Assembly (NCBI GenBank): GCA_963771465.1
Contig: CAVYTU010000011.1
Coordinates: 216,581-280,580, forward strand
Source: an uncultured delta proteobacterium
Lineage (GTDB): Bacteria > Desulfobacterota > Binatia > UBA9968
Length of the DNA stretch: 64,000 bases
Reading direction: 5' to 3'
Position 1 is the stretch's first letter; each line of letters opens with the position of its first letter. The notes under the pieces were generated by a model. The model saw only the letters and a list, made by a program, of their open reading frames with translations. It had not been told where the DNA came from and made no database searches. Below are positions 1-64,000 of the stretch, piece by piece. The translations under genes were made by a program, and so were the position numbers.

Positions 1-63
1 TATTCAGCGAGCAAGCATGTGCGGGTGACGATTAGCGGCTGTGATTTGCCGGCACAAAGCTAA
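1..63 (+). CDS. soxY: 3' end of SoxY-like sulfur carrier (partial)
   Basis: Frame 1 reads YSASKHVRVTISGCDLPAQS*, resembling the SoxY V(K/R)VTIGGC arm; directly upstream of soxZ. Confidence 0.65.
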   Translation, partial: YSASKHVRVTISGCDLPAQS

Positions 64-134
64 AAATGGATTCGTGCAAAACGTTCCAATCCTTCAAGCC
101 GTTCAAAATGTTGAATGCCGATGAAAGTTGAGTC

Positions 135-467
135 ATGGCCGAAGTAGGGAGAGTGAGCATTCGCTTGCCGTCGTCGATCAAACAAGGCGATGTGATTCGC
201 GTGCGCACGTTGGTGATTCATCCGATGGAGATTGTGCAGCGCGACAAAACGAACAAGATCATTCCGAAAAACTATCACTTCATCCATACCATGACGGTGG
301 CGTTCAACGGCAAGGAAGTGATGCGTACGGAATTCACCCAGGGGGTCACGCAGAACCCGAGTATTACCTTTCCGCTGAAAGTCGAGCGGCCGGGGAAATT
401 GACCGTGAGCTTCGCCGATACGTTGGGGAAGAGTTACGAGGGCGCGGCCGAGGTGAAGTTTTCCTAG
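135..467 (+). CDS. soxZ: Thiosulfate oxidation carrier protein SoxZ
   Basis: 110 aa with VRTLVIHPME, HFI and QNPSITF motifs typical of SoxZ. Confidence 0.85.
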   Translation: MAEVGRVSIRLPSSIKQGDVIRVRTLVIHPMEIVQRDKTNKIIPKNYHFIHTMTVAFNGKEVMRTEFTQGVTQNPSITFPLKVERPGKLTVSFADTLGKSYEGAAEVKFS

Positions 468-577
468 GTCATCTTACAATGGTCGAGAATGGACGGTTGA
501 GGATCGACGATGGTTTTTTTGCTCGTCGATCTTCTCCACTCGGCTGTCGGTCGCGAAGCGCGCTTCTGCCGTCTGTT

Positions 578-1789
578 ATGACTGCCGTTTCACCATCGCT
601 GGAATCCTTTCTCCACGATCAATACGACAAAGTTTTTGGCCGCCCCTGGCCGGTGTTGCCTTCCGCGTTGGTGATCGCGGCGCTCAATGTTTTTCTCTTT
701 GCCTTCGACCGGCCGTGGACGGCTTCGGATGGGCTGCGCCATTGGGGCGATTCCTTATTCAAAATGATCGGCGTTATCGATCAGCCTGACCTTTTGCCAC
801 CGCTGCTGTTTTCCGCATCGGTGCTCAATATTGGTTTGCTGGTCGGTGGTCTCGGCGCTGCTTTGCTCAGCCGTGAATTCGCGATTCGCTCGGCGCCGCC
901 GAAGGAGATCGTCAAAGGCGCCGTCGGCGGGCTGATGATGGGTTTGGGCGCGATGCTGTCGTTCGGCTGCAATATTGGCGGCTTTTTTAGCGCGCTGTCG
1001 GCGCTGTCGGCGAGCGGTTTGGCGATGATGGTCGGACTTATGGCCGGCAGTTTTGCCGCCACGAGATTTATCATTCGGGAAAGAGTGCGGCAGATTGAAA
1101 AGGGGCAGATAGCGTTTATCTCGCCTTGCGAAGCGCCGCCACGGGCGGCGCCGGGTTCCGCGGCGTTCAATGCTCAGCCGCGCGCCGGCGTGCTTGTGTT
1201 CGTGCTCGTGATTGGCTTCGGTCTTCTCTACCAGCTCTGGGGTTATGGCCGGTTGGCGATGTTTTTGTACTTCGGCGTCGCTTTCGGCATTGTCCTTCAA
1301 CGCTCGCGCTTCTGCTTCGTCAATGCCTTTCGCGAACCGTTCTTGAGCGGCCAAAGCGAACACACGCGGGCGGCCGCTCTGGCACTGACGCTGAGCATGA
1401 TCGGCTTCGCGATTTTAAAAGCCGGCGATCTCAAAGACGCCGGCGAGTGGATATTCCCCTCGTTTTGGTTCGGCAGTTTTGTCGGTGGCGCGATTTTCGG
1501 CGCCGGCATGGTGCTCGCCGAAGGCTGCGGCGCGGGATCGATTTGGCGCTTCGGCGAAGGCCATGTAAAACTTTGGCTGGCGGTTTTCTTTTTTGCCATC
1601 GGCGCGTCAGCCATGCGGCTCGTCTTGGTACACACCGATGGGTTGCGCCAGTTGGGTGACAGCATATTTTTACCGACTGTGTTTGGCTGGACGGGAGCGC
1701 TATGGGGCGTCATTGGGTTGATGGTTGTTTGGTATTTCCTCTCGGCGTGGAACGAGCAACGCAAACAGGTTGGCGTTTTGAAGGTCTAA
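578..1789 (+). CDS. YeeE/YedE family sulfur (thiosulfate) transporter
   Basis: Polytopic membrane protein with GCNIG, RSRFCF and GCGAG motifs; ATG at 578 preferred over the ORF-track start at 128, which overlaps soxZ. Confidence 0.85.
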   Translation: MTAVSPSLESFLHDQYDKVFGRPWPVLPSALVIAALNVFLFAFDRPWTASDGLRHWGDSLFKMIGVIDQPDLLPPLLFSASVLNIGLLVGGLGAALLSREFAIRSAPPKEIVKGAVGGLMMGLGAMLSFGCNIGGFFSALSALSASGLAMMVGLMAGSFAATRFIIRERVRQIEKGQIAFISPCEAPPRAAPGSAAFNAQPRAGVLVFVLVIGFGLLYQLWGYGRLAMFLYFGVAFGIVLQRSRFCFVNAFREPFLSGQSEHTRAAALALTLSMIGFAILKAGDLKDAGEWIFPSFWFGSFVGGAIFGAGMVLAEGCGAGSIWRFGEGHVKLWLAVFFFAIGASAMRLVLVHTDGLRQLGDSIFLPTVFGWTGALWGVIGLMVVWYFLSAWNEQRKQVGVLKV

Positions 1790-1807
1790 CTGCTAGACGA
1801 ATTGACT

Positions 1808-2491
1808 ATGAATCCTCTGTCGGCAAAAGATATTCAGATCCCGGTAAACGCCAAGGCTGGCGTGGTGTCGGGGTTATTGATCAAGCCGCAGGGCGCTGCG
1901 GCGTTGCTTGTGTTAGCCCACGGCGCCGGCGCCGGCATGCGCCATCGTTTCATGGAAGACACCGCGGCGAAGCTCACTGACGCGGGCATCGCAACTTTGC
2001 GTTATCAGTTTCCCTACATGGAAAAGCGCACCAAGCGGCCCGATTCCGAGTCGACGCTGACGGATACCGTGCGCGCGGCGCTGGCTACGGCGAAAAAAGT
2101 TGCCGGCGACCTGCCGTTGTTTGCCGGTGGTAAATCCATGGGCGGACGGATGACATCGCTGGCCGCGGCGAAGGAACCGTTGGATTCGGTGCGCGGCTTG
2201 ATTTACTTCGGCTTTCCGCTTCACGCCGTGGGCAAGCCTGGCTCTGAACGCGGCGCGCATCTGGCCGAGCTCAAGTTGCCGATGCTTTTTCTCCAAGGCT
2301 CGCGCGACGCGCTGGCGGATTTGAAACTGCTCAAGCCGTTATGCCAACAGCTCGGAAAAACTGTCGAACTTTTCGTCATCGCCGGCGGCGATCATTCGTT
2401 TCATATGCTGAAGAGCGCCAAGCGATCGGACGACGAAGCGCTTGGCGCAGCGGTCAAGAAGGCCGCGGGCTGGATGGCGAAAAATCTTTGA
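1808..2491 (+). CDS. Alpha/beta hydrolase (KANL3/Tex30-like)
   Basis: HGAG, GGKSMGGR nucleophile elbow, QGSRD, GGDHSF. Confidence 0.85.
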   Translation: MNPLSAKDIQIPVNAKAGVVSGLLIKPQGAAALLVLAHGAGAGMRHRFMEDTAAKLTDAGIATLRYQFPYMEKRTKRPDSESTLTDTVRAALATAKKVAGDLPLFAGGKSMGGRMTSLAAAKEPLDSVRGLIYFGFPLHAVGKPGSERGAHLAELKLPMLFLQGSRDALADLKLLKPLCQQLGKTVELFVIAGGDHSFHMLKSAKRSDDEALGAAVKKAAGWMAKNL

Positions 2492-2582
2492 AGAAAAGAT
2501 CGGATGGGAATTTGGCGGCCAGCGCGCAAAGCGCGAGCACACGTACCGGTGCGCCGCTTAGAATTAATCACTCGAGATCACG

Positions 2583-3071
2583 ATGTATCCAACCAATGAG
2601 TTAACGGCGCTCGAAGCGCTCAAAGGCGACGATCCGGAATTGGCGGCGACGGCGGAGGCGATGCTGTGGGCTGCGTGGTGCCGTTCCGGCAACTCTGAAG
2701 CGGATCGGCTGTTTCGCGCCGGTGTCGACGCAATGCAGAATCGCCAGCTGGAAGAAGCGGAAGAATTATTCGGCCGGGTAGTCGGGTTGCTGCCAGCGTT
2801 TGCCGAGGGTTGGAACAAACGGGCGACGGTGCGTTATATGCGGAAAAATTTCAAAGGTGCCATCGCCGACTGCCAGGAGACTTTAGCGCGCAATGCCAAT
2901 CACTTCGGCGCGGCGTCAGGTCAAGGGCTTTGCCATATGGCGGTGAGTCAGTTTCGCGAAGCGGCGATCTGCTTTCGCCGGGCACTGGATATTCATCCGC
3001 ATCTTGATGCGGTGCGTCATAACCTGGCGATGGCGGAAGCCGAAGGCGGCGGCAGCGGCTATCTTAATTAG
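2583..3071 (+). CDS. Tetratricopeptide repeat protein
   Basis: FAEGWNKRATVRY and HFGAASGQGLC TPR-like helices. Confidence 0.75.
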   Translation: MYPTNELTALEALKGDDPELAATAEAMLWAAWCRSGNSEADRLFRAGVDAMQNRQLEEAEELFGRVVGLLPAFAEGWNKRATVRYMRKNFKGAIADCQETLARNANHFGAASGQGLCHMAVSQFREAAICFRRALDIHPHLDAVRHNLAMAEAEGGGSGYLN

Positions 3072-3220
3072 AGTAACAGGTTTCAATCGTTCAAGTCGTT
3101 CCCAGCGCTCCGGCCGTTTTCAATTCGGCAAATTCAAGCGTTCAAGGATTAAGCCTGCTTGACCTCGCCTGATCATGCACTCTATATAAATTGTCGACTT
3201 AATTTCTCTGGGAGGTTCGA

Positions 3221-3778
3221 ATGGCTATTCGAGTGGCTGGGATTCCTGGCAGTTTGCGAGCGGCTTCGCTTAATAAAGGTTTATTGCGGGCCGCGGTCGA
3301 GTTGGCGCCGGCCGGGATGGAAATTTCGATCTACACTCGGCTCGGCGATATTCCGCCTTATAACGACGATGTGTTCGCCCAGGGTGATCCCGAGCCGGTG
3401 GCGGATTTGAAAACATTTATCGGCGGTGCCGATGCCATGCTGATCGTCACGCCGGAATATAACTACGGCGTCCCCGGGGTTTTGAAAAACGCCATCGACT
3501 GGGCGTCGCGGCCGACCGGCAAGTCTGTGCTCAACCGGAAGCCCGCGGCGCTGATGGGCTGTTCGCCGGGACTCGGCGGCACGATCCGCGCGCAACACGC
3601 GCTGCGCCAGTCGTTTGTCTTCACTGAGACTCACGTCATGTCGCAACCGGAGATCAAGATCCCTTCGGCGGCGCCGCTGTTCGATGCCAACGGCAAACTC
3701 ACCGACGAGAAGACGCGCGAATACGTCGGCAAATTCCTCGCAGCATTTGCCGTATGGATCGGGCGCTTCAAAGATTAA
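3221..3778 (+). CDS. NADPH-dependent FMN reductase (ChrR-like)
   Basis: GSLRAASLN and TPEYNYGVPGVLKNAIDWASR motifs; GGAGG RBS. Confidence 0.9.
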   Translation: MAIRVAGIPGSLRAASLNKGLLRAAVELAPAGMEISIYTRLGDIPPYNDDVFAQGDPEPVADLKTFIGGADAMLIVTPEYNYGVPGVLKNAIDWASRPTGKSVLNRKPAALMGCSPGLGGTIRAQHALRQSFVFTETHVMSQPEIKIPSAAPLFDANGKLTDEKTREYVGKFLAAFAVWIGRFKD

Positions 3779-3917
3779 ACTTCCTGCGCCAATGGCATCG
3801 CGCGGCGGCCAAGTTGTTATTAAGGCACATTGACACCGGGCAAGGTCATCGGGTAGTCTCGCCGGCAAATCAGCAGTTGATTTCTCTAATAAACTTAAGA
3901 TTACGGGAGGCGACGGT

Positions 3918-5366
3918 ATGTTAAACAGGTTTGTTATTGCGTTCGCGCTGGTGCTGCTTGCTGGATCTCGAGCGGCCGCGGCTGATTCGCCACTCCAGCA
4001 AATTGCCGATGCGCTAGATGTGTCGACGACCAAAACGTTTCAGTTCACCGGCAATGGTAAGATGTGGCATGTCGGCCAATCGACAAGTCCGATGGCGGCG
4101 TGGCCGAGATATTACGTAAAAAGTTTGACGCGCGTGTACGATTTCACTGCGGGAGCGATGCGCGAACAAATGGTCCGGACGCAGGGTGAGACACCGCCCA
4201 GCGGTGGCGGCGGTCAGCCACTTGAGGGCGATCAGCAATTCATCACATTGGTGAGCGGTGACCTGGCATGGAACGAGTCCGGCAAGAACACGCCGGCCCG
4301 GCCGCACGAGGCCAACGGTCGGGCCCACGAGCTGGCGATTTCACCGCATGGTGTGGTCCGCGCCGCGCTTGCGAACAATGCGACCGTAACTAAGAAGATG
4401 ATGGATGGACGTGAGATGACGGTGGTCTCATTCACTGATCGAGGCAAGCGCAAGATCGTCGCCTACGCCAACGACCAAAATGCCATCGAGCGCGTTGAGT
4501 CCAGCTACGGGCATCCCGTTGTCGGCGATATCAAGGTCGTGACCAACTACGGCCCGTACCGCGACTTCGCCGGCGTCAAGTTTCCAACCAGGATTGTTCA
4601 ATACCAGGACGGCTTGCCGGCTCTGGACGTTATCGTCACGGCTGTGAGCGCCAATCCAACATTCAATGTCGAGGTGCCGAGCGACGTACGCAGCACACCA
4701 ACGGTGGTGAAGTCTGAAAAAACCGCGGACGGCGTTTGGTTCATTGCCGGTGACTCACATAATTCCGTGTTGATCGAGATGAAAGACTATCTCATCGTCG
4801 TGGAAGCACCGTCAGGCGATGATCGTTCGATGGCGGTGATGGCTGAGGTGAAGAAGCTGGTGTCCAATAAGCCGATCAAGTATTTGGTCAACACGCACCA
4901 TCACTTCGATCATTCCGGCGGCGTGCGCGCTTACGCCGCCGAAGGCGTGACGATTGTAACCCATGAGCTCAACCGGCCCTACTTCGAACGTGCGGCGGCG
5001 AATAGCTGGAGTCTTGCTCCAGATCGCTTAGCCAAGTCGAAGAAGAAACCGGTTTTCCAAACCATGGGCGATAACATGGTGTTGACCGACGGGACGCGCT
5101 CTGTGGAGCTATACCAGATCGTCGGTAACGGGCATCATGACGGCATAGTTATGGCGTATTTGCGGAAAGAGAAACTGCTAATCGAAGCGGATGCCTTTAC
5201 GCCGGGCAGTGTGCCGAAGACCCCCGATCCGTTCTCAGTCAACCTGGAAGCGAACGTACGGCGCTTGAACATTGAGGTCGATCGGATATTGCCTCTCCAC
5301 GGCGCAATCGCCCCCTATGGCGAGTTGCTGAATGCGATCGGCAAAAAGCCGGCGCCGGCGAAGTAG
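3918..5366 (+). CDS. Secreted MBL-fold metallo-hydrolase, paralog 1
   Basis: Signal peptide; THHHFDH motif; C-terminal PLHG. Confidence 0.85.
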   Translation: MLNRFVIAFALVLLAGSRAAAADSPLQQIADALDVSTTKTFQFTGNGKMWHVGQSTSPMAAWPRYYVKSLTRVYDFTAGAMREQMVRTQGETPPSGGGGQPLEGDQQFITLVSGDLAWNESGKNTPARPHEANGRAHELAISPHGVVRAALANNATVTKKMMDGREMTVVSFTDRGKRKIVAYANDQNAIERVESSYGHPVVGDIKVVTNYGPYRDFAGVKFPTRIVQYQDGLPALDVIVTAVSANPTFNVEVPSDVRSTPTVVKSEKTADGVWFIAGDSHNSVLIEMKDYLIVVEAPSGDDRSMAVMAEVKKLVSNKPIKYLVNTHHHFDHSGGVRAYAAEGVTIVTHELNRPYFERAAANSWSLAPDRLAKSKKKPVFQTMGDNMVLTDGTRSVELYQIVGNGHHDGIVMAYLRKEKLLIEADAFTPGSVPKTPDPFSVNLEANVRRLNIEVDRILPLHGAIAPYGELLNAIGKKPAPAK

Positions 5367-5384
5367 TATAGGGATGTAATCCAC

Positions 5385-5427
5385 AAAAAGCGCGAGTACG
5401 GCTGAGGTCGTGCTCGCGCTTTTTTTT
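5385..5427 (+). terminator. Intrinsic terminator (probably bidirectional)
   Basis: AAAAAGCGCGAGTACGGC-TGAG-GTCGTGCTCGCGC followed by a T-run. Confidence 0.8.
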
Positions 5428-5500
5428 GTCTTGTAACTTTCCTGGCGCTGGCATATGAAGTTCTCCATCCGTGATTCCATCTAGGTATTAGGAGGCGATT

Positions 5501-6943
5501 ATGTTGAATAAGTTCGTAGGCGTACTCGCGCTGTTCGCGCTTATGAGTTTGCCGGTGGAGGCGCAAGAATCCGATCTCCAACGGATTGCCGATGCGCTCG
5601 ATGTATCGACGACGAAGACGTTCCAGTTCACTGCGAATGGGACGATGTATTCGCTCGGCCAGAGCACTAGCCCAGCGGCGGCATGGCCGAGACAGTTCGT
5701 CAAATCCATGACCCGGGTCTACGACTTCACGGCGGGTGCTATGCAAGATCAATGGGTGCTCATGGACGGCGAGACCCAGACGGTTGGGCCTGAGCGGCAA
5801 GCCGTGAATATAGTTAATGGTGATCATGCCTGGAGGGTGGCGGGCAAAAATACACTGCCGAGATTATTTGAGGCGCCGGAATGGGCACACCAGATCGTGA
5901 TCTCACCTCACGGAGTTCTGCGTGCCGCGTTTGCCAACAACGCGAGGGTCACAAAGAAAACGATCGAAGGCCGGGAGATGACTATCATTTCATTTACCGA
6001 CCGGGGCCAACACAAGGTGGTTGCCTATGCCAACGACCAAAGCGCCATTGAGCGGGTCGAGTCTTGGTACGGCCACCCAGTCGTCGGCGATATGAAGGTT
6101 GTGACTCATTACGGATCCTATCGCGATTTTGCTGGAATCAAGTTTCCAACCAAGATCCTTCAGTATCAAGATGACAAGCCGACTTTGGATTTGACAGTGA
6201 CTGCCGTCAGAGCGAATCCGCCGGTGGACATCCAGGTTCCTGCGCACGTGCAGAATGATCCGGTGCCGGTGAAGTCTGAAAAAGTTGCGGATGGCGTTTG
6301 GTACATCACCGGCGTATCAGCCTACAGCGTGCTGATCGAGATGAAAGACTATTTGATCGTCGTCGAAGCGCCGCACGGCGAACGGCGCGCGGTGGCGGTA
6401 ATGGCCGAAGTTAAAAAGTTGGTGCCCAACAAACCGATCAAGTATTTAGTCAACACGCACCATCACTTCGATCACTCTTCCGGCGTTCGCGCTTACGCGG
6501 CGGAAGGCATTACGATCGTCACCCATGAAGTCAACCGGCCGTACTTTGAGCGCGCCGCGTTAAACTCTTGGAATCTATCGCCCGACCGTTTGGCAAAGTC
6601 GAAAAAGAAGCCGGTGTTTCAGACGATGGGTGACAACATGGTTTTGACCGACGGCACGCGCTCGGTGGAACTGTATCAGGTCGTCGGCAACGTTCATCAT
6701 GACGGCATAGTCATGGCGTACCTACGCAAAGAAAAACTGCTGATCGAAGCCGATGTCTTTAATCCAAGCCCAGCAGGTGCTGAGCCGCCTAAAGTTCCCA
6801 GTCCGGCTGCGGTCAACCTGGAGGCCAACGTGCGGCGCTTGAATATTGACGTGGATCGTATCGTGTCGATTCATGAGCGCATCGTGCCTTACAGCGAGTT
6901 GCTCGCGGCCATCGGCAAAAAACCAGCTGCCGCGATGAAGTAG
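5501..6943 (+). CDS. Secreted MBL-fold metallo-hydrolase, paralog 2
   Basis: Signal peptide; THHHFDH; collinear with paralog 1; AGGAGG RBS. Confidence 0.85.
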   Translation: MLNKFVGVLALFALMSLPVEAQESDLQRIADALDVSTTKTFQFTANGTMYSLGQSTSPAAAWPRQFVKSMTRVYDFTAGAMQDQWVLMDGETQTVGPERQAVNIVNGDHAWRVAGKNTLPRLFEAPEWAHQIVISPHGVLRAAFANNARVTKKTIEGREMTIISFTDRGQHKVVAYANDQSAIERVESWYGHPVVGDMKVVTHYGSYRDFAGIKFPTKILQYQDDKPTLDLTVTAVRANPPVDIQVPAHVQNDPVPVKSEKVADGVWYITGVSAYSVLIEMKDYLIVVEAPHGERRAVAVMAEVKKLVPNKPIKYLVNTHHHFDHSSGVRAYAAEGITIVTHEVNRPYFERAALNSWNLSPDRLAKSKKKPVFQTMGDNMVLTDGTRSVELYQVVGNVHHDGIVMAYLRKEKLLIEADVFNPSPAGAEPPKVPSPAAVNLEANVRRLNIDVDRIVSIHERIVPYSELLAAIGKKPAAAMK

Positions 6944-7123
6944 GTTGCAATCAAGCCGGCGCGAGCTCGATACTTGCGCCGGCTTGATCCGTTGCGAACT
7001 GCAACTCCCAGCCCGAAGAAAATGAGCGCACCAAGTACGATTTGACCGTCAAAGAGCGACAAGCGATCTTGGCCGATAGTGCGCGGCGCTTTACAATCTC
7101 CAATGACGAATCGAAAGGATTCT

Positions 7124-8152
7124 ATGAAAGCTTTGTTGCTCACCGGGTCGCTATTCTTTTTTGCGTACGTCGAGTCTCATGCCCAGACACCTTTTTATCA
7201 AGGCAAGACGATTACCATCGTCGTCGGTTATCTGGCCGGCGACGGCTATGACATCTGGGCGCGGCTGTTGGCGGCACATATGGGCAAACATATTCCGGGC
7301 AACCCGAGCATCATCGCGCAGAACATGCCTGGAGCCGGTTCGATGATCGCGGCGAATAACGTTTACAACGTGGCCAAGCCGGACGGTCTGACGATGGCCT
7401 CGATCGGTCCGTCGCTTTATCTCGATCAGCTGATCGGCAAGAAGGAAGTGCAGTTCGATTGGGCGAAGTTCGGCTGGGTGGGCTCGACGGAAAATACCCC
7501 GTGGTTGTTCTATATGAATGCCAACACGCCGTTCAAATCGATCGATGATGTGCGCAAAGCCAAGGAGGCGCCCAAGTGTTCGGCGACCAGCAGCGGCACG
7601 AGCGGCCACTTTATTCCCAAGCTGCTCGAAGAGGCGGTGGGCGCAAAGTTTACCGTGGTCATGGGCTACCAAGGCGGCGCCGAGCAAGATTTAGCCTTCG
7701 AACGCGGCGAAGTCGTTTGCCGCGCGCTCAGCATTCCAACTTTTTTTGCGCGCGAGCCGTTTACCACTTGGCGCAAGAAAGGCATGGTGCGGATACTGCT
7801 TCAGACCGGGCGCAAGCGCGATGCAAAAATGCCGGACGTGCCGACCATCCATGAGCTCATGAATGAGCACAAGACGCCGGCGTCGACGCGCGCATTGGTT
7901 AGCGCGATATTGGCGTCGGGCGATTTGGGCCGCCCGTTTATCACGCCGCCGGCGATTCCCGCCGAGCGGCTGAAGATCCTGCGCGATGCGTTTCGCAAGA
8001 CCATGAGCGACCCGGCCTTTCTCGCCGATGTTAAGTTGCGCAAGTTTGAAATCGATCCGGACTACGGCGAAGATCTAGAAGCGTTGGCTAAGGAGATCAT
8101 GTCGCAGCCGCGCGAGATCGTCGAACGGATGAAAAAACTCCTGAGCGAATGA
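7124..8152 (+). CDS. Bug/TctC tripartite tricarboxylate transporter substrate-binding protein
   Basis: FYQGKTITIVVG, GYDIWAR, NMPGAGS, KPDGLT motifs; signal peptide. Confidence 0.85.
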   Translation: MKALLLTGSLFFFAYVESHAQTPFYQGKTITIVVGYLAGDGYDIWARLLAAHMGKHIPGNPSIIAQNMPGAGSMIAANNVYNVAKPDGLTMASIGPSLYLDQLIGKKEVQFDWAKFGWVGSTENTPWLFYMNANTPFKSIDDVRKAKEAPKCSATSSGTSGHFIPKLLEEAVGAKFTVVMGYQGGAEQDLAFERGEVVCRALSIPTFFAREPFTTWRKKGMVRILLQTGRKRDAKMPDVPTIHELMNEHKTPASTRALVSAILASGDLGRPFITPPAIPAERLKILRDAFRKTMSDPAFLADVKLRKFEIDPDYGEDLEALAKEIMSQPREIVERMKKLLSE

Positions 8153-8343
8153 TCGCACTATTTTTAAGAATGTTATTGCATATATCGGCCAGGCACGCTG
8201 ATACTTTAACGGATTCCAACAAAAAAGTTTTCTACTTCGCTGACGGCGGCGGTGCGTTAGAATTTTCTTGCCAGCGCAACTGGCGGAAATTAAAATGTCG
8301 CGATGGTGCACGGATCAATCGATGGGTGGGGGAAGATAACTGA

Positions 8344-8835
8344 ATGGCGCAACTGAAATGTCCGAACTGTTCCCGAGAGTTTGTCCGGCGCATATCGCGC
8401 AGTGGTTTGGTCGAACGGTTAATTAGCCTCGTCTATATTTATCCTTTCAAGTGCCAAATCTGCGGTTTCCGATTTCGCATGTCGCAGTGGGGTGTGCGCT
8501 ATGTTCGAGTCGATGAAGATCACCGTGAATATTCCCGCACGCAGGTGAAATTCCCATTAACTTTTCACGACAATGACTTGAATGGCAAAGGAACGGCGCT
8601 CAACATTTCCATGGGCGGTTGCAGTTTCACCACGCTTAGCCAAGTCACCATGGGTATGATTCTCCAACTTGGTTTGCAGATCGCTGACGACGTTCCACCG
8701 GTGGGAGTCGATGCCGCGATGGTACGTTATGTAAGCGGTGAATCGGTCGGTGTTGAGTTTCTCCGGTGGCGCGAAGGCGAACGAGAACGCTTGCAGCTCT
8801 TTGTGCGCGGCTTACTGATTGGCCACCAATCCTAA
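8344..8835 (+). CDS. PilZ domain protein with N-terminal zinc-ribbon-like motif
   Basis: CPNC...CQIC; RxxxR (REYSR) and NISMGG PilZ motifs; GVEF. Confidence 0.75.
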   Translation: MAQLKCPNCSREFVRRISRSGLVERLISLVYIYPFKCQICGFRFRMSQWGVRYVRVDEDHREYSRTQVKFPLTFHDNDLNGKGTALNISMGGCSFTTLSQVTMGMILQLGLQIADDVPPVGVDAAMVRYVSGESVGVEFLRWREGERERLQLFVRGLLIGHQS

Positions 8836-8936
8836 CTACCAACACGCCGATCATCGGCGTGGGGCGAAGATTCAATTTCAATCACTGGGTACGGCGCAGC
8901 TGGAGCGCGGCCACAAGCGCGAACAAGCATTCTTCG

Positions 8937-9906
8937 TCAAACTTTTCGCATAGGAATAATGTAATAGGGCACGAAGCCGTCACCGGGGTCGACTTCCAAG
9001 CGTTCTTCAAAGCCGTCGGTCGTAGGCCGGAGAATTTTCCGGGCGCGCTTCCACTGGCTGGCGTGGCCAGGCGGCACGTCGGCGAATTCAACTTCGCGCT
9101 CATTGTGCGCAATGGCGTATTCGCGCACCACGCCACCGTCCGTGTAGGCGTGTGCGGTGATTGCGCCCGCAGCTTCGGCGCCGACGATGACAAACGCTTT
9201 ATGCACGTCTTTCCTGCCGTCGGCCAGCGGATAGGTCGCGTCCATGCGCAGCGCGATAAAGCGGCCGCCCGCTTCGAAGCTGCCGAGCAGTTCTTTTTGA
9301 AAAACGTAATCGGTCATGGCGTATTTGCCCTCGCCGCGAAAATGGCCGAGGAGAAACTCCAACGGCTGCATATGGGCACTCGCTTTCTCATGATGGTGCA
9401 CTGGATCGAAACGAAACTTCTCGGCTTCGCCGGTATTGCCGAGGAGTGTGCCGGCTCGTACCGCCGCTTGGGCGTACTTGAGCACGGCGCGCCAGTTTTT
9501 ATCGGTAACCACTTCGGCGAACATTTCCTGTTTGTCGCCGATGCGCAAGGTTAGCAGCGGCGCCTGTTTACAGGGACCCTGGCAACCGGTTTTGGAGATC
9601 GGCGCGCCAATTTCGGCGCTGAGCCGAGTCAATTCGCCATCCGAAATGTCGAAGTTAGCTTTATCGCAGCAAGGCTGGGCGGTGCAGACAAAAAAACGGT
9701 TGGGACCCGAAGTGTACGCTTGTTTGGCTCGATGTAGTGCAGCCAAGCAGTTCGTCATCGGGTGGCGTGAGACGCCGAAGCTTCAGAAAATGGCGGAACT
9801 GCGCCAGCGCAGCTTCAGTCCAAGCGCCTGCCGTCTTAACCACAAATCCGGAAGCATGGAAGCCAAGTTCAGTTTCTACTTGTTGTCCCGGTGTCGAAGG
9901 TTGCAT
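8937..9906 (-). CDS. Thioredoxin-like [2Fe-2S] ferredoxin domain fused to a nitrobindin/DUF1794-like beta-barrel; one frameshift near 9745
   Basis: FVCTAQPCC...TGCQGPCKQAP then LEFLLGHFRGEG; ORF 9661-9924 (..PPDDELL) joins ORF 8937-9758 (AALHRAKQAY) across an indel; start approximate. Confidence 0.6.
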
Positions 9907-10109
9907 CGTCACACTCCCGTTCACCGGGCTTAACTTACTGTGAAGGGTGTCAGCGCGTCAAGGAATGCGCGTCCGTGGTCGTCTTTACGCTTGTTGAGGT
10001 GCGTCGACAAGCACGATTCACGAAGACCGTTTGATGCTCGGGGCTAAACGCACAACGCCCAAGCCGGGTGGCTTGGGCGTTGTGTGGGAGGCAACGACGT
10101 GAGCCTATC

Positions 10110-10470
10110 TCACGCCGCCGCGGGCAAACAGGTCCAGAGTTTTTGCCACCACTTGCCGTCGCCGGCATCGGCGGTGCGCAAATTCATCTGATTTCGGATA
10201 TCCATGGACGTGACGAAAACATCGCGGGCGCCGCCCATCGGAGGCATGACGGGACGGCGTCCACGACCCGGGACGAATTCAGGAGACGTCTCTTTTGACG
10301 AAAAGACGCCCAGGCTACGAAGCTCTTCAAAGGAAAGCGGATCGGCGGCGCAGGGATCGCACCAATTCATATCCCAAGCAAACTCGGTGACTACCGCGCG
10401 CATATCGGCCTTCTTGACCTGTTGCTCAAACATATCCCGGTAGAAATCCTTGAAACGAGTTTTGACGCAA
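10110..10470 (-). pseudogene. Internal fragment of a DUF2330-like protein
   Basis: AVVTEFAWDMNWCDPCAADPLSFEELRSLGV; no plausible full-length ORF. Confidence 0.55.
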
Positions 10471-10981
10471 ACGGGGAGATCCGTAAAAATCGCAAAAACT
10501 GTGGGCGGGACCGGTATTAGCCGACCGGCCGAGCTGCACTGCGAGGGATAAGCCGATTTTGGTCACGGAAAGCTCCACTTTGCTGTACCAACTTTATTAG
10601 ACTGTCCCAACGATATTTTGTTCCAGGAAACTGGTAGTCGACGGCTGGCATTAAAATGGAAACATTCGCTAGCCAGCAGAGTAGACCGTTGGTCTGATAG
10701 AGCCCGACCTGCAATGGAGGCAGCGCCGGCGGCGTTTAAATGATAGGTCTGCCGGTAAAGCTTCGGCACCTACCATCGAGCGAAAGAATATTGTCAATCC
10801 GCTAGCCTGTTTGCGCGCTATTCGCCAACATAAACACGGCGAAATTCTTGGCTTGACGAAGGTGACAAGGGTTCAGTAGATTGTGACTGGCTGCTCGAAG
10901 ATCGGCATGACAAGAACCCGAGTAGACGCGAGCGGTCATGCAGTGGACGCCAAATCTTTCTCAAACTGAAAGGAGACAGTC

Positions 10982-12094
10982 ATGTTCGTATGTCTATCGC
11001 CTGGCGGTCAGTCGCTCACCAGCGGCGAGTCGCAAAAAGATAAATTGTTGGTCGGCACGGTCGGCGGAATATTCTCATTTCAAAAAAGTGGCGCTGCTTG
11101 GGCGCAGCAAGACACCATGGTGCCGGGGAAACATTTCAGCTCGATTATTTTCGAGCCGACGACCCAGACGCTTTTTGGTGGCACTTACAGCGGTGAAATT
11201 TACGCTAGCGCCGACTTGGGAAAAACTTGGGAACGGCGTGACAACGGCATCGGCGAAAAAGAGATCTATTCGCTCGCGACTCAAGTGGTCAACGGCAAGC
11301 CACGCGTTTACGCGGGCACCCAGCCGGCGCATTTATTTTACAGCGACGATCTCGGCAAGAGCTGGACGGAGTTGCCTGGACTGCGCCAAGTGCCAGGCGT
11401 GGAGAAGTGGACTTTTCCCGGCGAGCCGCATCTGGCGCACGCCAAGAGCATCACCTTTCATCCGAAGGACGCCAACATTATTTACGTCGCCGTGGAAGTC
11501 GGCGGCTTCTTACGCACTACCGACGGCGGTAAAACTTGGACGACCGTCGACAGCATCAATCCGGACGCGCACCGAGTTTTGGTGCCGACCAACGATCCGA
11601 GCAAACTCTACGGCACGGCGCCGACAACCAATTGCGGTCCCGACACGGTGGCGGGCTTCTGCGTCAGCAGCGACGGCGGCGCGAATTGGCAGAGCATCAC
11701 GCCGCGCGACTTCCGCATCGGCTATGTCGATCCGTTCTTCGTCCATCCCAAAGATCCGAATCTATTGTTCGTTGCCGGCGCCAAGACCGGTCCGGGCACT
11801 TGGCGTAAGCTGCACACCGCCGACGCGCGCGTCGCGCGCAGCCGCGACGGCGGCAAGACTTGGGATATGCTGAGCGGCGGGTTGCCTGACCATATCCGCG
11901 CCAATATCGAAGGCATGGCGATGGACGTGTGGAACGGCGGTTACGCGATTTTCGCCGGCACCACCGACGGCGATATTTTCTACAGCCAAGACGAAGGCGA
12001 ACATTGGCAGACCATCATCAAGGGCATCGGCGCGGTCTCCAAATCACACCACTACGTCAATCTGTCACTCGATGAACAGGCGGCGCATCATTAG
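10982..12094 (+). CDS. BNR/Asp-box repeat beta-propeller (glycosyl hydrolase-like) protein
   Basis: Repeated SxDxGxTW motifs; AGGAG RBS. Confidence 0.8.
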   Translation: MFVCLSPGGQSLTSGESQKDKLLVGTVGGIFSFQKSGAAWAQQDTMVPGKHFSSIIFEPTTQTLFGGTYSGEIYASADLGKTWERRDNGIGEKEIYSLATQVVNGKPRVYAGTQPAHLFYSDDLGKSWTELPGLRQVPGVEKWTFPGEPHLAHAKSITFHPKDANIIYVAVEVGGFLRTTDGGKTWTTVDSINPDAHRVLVPTNDPSKLYGTAPTTNCGPDTVAGFCVSSDGGANWQSITPRDFRIGYVDPFFVHPKDPNLLFVAGAKTGPGTWRKLHTADARVARSRDGGKTWDMLSGGLPDHIRANIEGMAMDVWNGGYAIFAGTTDGDIFYSQDEGEHWQTIIKGIGAVSKSHHYVNLSLDEQAAHH

Positions 12095-12121
12095 TCGATC
12101 GAAGGCATGTAGTTGGAATAC

Positions 12122-12156
12122 AAAAGGGGCACGGCGTACCGTGCCCCTTTTTATTT
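12122..12156 (+). terminator. Intrinsic terminator
   Basis: AAAAGGGGCACGG-CGTA-CCGTGCCCCTTTTT. Confidence 0.85.
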
Positions 12157-12342
12157 GTTTTTACTTTAGCCCTTGGCGACGCGCGAGGGAGAATCTTTTT
12201 TCTAAACCTGCATTATCTCCGGCAAAGGCTCAGAGGCCCGAACCTGGGGCTTTATATCTCACGCACTTTGGGACCTGATATCATTCCTTGACGCTCGGCA
12301 ACGACCTAGCGTACAAATCACAAGTCTGATTTCGATCTGTCG

Positions 12343-15300
12343 ATGGCAACCACGACAAAAAAGGGTGCGAAGAAATCCACGGCGAAGCCGCGCCGGAAGG
12401 CGGCGAAAAAGTCGCGCCCGGAGAAGGCGCCAGAAGTTCCTGCGCTAAGGCGTGAGCTCGCCGAGGCTTTGGAGCAGCAGACGGCGACCAGGGAAATCCT
12501 GCGCATGATCGCGCGCGCGCCGGCGGATCTTCAGTTGGTGATGGATACGATTGCGGAGAGTGCTGCCCGCTTGTGTGATGCCAAGGATGCTTTGATATTT
12601 CGCGTTGAGGGTGATGTTCAGCAACGCGTGGCGGTATATGGAGCAATGCCAACGACAGCTATCGGAATTCGTGGCATTACTCGCGGGACTCCCGTGGGCC
12701 GAGCTATCATCGATCGGCAGACCATTCACGTAGATGACATCGCGGCAGAGATTGAAACAGAGTTCTCAGAATACCGGGCTGTTCAAAAAGCCACCGGCAT
12801 TAGAACCGCGCTCACCACACCGCTTATGCGCGACGGTGTGCCGATCGGTGTGATTAACATCCGCCGTATGGAAGTGCGCCCGTTTACAGACAAGCAAATC
12901 AAGCTACTCGAGACCTTCGCCGATCAAGCAGTAATCGCGATCGAGAACGCCCGGCTCATTCACGAACAACAGGCGCGCAATCGGGATTTGGCCGAGGCTT
13001 TGGAGCAGCAGATAGCGACGGCGGAGATACTTGGTGTGATCGCCAGTTCACCGACCGACTTAAAACCGGTGCTGGCAACCATAACCGAGCGCGCCGCGCG
13101 GGTTTGCGGTGCGGAAGATGCCGTCATGCGGCTCGTCGAGGGGAACGTCATGCGCTTGGCGGCGCATTATGGACCGGTGTCCGATGTCGCGGTGGAGCGG
13201 CCGATCAATCGACAATCACCACCTGGCCGGGCCGTGGTGGACCGGGAAATCATCCACGTCGAGAACATTCAGCTTGTAATAGCTACGGAATACCCCGAGG
13301 TTGCGGAGACTAACAGACGTGTCGGCGGCCGAACGGTGCTAGCTGTGCCATTGATGCGAGAAGGAGTCGCTCTCGGCGTCATTCATTTCCGCCGTCTCGA
13401 AGTTCGTCCGTTTTCGGAAAAACAGATCGCGCAACTCAAGAGTTTCGCCGACCAAGCCGTCATAGCCATCGAGAACGTTCGGCTGTTCCAAGAACTCCAA
13501 GTGCGCAACCGCGACCTGACCGAAGCGTTGGAACAACAGACAGCGACGGGTAAAATTCTCGAGGTCATCGCCAGCTCGCCAACGGAAATTCAACCTGTTC
13601 TCGATGCGATTGCTGACAGTGCCGCGCGACTTTGCGAGTCGCCAAGCGCGGTCATTTTTCGAGTAGACGGGGCGATTTTGCGACGTAGTGCAGCAGTAGG
13701 CGATATGCCTTCGGGAACCGTGGGCGAGGACTTGGCGATAGATCGGAACAGAATCGCCGGTCGCGCCATCGTCGACGTGCGGACCGTCCAAGTCGTGGAT
13801 ATGGCTGTCGAGGCGGGAACCGAATATCCGGCAAGCATTCAACGGCTGACAGGTACTCGAAGCGCATTGGCAACGCCGTTGATACGAGAAGGGGTCGCTA
13901 TTGGAGCTATTCTAATTCGCAGGACAGAGGTCAAACCTTTTACCGATAAGCAGATCGCACTACTAAAAACCTTCGCCGACCAAGCCGTGATCGCTATCGA
14001 GAACGTGCGGCTGTTTCAAGAACTTACCGAATCCTTGGAACAACAGACGGCTACCAGCGAGATTCTCGGCGTGATCGCCAGCTCGCCGACGGATATTCAG
14101 CCGGTGTTGGATGCCGTTGCGGAGAATGCGGCGCGGCTCTGCGATGCGATGGATGCGGTGATCTTTCGCCGCGATGGTAACGTCACTCGGCCTGTGGCGC
14201 GATATGGATCAATTCCTTTGGCGAGGCCAATAGGAGAAGTTTTTCCTGACACGAGGGGGTCGCCTCCCGGAAGGGCGATGCTCGACCGGAAAACGATTCA
14301 CGTCCATGACATCGCGGCAGAACTCGACTCGGAGTTTCCGGAAGCTAGAGTCCGCCATCAGGTTAGCGGTTCGCGCACGATACTCGCCACGCCGCTGGTT
14401 CGTGAAGATGTTTCCATCGGCGCGATCATGATTCGCCGAACCGAAGTTCGTCCCTTCTCGGAAAAGCAAATTAAACTTCTTGAGACCTTCGCCGACCAGG
14501 CGGTGATTGCCATCGAGAACGTGCGGCTGTTCAAGGAGATCCAGGAGCGCAACGCAGAGTTGCGCGAGGCGCTGGAGCATCAGACGGCGACCGCCGAGGT
14601 GCTCGGCATCATCAGCCGCTCGCCGACGGACGTGCAGCCGGTGCTCGACGCCATCGTCGAGAGCGCCGCGCGGGTTTGTGGGATTGATGACGTGGTGCTG
14701 CGGCTTCACGAGGGGAACGTCATGATTCCGCGGGCCCATTTTGGTTCGATACCTATCGGCCGCGTCGAAATCAGTGTCGATGAGCCGCAAGTTCGCTGGA
14801 TGCGCGAGCATGGCACGCTCCACGTTCCCGACGCCCAGGCGCAAAACGAGTTTCCAACGATGGGTTCAGTCAACAACGTCCGCACCTACTTAATCGTTCC
14901 CCTTCGTCAACAGGGAGAACTCATTGGAATATTGATCGCACGTCGCACTGAGGTGCGGCCCTTCACCCCGGCGCAGATCAAGCTGCTCGAAACCTTCGCC
15001 GATCAAGCGGTGATCGCCATCGAGAACGTCCGGCTGTTCCAAGAGCTCACCGAAGCGTTGGAGCAGCAGACCGCGACGAGTGAAATTCTTGGGCGTCATC
15101 GCGAGCTCACCGACCGAAATTCAGCCGGTGTTAAATGTGGTGGCGGAGAATGCAGCGCGGCTGTGTGATGCAGATGATGCTCTAGATTCTACCGGGTGGA
15201 AGGCGAGCTTAAGCGCAATGTCGCCAACATGGGAACCTACCGAGCGAAATAACCGTCGGGGAGGCGCGAGCCATTAAGCCGTGGCTCGGTCAGTGGCCGC

Positions 15301-18300
15301 GCCATTCTCGATCGAAAAATTATCCACGTTCAAAACATGATGGCAGAGAGTGAACAGGACTTTGCCGATGCCTGGCGCACTGACGAGCGCCTAGGAATTC
15401 GCACATCGCTCGCGGTACCGCTGTTGCGCGAAGGCGTCGCCGTCGGCGCGATAATGATCCGCCGTACGGAAGTCCGGCCGTTCAGCGAAAAGCAGATCGC
15501 ACTGCTGCAAACCTTCGCCGACCAAGCAGTCATCGCCATCGAGAACGTGCGCTTATTCAAGGAACTCGGCGAGCGCAACGCGGAATTGCGCGAGGCTCTG
15601 GAGCATCAGACGGCGACGGCCGAGGTGCTTGGCATCATCAGCCGCTCGCCGACGGACGTGCAGCCGATCCTCGACGCCATCGTCGAGAGCGCCGCGCGGG
15701 TTTGTGGGATAGACGACGCGGTGCTGCGGCTTCGCGAGGGCGACACGATGACGGTGCGGGCTCATTTCGGACCCATACCGACTGGCCGTCCCCAGGTCGG
15801 CGTTGATGAGGCACAGTATCGTTGGATCCAGCGAGCGGGGCGCGCTCCATATTCCGGATCTCCACGCGCAGAATGAATTCCCAGGGGTAGGTTCCGCTGG
15901 ATATCGTACCTATTTGGCCGTTCCTCTTCTCCAGCAGCGGCAACTCATCGGCGTCCTGGCCGCGCGCCGCGTCGACGTGCACCCATTCACGCCGGCGCAG
16001 ATCAAGCTGCTTGAAACCTTCGCCGATCAGGCCGTGATCGCCATCGAGAACGTGCGGCTGTTCCAAGAGCTTACAGAATCGTTGGAGCAGCAAACTGCGA
16101 CGAGTCAAATCTTGGGCGTGATCGCCAGCTCGCCGACGGACATCCAACCCGTACTGGACACGATCGCAGCAAGCGCCGCGCAAATATGCGGTGCGGACGA
16201 TGCCGTCATCCGGCTTGTTGAAGGTAATGTCCTTTGCTTGAGAGCACACCAGGGTTCCATCCCATCTTTTTCACAAGCGCATGGAGCCGAGTCCGATTCC
16301 CTCGTTCGTGGTCGCGAGTGGATACCCGGCCGAGCGGTGCTCGATCGAGAGACGATTCATATTCATGACATTGCGGCAGTTGAAAATGAGTTTCCGGAGA
16401 CGCCGCGAGAGCCAGGCGGGCAGGGGTTCGCACGGCCCTCGCTGCACCGCTACTTCGCGAAGGCGCTGCGATCGGTGTAATTTTCATTCGACGAACCGAA
16501 GTCAACCCATTTACCGATAAACAGATATCACTGCTGAAAACCTTCGCCGACCAAGCCGTGATCGCGATCGAAAATGTGCGGCTGTTTCAAGGAACTCGGC
16601 GAGCGCAACGCGGAATTGCGCGAGGCGCTGGAGCATCAGACGGCGACGGCCGAGGTGCTCGGCATCATCAGCCGCTCGCCGACGGACGTGCAGCCGGTTC
16701 TCGACGCCATCGTCGAGAGCGCCGCCCGGGTTTGTGGGATTGATGACGTGGTGTTGCGACTCCGCGAGGGCAACGCTATGGTTTCGCGGGCTCATTTTGG
16801 TTCCATACCCATGGGCCGCATCGAGATCAGTATGGATGAGCCACAGTTTCGCTGGATGCGCGAGCATGGCACGCTCCACATTCCCGACGTCCGCGCGCAG
16901 AACGATTTCCCAATGGTGGGTTCCGCCGGCAGCTCGCGCACTATGTTGATCGTTCCCCTTCGTCAGCAGGGGGAATTCATTGGAGCACTGACCGCGCGTC
17001 GCATCGAGGTGCGCCCCTTCACCCCGGCGCAGATCAAGCTTCTTGAAACCTTCGCCGACCAAGCGGTTATCGCAATCGAGAACGTGCGGCTGTTTCAAGA
17101 ACTCAAAGAGTCATTGGAGCAGCAGACAGCGACGAGTGAAATCTTGGGTGTCATCGCCAGCTCACCGACAGATATCCAGCCGGTGTTGGATGTGGTCGCA
17201 GAAAACGCAGCACGGCTATGCGATGCAACCGACGCGGTGATTCATCGCATCGATGGCGACCAGCTTCGAGTAGTGGCTAATTTCGGTCCGTTGCCGGGAC
17301 GTGGAAATCTGCAATCGCTGCCAATAGACCGTGACTCTATACCCGGCAGAGCCATAATTGACCGGCAAACTTTTCACCTTGATGACCTGGCAGCATTGCC
17401 AAAGGATGACCTTCCAGCGGGCTTTGCCAGAAGTGTCGGTGTTCGGACGGTGCTGGCCACGCCGTTGCTGCGCGAGGGAATTCCCATCGGAGCGATTCAT
17501 ATCCGTCGTATGGAGGTCCGCCCGTTCACCGAGAAGCAGATCAAACTGCTCGAAACCTTTGCAGCCCAAGCCGTGATCGCCATTGAGAATGTCCGTCTGT
17601 TTAAAGAACTCGGCGAGCGCAACGCGGAATTGCGCGAGGCTCTGGAGCATCAGACGGCGACGGCCGAGGTGCTTGGCATTATCAGCCGCTCGCCGACGGA
17701 CGTGCAGCCGGTCCTGGACGCCATCGTCGAGAGCGCCGCGCGGGTTTGCGGGATCGATGACGTGCTGTTGCGACTCAACGAGAACGACTCTATGGTTTCG
17801 CGGGCTCATTTTGGTTCCATACCGATTAGCCGCGTCGAGATCGGTATTGATGAGCCACAGATTCACTGGATGCGCGAGCATGGCACGCTGCACATTCCCG
17901 ACTCTCGCGCGCAGAACGATTTTCCAATGTTGGGTGTCGTCGGCGGCTTTCGCACTTTGTTGGCCGTTCCCCTTCGTCAGCAGGGGAAACTCGTTGGATT
18001 ACTGAACGCGCGTCGCACCGAGGTGCGCCCCTTCACCCCGGCGCAGATCAAGCTGCTTGAAACCTTCGCCGACCAAGCGGTGATCGCCATCGAGAACGTC
18101 CGGCTGTTCCAAGAACTCACCGAAGCTTTGGAACAGCAGACTGCGACGAGTGAGAATATTGGGCGTCATCGCCAGCTCACCGACGGATATTCAGCCGGTG
18201 CTGGATGTGGTGGCCGAGAATGCGGCGCGGCTGTGCGACGCGACTGATGCTCATCATCATTCGCGTCGAGGGCGACATCCTACGAGTCGTCGCACCAATA

Positions 18301-20430
18301 CGGCTCAATGCCGGTGTCGCCGAACGTATCTACCACTGAGTCGGGGCATTGCCCGGTGGCCGGGCTATGATCGACCGGCAGACCATTCACATCCATGACA
18401 TCGCCGCGGAAGTCGAGACCGAGTTTCCGGAAGGCTAGAGTTGCTCAGCAACGTTCCGGTACTCGCACCGTACTTAACACGCCGTTGCTACGCGAAGGCG
18501 TAGCGATTGGTCGATCCTGATTCGCCGAACCGAAGTTCGCCCTTTTCAGAGAAACAGATCGCTCTGCTCGAAACATTTGCTGACCAGGCTGTCATCGCCA
18601 TCGAGAACGTCCGGCTGTTCAACGAGCTCGATACCCGCAACCGTCAGCTCACCGAAGCGTTGGAGCAGCAGACGGCGACGAGCGAGATCCTGCGCGTGAT
18701 CGCCAGCTCGCCGACGGATATTCAGCCGGTGCTGGATGTGGTGGCGGAAAACGCGGCGAGACTGTGCGACGCACCGATGCTGATATTTACCGTCGTGAAG
18801 GCAGCGACTATCGGATCGTGGCCGCGCGTGGAAATATGCCGATACCTCGGCCGACAGAGGCTCGTACCGCTCATCCGTGGCTTGCCTCCTGGACGAGCGA
18901 TCGATCGACCGGCAGCCCATCCATATTCATGACTGTCGAGTGCGGAAGCTCAGCAGAATTCCCCGAAGCCAAGGCAATGGTCAAAAACCACTCGGTCTCC
19001 GGACTGTTCTTGGCCGTGCCCTTACTTCGTGAAGGCATTGCGATCGGGGCGATCCTAATTCGTCGCAATGAGGTTCGACCTTTCAGCGATAAGCAGATCG
19101 CGCTACTCGAAACATTCGCTGATCAAGCCGTCATCGCCATCGAGAACGTGCGGCTGTTCCAAGAATTGCAAGAGCGAACGCAGCGAACTGATGGAGTCGG
19201 TCGAAGAAATGAAAGCGCTGGGCGAAGTCGGCCAGGCGGTGAGCTCGACGCTCGATCTCGAAACCGTGCTCGAAACCATCGTCGCACGCGCGGTCGATCT
19301 GTCGGGAACCGATTGCGGTGTCATTTACGAGTACGACGAAGCACGCAAGAGTTTTATTTGCGCGCAAGCCACGACATGGAAGCTGAGGCTGTCGAGAGGC
19401 TGCGAGCAGGCGCGAATTCGATTGAGTGAGAGGCGACTGCGGGTCAAGCGGCGCTCACTCGCGCGCCGGTGCAGAACGCGGATACTTGGATCAGCGTGAG
19501 ACGTCCGGCTTCGCGCGATCCGGCCGACTGCTGACGCGGCTCGGTTATCGTTCTCTTCTACCGTGCCGCTCTTGCGCGAGCAGCAGATTGTGGGCGCGTT
19601 GACGGTCTGGCGGCGGCAAGTCGGGGAATTCGATCCCGAAGTCGATGAATCTGCTGCAAACCTTCGCGACCCAATCGGCTCTGGCGATCCATAACGCGCG
19701 GCTGTTCCGCGAGATCGGCGACAAAAACCGCGAGATCGAAGCGGCCAATCGGCACAAGTCGGAGTTTCTCGCCAACGTGTCACACGAGCTGCGCACGCCG
19801 CTGAACGCGATCATCGGCTTTTCGGAAGTGCTATTGGAAAAATTCTTCGGCGAGCTAAACGACAAGCAGAACGAATATGTCGATGACATTCTTTCTTCCG
19901 GGCGCCATTTGCTGTCGCTGATCAACGACATCCTCGATCTGTCCAAGGTCGAAGCCGGGCGGATGGAGTTGGAAGTGACGCCCTTTTTCTTGCCGGATGC
20001 GATCGAGAACGCGCTACTGCTCGTGCGCGAGCGCGCCAGCCGGCATGGGATCAAACTTGATCGCGTCGTCGACGACCGCCTCGGCGACTTCACCGGCGAC
20101 GAGCGCAAGGTGAAACAGATTCTCGTCAACCTGCTGACCAACGCGGTAAAGTTCACGCCGGAGGGCGGACAAATTCGGGTGGAAGCTAGATTGGGCGACC
20201 GCGCGATAATCGTTTCTGTTATCGACACGGGAATTGGCATCGCCAAGGAAGATCAGGAGGCGATCTTCGAAGAGTTCCGCCAAGCCGGCGGCAACTACGC
20301 ACACAAGCGCGAAGGCACGGGACTGGGTTTAACTTTGACGAAACGCTTCATCGAAATGCACGGCGGCAAAATCTGGGTCGAGAGCGAGGTGGGGAAAGGA
20401 AGTACTTTTACATTCACGTTACCGACATAG
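12343..20430 (+). CDS. Giant cytoplasmic sensor histidine kinase with 14 GAF repeats plus HisKA/HATPase (~2,690 aa), broken by many indels
   Basis: 14 copies of the (T/S)[18 protein letters not shown] motif across frames; C-terminal [31 protein letters not shown]; no transmembrane segment seen. Confidence 0.8.
14545..18110 (+). repeat. Four copies of one GAF subtype ([18 protein letters not shown]..) at ~1.02 kb period
   Basis: Copies start at 14545, 15571, 16601 and 17615, alternating with more divergent GAFs. Confidence 0.9.
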
Positions 20431-20466
20431 TGAGTGTGGCAGGTCTGTATGCTGGAAGGACTTATT

Positions 20467-20913
20467 CACCACGAAGGACACGAAGGTCACGAAGGGAAGA
20501 CAAAGACGATAGTGAAATTTGATGACTTATCAAACAAGTTCATCGGTTGTGCCATCGAGGTCCACCGCGAGCTTGGGCCTGGTTTGCTTGAATCAACTTA
20601 CGAACAGTGCCTCGCTTATGAACTCAACCGAGCCAAGATTCCATTCAAACTTCAAGTGGAGTTGCCCGTTGAGTACAAAGAAATCCGGCTTGACTGTGGA
20701 TACAGAATTGATCTGCTGGTCGACGATCGTTTGATCGTTGAATTGAAAAGCGTCGATCAGTTGCTCAAAATTCATGAAGCACAGGTGTTAACCTACATGA
20801 AACTCGCTGCGATTGGAGTCGGCTTACTGATCAACTTTAACGTTGATGTATTGAGAAGAGGTATTAGAAGATTTGTTTTCTGAACCTTCGTGTCCTTCGT
20901 GACCTTCGTGGTG
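20467..20913. mobile_element. Putative GxxExxY cassette bounded by 29-bp inverted repeats built from 9-bp units
   Basis: Left 20467-20495 CACCACGAAGGACACGAAGGTCACGAAGG; right 20885-20913 matches its reverse complement at 27/29; sits between the kinase and its regulator; mobility is inferred. Confidence 0.55.
20512..20883 (+). CDS. GxxExxY protein (PD-(D/E)XK nuclease-like)
   Basis: HRELGPGLLESTYEQCL, RIDLLV..IVELKS, QVLTY, GLLINF; GTG start at 20512 inferred. Confidence 0.92.
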   Translation: MKFDDLSNKFIGCAIEVHRELGPGLLESTYEQCLAYELNRAKIPFKLQVELPVEYKEIRLDCGYRIDLLVDDRLIVELKSVDQLLKIHEAQVLTYMKLAAIGVGLLINFNVDVLRRGIRRFVF

Positions 20914-20978
20914 GACAAAATCAAAACACCCGGAGCGATTCTGCTTCACAGTAGACAACCGTGGTCAAGGAGAAGTCC

Positions 20979-21362
20979 GTGGCGAATGAACTGATTTTGA
21001 TCATCGAGGATAACGAGAAGAACCGTAAGCTCTGCCGCGATGTGTTGCAGGTGAAAGGTTATCGGACCATCGAGTCTGAGACCGCGGAAATAGGGCTTGA
21101 TCTCGCGCGCGGTCAAACGCCGGATTTGATTCTCATGGACATCCAGCTGCCCGGCATGGACGGCATCACGGCGATGAAGCAGCTCAAGGCTGATGCGCAG
21201 ACGAAAACCATCCCCATCATCGCGATCACCGCGTCGGCGATGACCAACAATCGGACAAGTATGCTTGCCGAAGGATTCGACGGCTACCAGACCAAGCCGA
21301 TCGCGTTGAAAGACTTTCTCGGCGAAGTGGAACGTGCGCTGGCGGCGCGGGGGAACTCGTAA
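20979..21362 (+). CDS. Single-domain response regulator (DivK-like)
   Basis: IIEDN, DLILMDIQLPGMDG, TASAM, TKP; AAGGAG RBS. Confidence 0.9.
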   Translation: MANELILIIEDNEKNRKLCRDVLQVKGYRTIESETAEIGLDLARGQTPDLILMDIQLPGMDGITAMKQLKADAQTKTIPIIAITASAMTNNRTSMLAEGFDGYQTKPIALKDFLGEVERALAARGNS

Positions 21363-21436
21363 GTCGTCAGGGTAAGGGGTGAGCATCCTCGCTTTCGCCA
21401 AAACCCGAACCGTTTACTCATAATCGAATCACAATC

Positions 21437-22552
21437 GTGAACACTCCAGCCAAAATACTCGTCGTCGACGACACGCTGCGCAACGTCAAGCTGCTCGCCG
21501 ATCTGTTGAGTGTCAAAGGCTATGCCGCGATGACGGCTTCTTCCGGACAAGAAGCGTTGGCTAAGATCGCCGCGGAGGCGCCGGACTTGGTGCTTCTCGA
21601 CGTGGTGATGCCGGAGATGAGCGGCTACGAGGTTTGTCAGAAGATTCGCGAGAATTCAGCGACGGCGATGCTGCCGGTTATTATGGTCACGGCGCTCGAT
21701 CCCGCGGAAGAACGGGTAAAGGGAATTGAAGCAGGCGCGGATGATTTTCTCACCAAGCCGATCAATCAAGGCGAGTTGCTTGCGCGGGTGAAGTCGCTGC
21801 TGCGCATTAAGGAATTGCACGACACAGTTCAATCGCAAGCCGCCGAGCTCTCCGACTGGAACAAAAACTTGGAATTGCGGGTTCAGGAGCAGGTTCAACA
21901 GCTCGAACGCTTGGGACGGTTAAAACGATTCTTTTCACCTCAACTGGCCGAGCTGATCGTCAGCGGCGGCGCCGATGATCCGTTGAAGACGCACCGCTGC
22001 GAGCTGACCGTGGTGTTTCTCGACCTGCGCGGTTTCACGGCTTTCGCCGAAACCGCCGAGCCGGAAGAAGTGATGGGCGTGCTGCACGAGTATCATGCGG
22101 CGATGGGACGATTGATTCTCGATTACGAAGCGACGCTGGAACATTTTGCCGGCGACGGCATGATGATTTTCTTCAATGACCCGGTGCCGGTGGCCAATCC
22201 CGCGGAGCGGGCAATCCGCATGACGCTGGCGATGCGTGCGCGCGTGACCGAGCTTGGCGCCAAGTGGCAGAAGCTCGGTTACGATCTCGGCTTCGGCGTC
22301 GGTATCGCGCAGGGCTATGCGACCATCGGCGCCATCGGCTTCGAAGGACGCTGGGAATACGGCGCCATCGGCAGCGTGCCCAATCTAGCAGCGCGTCTGT
22401 GCGGCGAAGCGAAGCCGGGAGAGATTTTGATCGCTCAACGGCTATTGGCCAGCAGTGAAGAGTGGGTCGAGTACGAAGCGGTGGGCGAGTTAACGCTCAA
22501 AGGTTTTCATCGTCCGGTGCCGGCTTACCGCGTCCTGCGGCTGAAGGATTAG
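21437..22552 (+). CDS. Response regulator receiver fused to class III adenylate/guanylate cyclase
   Basis: VVDD, LLDVVMP receiver; FLDLRGFT, FAGDG, PNLAARL cyclase motifs. Confidence 0.9.
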   Translation: MNTPAKILVVDDTLRNVKLLADLLSVKGYAAMTASSGQEALAKIAAEAPDLVLLDVVMPEMSGYEVCQKIRENSATAMLPVIMVTALDPAEERVKGIEAGADDFLTKPINQGELLARVKSLLRIKELHDTVQSQAAELSDWNKNLELRVQEQVQQLERLGRLKRFFSPQLAELIVSGGADDPLKTHRCELTVVFLDLRGFTAFAETAEPEEVMGVLHEYHAAMGRLILDYEATLEHFAGDGMMIFFNDPVPVANPAERAIRMTLAMRARVTELGAKWQKLGYDLGFGVGIAQGYATIGAIGFEGRWEYGAIGSVPNLAARLCGEAKPGEILIAQRLLASSEEWVEYEAVGELTLKGFHRPVPAYRVLRLKD

Positions 22553-22623
22553 AGCTGTCAGAGGTTACGGGCGAGGCGGAAAATTTGAAATTGTTATTTT
22601 GCTTGAACGGTGGAGCGCGAAAG

Positions 22624-23670
22624 ATGAACTTATTGGTTTTTATTATGCTGGCGTCGCTGGGTTGGACGCCAATTGGGTTGGCGCAGACGCGCAGGCCCAT
22701 GTCAGTGGCCGAGTTGGCTGCTTATAACAAACCGGACCGTGAAAAGATTCTCTACGATGGCGCGAAAAAGGAAGGCAAGCTGACGTGGTACACGTCACTC
22801 ACCGGCGGGCCGAATACCGACATGCCGCGAGTATTTCTGCAAAAGTATCCCGGCGTAGCCGTCGAGGTCTATCGCGGCGATAGCGACGCGCTAATGTCGC
22901 GCATCATGCAAGAGGCGCAGGCGAAACGGTACATCGTCGATACCTTGGAGACTACATTCCCGGTTCTCAAGGTCATGCAAGAGCTGAAATTGCTTCAGCC
23001 CTATTTCTCGCCCCATCTCGCGATTTACCCAGACGAAGTGAAAGAGAAAGCCGATAGAGGTATGGTTTACTGGTCAACCGATCGTGAGTCCTACATCGGT
23101 TTGGCCTACAACACCAATGCGGTGCAGGGCAATGCGATCCCAAAGAGTTTCGACGATCTGCTGAAACCGGAATCGAGAGGCAAAATCGGCTTTACCACCA
23201 CCGACACCGGCGCCCGCGTGATCGGCGCGATGTTGGCGGCAAAGGGCGCCGAGTTCGTGCAGAAACTCAAGGCGCAGCAGATCACTATTTATCCGGTGTC
23301 GGGCCGGGCGATCCTCGACATGGTTATTTCCGGCGAGATCGGTGTTTCGCCGACGACTTTCCTGAGTCATTCGCGCGTGTCGATATCCAAGGGCGCGCCG
23401 ATCAAGTGGGCGCCGATGGATCTCGTGCCGACCAATGCCGGCGGGATCGCGTTGCCTGCCAACGCGCCGCATCCCCACGCGGCGCTGCTGTTCGGCGACT
23501 TCATGTTGAGTCCCCACGGGCAAAAGTTCTTGAGCAATTACGGTCTCGATAGCGCGCTCAACAAACCGGCTTTCAAACGCTACTATGCCGAAGCTGGGAT
23601 GAACGCGGAGAAGTACGAGATGGAGAGTGAGAAATGGGAAAAACTGCTCAAGGAGATTGGTAGGAAGTAG
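22624..23670 (+). CDS. ABC transporter extracellular solute-binding protein (iron/thiamine-like family)
   Basis: Signal peptide; AKKEGKLTWYTS; APHPHAALLF. Confidence 0.8.
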   Translation: MNLLVFIMLASLGWTPIGLAQTRRPMSVAELAAYNKPDREKILYDGAKKEGKLTWYTSLTGGPNTDMPRVFLQKYPGVAVEVYRGDSDALMSRIMQEAQAKRYIVDTLETTFPVLKVMQELKLLQPYFSPHLAIYPDEVKEKADRGMVYWSTDRESYIGLAYNTNAVQGNAIPKSFDDLLKPESRGKIGFTTTDTGARVIGAMLAAKGAEFVQKLKAQQITIYPVSGRAILDMVISGEIGVSPTTFLSHSRVSISKGAPIKWAPMDLVPTNAGGIALPANAPHPHAALLFGDFMLSPHGQKFLSNYGLDSALNKPAFKRYYAEAGMNAEKYEMESEKWEKLLKEIGRK

Positions 23671-23751
23671 TCGAAAACGGGTAAGGGATGAAGGGTAGAG
23701 GGTGCGGAACGATAGAGCCCCTTACGCCTTCACCGCGTATGCGCGCAAGCT

Positions 23752-24462
23752 ATGGTTCAGCCTCGTAACGCCTCCACCGTCGTCCTGCTCCGTCCCGACG
23801 ATCGCGGTAGTTTTGAAATTCTCCTGACTCGGCGGCCGATGGAGATGCGTTTTCTTGGCGGCTTCTATGTGTTTCCCGGTGGGACGGTTCATCGCGATGA
23901 CTACGCACCGAAGACCTTGGAACGCTGTCGTGCCCTTAGCGGCACTGACGCGCGGAAAATTCTTGGCAGCAATCACGAACCGGACGAAACGCTCGGACAT
24001 TGGGTCGCCGTGGTGCGCGAGCTGTTCGAGGAAGTCGGTGTTCTCCTGTGCGTGAACGAGTCCGGCGAGGATGTCGACCTCGCTGCTGAAGAAACCAAGC
24101 AGCGCATGGAGCTCAAACGCCAAGCGATCGTTAAGCAGCAATTGGACTTCGGCGCGTTTTTGCAAGCGGAAAATCTCTACTGCGATTTATCGCGAGTGGT
24201 TTACTTCGATCACTGGGTGACACCGGAGATTTATTCCATGCGCTTTGACACGCGCTTCTATGTCGCCGTCCTGCCATCTAATCAGATTCCGCTCTCCCGC
24301 TCGGAAGAGGTCACGCATAGTCTGTGGATCAAGCCCGCCGCCGCGCTATCACGTTTGGACCGGCGCGACTTTCCGATCCTGCCGCCGACGACCACGGTGC
24401 TGCATGAACTCGGGGGGATCGCTTCTTGGGATGATTTGCGGCGGCGATTCGGTCTCCCATAA
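23752..24462 (+). CDS. NUDIX hydrolase (Nudt19-like)
   Basis: VFPGG..D, VRELFEEVG, WVTP..RFDTRFY. Confidence 0.85.
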   Translation: MVQPRNASTVVLLRPDDRGSFEILLTRRPMEMRFLGGFYVFPGGTVHRDDYAPKTLERCRALSGTDARKILGSNHEPDETLGHWVAVVRELFEEVGVLLCVNESGEDVDLAAEETKQRMELKRQAIVKQQLDFGAFLQAENLYCDLSRVVYFDHWVTPEIYSMRFDTRFYVAVLPSNQIPLSRSEEVTHSLWIKPAAALSRLDRRDFPILPPTTTVLHELGGIASWDDLRRRFGLP

Positions 24463-24617
24463 TCCGGCGGACGTTCAATTCAAGCCGAATTAAGCGCATC
24501 TGCACGCAGCACTTCGCGGCCCGGTGCATTCGTCCCGAGAGTATTGACGGTTGCTCTCGAAGTGTTAAAACGGCTTTGGGCTGTAGCGAATTCCAATCTA
24601 ATACGGGAGGTAGAATT

Positions 24618-25121
24618 ATGGCGACGGTCAAGTTCAAGGATGCGACATTGACGCTGGTTGGGAGCGACGTGAAGGTTGGCCAGACAGCGCCGGATTTCAA
24701 AGTACAGAAAAGCGCGGACATGAGTGACTACACGTTGGCGAGCGGCGCGGGGAAGACCCGCATCATCGCGACCGTGCCGTCCCTCGATACGCCGGTGTGC
24801 GACCTGGAAGCTAAGCGTTTCAATGAAGAGGCGAGCAAGCTCGGCAACGTCGAGATCGTTGTCGTCAGCATGGATCTGCCCTTCGCCCAAAAGCGCTGGT
24901 GCGGCGCGGCCAACGCCGACAAGGTCATCACGGCGAGCGATCACCGCGAGGCGTCGTTCGGCAAAAATTACGGCCTATTGATTTCCGGCGGCCCGCTCGA
25001 TCGCGTGCTGGCGCGCGCAGTGTTTGTCATCGCGCCGGACAATAAGCTCAAACACGTGGAATATGTCGGCAGCATCGGCGAGCATCCCAACTACGACGCC
25101 GCCCTGGCCGCCGCCAAATAA
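24618..25121 (+). CDS. tpx: Thiol peroxidase (atypical 2-Cys peroxiredoxin)
   Basis: PSLDTPVC, SMDLPFAQKRWC, LARAVFV. Confidence 0.93.
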   Translation: MATVKFKDATLTLVGSDVKVGQTAPDFKVQKSADMSDYTLASGAGKTRIIATVPSLDTPVCDLEAKRFNEEASKLGNVEIVVVSMDLPFAQKRWCGAANADKVITASDHREASFGKNYGLLISGGPLDRVLARAVFVIAPDNKLKHVEYVGSIGEHPNYDAALAAAK

Positions 25122-25169
25122 CCGGCGCGCCCCTTTTACCAGAGTTCGAGCTTTTCATAGCGAGTTCGC

Positions 25170-25207
25170 AAGCCCGGCGGGATGATTTCCCGTCGGGCTT
25201 ATTTTTT
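25170..25207 (+). terminator. Intrinsic terminator
   Basis: AAGCCCGGCGGGA-TGATT-TCCCGTCGGGCTT then ATTTTTT. Confidence 0.75.
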
Positions 25208-25360
25208 TCAATCTTGACCTTTTTCAAGGAGCCGGCAAACGGGATCTGCACGATCAATCGTCCGCATCTCGCTCGCCACATTGAATTTTGCCCGCCAGTG
25301 TTTATATTAAATCTTGAGCGTTCGTTGGAACGCTTAATTTTTTTTGGAGGACAAATCATC

Positions 25361-25831
25361 ATGATCGGAGTTGGACAACAAGCTCCCGACTTCGAACTGG
25401 CGAGCCACTTGGCTGGAACCAAGTTCACCCTGAATCAGTTCAAAGGTCAGAAAAACGTCATGTTGGTGTTCTATCCGCTGGATTGGACGCCAACTTGAAG
25501 CAAGGAAGTGCCGGGACTCGAAGCGTTGAAGAGCGAGTTTCAGGCCTGTGACACCCAAGTGTTGGGTGTGAGTATCGACAGCAGATTTTCCCATGATAAC
25601 TGGGCAAAGTCTTTGGGCGGAATATCTTTTCCGCTCTTGCAGGATTTTCATCCGAAGGGCGACATGGCGGCGAAGTACGGCGCGTATCTCGCGGATAAAG
25701 GAATCACTGACCGTGCGACGGTCATCGTCGACAAACAAGGCCTTGTGCGCTATGCGGTTTCTGTGACCACCGCGGGCGAGCGTAACCCCAAAGAACTCTT
25801 GGCGGAATGCCAAAAGGTCAATAAAGGATAA
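25361..25831 (+). CDS. AhpC/TSA (AhpE-like) peroxiredoxin with in-frame UGA at the peroxidatic position; probable selenoprotein
   Basis: FYPLDWTPT-TGA(25496-25498)-SKEV continues in frame to VLGVSID..LQDFHPKG..RATVIVDKQG; 156 aa; GGAGG RBS. Confidence 0.85.
25510..25545 (+). promoter_or_regulatory. Candidate SECIS hairpin
   Basis: GGGACTCG (25513-25520) can pair with CGAGTTTC (25534-25541) just downstream of the UGA; folded by eye only. Confidence 0.4.
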
Positions 25832-25841
25832 CGGTCTGACG

Positions 25842-26081
25842 ATGGCGATGGAACTTTACTTCTACGACGAATGCGGTTTCTCGCAGAGCGTGCTCAACTG
25901 CCTGACCAATCTGCACTGTGAGGATAAGATCACAAAAAAGAATATTCGGGAAAACCCCGACTATGAAGCGGAACTGATCGCGCTCACCGGCGCGATGACG
26001 GTGCCGGTATTGGTTGTCGACGGCAAGACGCTCAAAGGCTCTGAGGAGATTAATCAATTTCTTGTCGGGAAATTCAAGTAG
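25842..26081 (+). CDS. Glutaredoxin-like protein
   Basis: CGFS active-site motif; TVPVLVVDG. Confidence 0.8.
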   Translation: MAMELYFYDECGFSQSVLNCLTNLHCEDKITKKNIRENPDYEAELIALTGAMTVPVLVVDGKTLKGSEEINQFLVGKFK

Positions 26082-26107
26082 CCGAATTTGTTTTCGCCAT
26101 GGGTGAT

Positions 26108-26140
26108 AGGGGACGGAGACAATCTCCGTCCCCTTTTTTT
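26108..26140 (+). terminator. Intrinsic terminator
   Basis: AGGGGACGGAGA-CAA-TCTCCGTCCCCT followed by a T-run. Confidence 0.85.
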
Positions 26141-26278
26141 GCACCTCAAAAAACGGAAAACCAATTCCGCAACCTTCGTGTTCTTCGGATCTTGCGTGAT
26201 GCGTGCCTTTGACTCCTGGACGGGATCTAGCTGCACGACGACTTGCGCCGAGCGGCGAGGTGGAATAACCAAGCTTTC

Positions 26279-27069
26279 ATGCCGTTCACGGTGGCAACAT
26301 ATAACGTTCTGGCCAGCGCTTACATCCAGCGCGCCTGGTATCGGCGCACGCCGGCGCTGGCGCTAACGCCAGCGTGGCGGGTGCCGGCGTTGGTCCAGCA
26401 TATTTCCAAGCTCGGCGCGGACATCATTTGCCTGCAGGAGGTCGAGCCGGAAATTTTCGTTGCCTTGCGGACGACGCTCGGCGAGCGCGGCTACGGCGGC
26501 CAATACGCGCGCAAACTTGCCAGGCGACCCGACGGCGTCGCGCTGTTTTATCGGCGCGAGATTCTTGAATTGCTCAGCGCCCGCGTGCTCGCTTACACGG
26601 ATGGCGCTGGCGCGCCGGATTCCGGTTACGTTGCGTCAATTGCGCTATTGCGCAGCGCCGACGGCATACTCGGCATTATCAATACGCATCTCATATGGGA
26701 CGCGCCTGGAACAGCGCCAGCGGCGCAAATCGGTTTACGTCAAGCGCGGCAACTCTTGACCGAGTACGAGGGCTGCGCGGCCGATGCGCGCGGCTGGATC
26801 GTCAGCGGCGATCTCAACGTGACGCCGCAGAGCGAAATTGTCGCCCTGATGGAACAATCCGGTTTTCGATATGCGCACTGCGATCTCCCAGATGTTTATA
26901 CTTGCAACGTCGGCGCAAAAGCGCGCCTGATCGACTATCTATTCCATTCGGCGAAATTTTACGCAACCCATTGGCGCCGACTCGGATCGATGACAAAACT
27001 ATTTTGCCATCGGCGAGTGAGCCGTCGGATCACGTGGCGCTTATGGCGACGTTCACCTGGAAAGATTAG
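26279..27069 (+). CDS. Endonuclease/exonuclease/phosphatase (CCR4/nocturnin-like); frameshift near 26970
   Basis: TYNVLA, ICLQEV, GDLN, IDYL in one frame; PSDH in the next. Confidence 0.8.
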
Positions 27070-28481
27070 GCGAGTCGATCGAGTTGCCAGGCGGTGACCA
27101 AAGCGTATTGAATTCGCTTGATCATGACGAAGGCTTCCCTTAGGTGGCGACGTTCTAAGATTGACAAGTCGGCAAGGACCACGCTGTGATCGATCGCGCG
27201 CATGGCCGTCAGGGACTTTAGTTGTGCCTGAAGCCTGAGCTTAAAAAAGAATGGATAGATTTCGCTCAGAGCGGTGGCATCTTCTTGGCTGAGTAGTGCG
27301 CTGGATGTTTTCGCGACTGCGAGCCGCTCCAGCGTTGACCGTTCAAGTGATCCGGCGGCGAGTGCGGCGACGCGCGCTAGGCCAACGATGGGAGCGATGC
27401 CGCTTCGCTTCAAATCCACCTTGCCGTGGGTTCCGCGCAGGCGATTGAAAAATCCCAAAGGTGGGTAGAAGTCCATCGCGCCGCGCACCATGTGCGAAAG
27501 AAATAGTTTTTGCGATTTCGCCGAGTCGATAATTTCGTCAAGCGATTCGAGCGAAAGATTTCCCGCGACGGCGCGAAAGTCGAAAAAAATCGCGGCGTCG
27601 AGCAACGCTTCCGGTTTCGGCAGCCGGATCCATTGACTGAAAAGTTCACGCCACTGTGCTAGCGGCTTACACCAGTTGGTCGCCATAAATCCGCCGGCGC
27701 AGGGCGGAAAGCCGGCTTGAATTAAGCCGTTTACTACTTCGTGCCCCAACGCAGTGAAGTAAACGCGCGCGGCATCAGATTCCACCCCGTAGATTAGCGC
27801 GTTGTCTTGATCGGTGAGCAGCGCCTGCTCTAGCCTTCCTTCGGAGCCAAAGGCGATCCAGGCAAACTGCGTCGGCGCGCTGCCAAGTTTGGCAATGGCC
27901 AGCGCGACGAGGCGTCTGACCAGAGCGTCGTTGAGACTCGAAACGATCTCGCTGATGTGAATGGCAGCGAGGCCGCTATTGAAAAGTGAGCTTACCAATT
28001 GGCCGATTTCTCCGGCGTAGTTGGCAGCTTTAGCGGAATCGTCCAGCGATTCGATGAAGCCGCGCAGATAAACCGGACTTTTCCCCTGTTGAAATAGCAA
28101 ATCAGTGGCGCTCACCACGCCGACGATTTTTCCTGCTTCAGTCACCGGTAGATGATGAATGTTTTCTTCGAGCATCAGGCGCAGCGCGGCGTAGGTTGGC
28201 GCGTTGGCATCGATGGTCTTCACCGGTCGAGTCATGACTTGGCTGACCGAAGTTTCGGCTCCTAGACTCGCGGCCAGAACTCGGCCGCGCAGATCGCGGT
28301 CGGTGACGATACCCGGGGGCGCCGTAGAGACTAAAATGGATCCGACGCGCTCTGCTTGCATCGCCTGCGCCGCCTCGGCGACGGTGGCGCTGGCTTCAAC
28401 GTAGAGCGGCGCGCGCTTGACGAGATGCCTTACCGGCAGCGCGAGAGTCGAATTGTCTAGAGTGGAGTTAGAGTTTGCCAT
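27066..28481 (-). CDS. CBS-pair plus DUF294 nucleotidyltransferase-like protein
   Basis: GIVTDRDLR CBS; FGSEGRLEQ..TDQDN; FFDFR; DLK..G. Confidence 0.88.
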   Translation of the reverse strand: MANSNSTLDNSTLALPVRHLVKRAPLYVEASATVAEAAQAMQAERVGSILVSTAPPGIVTDRDLRGRVLAASLGAETSVSQVMTRPVKTIDANAPTYAALRLMLEENIHHLPVTEAGKIVGVVSATDLLFQQGKSPVYLRGFIESLDDSAKAANYAGEIGQLVSSLFNSGLAAIHISEIVSSLNDALVRRLVALAIAKLGSAPTQFAWIAFGSEGRLEQALLTDQDNALIYGVESDAARVYFTALGHEVVNGLIQAGFPPCAGGFMATNWCKPLAQWRELFSQWIRLPKPEALLDAAIFFDFRAVAGNLSLESLDEIIDSAKSQKLFLSHMVRGAMDFYPPLGFFNRLRGTHGKVDLKRSGIAPIVGLARVAALAAGSLERSTLERLAVAKTSSALLSQEDATALSEIYPFFFKLRLQAQLKSLTAMRAIDHSVVLADLSILERRHLREAFVMIKRIQYALVTAWQLDRLA

Positions 28482-28585
28482 GAGAGCAGCGGTTGCCGGT
28501 GCATAGCGCCTCGGAAGAGTCGCGCTATCAGTCTAAGGCGCAAGGTTGCGGTTAGGCAAATCGACGCTTTGCGGGGTCGGCAGGA

Positions 28586-28864
28586 TCATCTTGGCCAGAA
28601 TCGGCCGGCAAAAATCAGCAGCAGCCAAAGCAGCCCGTAGAAAAAAAGTGCGGCGGAAATGATGCGGTCGTCGGGAGTGTCTGGGTTTAACCATTTTTTC
28701 ACCGGTAGAGTCAGCGGCGCCGTGACGACGGAAAAAAACCAACGAAGCTTGCTGTCTGGCTTGCGGCTCAAGTGCGCGACGAGCTTGTGCAGGGCAAGAT
28801 AGAAAACCGCCATGAAGCAAAAGAAACGCAGCAGAAAAATGATTTGCCCGATGGGATCTATCAA
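28586..28864 (-). CDS. Small hypothetical membrane protein
   Basis: 92 aa with two hydrophobic segments, in operon position. Confidence 0.6.
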   Translation of the reverse strand: MIDPIGQIIFLLRFFCFMAVFYLALHKLVAHLSRKPDSKLRWFFSVVTAPLTLPVKKWLNPDTPDDRIISAALFFYGLLWLLLIFAGRFWPR

Positions 28865-28924
28865 ATTAGCGACGGTGTGCCGGGGCGAGATGAGCTCATC
28901 TCGCCCCGGTGGGTAGAAGTTATG

Positions 28925-30853
28925 TTAATGCGCCCGCGCTGGCAAATCGCGTCCCAGCGGATCGCCGGTGGTGGCTTGACCGCTCTTTGGATAGCGCACA
29001 CTGGCGACCAGATCTTGGACTTGCTTCGAAGGTTCCTCTGTCATCAGCGAAACAATCCATATGGTGATGAATCCGACCGGTAGCCCGAACGCAGCTGAAG
29101 CGATAGTCTGGGTGCCAAACCAAGAGACGCCGTAGAACCGGCTGCCGATCATGTAGTAAGCAGTCACGGCCAAACCGGCGATCATGCCTACGCATGCTCC
29201 TGTCTTGTTTGCCCGCTTCCACCAGATACCCATAACCAGCGCCGGAAAAAATGATGCGCCGGCCAAACTGAACGCCCACGCTACAAGCTCGACGATGATG
29301 GCGACCCGGAACGTCGCAACCCAGGCAGCGATCAGGGCGGTTACGACGAGCAATACTTTTGTGATGGTCAGTCGCTTGGTCAGCGACGCCTTGGGGTCGA
29401 TGACGTTGTAGTACAGGTCATGGGAGAAAGCATTGGCGATGGTCAATAAGAGCCCGTCCGCCGTGGACAGCGCCGCCGCTAAACCGCCGGCCATCACCAG
29501 GCCCGTGATCACGAATGGCAGGCCCGCAACCTCGGGCATCGACAGAACCACGAAGTCGGTGGACTTGACCACGAAGTCCGCCCACTGCACGATGCCGTCG
29601 CCGTTCTTATCGATCACGTCGAAGAGGCCGGCGGGCTGCCACAACGTGATCCAGCGCGGCAGGTCCGCGATCTGCGTGCCGACCAATTTTGCATAGATCA
29701 CGAAACGGGCGAAGGCGGCATACGCCGGCGCGGTGAAATAAAGCAGGAAAATAAAAAACAATGACCAGGCCACCGATGTGCGCGCCTCTCGCACCGAAGG
29801 GGTCGTATAGTAACGCGTGAGGATATGCGGCAGGCCCGCGGTGCCGACCATCAAGCAGAAAGTCAACGCCAGGAAGTTCCACATGCCGACGCCGCTTGGC
29901 ACCGTCAGGTACCGGCCAATTTTAGCATCGTCGCTTGCCGCGGGTGCGGTCGCCTGCTGGGTCGCTGTCTTTGCCGCCGCCTTGAGTTTGTCAACCTCGG
30001 CGTCGCTCAGATTACCCATTTTAATCTTCGCATTGGCCTCATCGGCATCCTTTTTCCACAGCGCGCGCGTCTCTTTCTCCTTGGCATCACGGGTGATCTC
30101 GATCGCTTTGGTATTGTTGGTCTGCAAGAGCCTGCCGTAAGTGAGCTCGGGGATAGGAATCGCGAACAGCTGATAGGAAAGATAGACGACCGGAACCAGA
30201 TACGAAACGATCAAGATGATGTACTGCGCCACCTGCGTCCAAGTGACCGACTTCATGCCGCCGAGCACCGAGCAGAAGAGCACGCCGATCAGGCCGACGA
30301 AGACGCCGATGTTGAAATCCAAGCCGATGAAGCGCGAGACGATGAGGCCAACGCCGGTTACTTGCGCGATCAGATAGGTGAAGGAGCAGGCGATCGCGGC
30401 GACAACGCCAATGACGCGGGCGAAATGGCCGCCATACCGGGCGCCGAGAAAATCCGGAATCGTGTAAGCGCCAAATTGCCGAAGATAGGGTCCCAAAAAC
30501 ACCGCGAGCAAGAGATAGCCGCCGGTCCAACCCATCACATAGGCAAGCCCGGCGAATCCCTGCGCAGACAACGCGCCAGCCATGGAGATGAACGACGCCG
30601 CTGACATCCAATCCGAGCCCGTGGCCATGCCGTTGAACACGGCCGGAACACCGCGACCGGCGACATAGTACTGATCGGGATTCGACGTCCGCGTGATAAT
30701 CCCGATCACGATGTAGATTCCGAGCGAGAGGCCCATGAAGATCCAACCGATCCACTGCGGTGACAGGCCGAAGAGCTGCTCGGCAATGCCGATGAGAATG
30801 GTGACACCAAGAAAACAAACCGTGTAGAGGCCGAATATTTTAGCTAAACTCAT
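28925..30853 (-). CDS. actP: Sodium:solute symporter (ActP/VC_2705 subfamily, cation/acetate)
   Basis: GSDWMSAASF, GGMKSVTWTQVAQY, GTAGLPHIL. Confidence 0.88.
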   Translation of the reverse strand: MSLAKIFGLYTVCFLGVTILIGIAEQLFGLSPQWIGWIFMGLSLGIYIVIGIITRTSNPDQYYVAGRGVPAVFNGMATGSDWMSAASFISMAGALSAQGFAGLAYVMGWTGGYLLLAVFLGPYLRQFGAYTIPDFLGARYGGHFARVIGVVAAIACSFTYLIAQVTGVGLIVSRFIGLDFNIGVFVGLIGVLFCSVLGGMKSVTWTQVAQYIILIVSYLVPVVYLSYQLFAIPIPELTYGRLLQTNNTKAIEITRDAKEKETRALWKKDADEANAKIKMGNLSDAEVDKLKAAAKTATQQATAPAASDDAKIGRYLTVPSGVGMWNFLALTFCLMVGTAGLPHILTRYYTTPSVREARTSVAWSLFFIFLLYFTAPAYAAFARFVIYAKLVGTQIADLPRWITLWQPAGLFDVIDKNGDGIVQWADFVVKSTDFVVLSMPEVAGLPFVITGLVMAGGLAAALSTADGLLLTIANAFSHDLYYNVIDPKASLTKRLTITKVLLVVTALIAAWVATFRVAIIVELVAWAFSLAGASFFPALVMGIWWKRANKTGACVGMIAGLAVTAYYMIGSRFYGVSWFGTQTIASAAFGLPVGFITIWIVSLMTEEPSKQVQDLVASVRYPKSGQATTGDPLGRDLPARAH

Positions 30854-30856
30854 GGC

Positions 30857-31126
30857 TCATCCCTCCTCATTGATGCCGTATTTGAGATCGTGCGCATTCA
30901 TCAGCTTGGCGTACACGGCGATCTCGATAACGAAGATCGCCAGCGAGCCCTGCGCCGCCATGTAGTAACCGAGAGGAAAACCCAGGAACGAGAATTGATT
31001 GAGCCAACCCGCCCAAAGGCCCGAGATAAGATAGGTGACAACGAACCAGATGATGAGCAGGACGGTGGTGAGAGTAACGTTATATTGCCAATACGACTTC
31101 TTTTGTTCCTCTGTGAGATCAGCCAT
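30857..31126 (-). CDS. DUF4212 small symporter accessory subunit
   Basis: YW..N..L, GFPLGYYMAAQGS; directly upstream of actP. Confidence 0.88.
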   Translation of the reverse strand: MADLTEEQKKSYWQYNVTLTTVLLIIWFVVTYLISGLWAGWLNQFSFLGFPLGYYMAAQGSLAIFVIEIAVYAKLMNAHDLKYGINEEG

Positions 31127-31446
31127 AAGCACCTCCTCGATGCGGTTTGGACCCAGCCACTACAAGAGAACATTGTCGTTATGAACGTTATGTCATTCGA
31201 GTAGCCCCAGTGTTCCATGATTGGAGTGCCACTCGTGGTGAGACATCAGTATCGACTCCCCAGGGCGATAACGGCGAGTTAGCGCCAGAGGCAGAGGAGC
31301 AATTGATATGCGCGGGCTTAACAAAGGCAGCGACAAGCTGTCAAGCGGTATTTTTGAAACGGTGGTTGACGGTCAAACCGTACCTGACGTAATTTAGGTT
31401 TCCCTAGAAACACATTTATGCTGACAGAAGGGAGCAAATTTGCCTC

Positions 31447-32328
31447 ATGGAAAACCGCCGCTATGACTATTCCCCGATCATTCGCCGGCCGAAAATCGAA
31501 TGGCCCGATCACGGCCGTATCGCGCTGTGGGTGGCGCCGAATATTGAATATTTCCACTACGACATGCCGATCCGCGGTTCGGGCAGCAATCACACGCCCG
31601 ACGTGCCCGGCTACACGCTACGCGACTATGGCTCGCGCGTCGGCGTCTTCCGCATCATGGACGTGCTCGACAAATATGCCATTCGCGCCAGCGTGCTTTT
31701 GAATGCCGAAGTGTGCGAGCACCATCCGGCGATCATCGAAGAAGGCAATAAGCGCAAATGGGAATGGCTCGGTCATGGCATGACCAATAGTATTTCGATG
31801 CTCGACTACGCGCCCGAGGAAGAGCACGGCATCATTCGCAAGGTCAAAGAGATTATCACCAAGTCGACCGGCAAAGCGCCGAAAGGTTGGCTCGGTCCGG
31901 GCCTGGGTGAGACTTACGATACGCCGGATCATCTGGCGGCGGAAGGTTTCGAATACGTTTGCGACTGGGGCAACGACGAGCAGCCGACGCCCATGCGGGT
32001 GAAAAGCGGACGGATGATCGTCATTCCTTACGAGCTGGGCGTCAATGATATCCGAGTATTTCAACGCGAGAATCATACGCCGGAGCAGTACTATCGAATG
32101 GTTTGCGATCACTTCGATACACTCTACAAAGACAGCGCGACGGGCGGTCGCGTGTTGTGTCTGCCGCTCCATCCGTTTGTGATCGGCATGCCGTTCCGCA
32201 TCAACTATCTCGACAAGGCGCTCGACTACATGTGCGCGCACGAAGGCGTGTGGCGCACCACCGGATGGGAGATCGCCGAGTGGTACTACAAGCACTACTA
32301 TAAAGATCCCGGAAAGTTTGCGGGTTAG
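31447..32328 (+). CDS. Polysaccharide deacetylase family protein (PuuE-like)
   Basis: WPDHGRIALW, DYGSRVG, GWLGPG, LHPFVIG. Confidence 0.85.
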   Translation: MENRRYDYSPIIRRPKIEWPDHGRIALWVAPNIEYFHYDMPIRGSGSNHTPDVPGYTLRDYGSRVGVFRIMDVLDKYAIRASVLLNAEVCEHHPAIIEEGNKRKWEWLGHGMTNSISMLDYAPEEEHGIIRKVKEIITKSTGKAPKGWLGPGLGETYDTPDHLAAEGFEYVCDWGNDEQPTPMRVKSGRMIVIPYELGVNDIRVFQRENHTPEQYYRMVCDHFDTLYKDSATGGRVLCLPLHPFVIGMPFRINYLDKALDYMCAHEGVWRTTGWEIAEWYYKHYYKDPGKFAG

Positions 32329-32329
32329 G

Positions 32330-32509
32330 GTGAACAGTACGAATGCCAAGGCGAAAGAGACTTTCAAAGAAGAGATCGGCGACACCGAGTACAAACCGTT
32401 ATTGCCACCGGATCAGAAGCCGCCGTTGGAGCTGAATAGAGATTTGATTGAACGTTACCGGCCGGCGATGCGCGAGCATTATCTAAAATTGAAACCCGTG
32501 TTCAGCTAG
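32330..32509 (+). pseudogene. C-terminal remnant resembling an M20/AbgB-like amidohydrolase
   Basis: AKETFKEEIGDTEYKPLLPPDQKPPLELNRDLIERYRPAMREHY; no N-terminal part. Confidence 0.45.
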
Positions 32510-32615
32510 CAAAACTCGTTTCGCAGGACTCGCCCTCAGCCGGCGAGCTATGATATTGTTTCACTTCACCCCGGCTGCGAATTCAGATGAATTCCATCGG
32601 GTGCGCAGCGACCGG

Positions 32616-33335
32616 TTACCGTTCGCTCACCTCCGCCGTGAGCGTTACCGTCGAGCGCACGTCGACTGTTCCCGGTTCGACCGGTGTCGGCGCCTGAGCG
32701 GCGAGAGCTTCGCCGCGCGCCATTGGCGCTTGGCGATAGATGGGTTGAAAGGATCGTTCGCCTTCGATCACGGCTGTGATTCGCAGCACTTTCAATCCCA
32801 GCGATGCGGCGATCGCTTCGGCTTTGGTTTTTGCTTTTGCCGAAGCTTGACGCAGCGCGTCGAGGCGCGCGGCTTCTTCGTCTTTTAGCGTGAACAGCAA
32901 ACGGTTGATGTTATTGGCGCCGGCCTGCATGGCGGCGTCGATCAACTTGCCGACTTCGTCGAGCTTGGCCGTCTTGATGCGCACGATGTTATTCGCCGTG
33001 TAGCCGACGATCTCCGGCTTGCCGCCCTGGGGATAGCGATACTGCGGGTTGAGCCCGTAGCCGCTGGTTTTAACTTCGTCGCCTTTGCCTAGCAGCTTTT
33101 TCACTTCGGCGAGCACGCGCGCCAGCCGTTCGGCGTTTTCTCTCGACGCGTCCGGCGCACTGCGCGCTTGGGTTGTCACGCCGATATCGATCTGGGCTTG
33201 GTCCGGTTCGGCGGCGATGGTGGCTTCGCCGTTCACGGTGATCGATGGCGGCCGTGGCCGCTCGGCAGCCGGTTGGGCATCGACGGTTGCAACCGACAAC
33301 AGCATAGCGATGACGATAGCTGGAATTATTTTCAT
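32616..33335 (-). CDS. SIMPL domain (DUF541) protein
   Basis: Signal peptide; ITVNGEA..PDQA; AGANNI; KAEAIA. Confidence 0.88.
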   Translation of the reverse strand: MKIIPAIVIAMLLSVATVDAQPAAERPRPPSITVNGEATIAAEPDQAQIDIGVTTQARSAPDASRENAERLARVLAEVKKLLGKGDEVKTSGYGLNPQYRYPQGGKPEIVGYTANNIVRIKTAKLDEVGKLIDAAMQAGANNINRLLFTLKDEEAARLDALRQASAKAKTKAEAIAASLGLKVLRITAVIEGERSFQPIYRQAPMARGEALAAQAPTPVEPGTVDVRSTVTLTAEVSER

Positions 33336-33437
33336 TGGTATTCCTTTCGCTGCGCGCCGGCGGTTCCACGCTACCGGAAATCTCCTGGAGCCGCCAGGCT
33401 TGTAATTTTGCCGCAAATTAATAAACAGTTAGACGCG

Positions 33438-34226
33438 ATGCACAAGCAAATGTTCATGTCACAGCTATTGTTCTGGCTGGCGTTACTGACGATGGGCTGT
33501 TCGTTGGGGCGGGACAAACTTGGCTGGCGGGTCAGAGACATGGTGCTGAGGCAAACGTCGGTGGTGAATCTTCGCGACTTTAACGAGAATATCGTTGTTA
33601 CGCTGCCGACTAAGGCGCTGCAACAAATGATGCTCGCCCATTTCCGCATTGCCCGATCGGCAAATATCCAAGCTGAGCTTTTTATCGTCGACGGCGCGGA
33701 GCCCAACGCTTTTGCCGGCCTCCATGCCGGTCAAAGAATCATCGGCATCAACGTCGGCATGATGAAATTGATCGGCGACGAGGCCGACGAATATGCAGCG
33801 TTGATCGGCCATGAAGCGGCGCATTGGGCCAAGGGTCATGTCGACTCGGGCCAGGTGCGGGCCAATACGCTGAACGCCGTCGGCACGCTGGTCGGCGCCG
33901 GCTTGGGATTGGCGGGCGTACCGGCCGGCGGCTTGATTGCCGGCCTCGGCGTCGATCTGATCGATGCGTCCTACAGCCGCGAGCACGAGCGCGAGGCCGA
34001 CGCGCAAGGCTTTGAGTACATGTGGGCCAATGGTTACGACCCGCGCGCGGCGATCAAATTACACGAAAAGGTGCACAGCGCCGGCCGCGGTTTTCGCCTG
34101 CCGTTTCTGTCCAGTCATCCGAGCGGTGACGAGCGCATTGAGAATCTCAGAGCGCTGATCGATGCCAAATCAGCGCCAAGCCGCGCCGCTCCAGCGCTAG
34201 CGAGTGAGACTGAATCGTCAAATTAG
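33438..34226 (+). CDS. M48 family metallopeptidase
   Basis: PNAFA, HEAAH, YSREHEREAD, SSHP..ERI; start uncertain. Confidence 0.85.
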   Translation: MHKQMFMSQLLFWLALLTMGCSLGRDKLGWRVRDMVLRQTSVVNLRDFNENIVVTLPTKALQQMMLAHFRIARSANIQAELFIVDGAEPNAFAGLHAGQRIIGINVGMMKLIGDEADEYAALIGHEAAHWAKGHVDSGQVRANTLNAVGTLVGAGLGLAGVPAGGLIAGLGVDLIDASYSREHEREADAQGFEYMWANGYDPRAAIKLHEKVHSAGRGFRLPFLSSHPSGDERIENLRALIDAKSAPSRAAPALASETESSN

Positions 34227-34284
34227 CATTAGCAAAATTGCGCTTTGATTGCGCCGCTTGTCGGCTTCCTGCTAAATCAATCAT

Positions 34285-35607
34285 GTGAAGACGACAGCGG
34301 CCGCGGTGCGAACCTCTAAACACCAGGGAATTTTCTACGGCTGGTACATCGTCGGCGTCGGCTTTCTCGCCAACGTCGCTTCATCCTTCGCTCTTGCCAG
34401 CACGATGAGCATCTTCCTAAAGCCGCTCACCGCCGATCTCGGCGTGTCGCGCGGCGTGTTTTCGTTGCTGCGTTCCGGCGAAGGCATCATCGCCGCGTGC
34501 ATCGCGCCGCTGGTTGGAACGCTGGTTGACCGTTACGGCGGCCGCTGGTTGATGGTGATCGGTACCGGCATCGTCGCGGTCGGTTATTTTCTGCTTAGCC
34601 ACGTCGATAGTTTCGCGCAGTTTGTCGGCATTCGCCTGACGCTGGTGACTCTCGGTGATTCGATGATGGGATACATGGTCGTGAACGTCATCATCGCCCA
34701 GTGGTTTACGCGCTACCGTGGCCGCGCGCTGGCGATCTCCAGCATGGGTGTCGGTTTCGCCAAGGTGTGCATGCCCGTGGTGGCGGCGTCGCTGATTCTC
34801 TGGCTCGGCTGGCGTCAGACTTGGCTGGCGTTCGGCTTGATGACCCTCGGTTTATTAGTCGTGCCGGCGCTGTTGATCATTCGTCTGTCACCTGAGGCGA
34901 TGGGTTTGTTGCCGGACGGCGCATCGGCGCCGCTTGCTGATGATATCGCCAAGCCGAAGAAATCCACCGCCGGTGCGGCGCAGGCCGGTGCGCAGAATCT
35001 GACGTGGACGCGCGGCGAGGCGGCGCGGACGACGGCATTTTGGTTGCTGGTGATTACCTTCGGCATCTCCAGCATCGGTGTCACCGGGCTCAATCTGCAT
35101 GTGTATTCTTACGTTACCGATCTCGGCCACTCCGCCGTGATCGCCGCGACCGTGATGAGCATCATCGCATCGATGCAATTGGCCTCGCCGCTCGCTTGGG
35201 GAATCCTCGCGGAAAAAATCGGCGCACGCTACGCCGCGACGCTGCGCTTCGTTATCCAAGGCGTCGGCTTGGCGATGGCGATTTTGACGGGCAATCTACT
35301 CTGTCTCTACGCCGGCTTCTTTCTCTACGGCATCGGGCTTGGCGGCAACATGGTGCTGCCCGACATTCTTTGGGCCGACTATTTTGGCCGCCAGTCGCTC
35401 GGCAAGATTCGCGGCATGGGCTTGTTCATCTCGCATTTTCTCGCCGCCATCGGGCCGCCGTTCTTCGGCTTTCTTTTCGACATCACCGGCGGCTATGGAC
35501 TGTCGTTCGCGATCTTCGGCGCCGTGTTGGTGATATCGGCGTTTCTCAGCCTTATGCTCAAGCCGCCGCGGCGAAGGTCAGGTTGGAGTGATGGCGTGTT
35601 GGAATAA
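34285..35607 (+). CDS. MFS transporter (OFA/MCT-like)
   Basis: FYGWYIV, DRYGGR, WFTRYRGRA; ~12 TM segments. Confidence 0.88.
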   Translation: MKTTAAAVRTSKHQGIFYGWYIVGVGFLANVASSFALASTMSIFLKPLTADLGVSRGVFSLLRSGEGIIAACIAPLVGTLVDRYGGRWLMVIGTGIVAVGYFLLSHVDSFAQFVGIRLTLVTLGDSMMGYMVVNVIIAQWFTRYRGRALAISSMGVGFAKVCMPVVAASLILWLGWRQTWLAFGLMTLGLLVVPALLIIRLSPEAMGLLPDGASAPLADDIAKPKKSTAGAAQAGAQNLTWTRGEAARTTAFWLLVITFGISSIGVTGLNLHVYSYVTDLGHSAVIAATVMSIIASMQLASPLAWGILAEKIGARYAATLRFVIQGVGLAMAILTGNLLCLYAGFFLYGIGLGGNMVLPDILWADYFGRQSLGKIRGMGLFISHFLAAIGPPFFGFLFDITGGYGLSFAIFGAVLVISAFLSLMLKPPRRRSGWSDGVLE

Positions 35608-35660
35608 TGGAGTGTTGGGTTTTGGCGAACCCATCACTGCGCCACTTCATGACGCCAATT
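35583..35660. repeat. REP-like palindrome of 8-bp TGGAGT(A/G)N units
   Basis: TGGAGTGA TGGCGTGT TGGAATAA TGGAGTGT TGGG..CCCATCAC..; degenerate right arm. Confidence 0.6.
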
Positions 35661-35736
35661 TGCGCTGCTTCTCGGCTTGACACCGGCATCGGCCTCTCCT
35701 ATAGCTTCGAGTTAAATTTCACTGAAAGGATTTTCC

Positions 35737-36732
35737 ATGATTATTGATATTCATAATCACATTGTCGCCGGCGAACAGCTGCAGACTTTTCAAGCCGGTT
35801 TGATCAACAGCGCGGGATTTCACAAACCGCGCGGCGTGGTCGTTACTGAAAAACATATCGAACAGGCCAAATGGCAAGGGCACAAGCATTCCGAGGTGCT
35901 CAATGAAGTCGGCACCGATTTCGCCTTCATCTCACCACGGCCGTACACGATGATGCATTCAGCCAAGCCGGAGAAGATCGTCCACTGGTATTGCCAGGCG
36001 GTCAACGACGCGCTGGCGCTGCAAGTGAAGATGGAGCCGAATAAGTTCCGCGCCATCGGCGGCTTGCCGCAAAACGCCGGCGTGCCGGTGACCAATACGT
36101 TCGACGAGATCGACCGCTGCATCAACGATCTCGGTTTTGTCGGCATCATGATCAACCCCGATCCCGGCGAAGGCGATGGACAAACTCCTGCCATGGGACA
36201 GGAATATTGGTACCCGCTCTACGAAAAGATGGTCAAGATGGATATTCCCGGCTTGCTGCACGGCGCGAGCTGCAAAAATCCGCGCGAGTCGTTTCACGGC
36301 CACTTCATCACCGAAGAGAGCATCGCGATTCTCTCCATCGTCGATTCCAACGTGTTCAAAGATTTTCCAAAATTAAAGCTGATCATCTCCCACGGCGGCG
36401 GCTCGGTGCCCTATCAAGTCGGGCGCTGGCGCTCGCAGTTGCGCGGCCCCAACGACACCGAAACTTTCGATCAGCGCCTCAAACAGCTCTACTTCGATAG
36501 CGCGCTGTACAACGTCGAGTCTTTGAAGCTGCTTTTCCGAATCTGCGGGCCCGAGCGTTGTCTGTTCGGCACCGAACGGCCCGGCGCCGGTTCGAAAACC
36601 GATCCACGCACCGGCAAATGGTACGACGACGTGCGGCCGAATATCGAAAGCATCCCGTGGCTCACCGCCGAGGACAAGGCGAAGATCTTTCAGAAAAACG
36701 CGCTGCAAGTGTTCTCGCGGTTCAAGCAATAG
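35737..36732 (+). CDS. Amidohydrolase_2 family protein (LigJ/4-oxalomesaconate hydratase-like)
   Basis: MIIDIHNH, INPDPGEG, SHGGG.VPYQVGRW, FGTERPG. Confidence 0.8.
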   Translation: MIIDIHNHIVAGEQLQTFQAGLINSAGFHKPRGVVVTEKHIEQAKWQGHKHSEVLNEVGTDFAFISPRPYTMMHSAKPEKIVHWYCQAVNDALALQVKMEPNKFRAIGGLPQNAGVPVTNTFDEIDRCINDLGFVGIMINPDPGEGDGQTPAMGQEYWYPLYEKMVKMDIPGLLHGASCKNPRESFHGHFITEESIAILSIVDSNVFKDFPKLKLIISHGGGSVPYQVGRWRSQLRGPNDTETFDQRLKQLYFDSALYNVESLKLLFRICGPERCLFGTERPGAGSKTDPRTGKWYDDVRPNIESIPWLTAEDKAKIFQKNALQVFSRFKQ

Positions 36733-36744
36733 GTGTTAACGAAT

Positions 36745-36812
36745 TGGAGTAGTGGAGTGCTGGAGTACTGGGTTTTCGAATAACTCATCACTCCAACACT
36801 CCATTACTCCAG
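36745..36812. repeat. REP-like palindrome of 8-bp TGGAGTAN units
   Basis: TGGAGTAG TGGAGTGC TGGAGTAC TGGGTT..AACTCATCACTCCAACACTCCATTACTCCA. Confidence 0.75.
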
Positions 36813-36958
36813 TGTGTTTATACTCATGGTGAATCAGTTAACCTCGATCTTCATGCGTTGAGTCCAGCATGCCACGTGATTCGTGGCGATGATCCAATAT
36901 AAAATTGGTCGGCGACTGTCACCAAAAGGTATCTTTATTGCGCTGGGCTTTTGGATTA

Positions 36959-37754
36959 ATGGTGACACTAATTCCTGCAATCGGACTTCGTGGCGTAGCG
37001 CATCTCGCCGGCGGCAAGAAAATTCTAGATTCCATCAATTGGACCGTGCAGCCGAGCGAGCACTGGGCGATTCTTGGCCCCAACGGTCCGGGGAAGTCGA
37101 CATTGCTCAAAATCGCTTGCGGATTTCTCTGGCCCAACGCCGGCAGAGAAGTGCGGCGCAAAGGTAAAACGCTGCTCGATTTGCGCGCGCTGCGAAATAG
37201 CATCGGTTGGGTGACCTCGTCGTTGGTGTCGGAAATACCGGAGAGCGAAAAAGTGATTCGCCGTGGTCTCGGGAAAATTTGCTCAGATCGGGTTGCTCGA
37301 ACAGTTCGGCGGCGAGGCGACAGCGAGCGATTATCGCTTGGCGTTGCGCTATCTGATCGAGATGGGTTGCGGTTATTTGCGCAATCAAGAGTTTGGCACC
37401 CTATCCCAGGGCGAGCAACAGAAAATTCTCATTGCGCGTGCGCGCATGACCAGACCTTATCGGATCATGCTCGACGAGCCGTGCGCCGGCATGGACCCGG
37501 GAGCGCGGGAGAATTTTCTGGCAAGCCTCGCTGTGTTGGGCAGGCAAAAAAAAGTTCCCGCGTTGATCTATGTGACACACCACGTTGAAGAGATCCTGCC
37601 TCTTTTCATCAAGACGTTGGTGCTGCGTAACGGTAAAGTCCTGCATTCCGGCAAGACGCGCGATGTCTTGCAAGCGGGTGTGCTGAAGGAACTGTACGGC
37701 GCACCGCTTTCGCTGATACGCCGTAAGGGGCGTTATTGGCCGGTGATGGCTTAG
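36959..37754 (+). CDS. ABC transporter ATP-binding protein (YlmA/ModF-like); frameshift near 37260
   Basis: GPNGPGKST Walker A; LSQGEQQ and LDEP in the next frame. Confidence 0.8.
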
Positions 37755-37795
37755 TTACAATTCGTTTCAGCAGCATATTTTCACTCTCCTCATCG

Positions 37796-39268
37796 ATGGC
37801 AAGCACAATCGACATCGTCCAAACCAAGACTCGCAACCGCTGGTGGTCGCTTTCGGTGGCGTCGATCGCCACCTTGATTGTCACCGCCGACACCGGTCAG
37901 CTCAGCATCGCGTTGCCGCTGATCATCACTGAGTTCAACGCGGATTTGACCTTAGCGAGCTGGATCGCACTCGCCTACGCGCTGATCACCGCGTCACTTT
38001 ATCTGCCGTGCGGCAGGCTATCGGATTTAGTCGGCGTGGGGCGATTGTTTCTCGCGGGCTTCGTGCTTTACGGCGTCAGCTCCGTCGCCGCCGGGTCGGC
38101 GCAGAATACCGCACAGCTGTTGATCTTTCGCGCCCTGCAAGCCGCCGGAAGCGCGCTTATCATGGCGAATAATTTTGCTTTGGTGACGGCGCTGTTTCCG
38201 CCCGAGGAGCGCGGCCGCGCGATGGGTATCGCCGGCGGCTCGATCTCGGCGATCGGCTACACGCTCGGTCCGGTCATCGGCGGTTTACTGACCCATAGTT
38301 TGGGTTGGCGCTCGAATTTTTTCGTTTCTGCCGTGCTTGCCTTCGTCGGTTGCGGTGTCGCAAAGCTGTTGTTGCCGCCGGAAAGTTTCCACGGTTCTAC
38401 GGCGAAGCGGGAGCCTTTCGATTTGACCGGCGCGTTGTCGTTCGCGTGCAGCATCTCGCTTCTGTTATTCGGACTCGCCACGGCGCAGAAAGCCGGTTGG
38501 CAGAGTTTGCTGGTAAGCATTCCTTTGATTGCCGGTCTTGCCATGCTCGCCTTCTTTATCAACTGGGAAAGGCGTGTAAGTTTTCCTTTGCTCGATCTAG
38601 CGTTATTTCGCATCCCGGCGTTCACTTTAGGTAACATTGCGCGCTGGATTAGCTTTGTCGCCATGAGCGTGAGTATTTTGCTCATGCCGTTTTTTCTTCA
38701 GCTTGCCTTGGGTTTGGACCCACTCCACGCCGGTTTCCTGGTCGCACCGACGCCCTTCGCGATGGCATTGCTGGCGCCGCTGACCGGCTGGATGTCGGAG
38801 CGATTTATTCCCGAACGCCTTTGCGCCGTCGGATTGAGTGTTACCGGAGCGGCTTTCATCCTGTTGAGTTTTCTTTCACCGACTTCCACCTCATTGGAAA
38901 TTATTCTCTACCTGGCCTTGGTGGGCGTCGGCATGGGACTGTTCCAGACGCCGAATAATAATTTGCTCATGACCGCCGTGCCGCGCCATCGCCTCGGCGT
39001 CGGCTCCGCTTTTCTCTCGATCGTGCGCAGCGTGGGATATGCCTCCGGCACGACCTTGGCGGTGACGATTGTAGGCTATTATCTACTGCAAGCGTCGGAC
39101 GACACGTCATTGCAAAGCTTTGGTGGTGGGGCGGGAATGAATTTCGACATGCGTACTCTTGCCGCATTTTTGCGCGGCTTTCGCAGCGCTTGTTTGATCG
39201 TTGCAATTGTATCGTTTTGTGGTGCCATTGTGAGCCTGTGGCCGGTGTCCGGAAAAGTTAATGCATGA
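37796..39268 (+). CDS. MFS transporter, DHA2/EmrB-like
   Basis: GRLSDLVG, RALQAAG, GPVIGG; ~14 TM segments. Confidence 0.88.
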   Translation: MASTIDIVQTKTRNRWWSLSVASIATLIVTADTGQLSIALPLIITEFNADLTLASWIALAYALITASLYLPCGRLSDLVGVGRLFLAGFVLYGVSSVAAGSAQNTAQLLIFRALQAAGSALIMANNFALVTALFPPEERGRAMGIAGGSISAIGYTLGPVIGGLLTHSLGWRSNFFVSAVLAFVGCGVAKLLLPPESFHGSTAKREPFDLTGALSFACSISLLLFGLATAQKAGWQSLLVSIPLIAGLAMLAFFINWERRVSFPLLDLALFRIPAFTLGNIARWISFVAMSVSILLMPFFLQLALGLDPLHAGFLVAPTPFAMALLAPLTGWMSERFIPERLCAVGLSVTGAAFILLSFLSPTSTSLEIILYLALVGVGMGLFQTPNNNLLMTAVPRHRLGVGSAFLSIVRSVGYASGTTLAVTIVGYYLLQASDDTSLQSFGGGAGMNFDMRTLAAFLRGFRSACLIVAIVSFCGAIVSLWPVSGKVNA

Positions 39269-39352
39269 GATCTCTAAGACGGTGAGGTCATGGTATTGTA
39301 GTGCGACACCACTGATAAGCCGCGATCGGCGCGAATAAATCGTACCAGACCC

Positions 39353-40741
39353 ATGTTACTTCGATTCGTCAACATTCTACGGCCGTTTCGATATGCACTT
39401 CCTTGTATTACGATTTGGACACTGTATCTGCTCGCCTTTTGGCCCGGCTTGATGAGTCCGGACTCGATTGCCCAGTGGGATCAAGTCGTCAAAACTTCAT
39501 TCTCAAATAATTATCCTGCATTCCACACGTTGACGAATTGGTTGATCACGCGCATCTGGCTGTCGCCGGCGGCGATCGCCGCCGCTCAAATCATCGTCCT
39601 GGCAGCCATTTTTAGTCTTACCATGGTCGAGCTGGAACTCTGGGACATATCGCTGCGCGTTAGAGCCTGCATCACGGGCGCGTTCTGCCTGTCGCCGGTT
39701 AACGGCATGATGGTGATCACGCTATGGAAAGACATCGCATTTACTTGCGCGATGCTGGGTCTCTTCACGGTAGTTTTGCGTAGTATACGGTCACAAGGCC
39801 GTTGGCTGCAAAGCGCGCAAGGAATGGTGGCACTTTGGTCAGCGCTTGTGTCGGTCTCGTTGTTTCGTCACAACGGTGTGCCGGTGGTGGGGCTGTTCTT
39901 AGTGATCATGTTGATCGTTTGGCGACGCATTTGTTTTCGACAACTGGTTCGAGTCAGTATAAACTGGCTACTGTTTTTCATTATAGTCACGGGCCCAGTC
40001 TATCGTCTCATCGGTGTCGCGCCGATGGCCAAGTTTTTCGCCCTACAGAATATTATGCACCAGCTCGGTGCCATGATTTCTGACGGTGTCATTCAATCGA
40101 GATCGGATTTCGCTTATTTGGCGTCGATCCAACCCATCGAGAGTTGGCGGCGCTTCTATGATTGCTACAGTCTAAACGGCCTGGTTTACAACGGTAACGT
40201 CCGACACCAGTTCATGGAATCGAATAGTGAGCCGATCATTGGCATTTGGATGGGTTCGATAGTTCGAAATCCTGACGTAATCGTAGCGCACCAGAAGTGC
40301 GTTACCTCGATGTTGTGGCAAATCCCAGAACCAGCAGCTCGCGAGGGCCATTTATATACCACCGAGCGGGGCATCGTGATAAACGATCTGGGATTGCAAT
40401 CCCACAGTCTATTGCCGCAACTACGCGACTATATTTCCCAGATTGTATATTGGTCCGTCGATCCTGGGCGCATTTGGTTCATGTGGCGCCCAGCGATTTA
40501 CTTTTATGCTTTGTTGTTGTCCGTTGGACTCGCGGCGGTTCGCACAAAGAATATCAAAGTGTTGCTGATAAGCGCACCGGCCATTCTTAATACATTGATT
40601 TGGCTTCCGCTGATCACCACACAAGATTTTCGCTTTCAATACCCGGTGTATGTCATGGCCCTGATCGTGCTGGCGCTAATTTTTGTGCCACCGCCAACAC
40701 GAAAGAGCGAGCCGGCAACTTCATCATCAATTAGCGAATGA
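39353..40741 (+). CDS. DUF6020-like membrane protein (GT-C-type glycosyltransferase candidate)
   Basis: WPGLMSPDS..QW, LWKD, FRHNG, DFRF; polytopic. Confidence 0.6.
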   Translation: MLLRFVNILRPFRYALPCITIWTLYLLAFWPGLMSPDSIAQWDQVVKTSFSNNYPAFHTLTNWLITRIWLSPAAIAAAQIIVLAAIFSLTMVELELWDISLRVRACITGAFCLSPVNGMMVITLWKDIAFTCAMLGLFTVVLRSIRSQGRWLQSAQGMVALWSALVSVSLFRHNGVPVVGLFLVIMLIVWRRICFRQLVRVSINWLLFFIIVTGPVYRLIGVAPMAKFFALQNIMHQLGAMISDGVIQSRSDFAYLASIQPIESWRRFYDCYSLNGLVYNGNVRHQFMESNSEPIIGIWMGSIVRNPDVIVAHQKCVTSMLWQIPEPAAREGHLYTTERGIVINDLGLQSHSLLPQLRDYISQIVYWSVDPGRIWFMWRPAIYFYALLLSVGLAAVRTKNIKVLLISAPAILNTLIWLPLITTQDFRFQYPVYVMALIVLALIFVPPPTRKSEPATSSSISE

Positions 40742-41852
40742 AAGGTGTGCCAGTGGCAACATCGCAAATGCGGTCGAGTTCGGTTCGTTTAAGCCCAGGA
40801 TACAATGGCAGACTTAGGCATTCGTTGGCTAACTTCTCGGCGACTGGAAAGTCCCCCGGCTTGTGGCCGAGAAATTTGTATGCAGGTTGAAGATGGAGTG
40901 GAATTGGATAATGGAGCCCCGTGCCAATGGAAACCCCTGCCAGTTCTTGGCAAAGGTGGTCCCGTTGCGGCGAGCGTATCACGAAAAGGTGCCACACATG
41001 TTTTTGGCCGGGGGACTCGGACGGTAGCGTGAGGGAGGTCTTGGCCAGGTTTCTATTGTATGCATTCGCTAGTTCAGCGCGCGCTATGTTCCAGCCATCC
41101 AAATGACGAAGCTTGATTCCAAGAATCGCGCCTTGCAATTCGTCCATTCGGTAATTGAAGCCAAGTTCTTCATGGCGATATTTTTCGATCTGGGAGTGAT
41201 CGCGTAGGTGGCGCAGCCGGGCCGCGCGTTTTTCGTCGTTGGTCGTTATCGCGCCGGCTTCTCCGAAGGCGCCTAGGTTCTTGGTGGGATAAAAACTAAA
41301 ACACCCAAGGTCGCCATAGCTTCCAGCGCGGTGTCCCTGGTATTCCGCTCCATGGGCCTGGGCGGCATCTTCTATTAGCGCCAACCCATGTATATTACAA
41401 AGCTCGCGCATGGGCTCCATATCGGCCATTTGGCCATAAAGGTGAACTGGAAGTATGGCCCGAGTCTTGGGACCGATGGCGCGCGCGACTTTCTCTACGT
41501 CTATGTTGCACGTGTGTGGATCGACGTCGACGAATACCGGTCTTGCGCCCACATAAGAAATAGCCCATGACGTCGCTATGAAAGTAAAGGGAGTAGTGAT
41601 GACTTCGTCTCCCGCTTTTACGCCGCTGGCAATGAGCGCGAGGTGCAAGGCACTAGTTCCGGAATTCACAGCGATGCAATGGCGTGTGCCGCAGTAACTA
41701 GCGAAGTCATTCTCGAATCTTGCAACTGCCTGGTTCGAAGCGAAAGCTCCACGATCGAGCGTGCGCTGAACGGCGTCGTCGATTTCATTTCTTATCTCAA
41801 AACATTGACGATTCAGGTCGATAAAAGGAATGGTGTCGAGCGAGTCGTTCAT
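40731..41852 (-). CDS. DegT/DnrJ/EryC1/StrS aminotransferase (WbpE-like)
   Basis: SGTSALHL, EDAAQAHG, SFYPTKNLG. Confidence 0.92.
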   Translation of the reverse strand: MNDSLDTIPFIDLNRQCFEIRNEIDDAVQRTLDRGAFASNQAVARFENDFASYCGTRHCIAVNSGTSALHLALIASGVKAGDEVITTPFTFIATSWAISYVGARPVFVDVDPHTCNIDVEKVARAIGPKTRAILPVHLYGQMADMEPMRELCNIHGLALIEDAAQAHGAEYQGHRAGSYGDLGCFSFYPTKNLGAFGEAGAITTNDEKRAARLRHLRDHSQIEKYRHEELGFNYRMDELQGAILGIKLRHLDGWNIARAELANAYNRNLAKTSLTLPSESPGQKHVWHLFVIRSPQRDHLCQELAGVSIGTGLHYPIPLHLQPAYKFLGHKPGDFPVAEKLANECLSLPLYPGLKRTELDRICDVATGTPFIR

Positions 41853-42385
41853 CGTTTTCTCGGCACTCTGCGCAAAAGCCGCGCTGGGTTACCAGCAACG
41901 ATTGTATTGGGGCGAACGTCTTTGGTAACAACGCTACCGGCGCCAATCATTGCACCGGCGCCGATCTTGACTCCGCAGAGAATCACCGCCCCGGAGCCGA
42001 TCGACGCTGCGCGTCCAACCAAGGTAGGAATAACCTGCCAGTCCTTTTCCGTTTGTAACCCGCCGCCGCCGTCCGTCGCTCTCGGATAGCGGTCGTTGAT
42101 GAAGACGACGTGATGACCGACGAAGACCTCATCATTGATCTGCACGCCTTGGCAAATGAAGCTGTGGCTTGAAATCTTGCAGTTGCGGCCGATGCGTGCG
42201 CCTTTTTGAATCTCGACGAAGGTGCCGATCTTGGTGTTGTCACCAATTTCACAGCCGTAGAGGTTTACAAATTCATAAATCTGCACACCAGCTCCAAGCT
42301 TAACGTCGGGAGCGATTTTTTGGTACAGACTACGGCACGTATTTGTGACAACTTTCTTTTTCATGGAAGTGTTTTTGCTGATCAT
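41849..42385 (-). CDS. Hexapeptide-repeat N-acetyltransferase (WbpD/FdtC-like)
   Basis: LbH repeats, FINDRYPR, VAGNPAR; start may be 42364. Confidence 0.88.
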   Translation of the reverse strand: MISKNTSMKKKVVTNTCRSLYQKIAPDVKLGAGVQIYEFVNLYGCEIGDNTKIGTFVEIQKGARIGRNCKISSHSFICQGVQINDEVFVGHHVVFINDRYPRATDGGGGLQTEKDWQVIPTLVGRAASIGSGAVILCGVKIGAGAMIGAGSVVTKDVRPNTIVAGNPARLLRRVPRKR

Positions 42386-42397
42386 CGTGAGAACCCG

Positions 42398-43108
42398 CTA
42401 GTTTCGACGCAGAATGACGATATCGAACCAGCACTGGAGCAAGTCTTTCATGGCTTCAATTACCAGAGCAGGCTTGGCGCCCAATGCTTTGCCGCTGGTG
42501 CGAGGAAAATGCGCAACGTCTCGCACACCGATGCGAAATCCTCTGCGCTGCGCGCGGATGATTCTCTCGGCTTCGCCGAAGACCCCGCTACTGATGATTG
42601 AAATGTCATAGACCGAACGCCGCACCAATTTAACGCTGCCGGCGTCGTAAGTGCGGGTGGCGAAAAATATTACCGGTAACGTATTAAACAGCCACGAAAC
42701 TAACTGGCGGCCGAAGTTGTAATGCTTTATCGGCCGCCGTGCTATGACAATGTCATACTGATTCGCCATGGGCAGCAGTTCCAACAAGGTGCTCATCTGC
42801 CATTGGCCGTCGGAGGAGTTGAGAAAGACCAGTCCCTTACCGGCCCACTGGTAGAGTTCCGCGAATGTCGATGCGATGCCCTGGTTTGTCTCATGGCGCC
42901 GGAGCTGTAACCGGGGCAATGTATTTTGCACATCGCGGAGAATTTGCCAGGTTCGATCCGTCGAGCAGTCGTCGATGACGAGTATCTCGCCTGATATCGA
43001 AATTTGCTCGAGCGTTGAGTCGGCTTCTAGGACGACTTGTTGAATCGTCGGTTCTTCGTTGTAGGCGGGAATGCAAATGGTCACACCATCCTGATATCGC
43101 TGGCTCAT
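42398..43108 (-). CDS. Glycosyltransferase family 2 (polyprenol-phosphate GT-like)
   Basis: IPAYNEE, IDDCSTD, SDGQ. Confidence 0.85.
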   Translation of the reverse strand: MSQRYQDGVTICIPAYNEEPTIQQVVLEADSTLEQISISGEILVIDDCSTDRTWQILRDVQNTLPRLQLRRHETNQGIASTFAELYQWAGKGLVFLNSSDGQWQMSTLLELLPMANQYDIVIARRPIKHYNFGRQLVSWLFNTLPVIFFATRTYDAGSVKLVRRSVYDISIISSGVFGEAERIIRAQRRGFRIGVRDVAHFPRTSGKALGAKPALVIEAMKDLLQCWFDIVILRRN

Positions 43109-43210
43109 GTCGGCGCCAGATTGTCTCGGTAGATCGATGACCACTTGGGTTCAGATAGCGAGCCAGCAGTTTTTCTATTGCCCTGTGACGCAATGGGTTA
43201 GCATCGCGAC

Positions 43211-44230
43211 TCAATTGACGCCAGCTGGAATCACCCTTACGCCGTTGTTGTGGCTGCTCTCGTGCGCGGCGGCTAGAATGCTGACGACCCGCAGACCTGC
43301 CTTTCCGTCAGTGATTGGCGTGGTTGAATTCTGGACACAATGATTGAAATGTTTGATTTCGCGTCCGAGCGCTTCGCTATTTTCAATAGCTGGAGCGTAC
43401 ATGTCGCCGTTGCGGTATTGCACCAGAGCGTCGTAAAGCCCCTCGATGCTAGTTCTTGAAATGCCCTTGTCGTAAATTTTGACTTTTTCGGTAACGAGAT
43501 TATCGTCGTAAACTGCCAGCCTACGAGAACCGCCGAGCATGACTAAACGAGTCTTCATCGGCGCCAACCAATTTACGTGGCAATGGCCTAGAATATTGTC
43601 GGCGAACTGGACCGTAATGTACGCCATACTCTCGGATTTCTGCCCGGCATGGGAAGCGCCAATGGCTTGCACCCATTCTACCGGCCGTTCGATAAGGTAA
43701 TCCATGATCGAAACATCATGCGGTGCCAAATCCCAAATGACCGAAACATCAGACTGAAAAAGCCCTAGATTGATGCGCACGGAATCGAAATAATAAAGTT
43801 CGCCGAGCTCGCCACGAGTCAAGACATCTTTGAGTTTTTCAACCGCGGGATGATAGATGAAGGTATGGTCCACTTGCAGTACCAATTTCATCTTGTCGGC
43901 GAGTTCGACTAATTCCCTAGCTTGTGTCAAATCGTCGGTGATCGGTTTCGTGATTAAGACATGCTTCCCAGCAAGCAGAGCTTGCTTCGCCAGCGCATGG
44001 TGAGTCTGAACCGGTGTGGCGATGGCGATCGCGTTGACTTCGGGATGATCGATAACGTCGCTTACTTGTTGCGAGTACGTGAAGTTCGGATACTGTATCG
44101 CGAGCTTTCGGCAGCGATCAGATTGAGTGTCGCAACAGATAACAACTTTGCTTTCCGTTGACGCATTGAAATTTCGCACGAGATTGGGACCCCAGTAGCC
44201 CAATCCAATGACCCCTACCTTTACCGGCAA
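43211..44230 (-). CDS. Gfo/Idh/MocA oxidoreductase (WbpB-like)
   Basis: GLGYWGPN, KHVLITKP, WDLAPHD. Confidence 0.9.
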   Translation of the reverse strand: MPVKVGVIGLGYWGPNLVRNFNASTESKVVICCDTQSDRCRKLAIQYPNFTYSQQVSDVIDHPEVNAIAIATPVQTHHALAKQALLAGKHVLITKPITDDLTQARELVELADKMKLVLQVDHTFIYHPAVEKLKDVLTRGELGELYYFDSVRINLGLFQSDVSVIWDLAPHDVSIMDYLIERPVEWVQAIGASHAGQKSESMAYITVQFADNILGHCHVNWLAPMKTRLVMLGGSRRLAVYDDNLVTEKVKIYDKGISRTSIEGLYDALVQYRNGDMYAPAIENSEALGREIKHFNHCVQNSTTPITDGKAGLRVVSILAAAHESSHNNGVRVIPAGVN

Positions 44231-44342
44231 AACGTCCCTTCCTTTTTTGTTAGCAAGAAAAATCCTTAGAAATCTAGAACATTATGCGCTCAGTCGTGAG
44301 GCTAACGTGTGCTTTCAATGGGTCAAGTATATTTCCTTGGGG

Positions 44343-45908
44343 TCAATTTGTATAGCTACTTTTCTCTTTGTACGGAGGCGTTGAGCCGTATTTGGCAATT
44401 AGGGTCGCGTGTAGTGGCGATGACTTTACAAATATATTCGCGACCTTATCGGAATACACGAGTTTCCAGTCTGTGCGCTCCAGGAGTATCTTAGAAAGCA
44501 TCGAAGTCGGCTCGTGAAAAACCCACGTGAGCTGGTATTTCTCAATTAGACTTTCCCAACCGTCCCGAGCTTGAGAGAGGGTCAGATACTCCTTGACGCG
44601 GGATGCGCCATACATATCGGTCCTGCCGTCGATGAAAACTCGGTATCTTGGCCAAGCGGCATAAATTATGTAGTCGCCAAATTCGTCGTTGTTGAACATG
44701 TTCCCTGCAATAAATTCTTGGCGGATGAATGCCACCGCTTTGGTCGGTACGTAGTTGCTGTCAAAATCATGTTTGATCGCCCCAACCGCGACTAGGGCCA
44801 AAACCACCGCCATACCAAAGGCTGGCCATAAGAAGCGGATTGTAGCTTGATTAACTGCTGCAAGATTCTCCATTCGCCGTTTCAATATTTTAATTAGCCG
44901 CCCGTCCGTGCTTTCGAAAGCTAGCTGAGCGTGTTTGACCAAGATGGGACCGGCAATGAATGCGAACAGAGGGATGTGTCTAGAAGAAAACAGTGCCATA
45001 TGACCGAAAAGCATCATCAAAGTTAGCTCGATAGCGTCCACAGTAGAACTAGAGACCGCAAAAATCGCAATCGTCGTGAGTAACAAGAGTTCAAAGGGCA
45101 TTATCAGGATTGAATGAAAATTCGGCGAAAGGTACTCGGCGATACTATCCATCAAAAACTTGTCCTGAACGACACGAAATGGAAACAACAGGGTGTCATA
45201 TCCATAAGGATTAAAAAGCGCGACCAGAGCACAGACGATCGTGATCAATCCAATCCGTCGCGCTTTATCGAGCCATTGTCTTCGGTTGTTGGGTGCCGCA
45301 AAACAATACTGCGCGAGATTGCCGAAGAGATAGATGCCGAGCAGAATCAGGCCGAGGATAAAGCCGCCGTGCAAGTTGACCCAAATAACCATAATAAGGG
45401 GCAGAAAATACAAATGGTTTCGCTCACGATACTGATAATTACTTAGTAAGTGATACCAAATGATGAACAGGACAAAAGTAAATATATGCGGCCGCGCCAG
45501 CCAGTTCGATGCCGAAGACAAAGTTACCAGCAGAACCGCGATTGACGAGAAGTATAAGTTCGTTTTTCCTTCGAGTAACAGGGTGAAGACAAGATAGCCG
45601 CTCAGCGCGATCAGGAACGAAAACATTATAACGATGCCGGTGATACCGGTGAGTCGGTGCACCAGAGCCATGATCACTTCGCCAAGCCATTCGTGAAGAG
45701 TCCAAGGTAAGGGAGGAGTCAGGAATGAAAAAATGTCAGCCTCCGGAATCTTGCCGTTGTCTATAATGAATTCACCAGCTCGAATGTGATATCCGGTATC
45801 GGCATCGCCAAGCAGTCTGCCGTCGCCCCCCGACGCCAGGAACAGAAATATCCCGATGAAGACTATATCCGCAATTGAGGGCAAGAAGTTGCGTGGCTTG
45901 CTTGTCAT
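44343..45908 (-). CDS. Polytopic membrane protein, GT-C glycosyltransferase-like
   Basis: DADTGYHIRAG, HEWL, ARP, WVNLHGGF, FIDGRTDMYG. Confidence 0.65.
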   Translation of the reverse strand: MTSKPRNFLPSIADIVFIGIFLFLASGGDGRLLGDADTGYHIRAGEFIIDNGKIPEADIFSFLTPPLPWTLHEWLGEVIMALVHRLTGITGIVIMFSFLIALSGYLVFTLLLEGKTNLYFSSIAVLLVTLSSASNWLARPHIFTFVLFIIWYHLLSNYQYRERNHLYFLPLIMVIWVNLHGGFILGLILLGIYLFGNLAQYCFAAPNNRRQWLDKARRIGLITIVCALVALFNPYGYDTLLFPFRVVQDKFLMDSIAEYLSPNFHSILIMPFELLLLTTIAIFAVSSSTVDAIELTLMMLFGHMALFSSRHIPLFAFIAGPILVKHAQLAFESTDGRLIKILKRRMENLAAVNQATIRFLWPAFGMAVVLALVAVGAIKHDFDSNYVPTKAVAFIRQEFIAGNMFNNDEFGDYIIYAAWPRYRVFIDGRTDMYGASRVKEYLTLSQARDGWESLIEKYQLTWVFHEPTSMLSKILLERTDWKLVYSDKVANIFVKSSPLHATLIAKYGSTPPYKEKSSYTN

Positions 45909-46067
45909 GCTTTGGGAAGATTATGAGTGCTAGCGATAGCCGAAACGAGACTGTCTCAGTGAAAGAATCAAGGGATGAATTTAAATGAAAGGCGGTGCCA
46001 GATCAGGAAATTGAAATTCGATGAGTTACCCTTGGCGCCGCTGTCAAATTAGTTTTCCGCTTGATCC

Positions 46068-46814
46068 TCAATGTTCGCCCACGCCGAGGCGGCCGATGAA
46101 CGGCAATTTCAACGCGGGTTTGAAAAAATCGATGCCGAAGTTGAGGCCGAGGAGGTTTAGCTCAAATCCTTCTTCCCGCGCCATGGTCACGCCGAGGATG
46201 CCGAGCATGGAAAGTTGGTAGCCGGTGCCGCTGGGCGCGTGGTCGACGATGGAGCCATTGCTCGGATAGTCTTTGCCGATCGCCGTCGCCGGCAGATCCA
46301 TCCGTAGCTCGGGTACCTGGCGGCCGATGTAGGCGACGAACGTATTGCTATTGGGGCCGGGCCAGAGCATGTATTCGTCGGGGTATGGATAAGCGGTTAT
46401 CGCCTCAAAAATTTTTGGTATTGCTCTTGCCGCTGCCTCACCGCGCAAATCGGCGATCAGAGTCGGCTCGTTACCAAACCAGCGACCGTCAGGGATGCCG
46501 GCAGCTGAGAAGACGGCTGGCAGACCGCGATAGGTGCGCCAGCCAATCACTTGATGAATGGTGTATTCCGTGGCGTTTTCCGGTTTGGTAGCGATCCAGG
46601 TGTGGACTCCAAAGATGCCACGCCAGTTCAGCGCGCGGGCGAAATAGACTTGCACGACCGCTTCCGGGGTTTTTTCCGCGAGCGGCGCAATGCCGGCGCT
46701 GGAACGGTCAGCGCGACGAAAGTCACGTCCTAGCGGCGCTTGACCGGAAAGCACGGTGTAGAGCGGCAGCGCGACAAATAACAGCAGTAAAATGGTTAGC
46801 ATCCGAGAGCGCAT
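46068..46814 (-). CDS. DUF3750 domain protein
   Basis: WRGIFGVHTWIA, YMLWPGPNSNTF, AIGKDY. Confidence 0.8.
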   Translation of the reverse strand: MRSRMLTILLLLFVALPLYTVLSGQAPLGRDFRRADRSSAGIAPLAEKTPEAVVQVYFARALNWRGIFGVHTWIATKPENATEYTIHQVIGWRTYRGLPAVFSAAGIPDGRWFGNEPTLIADLRGEAAARAIPKIFEAITAYPYPDEYMLWPGPNSNTFVAYIGRQVPELRMDLPATAIGKDYPSNGSIVDHAPSGTGYQLSMLGILGVTMAREEGFELNLLGLNFGIDFFKPALKLPFIGRLGVGEH

Positions 46815-46960
46815 CGCTACAACTATGCGTGGGAGTATAACCAAAGCCGCGCGCCAACGCCAGACAGGGGCGCGCAAGATTCTCGCCATCCAGGATTCGA
46901 CATCCGAGTTCATTAATTGTAACTTCAGAACTGACAAAGCTTCTGCGTTTAAGAAAAAAT

Positions 46961-47443
46961 ATGGCGAATAATTTTCGCATTGGCCATGGCTTCGATGTGC
47001 ATCGGTTTCAGCGCGGGCGAAAATTGATGTTGGGCGGGATTGAGATTCCCCATATACGCGGGCTTTACGGCCATTCGGACGCCGATGCGGTGCTGCACGC
47101 ATTGATCAACGCGTTACTCGGCGCCATGGCGGAGGGTGATATCGGCTCGCATTTTCCCGATACCGATCCTCGTTTGAAGGGGATCGCCAGCAGCGAAATG
47201 CTCGCCGAGGCGCTGCGCATCATGCGGCGCAAACGGTTCAAACTAGTCAACGCGGATATCACGCTGGTGGCGCAGGCGCCCAAGCTCGCGCCGCATTACT
47301 TGCGCATGCGCCGGAGCGTTGCCGGCCTGTGTAAGGTTCGTGTCGATCGCATCAGCATCAAGGCGACGACGACCGAGCGGCTCGGTTGGCTTGGCGCAGG
47401 CAAAGGTATGGCGGCGACAGCGCTAGTTTTACTCGCAAAGTGA
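46961..47443 (+). CDS. ispF: 2-C-methyl-D-erythritol 2,4-cyclodiphosphate synthase
   Basis: RIGHGFDVH, GHSDAD, DIGSHFP, IKATTTE. Confidence 0.95.
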   Translation: MANNFRIGHGFDVHRFQRGRKLMLGGIEIPHIRGLYGHSDADAVLHALINALLGAMAEGDIGSHFPDTDPRLKGIASSEMLAEALRIMRRKRFKLVNADITLVAQAPKLAPHYLRMRRSVAGLCKVRVDRISIKATTTERLGWLGAGKGMAATALVLLAK

Positions 47444-47521
47444 GACCTTATTGAGGTCGTTACGACGGCCAATTGGTTGACAAAAATGCATTTCTATAAT
47501 AATCAACAACGCTAATCTGAA

Positions 47522-47869
47522 GTGACATCCGATCCTGCCAATCTAGCGCCTGAAGCGCGTGAACATGAGATCGAAAGGTTAGCTCAAGAATTGGGCCGCC
47601 TGATTCAAGGCGCCGATCATGAGCAGCGCAACGATCTCAAAGAGCTGGCATTCGCGCTCATCCGCGAGGAGTTTATCCACAAGGTTGAGCCAAGCGAAAC
47701 ACAGGAAGGGTCGAAACCGGCGCCGTTCAATCCGTTGGGAACCGGCATCCTGTTGTTTATTTTGGGCGCGGGTTTGTCATTTATATTCGGGCCGGTCGGG
47801 TTGCTACTGATGCTCGCCGGGATTGGCTTTGCGATTTGGGGCGCGCTGATTACTTGGCTCAAAGGATAG
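47522..47869 (+). CDS. Hypothetical membrane protein
   Basis: 115 aa with two C-terminal TM helices; first gene of the Rieske operon. Confidence 0.6.
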   Translation: MTSDPANLAPEAREHEIERLAQELGRLIQGADHEQRNDLKELAFALIREEFIHKVEPSETQEGSKPAPFNPLGTGILLFILGAGLSFIFGPVGLLLMLAGIGFAIWGALITWLKG

Positions 47870-47876
47870 ATTACGT

Positions 47877-48395
47877 ATGGCAGAAGCGGAAAAGAAAAAA
47901 AGCGGTATTTGGTCGCGCCGAGATTTTTTCACTCGACTCGGCTGGGGCGGGTTCGGAATCTTTGGCGGTTTGAGTCTATTGGGCTTTTTGCGCTCGGCCT
48001 TTCCCCGGGTGTTGTTCCAACCACCGTCGACTTTCAAAGCCGGGCTGCCATCCGACTACGCCGTCGGTGAAGTCAGCGAGAAGTACAAGCAAGACCAGCG
48101 CGTTTGGATCGTGCGTGAAGAAACCGGTGTCTATGCGATATTCGCCAAGTGTACGCACTTGGGCTGTACGCCGCGCTGGCTCGCCTCCGAGAACAAATTC
48201 AAATGTCCCTGTCACGGTAGCGGCTTTTTTAAGTCTGGCTTGAATTTCGAAGGGCCGGCACCGCGTCCGTTGGATCGCTTCCAGCTCACCGTCGGCGACG
48301 ATGGCCAGCTCGTGGTCGATAAGAACAAGATTTTCAGAGGCACGGCGGGCGCCGACCCTGACGAACAATATCCTGAGAGTATTCTCAAAGCTTAA
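47877..48395 (+). CDS. Rieske iron-sulfur subunit
   Basis: Tat motif SRRDFF; CTHLGC and CPCHGS. Confidence 0.95.
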   Translation: MAEAEKKKSGIWSRRDFFTRLGWGGFGIFGGLSLLGFLRSAFPRVLFQPPSTFKAGLPSDYAVGEVSEKYKQDQRVWIVREETGVYAIFAKCTHLGCTPRWLASENKFKCPCHGSGFFKSGLNFEGPAPRPLDRFQLTVGDDGQLVVDKNKIFRGTAGADPDEQYPESILKA

Positions 48396-48406
48396 CGGAA
48401 CTAATC

Positions 48407-49177
48407 ATGAGCCTGCTTGAAAAGATCAAAAACGATATCGTCGAGAGCCACGTCTGGAAATCGATCTTTCGCCACGGCTACGAGGACACGCCGCGTAACC
48501 GGGTGATGATGGTCACGTCCAACGTTTTTTTGCATCTCCATCCGGCCAAGGTGCGGCGTCACGCCGTGCGCATGCGTTTTACCTGGTGCATGGGCGGGCT
48601 CACCTTCCTGATGTTTCTGATGACCGCGATCACCGGTATTTATTTAATGTTCTACTATCGTCCCGTGGCCGAGTACGCCTACGCGGATATGAAGTATCTC
48701 GAATTCGACATGCCCTTCGGCATGCTCATGCGCAACATGCACCGCTGGGCGGCGCACGCGATGATCGTTTTTGTCTGGCTGCACATGTTTCGCGTCTTTC
48801 TCACCGGCTCGTACAAACCGCCGCGCGAGTTTAACTGGATCGTCGGCGTGCTCTTGCTCGTGCTTACCTTATTGTTGAGTTTCACCGGCTATCTCTTGCC
48901 GTGGGATCAGTTGGCGATTTGGGCGGTCACCGTCGGCTCCAACATGGCGCGCGCGACGCCGCTCTTGGGGTACGAGGGACCGTTCGCCGAGTTCGTCGGC
49001 GCTAACCCGATCTACGACGCCCGCGCGTTTTTGTTTGGCGGCGGCGAAATCGGCCCGCACACGCTGCTGCGTTTCTACATTCTCCACTGCATCTTTATTC
49101 CGCTGGTGGCGAGCATCCTGATGGCCGTACACTTCTGGCGCATCCGCCGCGACGGTTTCTCCGGCCCATCGCTCTAA
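48407..49177 (+). CDS. Cytochrome b6-type subunit (N-terminal half)
   Basis: TWCMGG, HRWAAH, LHMFR, TGYLLPWDQ, RFYILH. Confidence 0.92.
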   Translation: MSLLEKIKNDIVESHVWKSIFRHGYEDTPRNRVMMVTSNVFLHLHPAKVRRHAVRMRFTWCMGGLTFLMFLMTAITGIYLMFYYRPVAEYAYADMKYLEFDMPFGMLMRNMHRWAAHAMIVFVWLHMFRVFLTGSYKPPREFNWIVGVLLLVLTLLLSFTGYLLPWDQLAIWAVTVGSNMARATPLLGYEGPFAEFVGANPIYDARAFLFGGGEIGPHTLLRFYILHCIFIPLVASILMAVHFWRIRRDGFSGPSL

Positions 49178-49201
49178 AGCAATCCAAGATCGAGGCAAAA
49201 A

Positions 49202-49969
49202 ATGGCAGAGGCAGCTCACGAAAGAAGGCTTCCGGTTGACGACAAGGTGCACACCTGGCCGCACTTAGTGCGGATGGAGTTTCTCGTCGCGCTTTTCGTC
49301 ATGGTTGTATTGACACTGTGGTCGATCACCATCGACGCGCCTTTGGAAGAGCCGGCCAATCCGACCCGAACACCCAATCCATCGAAAGCTCCGTGGTACT
49401 TTCTCGGATTGCAGGAAATGTTGGTTTACTTCGATCCCTGGCACGCCGGCGTGGTGTTGCCGACCCTTATCATTATCGGTTTGATGGTCATCCCCTATAT
49501 CGACATCAATCCCAAGGGTAACGGCTACTACTGCTTTAAAGCGCGCAAGTGGGAAATCCTCACGTTCTTTTTCGGTTTCCACGTCCTGTGGATTTCAATG
49601 ATCATCATCGGCACCTTTTTCCGCGGCCCAGGTTGGAACCTATTCTGGCCGTGGCAGCGGTGGGATCCGCATAAAGTGGTCGCTTTAACCAATGTCGATC
49701 TGCCCTACCTATTGGGTTTTCGCGACTACTGGCTGTCGGCGGCGTTCAGCCTCGTTGCCGTCGGCGCTTATTTCGTCGTCGGCATGGTGTTGTTTTATAT
49801 GTTTGTGGTCAAAGTCAAAGGCAAGGGATTTATCGAACGCTGGGGCATGGTGCGCTTTAACATTGCCGGCATTATCTTGGTGCTGATGATGTCTTTGCCG
49901 GTCAAAATGTTTCTTCGGTTGGCATTCAACGTGAAATACATCTTGGTCACGCCGTGGATTAATATCTAA
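49202..49969 (+). CDS. Cytochrome b subunit IV-like protein
   Basis: PANP..TPNPSKAPWYFLGLQE. Confidence 0.88.
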   Translation: MAEAAHERRLPVDDKVHTWPHLVRMEFLVALFVMVVLTLWSITIDAPLEEPANPTRTPNPSKAPWYFLGLQEMLVYFDPWHAGVVLPTLIIIGLMVIPYIDINPKGNGYYCFKARKWEILTFFFGFHVLWISMIIIGTFFRGPGWNLFWPWQRWDPHKVVALTNVDLPYLLGFRDYWLSAAFSLVAVGAYFVVGMVLFYMFVVKVKGKGFIERWGMVRFNIAGIILVLMMSLPVKMFLRLAFNVKYILVTPWINI

Positions 49970-50137
49970 ATGTTCTACGTGGCGAAAATTCTTCAAGCCC
50001 TGGGGCTGGCGGATATTGGCTACGCTTTGTTCGTTGGCATCATGAGAAATTCTTCAATGGCTGAAGAAATCGTTTTAACGCTGATCGGTCTTGGGGTTTT
50101 TTCTTTGGGCCGTGCGCTGGAAAACAAAGTAGCGTAA
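49970..50137 (+). CDS. Small 55-aa two-TM protein (not in ORF track)
   Basis: MFYVAKILQALGLADIGYALFVGIMRNSSMAEEIVLTLIGLGVFSLGRALENKVA*; starts right after the subunit IV stop and fills the gap. Confidence 0.7.
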   Translation: MFYVAKILQALGLADIGYALFVGIMRNSSMAEEIVLTLIGLGVFSLGRALENKVA

Positions 50138-50147
50138 GGGAGTCGGG

Positions 50148-52847
50148 ATGGCGGAACGAGGGGTCGACCCAAAAGAAGAAAAAAAATCCTACGGTAGCGT
50201 TTTCGTTATCGGCGCCAGCTTATTGGTGATGTTGACCCTATGGGCATACTGGGACGACAATATTTCCCGCCGTCCATGGAAAGGCATTCAATCTCACTTC
50301 TATCGGCTGGATTACAACAAGGCCAAAGCCGCTTACAATGAAGAGGACAAAAAGCTTCACGCCGATGAAAAGTACCAAGAGCTGGCGAAGAAACTGGCCG
50401 CGTTCCAGTCGAGTCTTACGGACGGCGAACTAGGCAAGAAACTCAAGAGTTTGGAGAACGAAGAAGCGCGGGTGACGGTCAAATTCCAAGAAGCCGATCA
50501 ACGCGTGAAGGATGTTAAGAGCGAGTTGGAAGAAGCATGGTATGAGCATGACCACGCGGTCCAGCAAAAGCGCAATCCGAAACCTTACTTGGACGTGATC
50601 GCTGAACTCGACAAAAAGAAAGAGCAGCTGGATAAGGCGCTCGAGCCGTTGCGGGCTAGGCGCAATCAGCTCAAAGAAGAAATCAAGAAGATCCAAACCG
50701 GCGCCAAGGACATCGAGACTGAGCTTGCCAAGCTGACGGCGGAGCGCGACAAATGGGTCCGGGTGATGGAGAACGCGACTTTTAAGCTCGGTCCGCTCTC
50801 GCCGTATAAGATTCCCAAGATTCAACAGGTGTCGCTCGACGAATTCGACCGTAACCGTTTCGATCAACCGGTGGCGCGCGTCGACCGCTGCCAGACTTGC
50901 CATCTGGCGATCAACCGGGCCGGTTTTGAAAAAGAACCGCAGCCATTCAGAACTCATCCGCGGCGCGAAGTTCTCTTAGCGGACAACGCTCATCCGCCGG
51001 ATAGAGTCGGTTGCACAGGTTGCCACGAAGGCCAAGGCGTTGCGGTGAACAGCGTGAAGCAAGCCCATGGTGAAGTTCACCTTTGGGAATTCCCGTTGCT
51101 GCGCGGCAATAAAGCGCAATCGAGCTGCACCTCTTGCCATCTCGACGTGCAAAAGTACGCCGAGGATGCGCCGCTGTTGGCCGATGGGCAACGACTATTC
51201 GAACAAGTCGGTTGCACCGGCTGCCATCTCGTCAAAGGCTATGAGAACATCCCGAAAATCGCGCCGAGCTTGAGAAAAATCAGCGCTAAAGTCGATCCCG
51301 GCTGGATGGTGCGGTGGATCGAGAACCCGCACAAGTTCCGGCCGCGCACACGCATGCCGAATTTCGATTTGAAACCGGATGACGCGATCGCGATCGCCTC
51401 CTATATCTGGTCGCAGTCCAAAGAGGAAGGCGATAAGTGGACCCAGGAAAATCCCCTGCCCGCCGGACTGCGCGAGGGCGATGCCAACGAAGCGGCGAAG
51501 GGCAAAAAATTGGTCGAGACGATCGGTTGTAAGGGTTGCCATGGTTTCGCCGAGGGAGAATTCACCACGCCACTCGGTAAAGAAAAAGATCTGGTTCCCA
51601 ATCTCAAAGACGTCGCCTCTAAGGTCGGGCCGCAGTGGATTTATCACTGGATCAAAAACCCGCGCGGCTTTGCGCCCGACACGCGCATGCCGAGCTTGCG
51701 GCTTGCTGACGATGAAGCGCGGGCAATCACCACTTACTTGACGACTCTCGGCGCCAAGCCAGAACCTATGGCAGGGATAGAAGAGAAACTCGCCGATGCC
51801 AAAAATATCAAACGCGGCGAATCGTTGGTGCGCAAATGGGGTTGCTTTGGCTGCCACGACATTAAAGGCATGGAAAAAGAATCCCGCATCGGCGCCGAGC
51901 TGACCACCTTCGGTTCAAAAAAAGTAGAGGAGTTGGCTTTCGGCAACCGCACCGATATCAAAGAGACGTGGGACGACTGGACCTACCACAAATTAAAAAC
52001 GCCGCGCATATACGCCACCGAGCGAATCGACCAACTGATGCCGCAATTCAATTTGGCCGATGAGGACATCAAGGCGCTACGCATCGCGCTCGGCGGTTTC
52101 CGCGAGCTCAAGGTTGGCAAGCGCTATCAGGCGGATCAAGGACTGCGCACACAGCAAGTCGTCGAAGGGCGCCGGTTGATGCAGCAATACAACTGCGTCG
52201 GTTGCCACGAGATCGAAAATCGCGGCGGCTTTGTCCGCAAGTACTATCAGGAAAACGTCGCCCTCGCGCCGCCGCCGCTCAATGGCGAAGGCGAGAAGGT
52301 TCAGTCGCAGTGGTTCTTCGGTTTCTTGAAAGCGCCGGTTCCGCTGCGGCCGTGGCTCGACATTCGCATGCCGACCTTCGGTCTTTCCGACGACCATACA
52401 ACGCAGCTGGTGAACTTTTTCAACGGCCTGTCGAAGGTCGAGCAACCCTACGCTTATATCGATGACAAGAATATTCCGCCGGAGCATATCGAAGCCGCCA
52501 AGGTTTTGACTTCGAAGGATTATTTCAACTGCTTTAGCTGCCATATGCAGGGCGCCAAGACGCCTGAAGGTCCCAAGGAAGGTTGGGCGCCGGATCTGAC
52601 GATGGCGCGCCAGCGTTTGAATCCCAACTGGATTCTCAAGTGGCTGAAGGACCCACAGAAAGTTCAACCGGGCACCAAGATGCCGTCGTTCTATCCAGGC
52701 GGTCCGGATAACGTTCTCGGCGGCAAGGAAGACTTGCAAATCGAAGCTCTGCGCGATTATTTAATGTCAATCGGCCGTGGTGGTGCTGCGCCCATGGCTG
52801 CGACTCCGGCGCCGGCACAAGTGGCTAAAGCCAAGCCGGCAAAGTGA
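50148..52847 (+). CDS. Membrane-anchored octaheme cytochrome c with coiled-coil stalk
   Basis: 8 CxxCH: CQTCH, CTGCH, CTSCH, CTGCH, CKGCH, CFGCH, CVGCH, CFSCH. Confidence 0.9.
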   Translation: MAERGVDPKEEKKSYGSVFVIGASLLVMLTLWAYWDDNISRRPWKGIQSHFYRLDYNKAKAAYNEEDKKLHADEKYQELAKKLAAFQSSLTDGELGKKLKSLENEEARVTVKFQEADQRVKDVKSELEEAWYEHDHAVQQKRNPKPYLDVIAELDKKKEQLDKALEPLRARRNQLKEEIKKIQTGAKDIETELAKLTAERDKWVRVMENATFKLGPLSPYKIPKIQQVSLDEFDRNRFDQPVARVDRCQTCHLAINRAGFEKEPQPFRTHPRREVLLADNAHPPDRVGCTGCHEGQGVAVNSVKQAHGEVHLWEFPLLRGNKAQSSCTSCHLDVQKYAEDAPLLADGQRLFEQVGCTGCHLVKGYENIPKIAPSLRKISAKVDPGWMVRWIENPHKFRPRTRMPNFDLKPDDAIAIASYIWSQSKEEGDKWTQENPLPAGLREGDANEAAKGKKLVETIGCKGCHGFAEGEFTTPLGKEKDLVPNLKDVASKVGPQWIYHWIKNPRGFAPDTRMPSLRLADDEARAITTYLTTLGAKPEPMAGIEEKLADAKNIKRGESLVRKWGCFGCHDIKGMEKESRIGAELTTFGSKKVEELAFGNRTDIKETWDDWTYHKLKTPRIYATERIDQLMPQFNLADEDIKALRIALGGFRELKVGKRYQADQGLRTQQVVEGRRLMQQYNCVGCHEIENRGGFVRKYYQENVALAPPPLNGEGEKVQSQWFFGFLKAPVPLRPWLDIRMPTFGLSDDHTTQLVNFFNGLSKVEQPYAYIDDKNIPPEHIEAAKVLTSKDYFNCFSCHMQGAKTPEGPKEGWAPDLTMARQRLNPNWILKWLKDPQKVQPGTKMPSFYPGGPDNVLGGKEDLQIEALRDYLMSIGRGGAAPMAATPAPAQVAKAKPAK

Positions 52848-52908
52848 CGATGAATATTGGACCAACCTGGTCGTCAAACCGATGACCAGTCAGATTGAAG
52901 GAGGAATC

Positions 52909-53622
52909 ATGGGTAAGATCAAATTTTTTGTTTTGGCGGCGGCATTAGTGACATTCCCGACGGGCGCAATGGCCCAGTATAAAGGCGGCGACGTTAAAGA
53001 TGCCGGCAGCATCTCCGGTACGGTGAAATTCAAAGGCTCCGCGCCCGCACCTAAAAAGCTCGATGTCGGTAAGGACAAAGAAGTGTGCGACAAGTCGCCG
53101 AAAGTGGATCAGACGTTAGTCGTGAAGGACGGCAATTTGGCCAATGCGGTGGTGACCATCACGGATATCAAGAGCGGCAAGAAAATGGATCTCAAGAAAG
53201 TGACCCTCGATCAAAAGGGCTGCGAATACCACCCGCACGTGCTGGCCTTTCCCGCCGGCTCAGCGGTCGAGATTCTCAATCCCGACGGCATTCTTCACAA
53301 CGTGCACTCCTACAGCAAGGTCAACAGTCCGTTTAACCAGGCACAGCCAAAATTCAAGAAGAGCTTGGAAGTGAAGATTGAAAAACCGGAGGCGGTCGAA
53401 GTGAAATGCGACGTGCATGGCTGGATGCACGGCTGGCTCGTGGCCACGCCGAATCCGTATTTTGCGGTAACCGACGGCTCGGGCAGCTTCAAGCTAACCG
53501 ACGTGCCGGCGGGCAGCTACACTCTCGAACTCTGGCATGAAAAGCTTGGCAAGAGCACGCAGAAAGTGACCGTGAAGGCGAAGGAAGAAGCCAAGGTTAA
53601 CTTCGAAGTCGCAGGCAAATAA
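52909..53622 (+). CDS. Secreted cupredoxin-like / carboxypeptidase-regulatory-like domain protein
   Basis: Signal peptide; HNVH and CDVHGWM; GGAGG RBS. Confidence 0.75.
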   Translation: MGKIKFFVLAAALVTFPTGAMAQYKGGDVKDAGSISGTVKFKGSAPAPKKLDVGKDKEVCDKSPKVDQTLVVKDGNLANAVVTITDIKSGKKMDLKKVTLDQKGCEYHPHVLAFPAGSAVEILNPDGILHNVHSYSKVNSPFNQAQPKFKKSLEVKIEKPEAVEVKCDVHGWMHGWLVATPNPYFAVTDGSGSFKLTDVPAGSYTLELWHEKLGKSTQKVTVKAKEEAKVNFEVAGK

Positions 53623-53643
53623 CTACTTACAAGTTCGACTCAC

Positions 53644-53683
53644 AAAGCGCGGCGCTCAGAGAATGGGCGCCGCGCTTTTTTTT
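53644..53683 (+). terminator. Intrinsic terminator
   Basis: AAAGCGCGGCGCTCA..TGGGCGCCGCGC followed by a T-run. Confidence 0.8.
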
Positions 53684-53726
53684 CTGCTATGTGGCAAATT
53701 AACTTTGCTGGCCAGTCTTTTCTCGC

Positions 53727-54413
53727 CTAGTTATCTTTCGTCGCGGCTATTTTGAAATAGTTCCAAGCGCGCTCCATGTCCGCGGGCGTCAAAGCCTCGA
53801 CTTGACGCTGTTTTGATTCGACCATTGTGAGCGGGATGGGCGTACCGATCTGTATGGCGCCGAATAGGATTTGTGCCGCTTCTTCCAGGTAGATCGCCAT
53901 CATCACGGCTTCGGGAATCGTTCCGCCCACTGTCACCTGACCGTTGCCCCTGAGTAACAGCGCCGGTTTGTCGTCGAGAATTTGCGCCACTTCGGCGCCG
54001 AGAGCGGCGGTCAAAATCAAATCCGGTTTCGCGTACACAGGAACGCCGCCGGCGAAGAAGCTGCCGTGGCTATGCACCGGTTCGAGTTTTCGGTTGGTTA
54101 CCGAGAAGATATTGGCGACGCGGGCGTGAATGCGCGTGATGGCATTTACCCCTGGCTTGGCTTTCATGATGACTGCATGGAGCGAGGCTTCGATCGGCGC
54201 GGCCTGTCGACCTTCCACTACTTGGCCATCGCCGTTCATGGTCAACAGCTCGCTTTCCTGCACCAGTGCCAGGCTGATTCTTGGTGTGATGATAAAGTGG
54301 TCGCTGTTCGGAATACGCGCGCTGACATGGCCGAATCCTTCGACCAATTTTTGTTGCGAGAGAATGCGGCTGGCGCTGATGACATCATTTTTCAGTTGCT
54401 CGATGGGGTCCAT
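53727..54413 (-). CDS. Class II aldolase/adducin family protein
   Basis: GFGHVSAR, EASLH, LLLRGNG, YLEEAA. Confidence 0.85.
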   Translation of the reverse strand: MDPIEQLKNDVISASRILSQQKLVEGFGHVSARIPNSDHFIITPRISLALVQESELLTMNGDGQVVEGRQAAPIEASLHAVIMKAKPGVNAITRIHARVANIFSVTNRKLEPVHSHGSFFAGGVPVYAKPDLILTAALGAEVAQILDDKPALLLRGNGQVTVGGTIPEAVMMAIYLEEAAQILFGAIQIGTPIPLTMVESKQRQVEALTPADMERAWNYFKIAATKDN

Positions 54414-54485
54414 AAGGCTCCTTTAAAATCTGAAAATTTTACGTTATATTAAGCTGTTCCAAATTTACGGGAAAGTGAGTCGTCT

Positions 54486-54755
54486 ATGAAAGTAAAAGTT
54501 GAATCATATTCCGACTCCAAAGGCCATGAGAGCCCGACCCGATTTATGCTTGGAAGCCGAACCATTCAGGTGGAAGCCTGCGTGGATCGTTGGTACGGCG
54601 AGCAGGCGTGCTATTTCCGCGTGTTAGGAAGCGATGAGAACTCCTATATTCTCAAGGGTCCGCTTGAGGACGGTACGTGGGAGATGGTTTCGTTTACGCA
54701 CAAGGATTCCCGCGGTACCGAGTTAGAATACGAAGGCAAAAGGGAACTTCAGTAA
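54486..54755 (+). CDS. Small hypothetical protein
   Basis: 89 aa; P.RF, DRWYG, YFRV pattern. Confidence 0.6.
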   Translation: MKVKVESYSDSKGHESPTRFMLGSRTIQVEACVDRWYGEQACYFRVLGSDENSYILKGPLEDGTWEMVSFTHKDSRGTELEYEGKRELQ

Positions 54756-54844
54756 GGCGTAAATTCCCTCTTGCTTCTCGATTTTCAATCTTCCGTAACA
54801 CTCTCAACGGCGAGAGAAATACATTACTAGTTCGAGGTAGGGAA

Positions 54845-56187
54845 ATGTCGAAGCAACATTTAGTCGCGATGGTTGGCGCCGGCCCGGCGGGTATCTACGG
54901 CGCGCGCAAACTGACCGAAGCCGGTCATCGAGTGGTCTTGATCAATCGCGATATCAAGCCCGGCGGTTTGGCCGAATACGGCATCTTCGTCGACAAGGAA
55001 AAGATGAAAACCGGCCTGCGCAAACAGTTCAAAAGAATTCTTTCAGACCCCAAAGTGTTTTACCTGGGTCATGTGATGGTCGGCCAGAATCAGCCGCTGT
55101 CACTCAAAGATCTGCAGGATATGGGTTTTGGCGCCGTGGTCGTGACCGCGGGCGCGCAAGGCACGAAAAAATTGGGCATCGAGGGTGAAGAAGCCGTCGG
55201 TGTCTACCACGCCAAAGACGTCGTCTATCATTACAACTCGCTGCCGCCGTTCAGCGAGCAGTCATTCGAAATCGGCCGGCGGGTTGCCATCATCGGCATG
55301 GGTAACGTCATGGTCGATATCGCCAACTGGCTGCTCAATCTAAAAAAGATCGATCAGGTGGTCGTCGTCGCCCGCCGGGGGCCGCTGGAAAAGGCCTACG
55401 ATGACAGTGAGTTCGAATACATCGACATGTATCTCGACAACGCCGATATGAAACAGGAGATCGATCGCATCAGCGCATCGCTCACCGCCGTGGGACAAGA
55501 TGTTGGCGCGATCACGCAAAAAATGGTGCGCCAAGGCGAACCGTTGGAAGGCCGCCGGCTGACATTCCGCTATCTCTGCTCGCCGACGAAAGTCATCGCC
55601 AACGATCAAGGCCGGGTCGCCGCGCTCGAAGCGGAAGAAAACGAAATGATTCTGCAGGAGGGCAAGACCGTCGCCAAGGGAACCGGCAAGACGCGCCGTA
55701 TCGAAGTCGACTGTGTCATCTACGCCATCGGCGATCAGGTCGATGCCGCGCTCGGTCTGCCTTTCTCACGTGGCGCCTTCGTGACCAATCCGGAAAAGCT
55801 GCCGGGCGATCCCAATCCTGCCGCCTATCAGCCCTACGATCCCGAACCAAGAAAGCTCTCGACAGCATCTTCGTCGCCGGCTGGTCGCGCAACGCCAGCG
55901 TCGGTTTGGTCGGCGTCGCCAAACAAGACGCCGAGCGCGGCATGAAAGTGGTCAATGAATATCTCGCCGCGAAAGAAGGTCCTTCTGCTGGCGAGATGGA
56001 AGAGAAGATCGAATCGCTGATGGAGATGCTTAAGAAAAAGGGTGTATCGGTGGTCACCAAGTCCGACGTCGAACTGCTTGAAGGCGCCGAACAAGAAGCC
56101 GCCAAAGCGCGCAAAACATGGGACTTCAAGTACACCAGCGATGACAAGATGCTGGAAGTCATCGCAGCGCGCCGAGCGGGGCAATAA
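54845..56187 (+). CDS. FAD-dependent ferredoxin--NADP reductase-like (FprA family); frameshift near 55850
   Basis: VGAGPAG, PGGLAEYG, GMGNVMVD, ARRGP; C-terminus (GW.R..GLVG) in the next frame. Confidence 0.8.
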
Positions 56188-56223
56188 GCCGGCGCAATTT
56201 CTCGACAATTTGCATTCGCGCAC

Positions 56224-56259
56224 AAGCCGAAAGCTAGTTGCTTTCGGCTTTTTATTTTT
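56224..56259 (+). terminator. Intrinsic terminator
   Basis: AAGCCGAAAGC-TAGTT-GCTTTCGGCTT then TTTATTTTT. Confidence 0.8.
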
Positions 56260-56394
56260 CTCACCGACCTGCCCCTGTTATTTCGGCACAATCCTTTCAA
56301 TACAATTTTCTGAACACCCAACCGTCCTTGCTCTGGCTTAACCAAATCGCATAGAATCGGCGAAAATTCCGTTACGTTATCATCGTCGATTACC

Positions 56395-58750
56395 GTGATC
56401 ACCGAAGCCGACACCTGTAGAAAATACGTCCTGCCGAAACTCTACGCCGCTGGTTGGAACGACGATCAGATCAGCGAGCAAAAGAGCTTTACGGACGGGC
56501 GGATTCTCGTCGTTGGCACTAAAGCGCGCCGCCGGCCCTCTAAGCGAGCCGATTACCTTTTGCGCTATGCCAGAGACTTCATGCTGGCGGTGGTCGAAGC
56601 AAAGGCGGCCTACAAACTTCCCGGCGACGGTCTGCAACAAGCCAAAGATTACGCTGAAATTCTTGGCGTAAAGTTCGCCTATTCCACCAACGGACACGGT
56701 ATCGTCGAGTTTGATTTCACTACGGGCCAAGAGCGCCAGCTCGATTTTTTTCCAAAACCCGCCGAACTATGGCAACGCTTTCGAGCCAGCGAGAAGATTG
56801 AGGACGACGAAACCGCGAACAGAATGTTAACCCCGGCCAATTCTGCCATAGGCAAAGGCCAGCGCTACTATCAAGAGATCGCGATCAACCGGGTTATCCA
56901 GGCGGTACTGCAAGGCAAGAAACGAATCCTTCTCACCATGGCCACGGGCACAGGCAAGACGGCGGTGGCGTTTCAAATTTGCTGGAAGCTCTGGAACATG
57001 CGCTGGAACCGCGCCGGTGAGCACCGCCGGCCGAAGATTCTTTATCTGGCGGATCGAAATATTCTGATCGACGATCCCAAGGACAAGATGTTCACGATCT
57101 TCGGCGACGCCCGATGGAAGATTGAGAACGGCGAGATCAACAAGGGGCGCGAGATTTATTTCGCGATTTATCAGGCCATTGCCAAAGATGAGCGGCGCCC
57201 TGGGTTGTATAAAGAATATTCCAAAGATTTCTTCGACTTGATCATCGTCGACGAATGTCACCGCGGCAGCGCCAAGGATCAGAGCAATTGGCGCGAGATA
57301 TTGCGTTACTTCCAGCCGGCTTTTCAGTTGGGTATGACGGCGACGCCGTTGCGGAAAGAAAATCGCGATACCTATCGTTACTTCGGCAACCCCGTCTACA
57401 CTTACAGTTTGCGCCAAGGCATTGAGGATGGTTTTCTCGCGCCCTATCGAGTTCACCGTATCGTGAGCGAATGGGACGCGGCGGGCTGGCGGCCGAGCCA
57501 AGGCGACCTCGATCGTTACGGCCGCGAGATTCCCGACAGCGAATACCAGACCATCGATTTCGAGCGCGCCGTCGCGCTCAAGGCTCGCACCGAAGCGATC
57601 GCGCGCAATATCACCGAATTTCTAAAAAAGACCGATCGCTTCGCCAAGACCATCGTCTTCTGCGTCGACCAGGAACATGCGGACGAGATGCGTAGAGCGC
57701 TTAACAATCTTAACGACGATTTGGTCAAACAGTATCCCGACTACGTTTGCCGGATCACGTCTGATGAGGGAAGCACTGGGAAAGGATATCTGAGCAAGTT
57801 TCAGGAGCTCGAAACGATCAGCTCCCGTGATCGTGACGACTTCACAATTGCTCACCACCGGCGTCGATATTCCCACTTGCAAAAATATCGTCATTGCCCG
57901 CGTGGTCGGCTCGATGGTGGAATTCAAACAGATCATTGGGCGAGGAACGCGGGTGCGTGACGATTACGACAAGTACTATTTCAATATTCTCGATTATACC
58001 GGTTCGGCGACACGGCTGTTCGCCGACCGTGACTTTGACGGCGAGCCGGCTTTCGTGACCGAGCAGGAGATGAACGAGACAGGCGAGACCATCCATGAAA
58101 TGATAACGGAGCAACCGACGGTTTCCGAATCCGAAGAAGAAGTGGCCCGACGATCGCGGATGATTCGGAAGGCGTGCGGCGGAAATTTTACTTCGACGGC
58201 GGCCAAGTGGAGATCGCCGCGCATTTGGTTTATGAACTCGATCCGGATGGCCGGCAACTTCGCGTGGTCCGGTTCTCCGAATACGCGGCGGAAAAAGTGC
58301 GCACGCTTTACCCATCCGCGGCCGATTTGCGTAAACAGTGGGCCGACCCGATGCTGCGCGCCGAGATCATCGCGAAACTGGAAGAGCGCGGTATCGATTT
58401 CGATCAATTGCGCTCGTCGAGCAACCAGCCGGAAGCCGATCCGTTCGATCTTCTTTGCCATCTCGCTTTCAACGGCCCATTGCGGACACGGCGTGAGCGC
58501 GCGGACCGGGTAAAGAAGGAAGAGAAGATTTTCTTCGAGAAATACGGGCCAGGAAGCGCGAGCGATTCTCGCAGATCTCTTGGAAAAATACGCCGAGCAC
58601 GGAACCGCGCAGTTCGTTATTCCCGACGTTCTCAAAGTCCCGCCGATTTCGGAGCGCGGCAACGTGATCGAGATTGCCCAGCTATTCGGCGGGCCGGAAA
58701 AGCTGAAGGAAGCGGTGGATCAGCTTCAATCGCTTCTTTATGCGGCGTGA
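56395..58750 (+). CDS. hsdR: Type I restriction enzyme R subunit (EcoAI/EcoEI-like), frameshifted
   Basis: EADT, VVEAK, MATGTGKT, DECHRG, TATP, LTTGVD, QIIGRG; indels near 57825, 58150, 58555. Confidence 0.9.
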
Positions 58751-58768
58751 GCCGATCGTTACCGAAAC

Positions 58769-58855
58769 GCAGAAACCTTACATTAAATAGTAAGGTTTTC
58801 TACTTAAACTGGGATATAATTTGCAAAAACCTTAAAGTAAATGTAAGGTTTCTGC
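58769..58855 (+). promoter_or_regulatory. Promoter with two palindromic operators upstream of the AbiEi-like gene
   Basis: AAACCTTAC-N8-GTAAGGTTT (58773-58798) and AAACCTTAA-N7-GTAAGGTTT (58827-58851) flank TATAAT (58815-58820). Confidence 0.7.
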
Positions 58856-59559
58856 ATGAAAAATAGAGGCGAGAAATCTGACAACTTCTTTTCGAGATCG
58901 CCGAAAGTCAGCAAGGATACTTCACTGTCTGCGGATGCGAAGAAGGCTGGGATACGATTACCCTCATCAATATTTCCATGTAAAGCAACGCAATTGGATT
59001 CGAATCGATCGCGGAATTTATCGTCTCAAGCAGGTTTCCAATCGGCGCCGCACGAAGATCTGCTTCGCTGGTGGCTATGGAGCCGGCAAGAAAGCGGTGC
59101 GTATCGCACGAGACAGCGCGCCGCACTCTATGATCTCGGCGATCTGCTTCCGGCAAAGATTCACCTGACAGTCGCCGCCAATTTTCGGAAGCGGCCGAAC
59201 TAAGAGTCTCGTACTGCATAAGACGAACATTGAACGAGTTTGAAATCGAAAAGCGCGACGGTCTTCCCGTGACAAAACCGTTGCGTACCATATTGGATCT
59301 CGCCCGATCGCATCTGGACGACGAACGATTAGAAGCAGTTGCGAGGGACGCTATTCTCAAAGGGATCGCGAGCCGCAGAGAGATACTGGACGCTTTGGCA
59401 ACAATGCCGAAAGGGATTGACTCCGCAACTCAAACCACGCTCCGACTCGCGGCACGAGTAGGGGCTGAACGGCTATACATTGAACGATTAGCCGTTGACG
59501 AACTTCCGAAAGTCGGAGAAGAGCCCGTTCGGATCACTGCAATCTCACCTCGAGGTTGA
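58856..59559 (+). CDS. Type IV TA AbiEi-family antitoxin/regulator, frameshifted
   Basis: FEIAESQQGYFT, WIRIDRGIYRL, LYDLGDLLPAKIHLTV, GLPVTKPLRTILD across frames. Confidence 0.7.
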
Positions 59560-59863
59560 CGATGTTTGGCGTGAGCTTAAGGCCGGACTTCGGTTGGTGT
59601 ACGGAGATCGGTTAAGGGGAATGTATCTCTTCGGTTCTTATGCGCGAGGCGAAGCAGATCGGGAATCCGATTTTGATATCCTAGTTGTACTGCAGGATTT
59701 TACTCGCTATGCCCATGAAGTCGATCGTACGCGGAGCTTGCTGCAGATCTCTCCACTGAAATACAGCGTAACCGTCAGTCTTGTTTTCTTTCGTGAACAT
59801 GAATGGTTGCACGGAGACACGCCTTTCTTGTCGAACGTTCGCGACGAGGCCGTTCCCGCTTGA
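59495..59863 (+). CDS. Minimal nucleotidyltransferase (MNT)
   Basis: YLFGSYARGEADRESDFDILVV; start uncertain. Confidence 0.8.
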   Translation: MTNFRKSEKSPFGSLQSHLEVDDVWRELKAGLRLVYGDRLRGMYLFGSYARGEADRESDFDILVVLQDFTRYAHEVDRTRSLLQISPLKYSVTVSLVFFREHEWLHGDTPFLSNVRDEAVPA

Positions 59864-60247
59864 AAGAGACGACCGAAAAATTGTTTGCGAAAGCGTCCCG
59901 CTCGGTGCAAGCTGCCGAACATTTGGCGAAGGATGGCAATGCGGAGTTCTCCGTCGGGAGAGCCTACTATGCAATGTTCTATGCCGCTCAAGCTCTTGCT
60001 CAATGAAACTTACGTTGCGGTTTCGAAAACATTCCGGAGTGCACAACGCGTTTGCAGAACAATTCATCAAGCCTGGATTGATGGACAAAAGATACCATCG
60101 GTGGCTTGTTGGCAGCATTTAACAAACGGATCACCGGAGATTATGGCATAGAGTCTGATCTAACCGCAGAAGACGCAAGTTTATTGATCGGCCAAGCGCG
60201 CGAGTTTTTAGAGAGTAGCGAAACAGTTTCTAGAAAAGAAAGAATAG
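59860..60247 (+). CDS. HEPN domain protein, frameshifted
   Basis: GRAYYAMFYAAQA, KHSGVHNAF, KRITGDY; TTG start overlaps the MNT stop. Confidence 0.8.
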
Positions 60248-60250
60248 TTC

Positions 60251-61796
60251 ATGGCCCGTAAAAAAACAACGTCACAACCCCTGACCACCGCCCAGCGGCT
60301 TTCGTCCATCGTCAAGTCTTGCCGCGATATCATGCGCAAGGACAAGGGGCTCAACGGCGACCTCGACCGGCTGCCGATGCTCACCTGGATCATGTTTCTG
60401 AAATTCCTCGACGACATGGAGCAGATCGCCGAGCAGGAAGCGCAGATGGCCGGCAAACGCTTTCGTCCCGCGCTCGAAGCGCCGTATCGCTGGCGCGACT
60501 GGGCGGCGAAAGCCGACGGCATCACCGGCGACGAGCTGATTAGTCTTCGTGAACAACGAGGAAGCCGTCCGGCCTGACGGCAAGAAAGGTCCCGGACTGT
60601 TCGCCTATCTGCGCGGTTTGCAGGGCGCCAACGGCGGCGACCGGCGCGATGTCATCGCCACGGTGTTCAAAGGCACGATCAACCGGATGATCAACGGCTA
60701 CCTGCTGCGCGACGTGATCAATAAGGTCAGCGACATTCACTTCACCAGCAGCGACGAGATCCACACCCTCGGCCATCTTTACGAGTCCATGCTCAAAGAG
60801 ATGCGCGACGCCGCCGGCGACTCCGGCGAGTTCTACACGCCGCGCGCCGTCGTCCGCTTCATGGTCGAAGTCATGAACCCCAAGCTTGGCGAAGTCGATC
60901 CTCGACCCGGCCTGCGGCACCGGCGGATTTCTCGTCGAGTCGTTCAAGCACTTGGAGAAGCAGTGCAAGACGGTCGAGGACCGACGGATTCTGCAAACGC
61001 AGAGCATCTTCGGCGGCGAGGCCAAGTCGCTGCCGTATCTGCTGGCGCAGATGAATCTGGTGCTTGCACGGTTTGGAGTCGCCGCAAGATCGATCCGCTG
61101 CAACAGCCTGCGCTTCCCGCTGCGCGAGATCGGCGACCGGGACCGCGTCGATATCATCATGACCAACCCGCCCTTCGGCGGCGAAGAAGAGCGCGGCATC
61201 CTCGGCAACTTTCCCGAAGACAAGCAGACCTCGGAAACGGCGCTGCTGTTTCTCCAGCTCATCATGCGCAAGCTCAACGCAGCCACGCCCGAAGCCCGGC
61301 CGCGCCGCGGTCGTCGTGCCCAACGGCACGCTCTTCGGCGACGGCGTCTGCGCCCGGATCAAGGAAGAGCTGCTCAAGGAGTTCAATCTCCACACGATCG
61401 TCCGCCTGCCGAACGGCGTCTTCGCGCCGTACACGAGCATCCCGACGAACCTGCTTTTCTTCGACCGCTCCGGTCCGACGGAGGAGGTCTGGTACTACGA
61501 GCAGCCGCTGCCCGAAGGGCGGAAGAACTACACGAAGACGCAGCCGATCCAGTTCGAGGAGTTCGCCGGCTGCTTGGAGTGGTGGAACGAAGCGCGAGGA
61601 GAACGAACGCGCATGGAAAGTGCCCGCGTCTGAGTTGCTCGCCAATGGCTGCAACCTCGACCGCAAGAATCCCAGCGCCGCCACCGATTTCGAACATCTG
61701 CCGCCCGAACAACTCGCCGACGATATTCTCAAGAAAGAGCAGCGCATCATGGAGATCATGGCGGAGATCAAAGCGCAGCTGGCAGCGAGGCCATGA
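60251..61796 (+). CDS. hsdM: Type I R-M methyltransferase M subunit, frameshifted
   Basis: GEFYTPR, DPACGTGGFL, NPPFGG, LPNGVFAPY. Confidence 0.9.
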
Positions 61797-62954
61797 CCAA
61801 CTGGCAAACCACTTGTCTCGGCGAATTGCTTTCCCGATCCACTGAGACTGCGGAGATTCAGCCGGACGACTCGTACAAGGAAATCACCGTAAAGCTATGG
61901 GGAAAAGGTGTTGTCTTGCGTGGGATTGTCAGTGGATCGGAGCTTAACGGTTCGCGGCGCTTTGTTGCGCGAAAAGGACAGGTGATTCTATCCCGCGATC
62001 GACGCCCGTAACGGCGCCATTGGCATGGTGCCAGACTCATTAGACGGTTCGCTGGTAAGCAACGACTTTCCGCTGTTCGTCACTCGACCGGAATCGTATC
62101 CAACCGTCCTATTTTCAGTGGTTGACCAAGACGAAGCCGTTCGTTGAACTCTGCCAGAAGGCTAGCGAGGGAACGACAAATCGAGTTCGCTTGCAAGAGG
62201 ATCGATTCCTTCAATCTTCAGATTTCTCTTCCCCGCTTTCCGGAGCAGCGGCGGATCGTGGCGCGGATCGAAGAACTGGCCGCCAAAATCAACGAGGCAC
62301 GTAGTTTACGCGAGCAACAGCAAGCAGAGGTGCGGAAACTGCTGCTTGCGGTGTTCTGGAAAATTTCAAGGACAGCCTATCGAATGCCAATGAATGATAT
62401 TGCTCCGCTGATCCGACGACAGGTCGAGGTTGATCTTGAGCCGTGAGTATCCGGAACTCGGAATTCGGTCATTCGGTAATGGCACGTTTCACAAACCTGC
62501 TCTCGGTGGTTCTGACGTGGGAAGCAAACGCATTTACAGAATTGAGCCCGGGCGACTTGGTCTTTAGCAACGTTTTTGCTTGGGAAGGGGCGATTGCTGT
62601 CGCGAGACCGGGAAGACGCGGGGCCGGTTTGGCTCACATCGCTTTATAACGTGCGTTCCAAAAGAGCAGAAAGCGACTTCGCGCTTTCTTTGCTTCTATT
62701 TTCTTACGGACGAGGGACTCGAATTGATTCGTGCAGCGTCCCCGGGTGGCGCGGGAAGAAATCGGACTCTGGGCCTTGAGGCGTTGGCAAACATCTCTGT
62801 TCCAATCCCATCTTTCGAAGATCAATGTTGGTTTGACAGATTGCTTGACTCCGGCGCCAAGTTGAAAAAACAGCAAGGCGAGAGTGCCGCCGAACTCAAT
62901 GCGCTACTGCCATCCATCCTCGACAAGGCATTTAGAGGAAGACTCTATAGGTGA
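61793..62954 (+). CDS. hsdS: Type I R-M specificity subunit, frameshifted
   Basis: PEQRRIVARIEELAAKI and LLPSILDKAFRG conserved regions; two TRD-like halves. Confidence 0.8.
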
Positions 62955-63018
62955 GAAAAGCTGGCTATCTCATGTGAACGGCGTTCAGTTCAGGCCTAGG
63001 TTAGGGAAGGAAGAGTCT

Positions 63019-64000
63019 ATGATCAAGATTTGGGAAATGTTGACGAGATTGACTGAGGAAGCCCAAATTGCTGCTCTATCGAAGTGCAAGGAGATTGGGT
63101 TTGACCTAAACAGGGGAATCGTGTCGCTTGAGGAGTCCTTCATTAATCTCAGTGCTGCGCGGTCAATCCTGACTGATGCAATCGAGAAAAATAAATTAAC
63201 ACAACTCCCGATTACGATTCAGAAGACCATCTTAGGGCAGCTGGAAGCCATATCGAACTCTTTGACAGCCCTAAACAACGGTACTGACGAGATTGTGAAT
63301 TTAGTTGATCGGATTGAACAGTTAAACACTTCGATATGGCAATATGGACTGCACAATCTATCGGATCAGGTCCTGGGCTATCAGAACAAACTGAATCAAT
63401 TAAAAAACCAAGAATTACAAGCCGGAAAGATCAAGAGACGAATTGGAGAAAGGCCTTGAACGAAAAAAGGAACTGGAACAATTTTTAGAGACTGCCGGGA
63501 CTATTACTGAAGGTCTACAATCAACCCTAACAAGTTCTGAGGACGCCTCGGAGAAAATCTCCCAACATCTAAGCCAAACTACTGACGCCGATCAGAAGGC
63601 AGCGGCTTCACTCGCCACCATCCAGCAAAACCAGGACACGGCCACAAAACTAGCAGCGGAAAGCAGTGCGAGTAATGCCGCAATTGCAGCACTGGAAGGA
63701 AGAATCAAAGAATTTTTTGGCCAAATCGATGAATACGGAAAGAAAATACTGGAGACATCACAAAATGCTGAAACAACGGTACCAAAAGAACAAAACTGAT
63801 ACCGAAGACATGATTGCAAACCTCAAAACTCTGGAAGAACAAATAAAGGATCAAATCACTAAGAAGCCACCGGGTTTTCGCTGTTTCATTCGTTTCAAAC
63901 GCGGCAAGAAGCGATAGCCAAATCCAAGAGATTTTGGGCTTGGGCGCTTGCTTTTATGATTCTGCTATCCGTTGGTTGGACGATCTTTCTCGGCGATTCG
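63019..64000 (+). CDS. Hypothetical coiled-coil protein with a TM segment (partial, frameshifted)
   Basis: ORFs 62884-63459, 63443-63799 and 63666-63917 chain across indels; hydrophobic FWAWALAFMILLSVGW at the window end; AT-richer. Confidence 0.55.

Follow-up and report, generated by a model that had tools for sequence, protein, structure and literature searches.

Two repeats beginning at positions 16601 and 17615 of the window (the whole stretch of DNA analysed here, 64,000 nt) raise the question of how two modules of one protein come to differ in their cores almost only by amino-acid changes while their flanks differ only at silent sites. A preliminary description of this DNA read the pattern as candidate targeted diversification of a sensor, and offered three sources for it: a DGR-like template acting in trans, gene conversion among paralogs, or strong positive selection. 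A full-text search of a limited literature collection found no published account of these Binatia GAF arrays. We propose here that constant helices with a varying, presumed pocket side are probably a case of ordinary paralog evolution and not of a targeted mutator, and we weigh what else could have shaped the contrast between core and flank.

Results

The flagged repeats are two of about 14 GAF modules in a single giant cytoplasmic sensor histidine-kinase gene of a soil Candidatus Binatia. The gene (12343..20430, + strand, 8.1 kb) was delimited by three-frame translation, a best-frame map and Pfam, which matched the families GAF, GAF_2, GAF_3, HisKA and HATPase_c, and it reads as about 14 tandem GAF domains followed by a kinase core at 19645..20430 (+ strand; Pfam HisKA 1.1e-24, HATPase_c 2.3e-33). 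With the phospho-acceptor histidine of HisKA, whose H-box translates as SHELRTPL, and with HATPase_c, the product is by its domain content a two-component sensor histidine kinase. Its likely partners are encoded by two downstream response-regulator genes on the same strand (20961..22552), namely a single-domain response regulator (20961-21362; Pfam Response_reg) and a fusion of a response regulator with an adenylate/guanylate cyclase (21437-22552; Pfam Response_reg and Guanylate_cyc). The cyclase gene adjoins the array in genome G003 too.

When the best-frame map is set against intact homologs, about 12 frame switches, together with some in-frame stops, are seen to split the assembled gene. 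The intact homologs of other genomes are 1480-3057 aa long, and one of them (3049 aa) consists of 16 GAF domains, HisKA and HATPase_c. The frame switches are probably assembly errors; an old pseudogene is an unlikely source for them, as the projected frames retain a conserved protein.

All modules lie on the + strand. A tblastn search with the module at 16601 places four modules of other types at the start of the array (12454..14541, individually about 12454-12966, 12976-13497, 13504-14025 and 14020-14541; 45-52% identity), and Pfam gives five GAF stretches within 12343-15093. The module type to which both flagged repeats belong, referred to here as type B, is present in four copies in this gene and 16 in the genome, distributed over three arrays on C11, C14 and C15. 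The copy at 14545..15048 has 86% amino-acid and 87% nucleotide identity to 16601-17104, with a flank dN of 0, a core dS of 0.51 and a core omega of 0.33. The copy at 15571..16072 has a frame switch inside its core near 15840, seen in the frame map and as a tblastn match split over two frames, and its projected translation is still a good GAF sequence. Module A (16601..17104), followed by codon comparison, an AlphaFold2 model and a variability profile, is made up of linker and helix alpha1 (16601-16750), a variable core (16751-17005) and a C-terminal helix (17006-17104). It is separated from module B (17615..18118, with its variable core at 17765-18019, from the codon comparison) by an interleaved GAF module of another type (17099..17611), which has 50% amino-acid identity to A and 65-69% nucleotide identity to the equivalent neighbours of other type-B modules. 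By tblastn, A and B are internal modules, numbers 9 and 11 of about 14. The last three GAF modules (18119..19640, at about 18156-18629 and 18636-19168, with a divergent one before the kinase; tblastn and frame map) lie in a region with several frame switches, and the last module before HisKA is only 28-30% identical in intact homologs.

The assignment of the repeats to GAF domains draws on a profile match above the curated cut-off (Pfam PF01590 / PF13185 / PF13492; GAF E 6.1e-41, three stretches in 16574-18160) and on a predicted fold. The AlphaFold2 model of module A has a GAF fold (pLDDT 87.3, pTM 0.82), and Foldseek places GAF domains on top (E 2e-10, probability 1.00 to many GAF structures). 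Strands beta1, beta5 and beta6 show an alternation of conserved hydrophobic and highly variable positions; the conserved strand positions are L52, L54, L116, V118, L120, G128, L130 and A132, the variable ones 51, 55, 115, 117, 129 and 131, and the remaining variable stretches are the loops 68-78 and 97-112. Placed by secondary structure and strand alternation, the variable residues would lie in lid loops and on the face of the sheet turned towards the pocket. The 50-residue N-terminal and 33-residue C-terminal helices of the type-B module are nearly invariant across species.

A codon-by-codon comparison of 16601-17104 with 17615-18118 reproduced exactly the counts that had drawn attention to this locus. 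In the flanks there are 13 synonymous and 0 amino-acid changes; 8 of the 13 fall in the 50 codons ahead of the core and the other 5 in the 33 that follow it. Of the 85 codons of the core (16751-17005 versus 17765-18019), 26 differ in the amino acid encoded and 3 at silent sites alone. All five codons described as changing jointly at positions 1 and 2 are present (CGC/AAC, GGC/AAC, TCC/GTC, ATC/GCC and GCA/TTA). Where the residues of A and B differ, at 26 codons, the copy at 14545 has yet another residue in 11 cases, the four examples originally given among them (core enrichment, Fisher p=0.003). Core and flank differ in their balance of nonsynonymous and synonymous changes far more than chance would allow (Fisher p=9e-9). 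By the Nei-Gojobori method, the A-B core has 32.5 nonsynonymous and 4.5 synonymous differences, giving a dN of 0.190, a dS of 0.077 and an omega of 2.47, a value that is not significantly above 1 (binomial p=0.089). The pair is furthermore the most extreme of the 120 pairs that can be formed from the 16 genome copies and of the 496 pairs among 32 clean units.

At 35 of the 37 nucleotide positions at which the A and B cores differ, each of the two alleles is also carried by 3 or more of the 44 units taken from other genomes. Residues of B recur in one G012 unit at 19 of the 26 differing codons, and residues of A in one G003 unit at 13 of the 26. Judged by this sharing of alleles, the A-B core differences are inherited states. 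Random sequencing error was rejected as their origin, both on account of these known family alleles and because 83 flank codons are without an amino-acid change.

The PHI test detects recombination in the core (observed 1.221 versus a permuted mean of 1.277, sd 0.019; p=0.001), and no significant recombination over the whole unit (p=0.62). Synonymous distances in core and flank are weakly correlated (Spearman 0.18, 325 pairs). Type-B units are mutually 87-90% identical, while the interleaved units are only 64-69% identical. With a recombination signal and a likeness within the type that exceeds that of the neighbouring modules, the type-B modules bear the marks of concerted evolution or gene conversion, and gene conversion may be what has kept the A-B dS low. 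Of the three sources first offered, gene conversion among paralogs thus stands as a contributor. As it is blind to the difference between synonymous and nonsynonymous sites, selection must be added to explain the asymmetry. Two other approaches were abandoned. A recent tandem duplication of a 1-kb double unit was rejected because the neighbour modules are merely 64-69% identical (65-69% for those of A and B), and a best-identity scan of the array against foreign loci was set aside as biased, the loci having been chosen by their similarity to module A.

Across the type-B family, a core omega above 1 is seen in 4 of the 120 pairs of this genome's 16 copies and in 2 of the 496 pairs of clean units. 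The codon models were run with our own code, with relative branch lengths fixed on a single tree and with naive rather than Bayes-empirical-Bayes posteriors. Under M0 the core omega is 0.42 in 32 units and 0.37 in 26 units from the intact arrays of other genomes, where the flank omega is 0.025; in both sets about 60% of core codons fall in a class at omega 0.18-0.19 and about 35% in a class at omega 1. The larger alignment therefore gives a dN/dS well below 1, an outcome that the preliminary description had counted against its own proposal. A class with omega above 1 is favoured by M2a over M1a in the 32 units that include those of this genome (LRT 19.9, p=5e-5) and in a low-dS clade of 12 units (LRT 34.6, p=3e-8), which has a core omega of 0.90, with omega 4.2 at 12% of its sites; no class of this kind is significant in the 26 units from other genomes (p=0.13). 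Sites 59, 62, 112 and 129 were picked by M2a in both the 32-unit set and the low-dS clade. Because of recombination among units the M2a test is liberal. Strong positive selection, another of the sources first offered, thus has weak support, two tests favouring it and the family-wide omega and the result obtained when this genome's units are left out speaking against it, and the evidence for a few positively selected core sites is not robust.

Discussion

We consider it probable that A and B are paralogous GAF modules with a frozen helical spine and a variable pocket side, belonging to a type that is copied and homogenised, and that no retroelement or targeted mutator is involved. The spine is formed by the linker between GAF domains together with helix alpha1 and the C-terminal helix, and it continues directly into the next module. 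It is under extreme purifying selection, which explains why the flanks show synonymous changes only. In the beta-sheet core, residues facing the helices are fixed as well, and the presumed pocket-facing residues and lid loops are weakly constrained, a handful of positions perhaps being under diversifying selection. Unequal crossing-over or gene conversion, both within the array and among the three arrays, has probably multiplied the type-B modules and made them partly alike, and pairs such as 16601/17615 would in this way become close at synonymous sites and different in their pocket variants, which would be drawn from a pool common to paralogs and species.

Two further observations concern what simpler versions of this scheme would predict. 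Relaxed constraint alone predicts a core omega of about 0.4-0.5, and the low-dS clade is at 0.90; with 12% of its sites at 4.2, either more than relaxation acts in that clade or the data are flawed. Simple conversion within the genome, for its part, predicts neither the share of majority bases at the third positions of cores A and B (92% and 88%) nor the 88-92% identity of core A to units of other species.

A competing explanation, which we regard as unlikely although it deserves a full hearing, is that of an assembly artefact. Reads from paralogs or co-occurring species would have been piled on the same units, drawing synonymous sites towards the family consensus and leaving indels behind. 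The low dS of the A-B pair would then be artefactual, and the dN/dS above 1 that follows from it would not reflect real evolution, although the amino-acid variants would stay genuine. The assembly gives cause for such a suspicion. The roughly 12 frame switches in 8.1 kb contrast with long open frames in adjoining genes, and the other two arrays are full of 1-base indels, mostly in the variable core, with projected frames that again give a well-conserved protein. Unlike in old pseudogenes, the flanks of three of the four type-B units on C11 are without amino-acid change, and the fourth has 4. Two of the frame shifts are in short base runs, and independent soil contigs are one base shorter at 18154/18156. 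In the other 30 units the majority base is found at 43-81% of core third positions, a range that both A and B exceed. Units 88-92% identical to core A abound in the few-contig assemblies G003, G037, G039 and G040, while the best matches in many-contig assemblies are at 87% or lower, and the positive-selection signal is lost once this genome's units are excluded. In four soil metagenomes, depth is thousands-fold on the flanks and little on the cores; the fragments obtained from them are 90-320 nt long, heaped on the conserved flanks, and none spans the stretch. Among the sequencing runs searched (Logan contigs of soil, sediment, rhizosphere and mine-drainage metagenomes), none contained at least half of the stretch's sampled words, the best reaching 0.39.

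On the other hand, a consensus of mixed reads should be blind to the difference between synonymous and nonsynonymous sites, and at family-polymorphic sites (heterozygosity at least 0.5) 18 of 30 first and second codon positions differ between A and B, as against only 6 of 43 third positions. A and B are themselves without an indel, and the distinctive residues of B are found again on G012:C153 (92% core nucleotide identity), where the reading frame is open and intact and the assembly has many contigs. Low-dS units with short-read-style contig names (L029, L032, L036 and L037) have a core omega of 0.54-0.88 and a flank dS above their core dS. The few-contig genome G015 has intact arrays, and that few-contig assemblies are long-read assemblies is itself judged from contig counts only.

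We also suggest, tentatively and with more doubt than conviction, that type-B cores could be exchangeable cassettes, with the near-invariant linker DNA providing homology for recombination, so that pockets would move between modules, arrays and Binatia species. Exchange of this kind would explain why core dS (0.07-0.14) is below flank dS (0.2-0.4) and about ten-fold below that of a neighbouring single-copy gene (dS 1.05) in species with about 79% genome identity. It would likewise explain why core B has its nearest relatives in arrays of other species that are not syntenic with this one, the closest being that on G012:C153 and the next that on G003:C15 (91% nucleotide identity). Core A is 88-92% identical to units in species that have 78-79% identity in ordinary genes.

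Quite improbable, in our judgement, is an adaptive burst after duplication, in which A and B would be recent duplicates and the ligand pocket of one lineage would have been re-tuned before purifying selection set in again. The excess of nonsynonymous over synonymous differences between A and B and the preference for M2a in the 32-unit set and the low-dS clade agree with such a history, and the sites 59, 62, 112 and 129 lie on the variable strand face or in a lid loop. B and its G012 counterpart have an omega of 0.50 with 13 nonsynonymous differences, which suggests conservation once diverged. However, the A-B omega is not significantly above 1 in a pair chosen as the extreme of hundreds, the neighbours of A and B are too dissimilar for recent duplicates, the signal is missing in the units of other genomes, and the recombination that is present inflates such tests. 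The supposedly new states pre-exist, 35 of 37, in other units and species, and a shuffling of old variants fits this better.

Targeted hypermutation of the DGR type, in which a reverse transcriptase would rewrite the GAF core from an A-rich template, we regard as practically untenable. Like DGR targets of the Bordetella phage BPP-1 type, the modules concentrate their variation where a binding domain would touch its ligand and keep the scaffold constant, and several variable codons are of the form NNC and change at positions 1 and 2. However, a search for RVT_1 reverse transcriptases, which found the family in 3 of 14 known genomes used as controls, gave 0 matches at E<=0.001 in this genome (99.36% complete). 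A BLASTN search of 16601-17104 against the whole genome for a template repeat returned copies only in the coding GAF arrays on C11, C14 and C15, short flank matches at C14:396922-397518 representing another two-module GAF locus by tblastn. Adenine is present at only 7 of the 37 core differences in the copy at 16601 and at 9 of 37 in that at 17615, which is no adenine bias. DGR targets have been described as C-type lectin or Ig-like domains whose variable region is C-terminal (PMC7517822), and the modules here have a GAF fold and are internal. Finally, third codon positions vary freely across the family, and the variants are inherited and common to paralogs and to several species. A retroelement-like mutator acting on a GAF sensor would have been a new class of DGR target, and the evidence of the assembled genome rejects it.

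The reading that we prefer, of paralogous modules that are copied and homogenised, has a parallel outside bacteria. In the primate red and green opsin genes, gene conversion homogenises silent sites and the spectral-tuning residues persist. The type-B modules share with this form of concerted evolution a low synonymous and high nonsynonymous divergence of neighbouring paralogs, polymorphism common to the copies, and a recombination signal. They differ in that what is repeated is a domain, within one gene and in three genes of a bacterium, and in that conserved linker-coding DNA borders each variable core.

Known tandem-GAF signalling proteins have 2-7 GAF domains, while 14-16 are seen here in one protein, with one module type repeated four times in this gene and 16 times in the genome. 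The GAF fold is held in common with the CyaB2 adenylyl cyclase, PDE2A, the DevS/DosT kinases and the multi-GAF cyanobacteriochrome kinases. The top Foldseek matches of module A include 6oap, 3ibj (PDE2A) and 2w3e (DosS), and the GAF-A domains of DevS/DosT are the nearest solved relatives by sequence (E 3e-8). As in tandem-GAF kinases, the Binatia GAF domains are joined by long helices and feed into HisKA-HATPase_c. Helical coiled-coil linkers between GAF domains have been described, and their sequence conservation has been characterised as generally poor (PMC1592074); unlike the linkers so characterised, the 50- and 33-residue helices of type B are almost invariant across species.

We point out that a dN/dS from a single pair of repeats can mislead, since repeated sensor arrays assembled from metagenomes contain frame shifts and possibly bases drawn towards a consensus. 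In conclusion, the locus and its homologs show that Binatota, an uncultured phylum of soil, have giant sensor kinases of 14-16 GAF domains, and the unusually low synonymous divergence of their type-B modules between species stands out beside ordinary genes. With its helices nearly frozen and its presumed pocket face variable, the type-B module lets probable specificity residues be told apart from those that carry the signal; on the predicted pocket, the residues that probably set ligand specificity are 59, 62, 72, 83, 108-112, 129 and 131. If cores are exchanged as cassettes, these arrays would form a naturally occurring combinatorial library in which the sensor pockets vary and the signalling spine stays fixed.

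Results

By Pfam on its translation, the giant sensor histidine-kinase gene at 12343-20430 (+ strand) encodes about 14 GAF modules in tandem, repeating every 505-528 nt, and after them HisKA and HATPase_c. Four modules, starting at 14545, 15571, 16601 (A) and 17615 (B), are of type B, and modules of other types interleave with them along the gene. In A (16601-17104) and B (17615-18118) we distinguish an 85-codon variable core (16751-17005 and 17765-18019) from the flank, i.e., the 50 codons before and the 33 codons after it; residue n lies at 16601 + 3 x (n-1). Between the kinase and the response regulators lies an ORF of 149 aa (20434-20883) of the PD-(D/E)XK type (PDDEXK_3 family, E 1.9e-43), with an N-terminus rich in His and Glu (HHEGHEGHEGK). 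Downstream, Pfam identifies a single-domain response regulator and one fused to an adenylate/guanylate cyclase.

The source genome (6.9 Mb, 19 contigs, completeness 99.36%, contamination 6.29%) holds 12 further type-B copies in two other arrays, one on contig C14 (279317-292164, about 25 modules, nine of type B) and one on C15 (789149-794334, about 10 modules, three of type B). A tblastn search with module A gave 70 matching pieces, every one on C14, C15 or the contig of the window, C11. Judged by record title, the nearest public loci belong to soil MAGs of Candidatus Binatia or 'uncultured delta proteobacterium'; Rokubacteria/Methylomirabilota and Rhizobiales records contain modules of about 50% identity. 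Other genomes of the genus carry the gene family intact, in open frames 1480 to 3057 aa long; one such homolog of 3049 aa comprises 16 GAF modules, HisKA and HATPase_c. Type-B modules 79-85% identical to A were also seen on short contigs (1.6-6 kb; loci L032-L034, L036, L037, L042, L046) from MAGs titled Blastocatellia, Udaeobacter, Nitrospira, Methylomirabilota, Pseudomonadales and Acidobacteriota, and these are probably mis-binned Binatia repeats, not true occurrences. Contigs at least 90% identical, from four soil metagenomes of as many studies, pile up on the linker-coding flanks (16528-16720, 17040-17167, 18000-18190), where summed depth reaches thousands; for most core bins it is in the tens or lower. 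We conclude from this depth that the linker sequence is very abundant in soil communities.

The preliminary description had pointed to an unusual distribution of codon changes between A and B, and its counts are exact: 13 synonymous and no amino-acid changes in the 83 flank codons, and 26 amino-acid-changing and 3 synonymous codons in the core. The listed codons changed at positions 1 and 2 together are also confirmed, and at 11 of the 26 variable codons the 14545 copy encodes a residue found in neither A nor B. By the Nei-Gojobori method, dN and dS are 0.190 and 0.077 in the core (omega, dN/dS, 2.47) and 0 and 0.246 in the flank. The contrast between core and flank is significant (p=9e-9), the excess of synonymous change in the flank is marginal (p=0.034), and core omega is not significantly above neutrality (p=0.089). 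The 37 core nucleotide differences are distributed 19:11:7 over codon positions 1, 2 and 3.

Across all 16 copies of the source genome, core omega, computed with indels projected out, has a median of 0.42 and exceeds 1 in 4 of 120 pairs. We also compiled a set of 32 clean units in frame, of which 26 come from intact arrays in seven other genomes and 6 from the source genome; here core omega exceeds 1 in only 2 of 496 pairs (a few with saturated dS yielded no ratio), namely A-B and A versus a unit of genome G012. The A/B observation is real, yet the pair is an extreme draw from an ordinary pattern.

Codon models were fitted with custom GY94/F3x4 likelihood code on IQ-TREE topologies, relative branch lengths being held fixed. 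In likelihood-ratio tests of M2a against M1a, which recombination makes liberal, the cores of the 32 units (M0 omega 0.42) gave an M2a class above 1 holding 8% of sites at omega 2.07 (LRT 19.9, p=5e-5; sites 59, 62, 108, 112 and 129, P>0.8), those of the 26 units from other genomes (M0 omega 0.37) gave about 4% at 1.99 (LRT 4.1, p=0.13; site 129 only, P>0.7), and those of a low-dS clade of 12 units, A, B and ten from foreign loci (M0 omega 0.90; versus 1, p=0.47), gave 12% at 4.2 (LRT 34.6, p=3e-8; sites 59, 62, 72, 83, 111, 112, 129 and 131, P>0.8). The flank of the 26 units has an M0 omega of 0.025.

An AlphaFold2 model from a 34-sequence alignment is a confident GAF fold (pLDDT 87.3, pTM 0.82), with best Foldseek matches to GAF domains of sensor kinases, PtsP, PDE2A and DosS; in sequence, the closest domains of known structure are the haem-binding GAF-A domains of DevS/DosT (E 3e-8). 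The invariant flanks fold into the linker helix (residues 2-25) and alpha1 (31-45) on one side of the core and the C-terminal helix (142-167) on the other. Strands beta1, beta5 and beta6 alternate between fixed hydrophobic residues (52, 54, 116, 118, 120, 128, 130, 132) and the most variable ones (51, 55, 115, 117, 129, 131; up to 10 different residues), and loops 68-78 and 97-112 are likewise variable. From this alternation and general GAF architecture, we infer that the fixed side of the sheet would lie against the invariant helices, the pocket being formed by its variable side together with the lid. Within the variable core R53, R63, H65, H89, H93, R113 and R133 vary little or not at all; type-B modules could conceivably share an anionic or haem-like ligand core. 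Coiled-coil linkers between GAF domains are usually poorly conserved in sequence, according to passages of PMC1592074, whereas those of the type-B modules are nearly invariant and thus unusual by that standard.

Discussion

It had been suggested that a diversity-generating retroelement (DGR)-like template acts in trans on the GAF core. The standard parts of a DGR, as outlined in passages of PMC7517822, are a template, a reverse transcriptase, A-to-N changes and a C-type lectin or Ig target. The source genome, 99.36% complete, has no RVT_1 match and no copy of the module outside coding GAF arrays, and the 37 core differences show no adenine bias (one copy has A at 7 of them, the other at 9). 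The differences are inherited: among the 26 differing residues, B's states recur at 19 in a G012 unit and A's at 13 in a unit of genome G003. Each allele of 35 of the 37 nucleotide differences is also present in 3 or more of 44 clean foreign-genome units. A DGR is ruled out as far as the assembly can show, and the A/B pattern exists without a targeted mutator.

Strong positive selection, also proposed, gains little support from the larger alignment, where family core omega, at 0.37-0.42, lies below 1, the outcome that the preliminary description had named as refuting it; a signal at a handful of core sites remains, which is not robust.

A third proposal, gene conversion among paralogs, survives in part. 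Type-B modules are mutually 87-90% identical and the modules between them merely 64-69%, which rejects a recent duplication of a 1-kb double unit as the source of the A/B similarity. The PHI test detects recombination in the core (p=0.001) and none when applied to the entire unit (p=0.62). Synonymous distances of core and flank correlate only weakly in the 26 foreign units (Spearman 0.18, 325 pairs); in those of the source genome nonsynonymous distance has a non-zero intercept, and mean core pN/pS drops from 0.98 where core pS is below 0.15 to 0.43 where it is above 0.45. The identity and distance patterns are consistent with type-B modules having been copied or converted repeatedly while their pocket differences were kept, but conversion alone does not separate silent from replacement sites and is inadequate for their asymmetry.

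What is left to explain is how little the cores diverge at synonymous sites between species. The A core is 88-92% identical to many units of genomes G003, G037, G039 and G040. These matches sit in syntenic arrays of other species (e.g., G003:C29, L011 10159-10662; G040:C27; G039:C36; G037:C11), and the same genomes are only 78-79% identical to the source genome in ordinary syntenic genes on those contigs. Against the G003:C29 unit the A core has a dS of 0.067, while the cyclase gene adjoining the array has 1.05. The best B-core matches are in G012:C153 (92%) and a non-syntenic G003 array (91%). Such cores either truly pass between species or are conserved among them, or else metagenome assembly biased them when the consensus was built; cassette exchange as such we consider rather unlikely. 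Bias is favored by the family-majority base at core third positions, found at 92% in A and 88% in B as against 43-81% in the other 30 units. A purely artefactual origin is countered by three points: where the family is polymorphic, A and B differ at 18 of 30 codon positions 1 and 2 and at only 6 of 43 third positions, neither has indels, and raised omega with flank dS above core dS also appears among units with short-read-style contig names in their titles.

The window gene has about 12 frame switches, and the C14 and C15 copies have many 1-base indels, mostly within variable cores, although the projected frame still gives a conserved protein; in three of the four C11 type-B units the flanks are free of amino-acid change. 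Two +1 shifts lie in short base runs at homologous linker sites (15083-15181 and 18156-18254) in the modules after two type-B units, each compensated exactly 99 nt downstream. Such paired identical shifts suggest a context-specific consensus error, not independent mutations, and soil contigs are one base shorter at 18154/18156. Arrays tend to be broken in assemblies of few contigs (in G003, open frames of 235-324 aa) and are intact in those of many, genome G015 (about 20 contigs, intact) being an exception; this tally and that of core identity include the unpublished genome G005, on which no claim rests. We regard the frame shifts in the window gene as probable assembly errors.

In conclusion, we propose that the GAF modules combine a frozen signalling spine with a pocket face that is loosely constrained and possibly diversifying in part, and that recombination among paralogs shuffles these sensor modules. 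The array represents a multi-GAF sensor kinase with concerted evolution of its repeats, both of already known kinds.

Follow-up and report, generated by a model that had tools for sequence, protein, structure and literature searches.

Among described systems, REPIN-RAYT pairs and the ORF-bearing intervening sequences (IVSs) of 23S rRNA come closest to the locus analyzed here, a small gene of the GxxExxY family enclosed by inverted arrays of short repeat units. As generally described, and as covered in the portions of the REPIN-RAYT literature drawn on here (PMC3116915, PMC5581495, 10.1101/2022.05.22.493013), a gene is flanked by its own short inverted repeats, which also occur elsewhere in the genome as intergenic hairpins numbering in the tens to hundreds, a genome typically has one gene for each repeat family, and each gene clade has a repeat sequence of its own together with a long, mostly vertical inheritance. 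The GxxExxY cassette is alike in each of these respects. In contrast to REPIN-RAYT systems, however, its enzyme is a 123-aa PD-(D/E)XK hydrolase rather than an HUH/Y1 (IS200/IS605-like) transposase, its arms consist of three 8-9-nt iterons instead of GTAG/CGTC-tagged REP sequences, the gene lies inside one hairpin and not beside REP singlets, and the cassette as a unit changes sites and is common to several phyla.

For the Coxiella IVS, the parts of the published account used here describe a terminal stem of 28 bp whose loop contains the ORF, heptamers repeated in tandem immediately ahead of that ORF, and RNase III cuts in the stem that remove the Shine-Dalgarno (SD) sequence (PMC4990558). With ORF-bearing 23S IVSs (Coxiella, Leptospira; S23p), as portrayed in the same parts of that source, the GxxExxY cassette has in common an inverted-repeat stem of ~28 bp around a small ORF, tandem repeats directly upstream of this ORF, a weak SD inside the stem and co-transcription with the host operon (PMC4990558). 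Unlike these IVSs, it lies outside rRNA, carries a nuclease as cargo and has a dispersed, gene-less family. A further point of comparison is provided by foldback elements and MITEs, whose arms are composed of tandem sub-repeats and which occur as many short non-coding copies with few or one coding copy. The GxxExxY cassette likewise combines arms of tandem sub-repeats with many gene-less copies and one coding copy, but it has no recognizable transposase and is bacterial and far smaller, and a weak test revealed no target-site duplications of at least 3 nt.

The window, i.e. the whole 64-kb stretch of DNA that was analyzed, belongs to genome G000 (other G numbers denote compared genomes). Here, the GxxExxY gene (20512-20883, + strand; 123 aa, GTG start, TGA stop at 20881-20883) is preceded by the 3′ portion of a sensor histidine kinase gene, which encodes the catalytic HisKA and HATPase_c domains (19645-20430, +), and followed by a receiver-only response regulator (20961-21362, +). 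The latter ORF opens at GTG 20961, and the start of its orthologs corresponds to the VANELILI residues at 20979. Downstream, on the same strand, lies a fusion of a response regulator with an adenylate/guanylate cyclase domain (21437-22552, +). The domain matches on both sides bear out the view of the earlier note that the GxxExxY gene splits a kinase/regulator pair, as does the GC content for its claim of an AT-rich insert (0.43-0.47 in the gene vs 0.55-0.63 in its neighbors). The ORF is intact, its start at GTG 20512 is backed by homolog alignment, and it is the single GxxExxY gene in G000. The cassette is co-directional with kinase and regulator and resides in the spacer of their operon; this site is not 23S rRNA helix 25 or 45, and an Rfam scan of 20300-21100 returned no match.

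The left array reads CAC-CACGAAGG-A-CACGAAGG-T-CACGAAGG (20467-20495), that is, CAC followed by three 9-nt CACGAAGGN units that are purine-rich on the sense strand, and the right array reads CCTTCGTG-T-CCTTCGTG-A-CCTTCGTG-GTG (20885-20913, with its three units at 20885-20910). When inverted, the two arms match at 27 of 29 positions, as the earlier note had it, and its spacings likewise hold: 16 nt separate the end of the left array from the GTG at 20512, and the right array begins 1 nt past the TGA stop. Both mismatches are spacer letters (A.A and T.T when paired). An inverted-repeat search returned a 34-nt pair (20462-20495 and 20885-20918) with 88% complementarity and a separation of 389 nt. 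The two-unit pattern has four occurrences in the 64-kb window, all within the cassette arms, against 0.05 expected, and none of 100 shuffles reached this number. In silico RNA folding extended the pairing inward, with a left arm of 20465-20504 annealing to a right arm of 20872-20915 over ~40 bp (-160.2 kcal/mol, z -5.5). This predicted stem takes in the 5′ leader, the last codons and the stop, and buries the start region of the gene, whose leader is weak.

Within Pfam and NCBIfam, the ORF matched only TIGR04256 (151.3 bits; cut-off 35) and PF13366 (PDDEXK_3; 148.9 bits; cut-off 22), and no HUH/Y1 transposase domain. Residues G24..E27..Y30, the catalytic D67, E77 and K79, and Q91..Y95 are invariant in 19 relatives; a Q..Y motif after ExK is a feature of the RecB family. 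The AF2 model is confident (pLDDT 94.8) and has the element order H-H-E-E-E-E-E-H-E and a PD-(D/E)XK alpha-beta fold, for which the best Foldseek matches, all of them weak (E 5e-3 or worse), were Cas4 SSO0001 (4ic1, E 5e-3), lambda exonuclease and Hjc (2wiw), with I-Bth0305I also among the weak matches. PADLOC returned a weak match to a Cas4 profile (E 0.0015) and no hits to other defense-system models, and a search of PDB chain sequences retrieved only sortase matches at chance level and no solved structure related by sequence. Judged by sequence and model, the gene product is thus predicted to be a minimal RecB/Cas4-like PD-(D/E)XK nuclease. Its fold and active-site residues agree with those of Cas4/RecB nucleases and archaeal Hjc, although, unlike Cas4/RecB, it comprises just the ~120-aa core, lacks an Fe-S cluster domain and stands outside any CRISPR context. 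GxxExxY/PDDEXK_3 proteins occur across a wide range of bacteria and in some archaea; a family scan with one genome per species yielded at least 607 stretches, 602 of which were confirmed. One survey gives the function of the family as 'Unknown'.

The iterons of the cassette recur throughout its genome. An nhmmer profile built from 20 hairpin copies matched 56 loci in G000, namely the two cassette arms and 54 further loci, all of the latter being intergenic hairpins of 33-88 nt with CACGAAG 9-nt units (33 of them full-length, about 70-88 nt). These short hairpins have their arm asymmetries in common, as well as an inner TTCGGA/TCCGAA stem, which identifies them as copies of each other. The inverted repeat of the family runs outward to TTCAC/GTGAA, and the GxxExxY gene occupies the position of a 15-32-nt loop in the short copies. 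Folded as single-stranded DNA, one copy reached -29.6 kcal/mol (z -8); the only Rfam result for a short hairpin was a sub-threshold plant miRNA model (21 bits vs 87). Short hairpins are retained at orthologous sites of species that are ~80% identical, so most copies must be old, and no recent insertion was caught in that comparison. Target-site duplications of 3 nt or more were not seen in 32 copies, in many of which the right anchor was misplaced; as this anchor often matched an inner unit, the k=2 count of 15/32 is an artefact.

We compiled 102 intact homologs with both flanks, comprising genus relatives and 79 loci of many phyla (G005 was excluded), and counted flanking inverted repeats at a score of at least 14, with other ORFs of the same loci as controls. 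The inverted repeats that the earlier note had suggested looking for around GxxExxY homologs were indeed present, at 69 of the 102 homologs vs 11 of 308 control ORFs, and the arms are arrays of CRCNRAG-type units. In 64 of the 102, such arrays carry the purine-rich unit 5′ of the gene; the remainder comprise 11 genes between two whole hairpins, one tie and 26 genes without such arms. The type of arm unit follows the GxxExxY protein tree, on which it changes 22 times compared to 39-53 times in 200 shuffles (76 of 102 homologs labelled). Co-inheritance by itself would yield this signal. In 91 pairs of proteins below 75% amino acid identity, the arms are 91% identical, vs 41% at third positions of conserved residues, in a selection that is partly circular; arm conservation thus greatly exceeds that of neutral sites. 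This pairing of gene and repeat across many phyla suggests that the nuclease tends or spreads its repeats. Decayed cassettes occur as well, with stops (L016, L017, L183), as fragments (G012, G019) or as a solo array (G004).

Cassettes are exchanged at fixed sites between species. The CACGAAG-type cassette (74-81% amino acid identity) occupies the kinase|regulator site in G000, G003, G008 and G029 but lies between two CoA-transferase-like genes in G006, G014, G007, G009, G012 and G017, so that one cassette clade has two different locations. Elsewhere, the flanks of the kinase|regulator site are 77-92% (kinase) and 81-90% (regulator) identical, yet the GxxExxY protein between them is only 40-47% identical and its arms are of the GCAAAGG type, intact in most genomes and decayed in G020. 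Other occupants of this site are a TTTTGGATT hairpin in G011 and the solo array in G004. The CoA-transferase site of G000, in turn, has no CACGAAG hairpin and holds a TGGAGT-like hairpin instead. As for the empty kinase|regulator site envisaged by the earlier note, truly empty spacers were seen only at paralogous pairs (gaps of 1-28 nt), and the site itself holds differing cassettes and hairpins. Nor is the site simply syntenic with one conserved gene, the finding which, along with homologs devoid of repeats, would have spoken against a mobile cassette. In a Planctomycetota genome, the cassette occurs three times with differing surroundings, and two of these copies are almost the same. From the three G047 copies, the boundaries of the mobile unit are unreadable because the cassette there is nested beside another palindromic repeat.

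The number of dispersed arrays largely follows the presence of a cognate-armed gene. Seven genus genomes with an open CACGAAG-armed gene contain 30-481 copies of the CACGAAGNNCACGAAG pattern (median 250), vs 0-232 (median 21.5) in 20 genus genomes without such a gene; since these genomes are kin, P values for the co-occurrence of array and gene are overstated. A reversed-pattern control gave 0-1 per genome. The association has exceptions in both directions, with G020 (232 arrays), G044 (126) and G024 (112) lacking a detectable CACGAAG-armed gene and G006 having the gene yet just 30 arrays. Arrays of the CACAAAG type number 67, 40, 25 and 11 in four genomes with a CACAAAG-armed gene; in the other 26 genomes, the median is 2 and the highest count 26. 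Outside the genus, G029 (gene present) has 96 arrays and its congener G025 (no gene) has none, and three sister-family genomes without the gene have 1, 1 and 2. Across phyla, five genomes with a CACGAAG cassette contain 53, 4, 3, 6 and 31 CACGAAG arrays and 2, 1, 0, 0 and 0 CACAGAG arrays, while five with a CACAGAG cassette contain 9, 43, 37, 8 and 10 CACAGAG arrays and 2, 0, 2, 0 and 0 CACGAAG arrays. Three of the five CACGAAG genomes (4, 3 and 6 arrays) thus hold little beyond the cassette itself.

We read the locus as a REPIN/RAYT-like, IVS-like palindromic cassette whose nuclease recognizes its own iterons, a proposal that stands about evenly between right and wrong. In this scheme, another enzyme would take the part that RAYT plays in a REPIN/RAYT pair. 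Probably acting as a multimer, the nuclease would recognize its iterons in DNA that is single-stranded or folded into hairpins or cruciforms. It would cut there, host repair or replication would finish the process, and the gene-less hairpins would in this way be maintained and multiplied; occasionally, the gene-bearing copy would be moved or exchanged as well. The arms may also pair in the transcript of the operon and close the ~40-bp stem over the weak leader and GTG start, which, as in ORF-bearing 23S rRNA IVSs, would hold expression very low. We infer iteron binding by the protein, cleavage, the copying route, mobility and RNA processing from the patterns described above. The idea of a minimal unit with a nuclease recognizing the flanking repeats, for which the earlier note had asked whether it might be a transposase-free mobile cassette, gains circumstantially from the hairpin family, the phyla-wide arms, the link of array to gene and the exchange between sites, and such a cassette is what the locus would then represent. 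A PD-(D/E)XK hydrolase alone cannot perform strand transfer, which counts against this reading.

Alternatively, the cassette could act at the RNA level as an IVS-like element, with RNase III cutting the ~40-bp stem and thereby separating the kinase and regulator messages and releasing or silencing the ORF; the short hairpins would be REP-like stabilizers or terminators of RNA, and the nuclease would play no role in their spread. We regard this as unlikely, albeit worth weighing, given that the architecture equals that of the Coxiella IVS (28-bp stem, ORF in the loop, upstream heptamers, RNase III cuts; PMC4990558, as far as the parts used here describe it) and that the predicted long-range stem spans leader and stop codon. 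Of 71 loci, the gene shares the strand of both neighbors in 37 and opposes both in 8, and of the 54 short hairpins, fewer lie in divergent spacers (5) than in convergent ones (16); both observations are in line with an element acting in RNA, and the former also with the REPIN/RAYT-like reading. Likewise, the four-helix-bundle family of 23S rRNA IVS proteins has six genes in G000, every one of which lies outside rRNA in an iteron-armed palindrome. Metatranscriptome contigs extend from the kinase through the first arm, the gene and the second arm into the regulator, but RNA ends are not visible in contigs, and DNA may be present in the RNA libraries. The pairing of arms in the mRNA, which the earlier note had offered as its alternative, fits the architecture of the Coxiella IVS. 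As to a looping-out of the gene, the contigs run straight through, and no clean excision joint appeared in those from RNA libraries. Each candidate joint skipping from 20492-20495 to 20883-20887 includes 8-40 foreign letters, and such joints are present in DNA run X1 too; they are other short hairpins. Against action in RNA, stem mismatches are balanced (48 G.U vs 43 A.C in 59 stems), giving no strand signal for RNA pairing, and hairpins between tandem genes occur in both orientations (18 vs 15). Moreover, a structural stem needs neither tandem units nor 91% sequence identity across phyla, and the correspondence of array type and number to the cognate gene would go unexplained.

A second alternative reverses the dependence between gene and hairpins. 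REP-like hairpins would have come first and spread by other means, and a free-standing GxxExxY endonuclease, parasitic on them, would cut their loop or tip and be copied in by repair via the ~30-bp arm homology. Homing endonucleases of the PD-(D/E)XK kind exist, I-Ssp6803I being one, and I-Bth0305I is among the weak fold matches of the GxxExxY protein. The placement of the gene exactly at the loop of short copies would fit such homing, as would the mutual replacement of cassettes and hairpin families at the kinase|regulator and CoA-transferase sites and the 11 of 102 genes located between two whole hairpins. Homing should, however, fill many hairpins, whereas G000 has one gene for 54 further hairpin loci, and several cassette genomes are nearly without short hairpins (4, 3 and 6 arrays). 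Where the gene is missing, so are non-cognate arrays, and this speaks for a dependence of the hairpins on the gene more than for the opposite. Overall, homing is an improbable reading. Least probable is a tightly silenced host or defense nuclease, a Cas4-like enzyme that may be toxic and whose arms would serve only as operators or for translational control, with the hairpins as decayed cassette relics with no ongoing link: the GTG start, weak leader and buried start region, the weak Cas4-like profile matches and the existence of decayed cassettes would suit it, but the single loop and identical arm asymmetries of the short copies argue for one short progenitor rather than independent decays, a gene present once would not leave as many as 481 relic arrays in a genome, and defense-system models matched nothing beyond the weak Cas4 hits.

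Returning to the REPIN/RAYT-like reading, the six four-helix-bundle genes of G000 bear on its breadth. At least one arm family of their cassettes, GTTCAA, is also dispersed in G000; as these genes are non-nuclease cargo in the same kind of cassette, a cargo-independent mechanism is possible. Apparent loops of 1-2.7 kb between GTTCAA, TGGAGT and TGGAAC arrays contain no cargo; in each case, ordinary genes lie between two distinct hairpins. Tentatively, and with the balance tilted against it, GxxExxY proteins may be the enzymes of a hitherto unrecognized, nearly pan-bacterial class of iteron-armed palindromic elements, with ORF-bearing 23S IVSs as its best-known special case. Each clade would read its own 7-9-nt iterons (CACGAAG, CACAGAG, GCAAAGG and others), cut hairpin or cruciform DNA, and seed and maintain tens to hundreds of gene-less hairpins, amounting to a second, independent invention of the REPIN-RAYT lifestyle with a hydrolytic nuclease; four-helix-bundle (Avd-like) proteins would be a third cargo, acting by binding. 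Among the papers searched, which lay outside subscription journals, none connects GxxExxY/PDDEXK_3 with repeats at its flanks or with families of hairpins.

If true, the iteron arrays would supply a constant, sequence-specific partner for a large family whose function is given as 'Unknown' and turn the question into a bench test. The hairpin repeats that abound between genes in little-studied soil phyla would gain an origin, ORF-bearing rRNA IVSs, a puzzle for thirty years, would be linked to a general element class, and a second model would stand beside RAYTs for the joint persistence of a single-copy gene and non-coding repeats. For genome annotation, the cassette explains the splitting of operons by small AT-rich GxxExxY genes, whose arms can be mis-read as HEGHEG-type N-terminal extensions.

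The GxxExxY gene of the window, on the plus strand at 20512-20883 (GTG start; TIGR04256 'GxxExxY protein', 151.3 bits; PF13366 PDDEXK_3, 148.9 bits), is enclosed by a left arm at 20467-20495, reading CAC-CACGAAGG-A-CACGAAGG-T-CACGAAGG, and a right arm at 20885-20913 that is its inverse at 27 of 29 positions. In a repeat search of the window, the two arms came out 34 nt long, with 88% complementarity and 389 nt between them. All four occurrences of the two-unit pattern in the window fall within these arms, as compared to 0.05 expected, and none of 100 shuffles reached four. The near-perfect inverted arms reported in the earlier note were thus borne out, as were two further claims: the gene is richer in AT than its neighbours (GC 0.43-0.47 vs 0.55-0.63 on either side), and it splits a two-component pair, with a sensor kinase end (HisKA/HATPase_c) upstream and a receiver-only response regulator downstream, both on the gene's strand. 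A longer ORF from 20434 was rejected as the gene start: it only reads the left arm as HHEGHEGHEG, and the starts of 19 relatives align with 20512. Upstream of the catalytic part of the kinase, at 16574-19499, a run of GAF-like modules repeatedly ending in a 17-residue segment extends over several overlapping frames (ORFs 16574-18247, 18507-18932, 18764-19429 and 19068-19499); the cause is either a long sensor gene that has been frameshifted or tandem repeats that collapsed in the assembly.

That the gene lies in the loop of a hairpin belonging to a dispersed, iteron-armed family is secure. The window's own genome (G000; 6.9 Mb, 19 contigs, estimated contamination 6.29%) has only this one GxxExxY gene. 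When left and right CACGAAG arrays, named like the other types by their 7-nt core, were paired, 36 short elements emerged whose loops measure 15-32 nt, plus one whose 391-nt loop holds the gene. The genome-wide count of repeats away from the gene, which the earlier note had asked for, came to 54: a profile built from 20 copies recovered 56 loci, two of them the cassette arms, and 33 of the 54 others are full-length (~70-88 nt). Copies have the same departures from symmetry in their unit spacers (GGA followed by GAG in one arm, the opposite order in the second) and a common inner TTCGGA/TCCGAA stem, indicating one progenitor and an element of definable orientation. One copy folded as single-stranded DNA reached -29.6 kcal/mol (z -8). 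The hairpins occupy short spacers, mostly 10-50 nt off neighbouring ORFs, between tandem (33/54), convergent (16/54) or divergent (5/54) genes, counts that are rough because they come from a crude longest-ORF neighbour call which mis-called the regulator beside the cassette. Among tandem genes there was no orientation preference (18 vs 15).

The gene-in-hairpin pattern is securely general across phyla. Homologues were taken from 30 loci with GxxExxY matches in the genus and order and, among the matches listed, from 79 loci on one-genome-per-species contigs of Desulfobacterota, Planctomycetota, Verrucomicrobiota, Acidobacteriota, Bacteroidota, Cyanobacteria, Chloroflexota, Proteobacteria, Chlamydiota, Omnitrophota, one Saccharimonadales and one Methanothrix genome; statistics used 102 intact genes with both flanks, and here as elsewhere left out the unpublished genome G005. 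In this survey of flanks, also proposed in the earlier note, an inverted repeat with a local score of at least 14 enclosed 69/102 homologues vs 11/308 of the remaining ORFs at these loci. The arms consist of 7-nt cores arrayed at a spacing of 8-9 nt (CACGAAG, CACAGAG, CGCAAAG/GCAAAGG, CACGGAG, CACAAAG, CGCAGAG, CATGAAG, CACGAAA). In 64 of the 102 loci the sense strand carries the purine-rich unit upstream of the gene; 11 have the reverse arrangement, since there the gene sits between two complete short hairpins, one is a tie and 26 have no such arrays. On a FastTree protein tree, arm type (labelled for 76/102 rows) changes 22 times vs 39-53 in 200 label shuffles, a structure that co-inheritance of gene and arms also predicts, so that recognition is unproven by the tree signal alone. 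Across 91 pairs of CACGAAG-type cassettes with protein identity <75%, arms are 91% identical vs 41% (near saturation) for third codon positions of conserved residues; this comparison is partly circular, as the loci were selected by unit type. At one Planctomycetota locus (L085), the arms are identical to those of short copies in G000 and the protein is 66% identical.

Array number was then compared with the presence of a cognate gene, with arms typed for every GxxExxY match in the genus. Counts of CACGAAGNNCACGAAG on both strands of 31 genomes ranged from 0 to 481 (reversed-pattern control, 0-1). Genomes with an open CACGAAG-armed gene carried a median of 250 arrays (G000 89, G003 250, G006 30, G007 318, G009 481, G012 242, G014 478), those with broken copies only 258 (G008) and 70 (G017), and the 20 without such a gene 0-232 (median 21.5); G046 (16 arrays) fell in none of these groups, and G005 (107 arrays and a CACGAAG-armed gene) fits the pattern uncounted. 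One-sided Mann-Whitney P values for genomes with vs without the gene, 0.0006 (7 vs 20 genomes) and 0.008 for those at least 90% complete (6 vs 10), overstate the difference because the genomes are kin. Exceptions are G020 (232 arrays), G044 (126) and G024 (112), with no detectable cognate gene, and G006, with the gene and only 30 arrays. The CACAAAG family behaves alike: four genomes with a CACAAAG-armed gene hold 67, 40, 25 and 11 arrays, and the other 26 a median of 2 (maximum 26), with higher values where CACGAAG populations are very large. In G029, from another family of the order, a CACGAAG-armed gene goes with 96 arrays; G025, a member of the same genus as G029, has neither the gene nor any array. 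In a third family, three complete genomes lack the gene and carry 1, 1 and 2 arrays. Across phyla, five genomes chosen for CACGAAG cassettes held 53, 4, 3, 6 and 31 CACGAAG and 2, 1, 0, 0 and 0 CACAGAG arrays, and five chosen for CACAGAG cassettes 2, 0, 2, 0 and 0 CACGAAG and 9, 43, 37, 8 and 10 CACAGAG arrays. A cassette alone gives up to about four matches, so three of the five CACGAAG-cassette genomes hold little beyond it; what is informative here is that the non-cognate type is absent.

Site comparisons suggest that cassettes move or are exchanged. CACGAAG-type cassettes occupy the kinase/regulator junction in G000, G003, G008 and G029, and a site between two CoA-transferase-like genes in G006, G014, G007, G009, G012, G017 and G005, where their proteins are 74-81% identical to the window's. 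Relative to G000, the junction of G003 has a kinase end of 95%, a regulator of 89% and a GxxExxY protein of 90% identity, with CACGAAG-type arms; in G020, G024, G019, G007, G015, G006, G014 and G044 the corresponding values are 77-92%, 81-90% and 40-47%, with GCAAAGG-type arms (degenerate in G020). Which type is present does not track flank similarity. In G004 all that is left is a solo left array, in a spacer of 173 nt; the hairpin seen in G011 is built of a further unit type. The 526-nt spacer of G045 (locus L049:2249-2774), probably a decayed cassette, retains array remains and short ORFs only, has no GxxExxY match, and opens with letters resembling CAC/CACGAAGG, which translate as HHHEG at the end of the kinase. 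The empty site envisaged earlier has its counterpart only in paralogous kinase-regulator pairs, with gaps of 21-28 nt; the orthologous junctions seen hold cassettes, a hairpin or array remains. At the CoA-transferase site G000 has a 92-nt spacer with a TGGAGT-like hairpin, and a paralogous pair there a 1-nt spacer. One Planctomycetota genome carries three CACGAAG cassettes in different contexts (L184-L186), two nearly identical. Each directly adjoins a conserved ~110-nt segment with a perfect 18-bp palindrome, which makes the exact cassette ends unreadable and indicates that different palindromic elements nest together. As for the short copies, two are kept at orthologous positions in G003 and G014, where coding DNA is ~80% identical, which would count against their recent mobility; between species, copies at non-orthologous positions match at 85-96%, a closer likeness than that of the genes around them. 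No target-site duplication of at least 3 nt was seen in 32 copies, a weak test since the right anchor was often misplaced.

By its invariant residues, a confident AlphaFold model (pLDDT 94.8) and weak fold and profile matches, the protein itself is a minimal nuclease core of RecB/Cas4 type, and intact. Invariant in 19 relatives are G22, G24, L26, E27, Y30, Q48, D67, E77, K79, H88, Q91, Y95, L106 and N108, taking in the GxxExxY helix, a D...ExK catalytic set and a Q..Y pair, which is a RecB-family motif. Foldseek gave weak matches only (Cas4 SSO0001, E 5e-3; lambda exonuclease; Hjc resolvases; splicing endonucleases), PADLOC gave weak Cas4 matches, and a sequence search of PDB chains found no related solved structure. 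The protein has no extra domain that would account for specificity. In a 2012 PD-(D/E)XK survey, the function of PDDEXK_3 is listed as 'Unknown'.

The mechanism we favour, at about even confidence, resembles the REPIN/RAYT partnership: the nuclease would recognise iterons of its own, and silencing of the gene by an IVS-like RNA stem may add a further layer. The RAYT/REP likeness drawn in the earlier note gains, circumstantially, from the dispersed arrays, the homologue arms and counts that tend to follow the cognate gene. Against it stands a cassette form common to two unrelated cargo families, the strongest reason not to presume that the nuclease is the mobilising enzyme: all six genes of the 23S rRNA IVS protein family (TIGR02436, four-helix bundle; a family that also includes the DGR accessory protein Avd) in G000 are flanked by inverted short-unit arrays, each with its own unit sequence, one of GTTCAA type (contigs C9:290153-290473; C17:495727-496044; C5:66913-67170; C17:1040065-1040262; C18:5472-5792; C5:85118-85330). 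A search of the open literature found no description of a GxxExxY/repeat association; prior notice elsewhere, as in subscription journals, database family notes or supplements, is possible.

A purely RNA-level, IVS-like role appears unlikely. In its favour, the predicted RNA fold of 20455-20925 pairs 20465-20504 with 20872-20915, burying leader and stop codon, and the architecture matches the Coxiella 23S IVS as described in PMC4990558, where a 28-bp stem encloses the ORF in its loop, three heptamers are repeated in tandem ahead of that ORF, and RNase III cleaves within the stem and so takes away the SD. The gene is co-directional with both neighbours in 37/71 loci and opposed to both in 8/71. 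Contigs from three soil metatranscriptome runs span kinase-arm-gene-arm-regulator with 0-2 differences; such contigs cannot show RNA ends, and the libraries may contain DNA. Excision like an intervening sequence, the earlier note's alternative, found no backing in these RNA-library contigs: the gene-skipping joints all carry 8-40 other letters and occur also in a DNA run, and are thus other short hairpins. Likewise, mismatches in 59 cassette stems (48 G.U-type, 43 A.C-type) hold no sense-strand RNA signal, and the build from tandem units and the conservation of their sequence would suit arrays of protein-binding sites better than a merely structural stem. At non-pairing positions of the 59 stems, A.A (37) outnumbers T.T (18) two to one; most of these positions are unit spacers, which is also the case for the arms in the window.

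That a homing nuclease invaded pre-existing hairpins is a still less probable reading, and a silenced host nuclease with the hairpins as relics is very improbable.

Other short-unit arrays are dispersed in G000, with zero or near-zero reversed controls: GTTCAA (158 at 9-nt and 21 at 8-nt spacing), TGGAGT (70 two-unit arrays; reversed control 0) and CGCAAAG (29, without a cognate GxxExxY gene there). A TGGAGT hairpin lies just after a stop codon at 36743-36813 of the window, with three 8-nt units, a 14-nt loop and three inverse units. A stretch of at least 160 nt recurs on two contigs, at C11:269253-269365 (window ~52673-52785) and C10:14273-14385, and may be a duplication or assembly redundancy. 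A separate ~240-nt repeat, unrelated to the CACGAAG hairpin, was seen at L146:2928-3168 (G000:C15:1197427-1197667); G024 has dozens of copies of it, at 72-84% identity, and a number also occur in G003 and G014.
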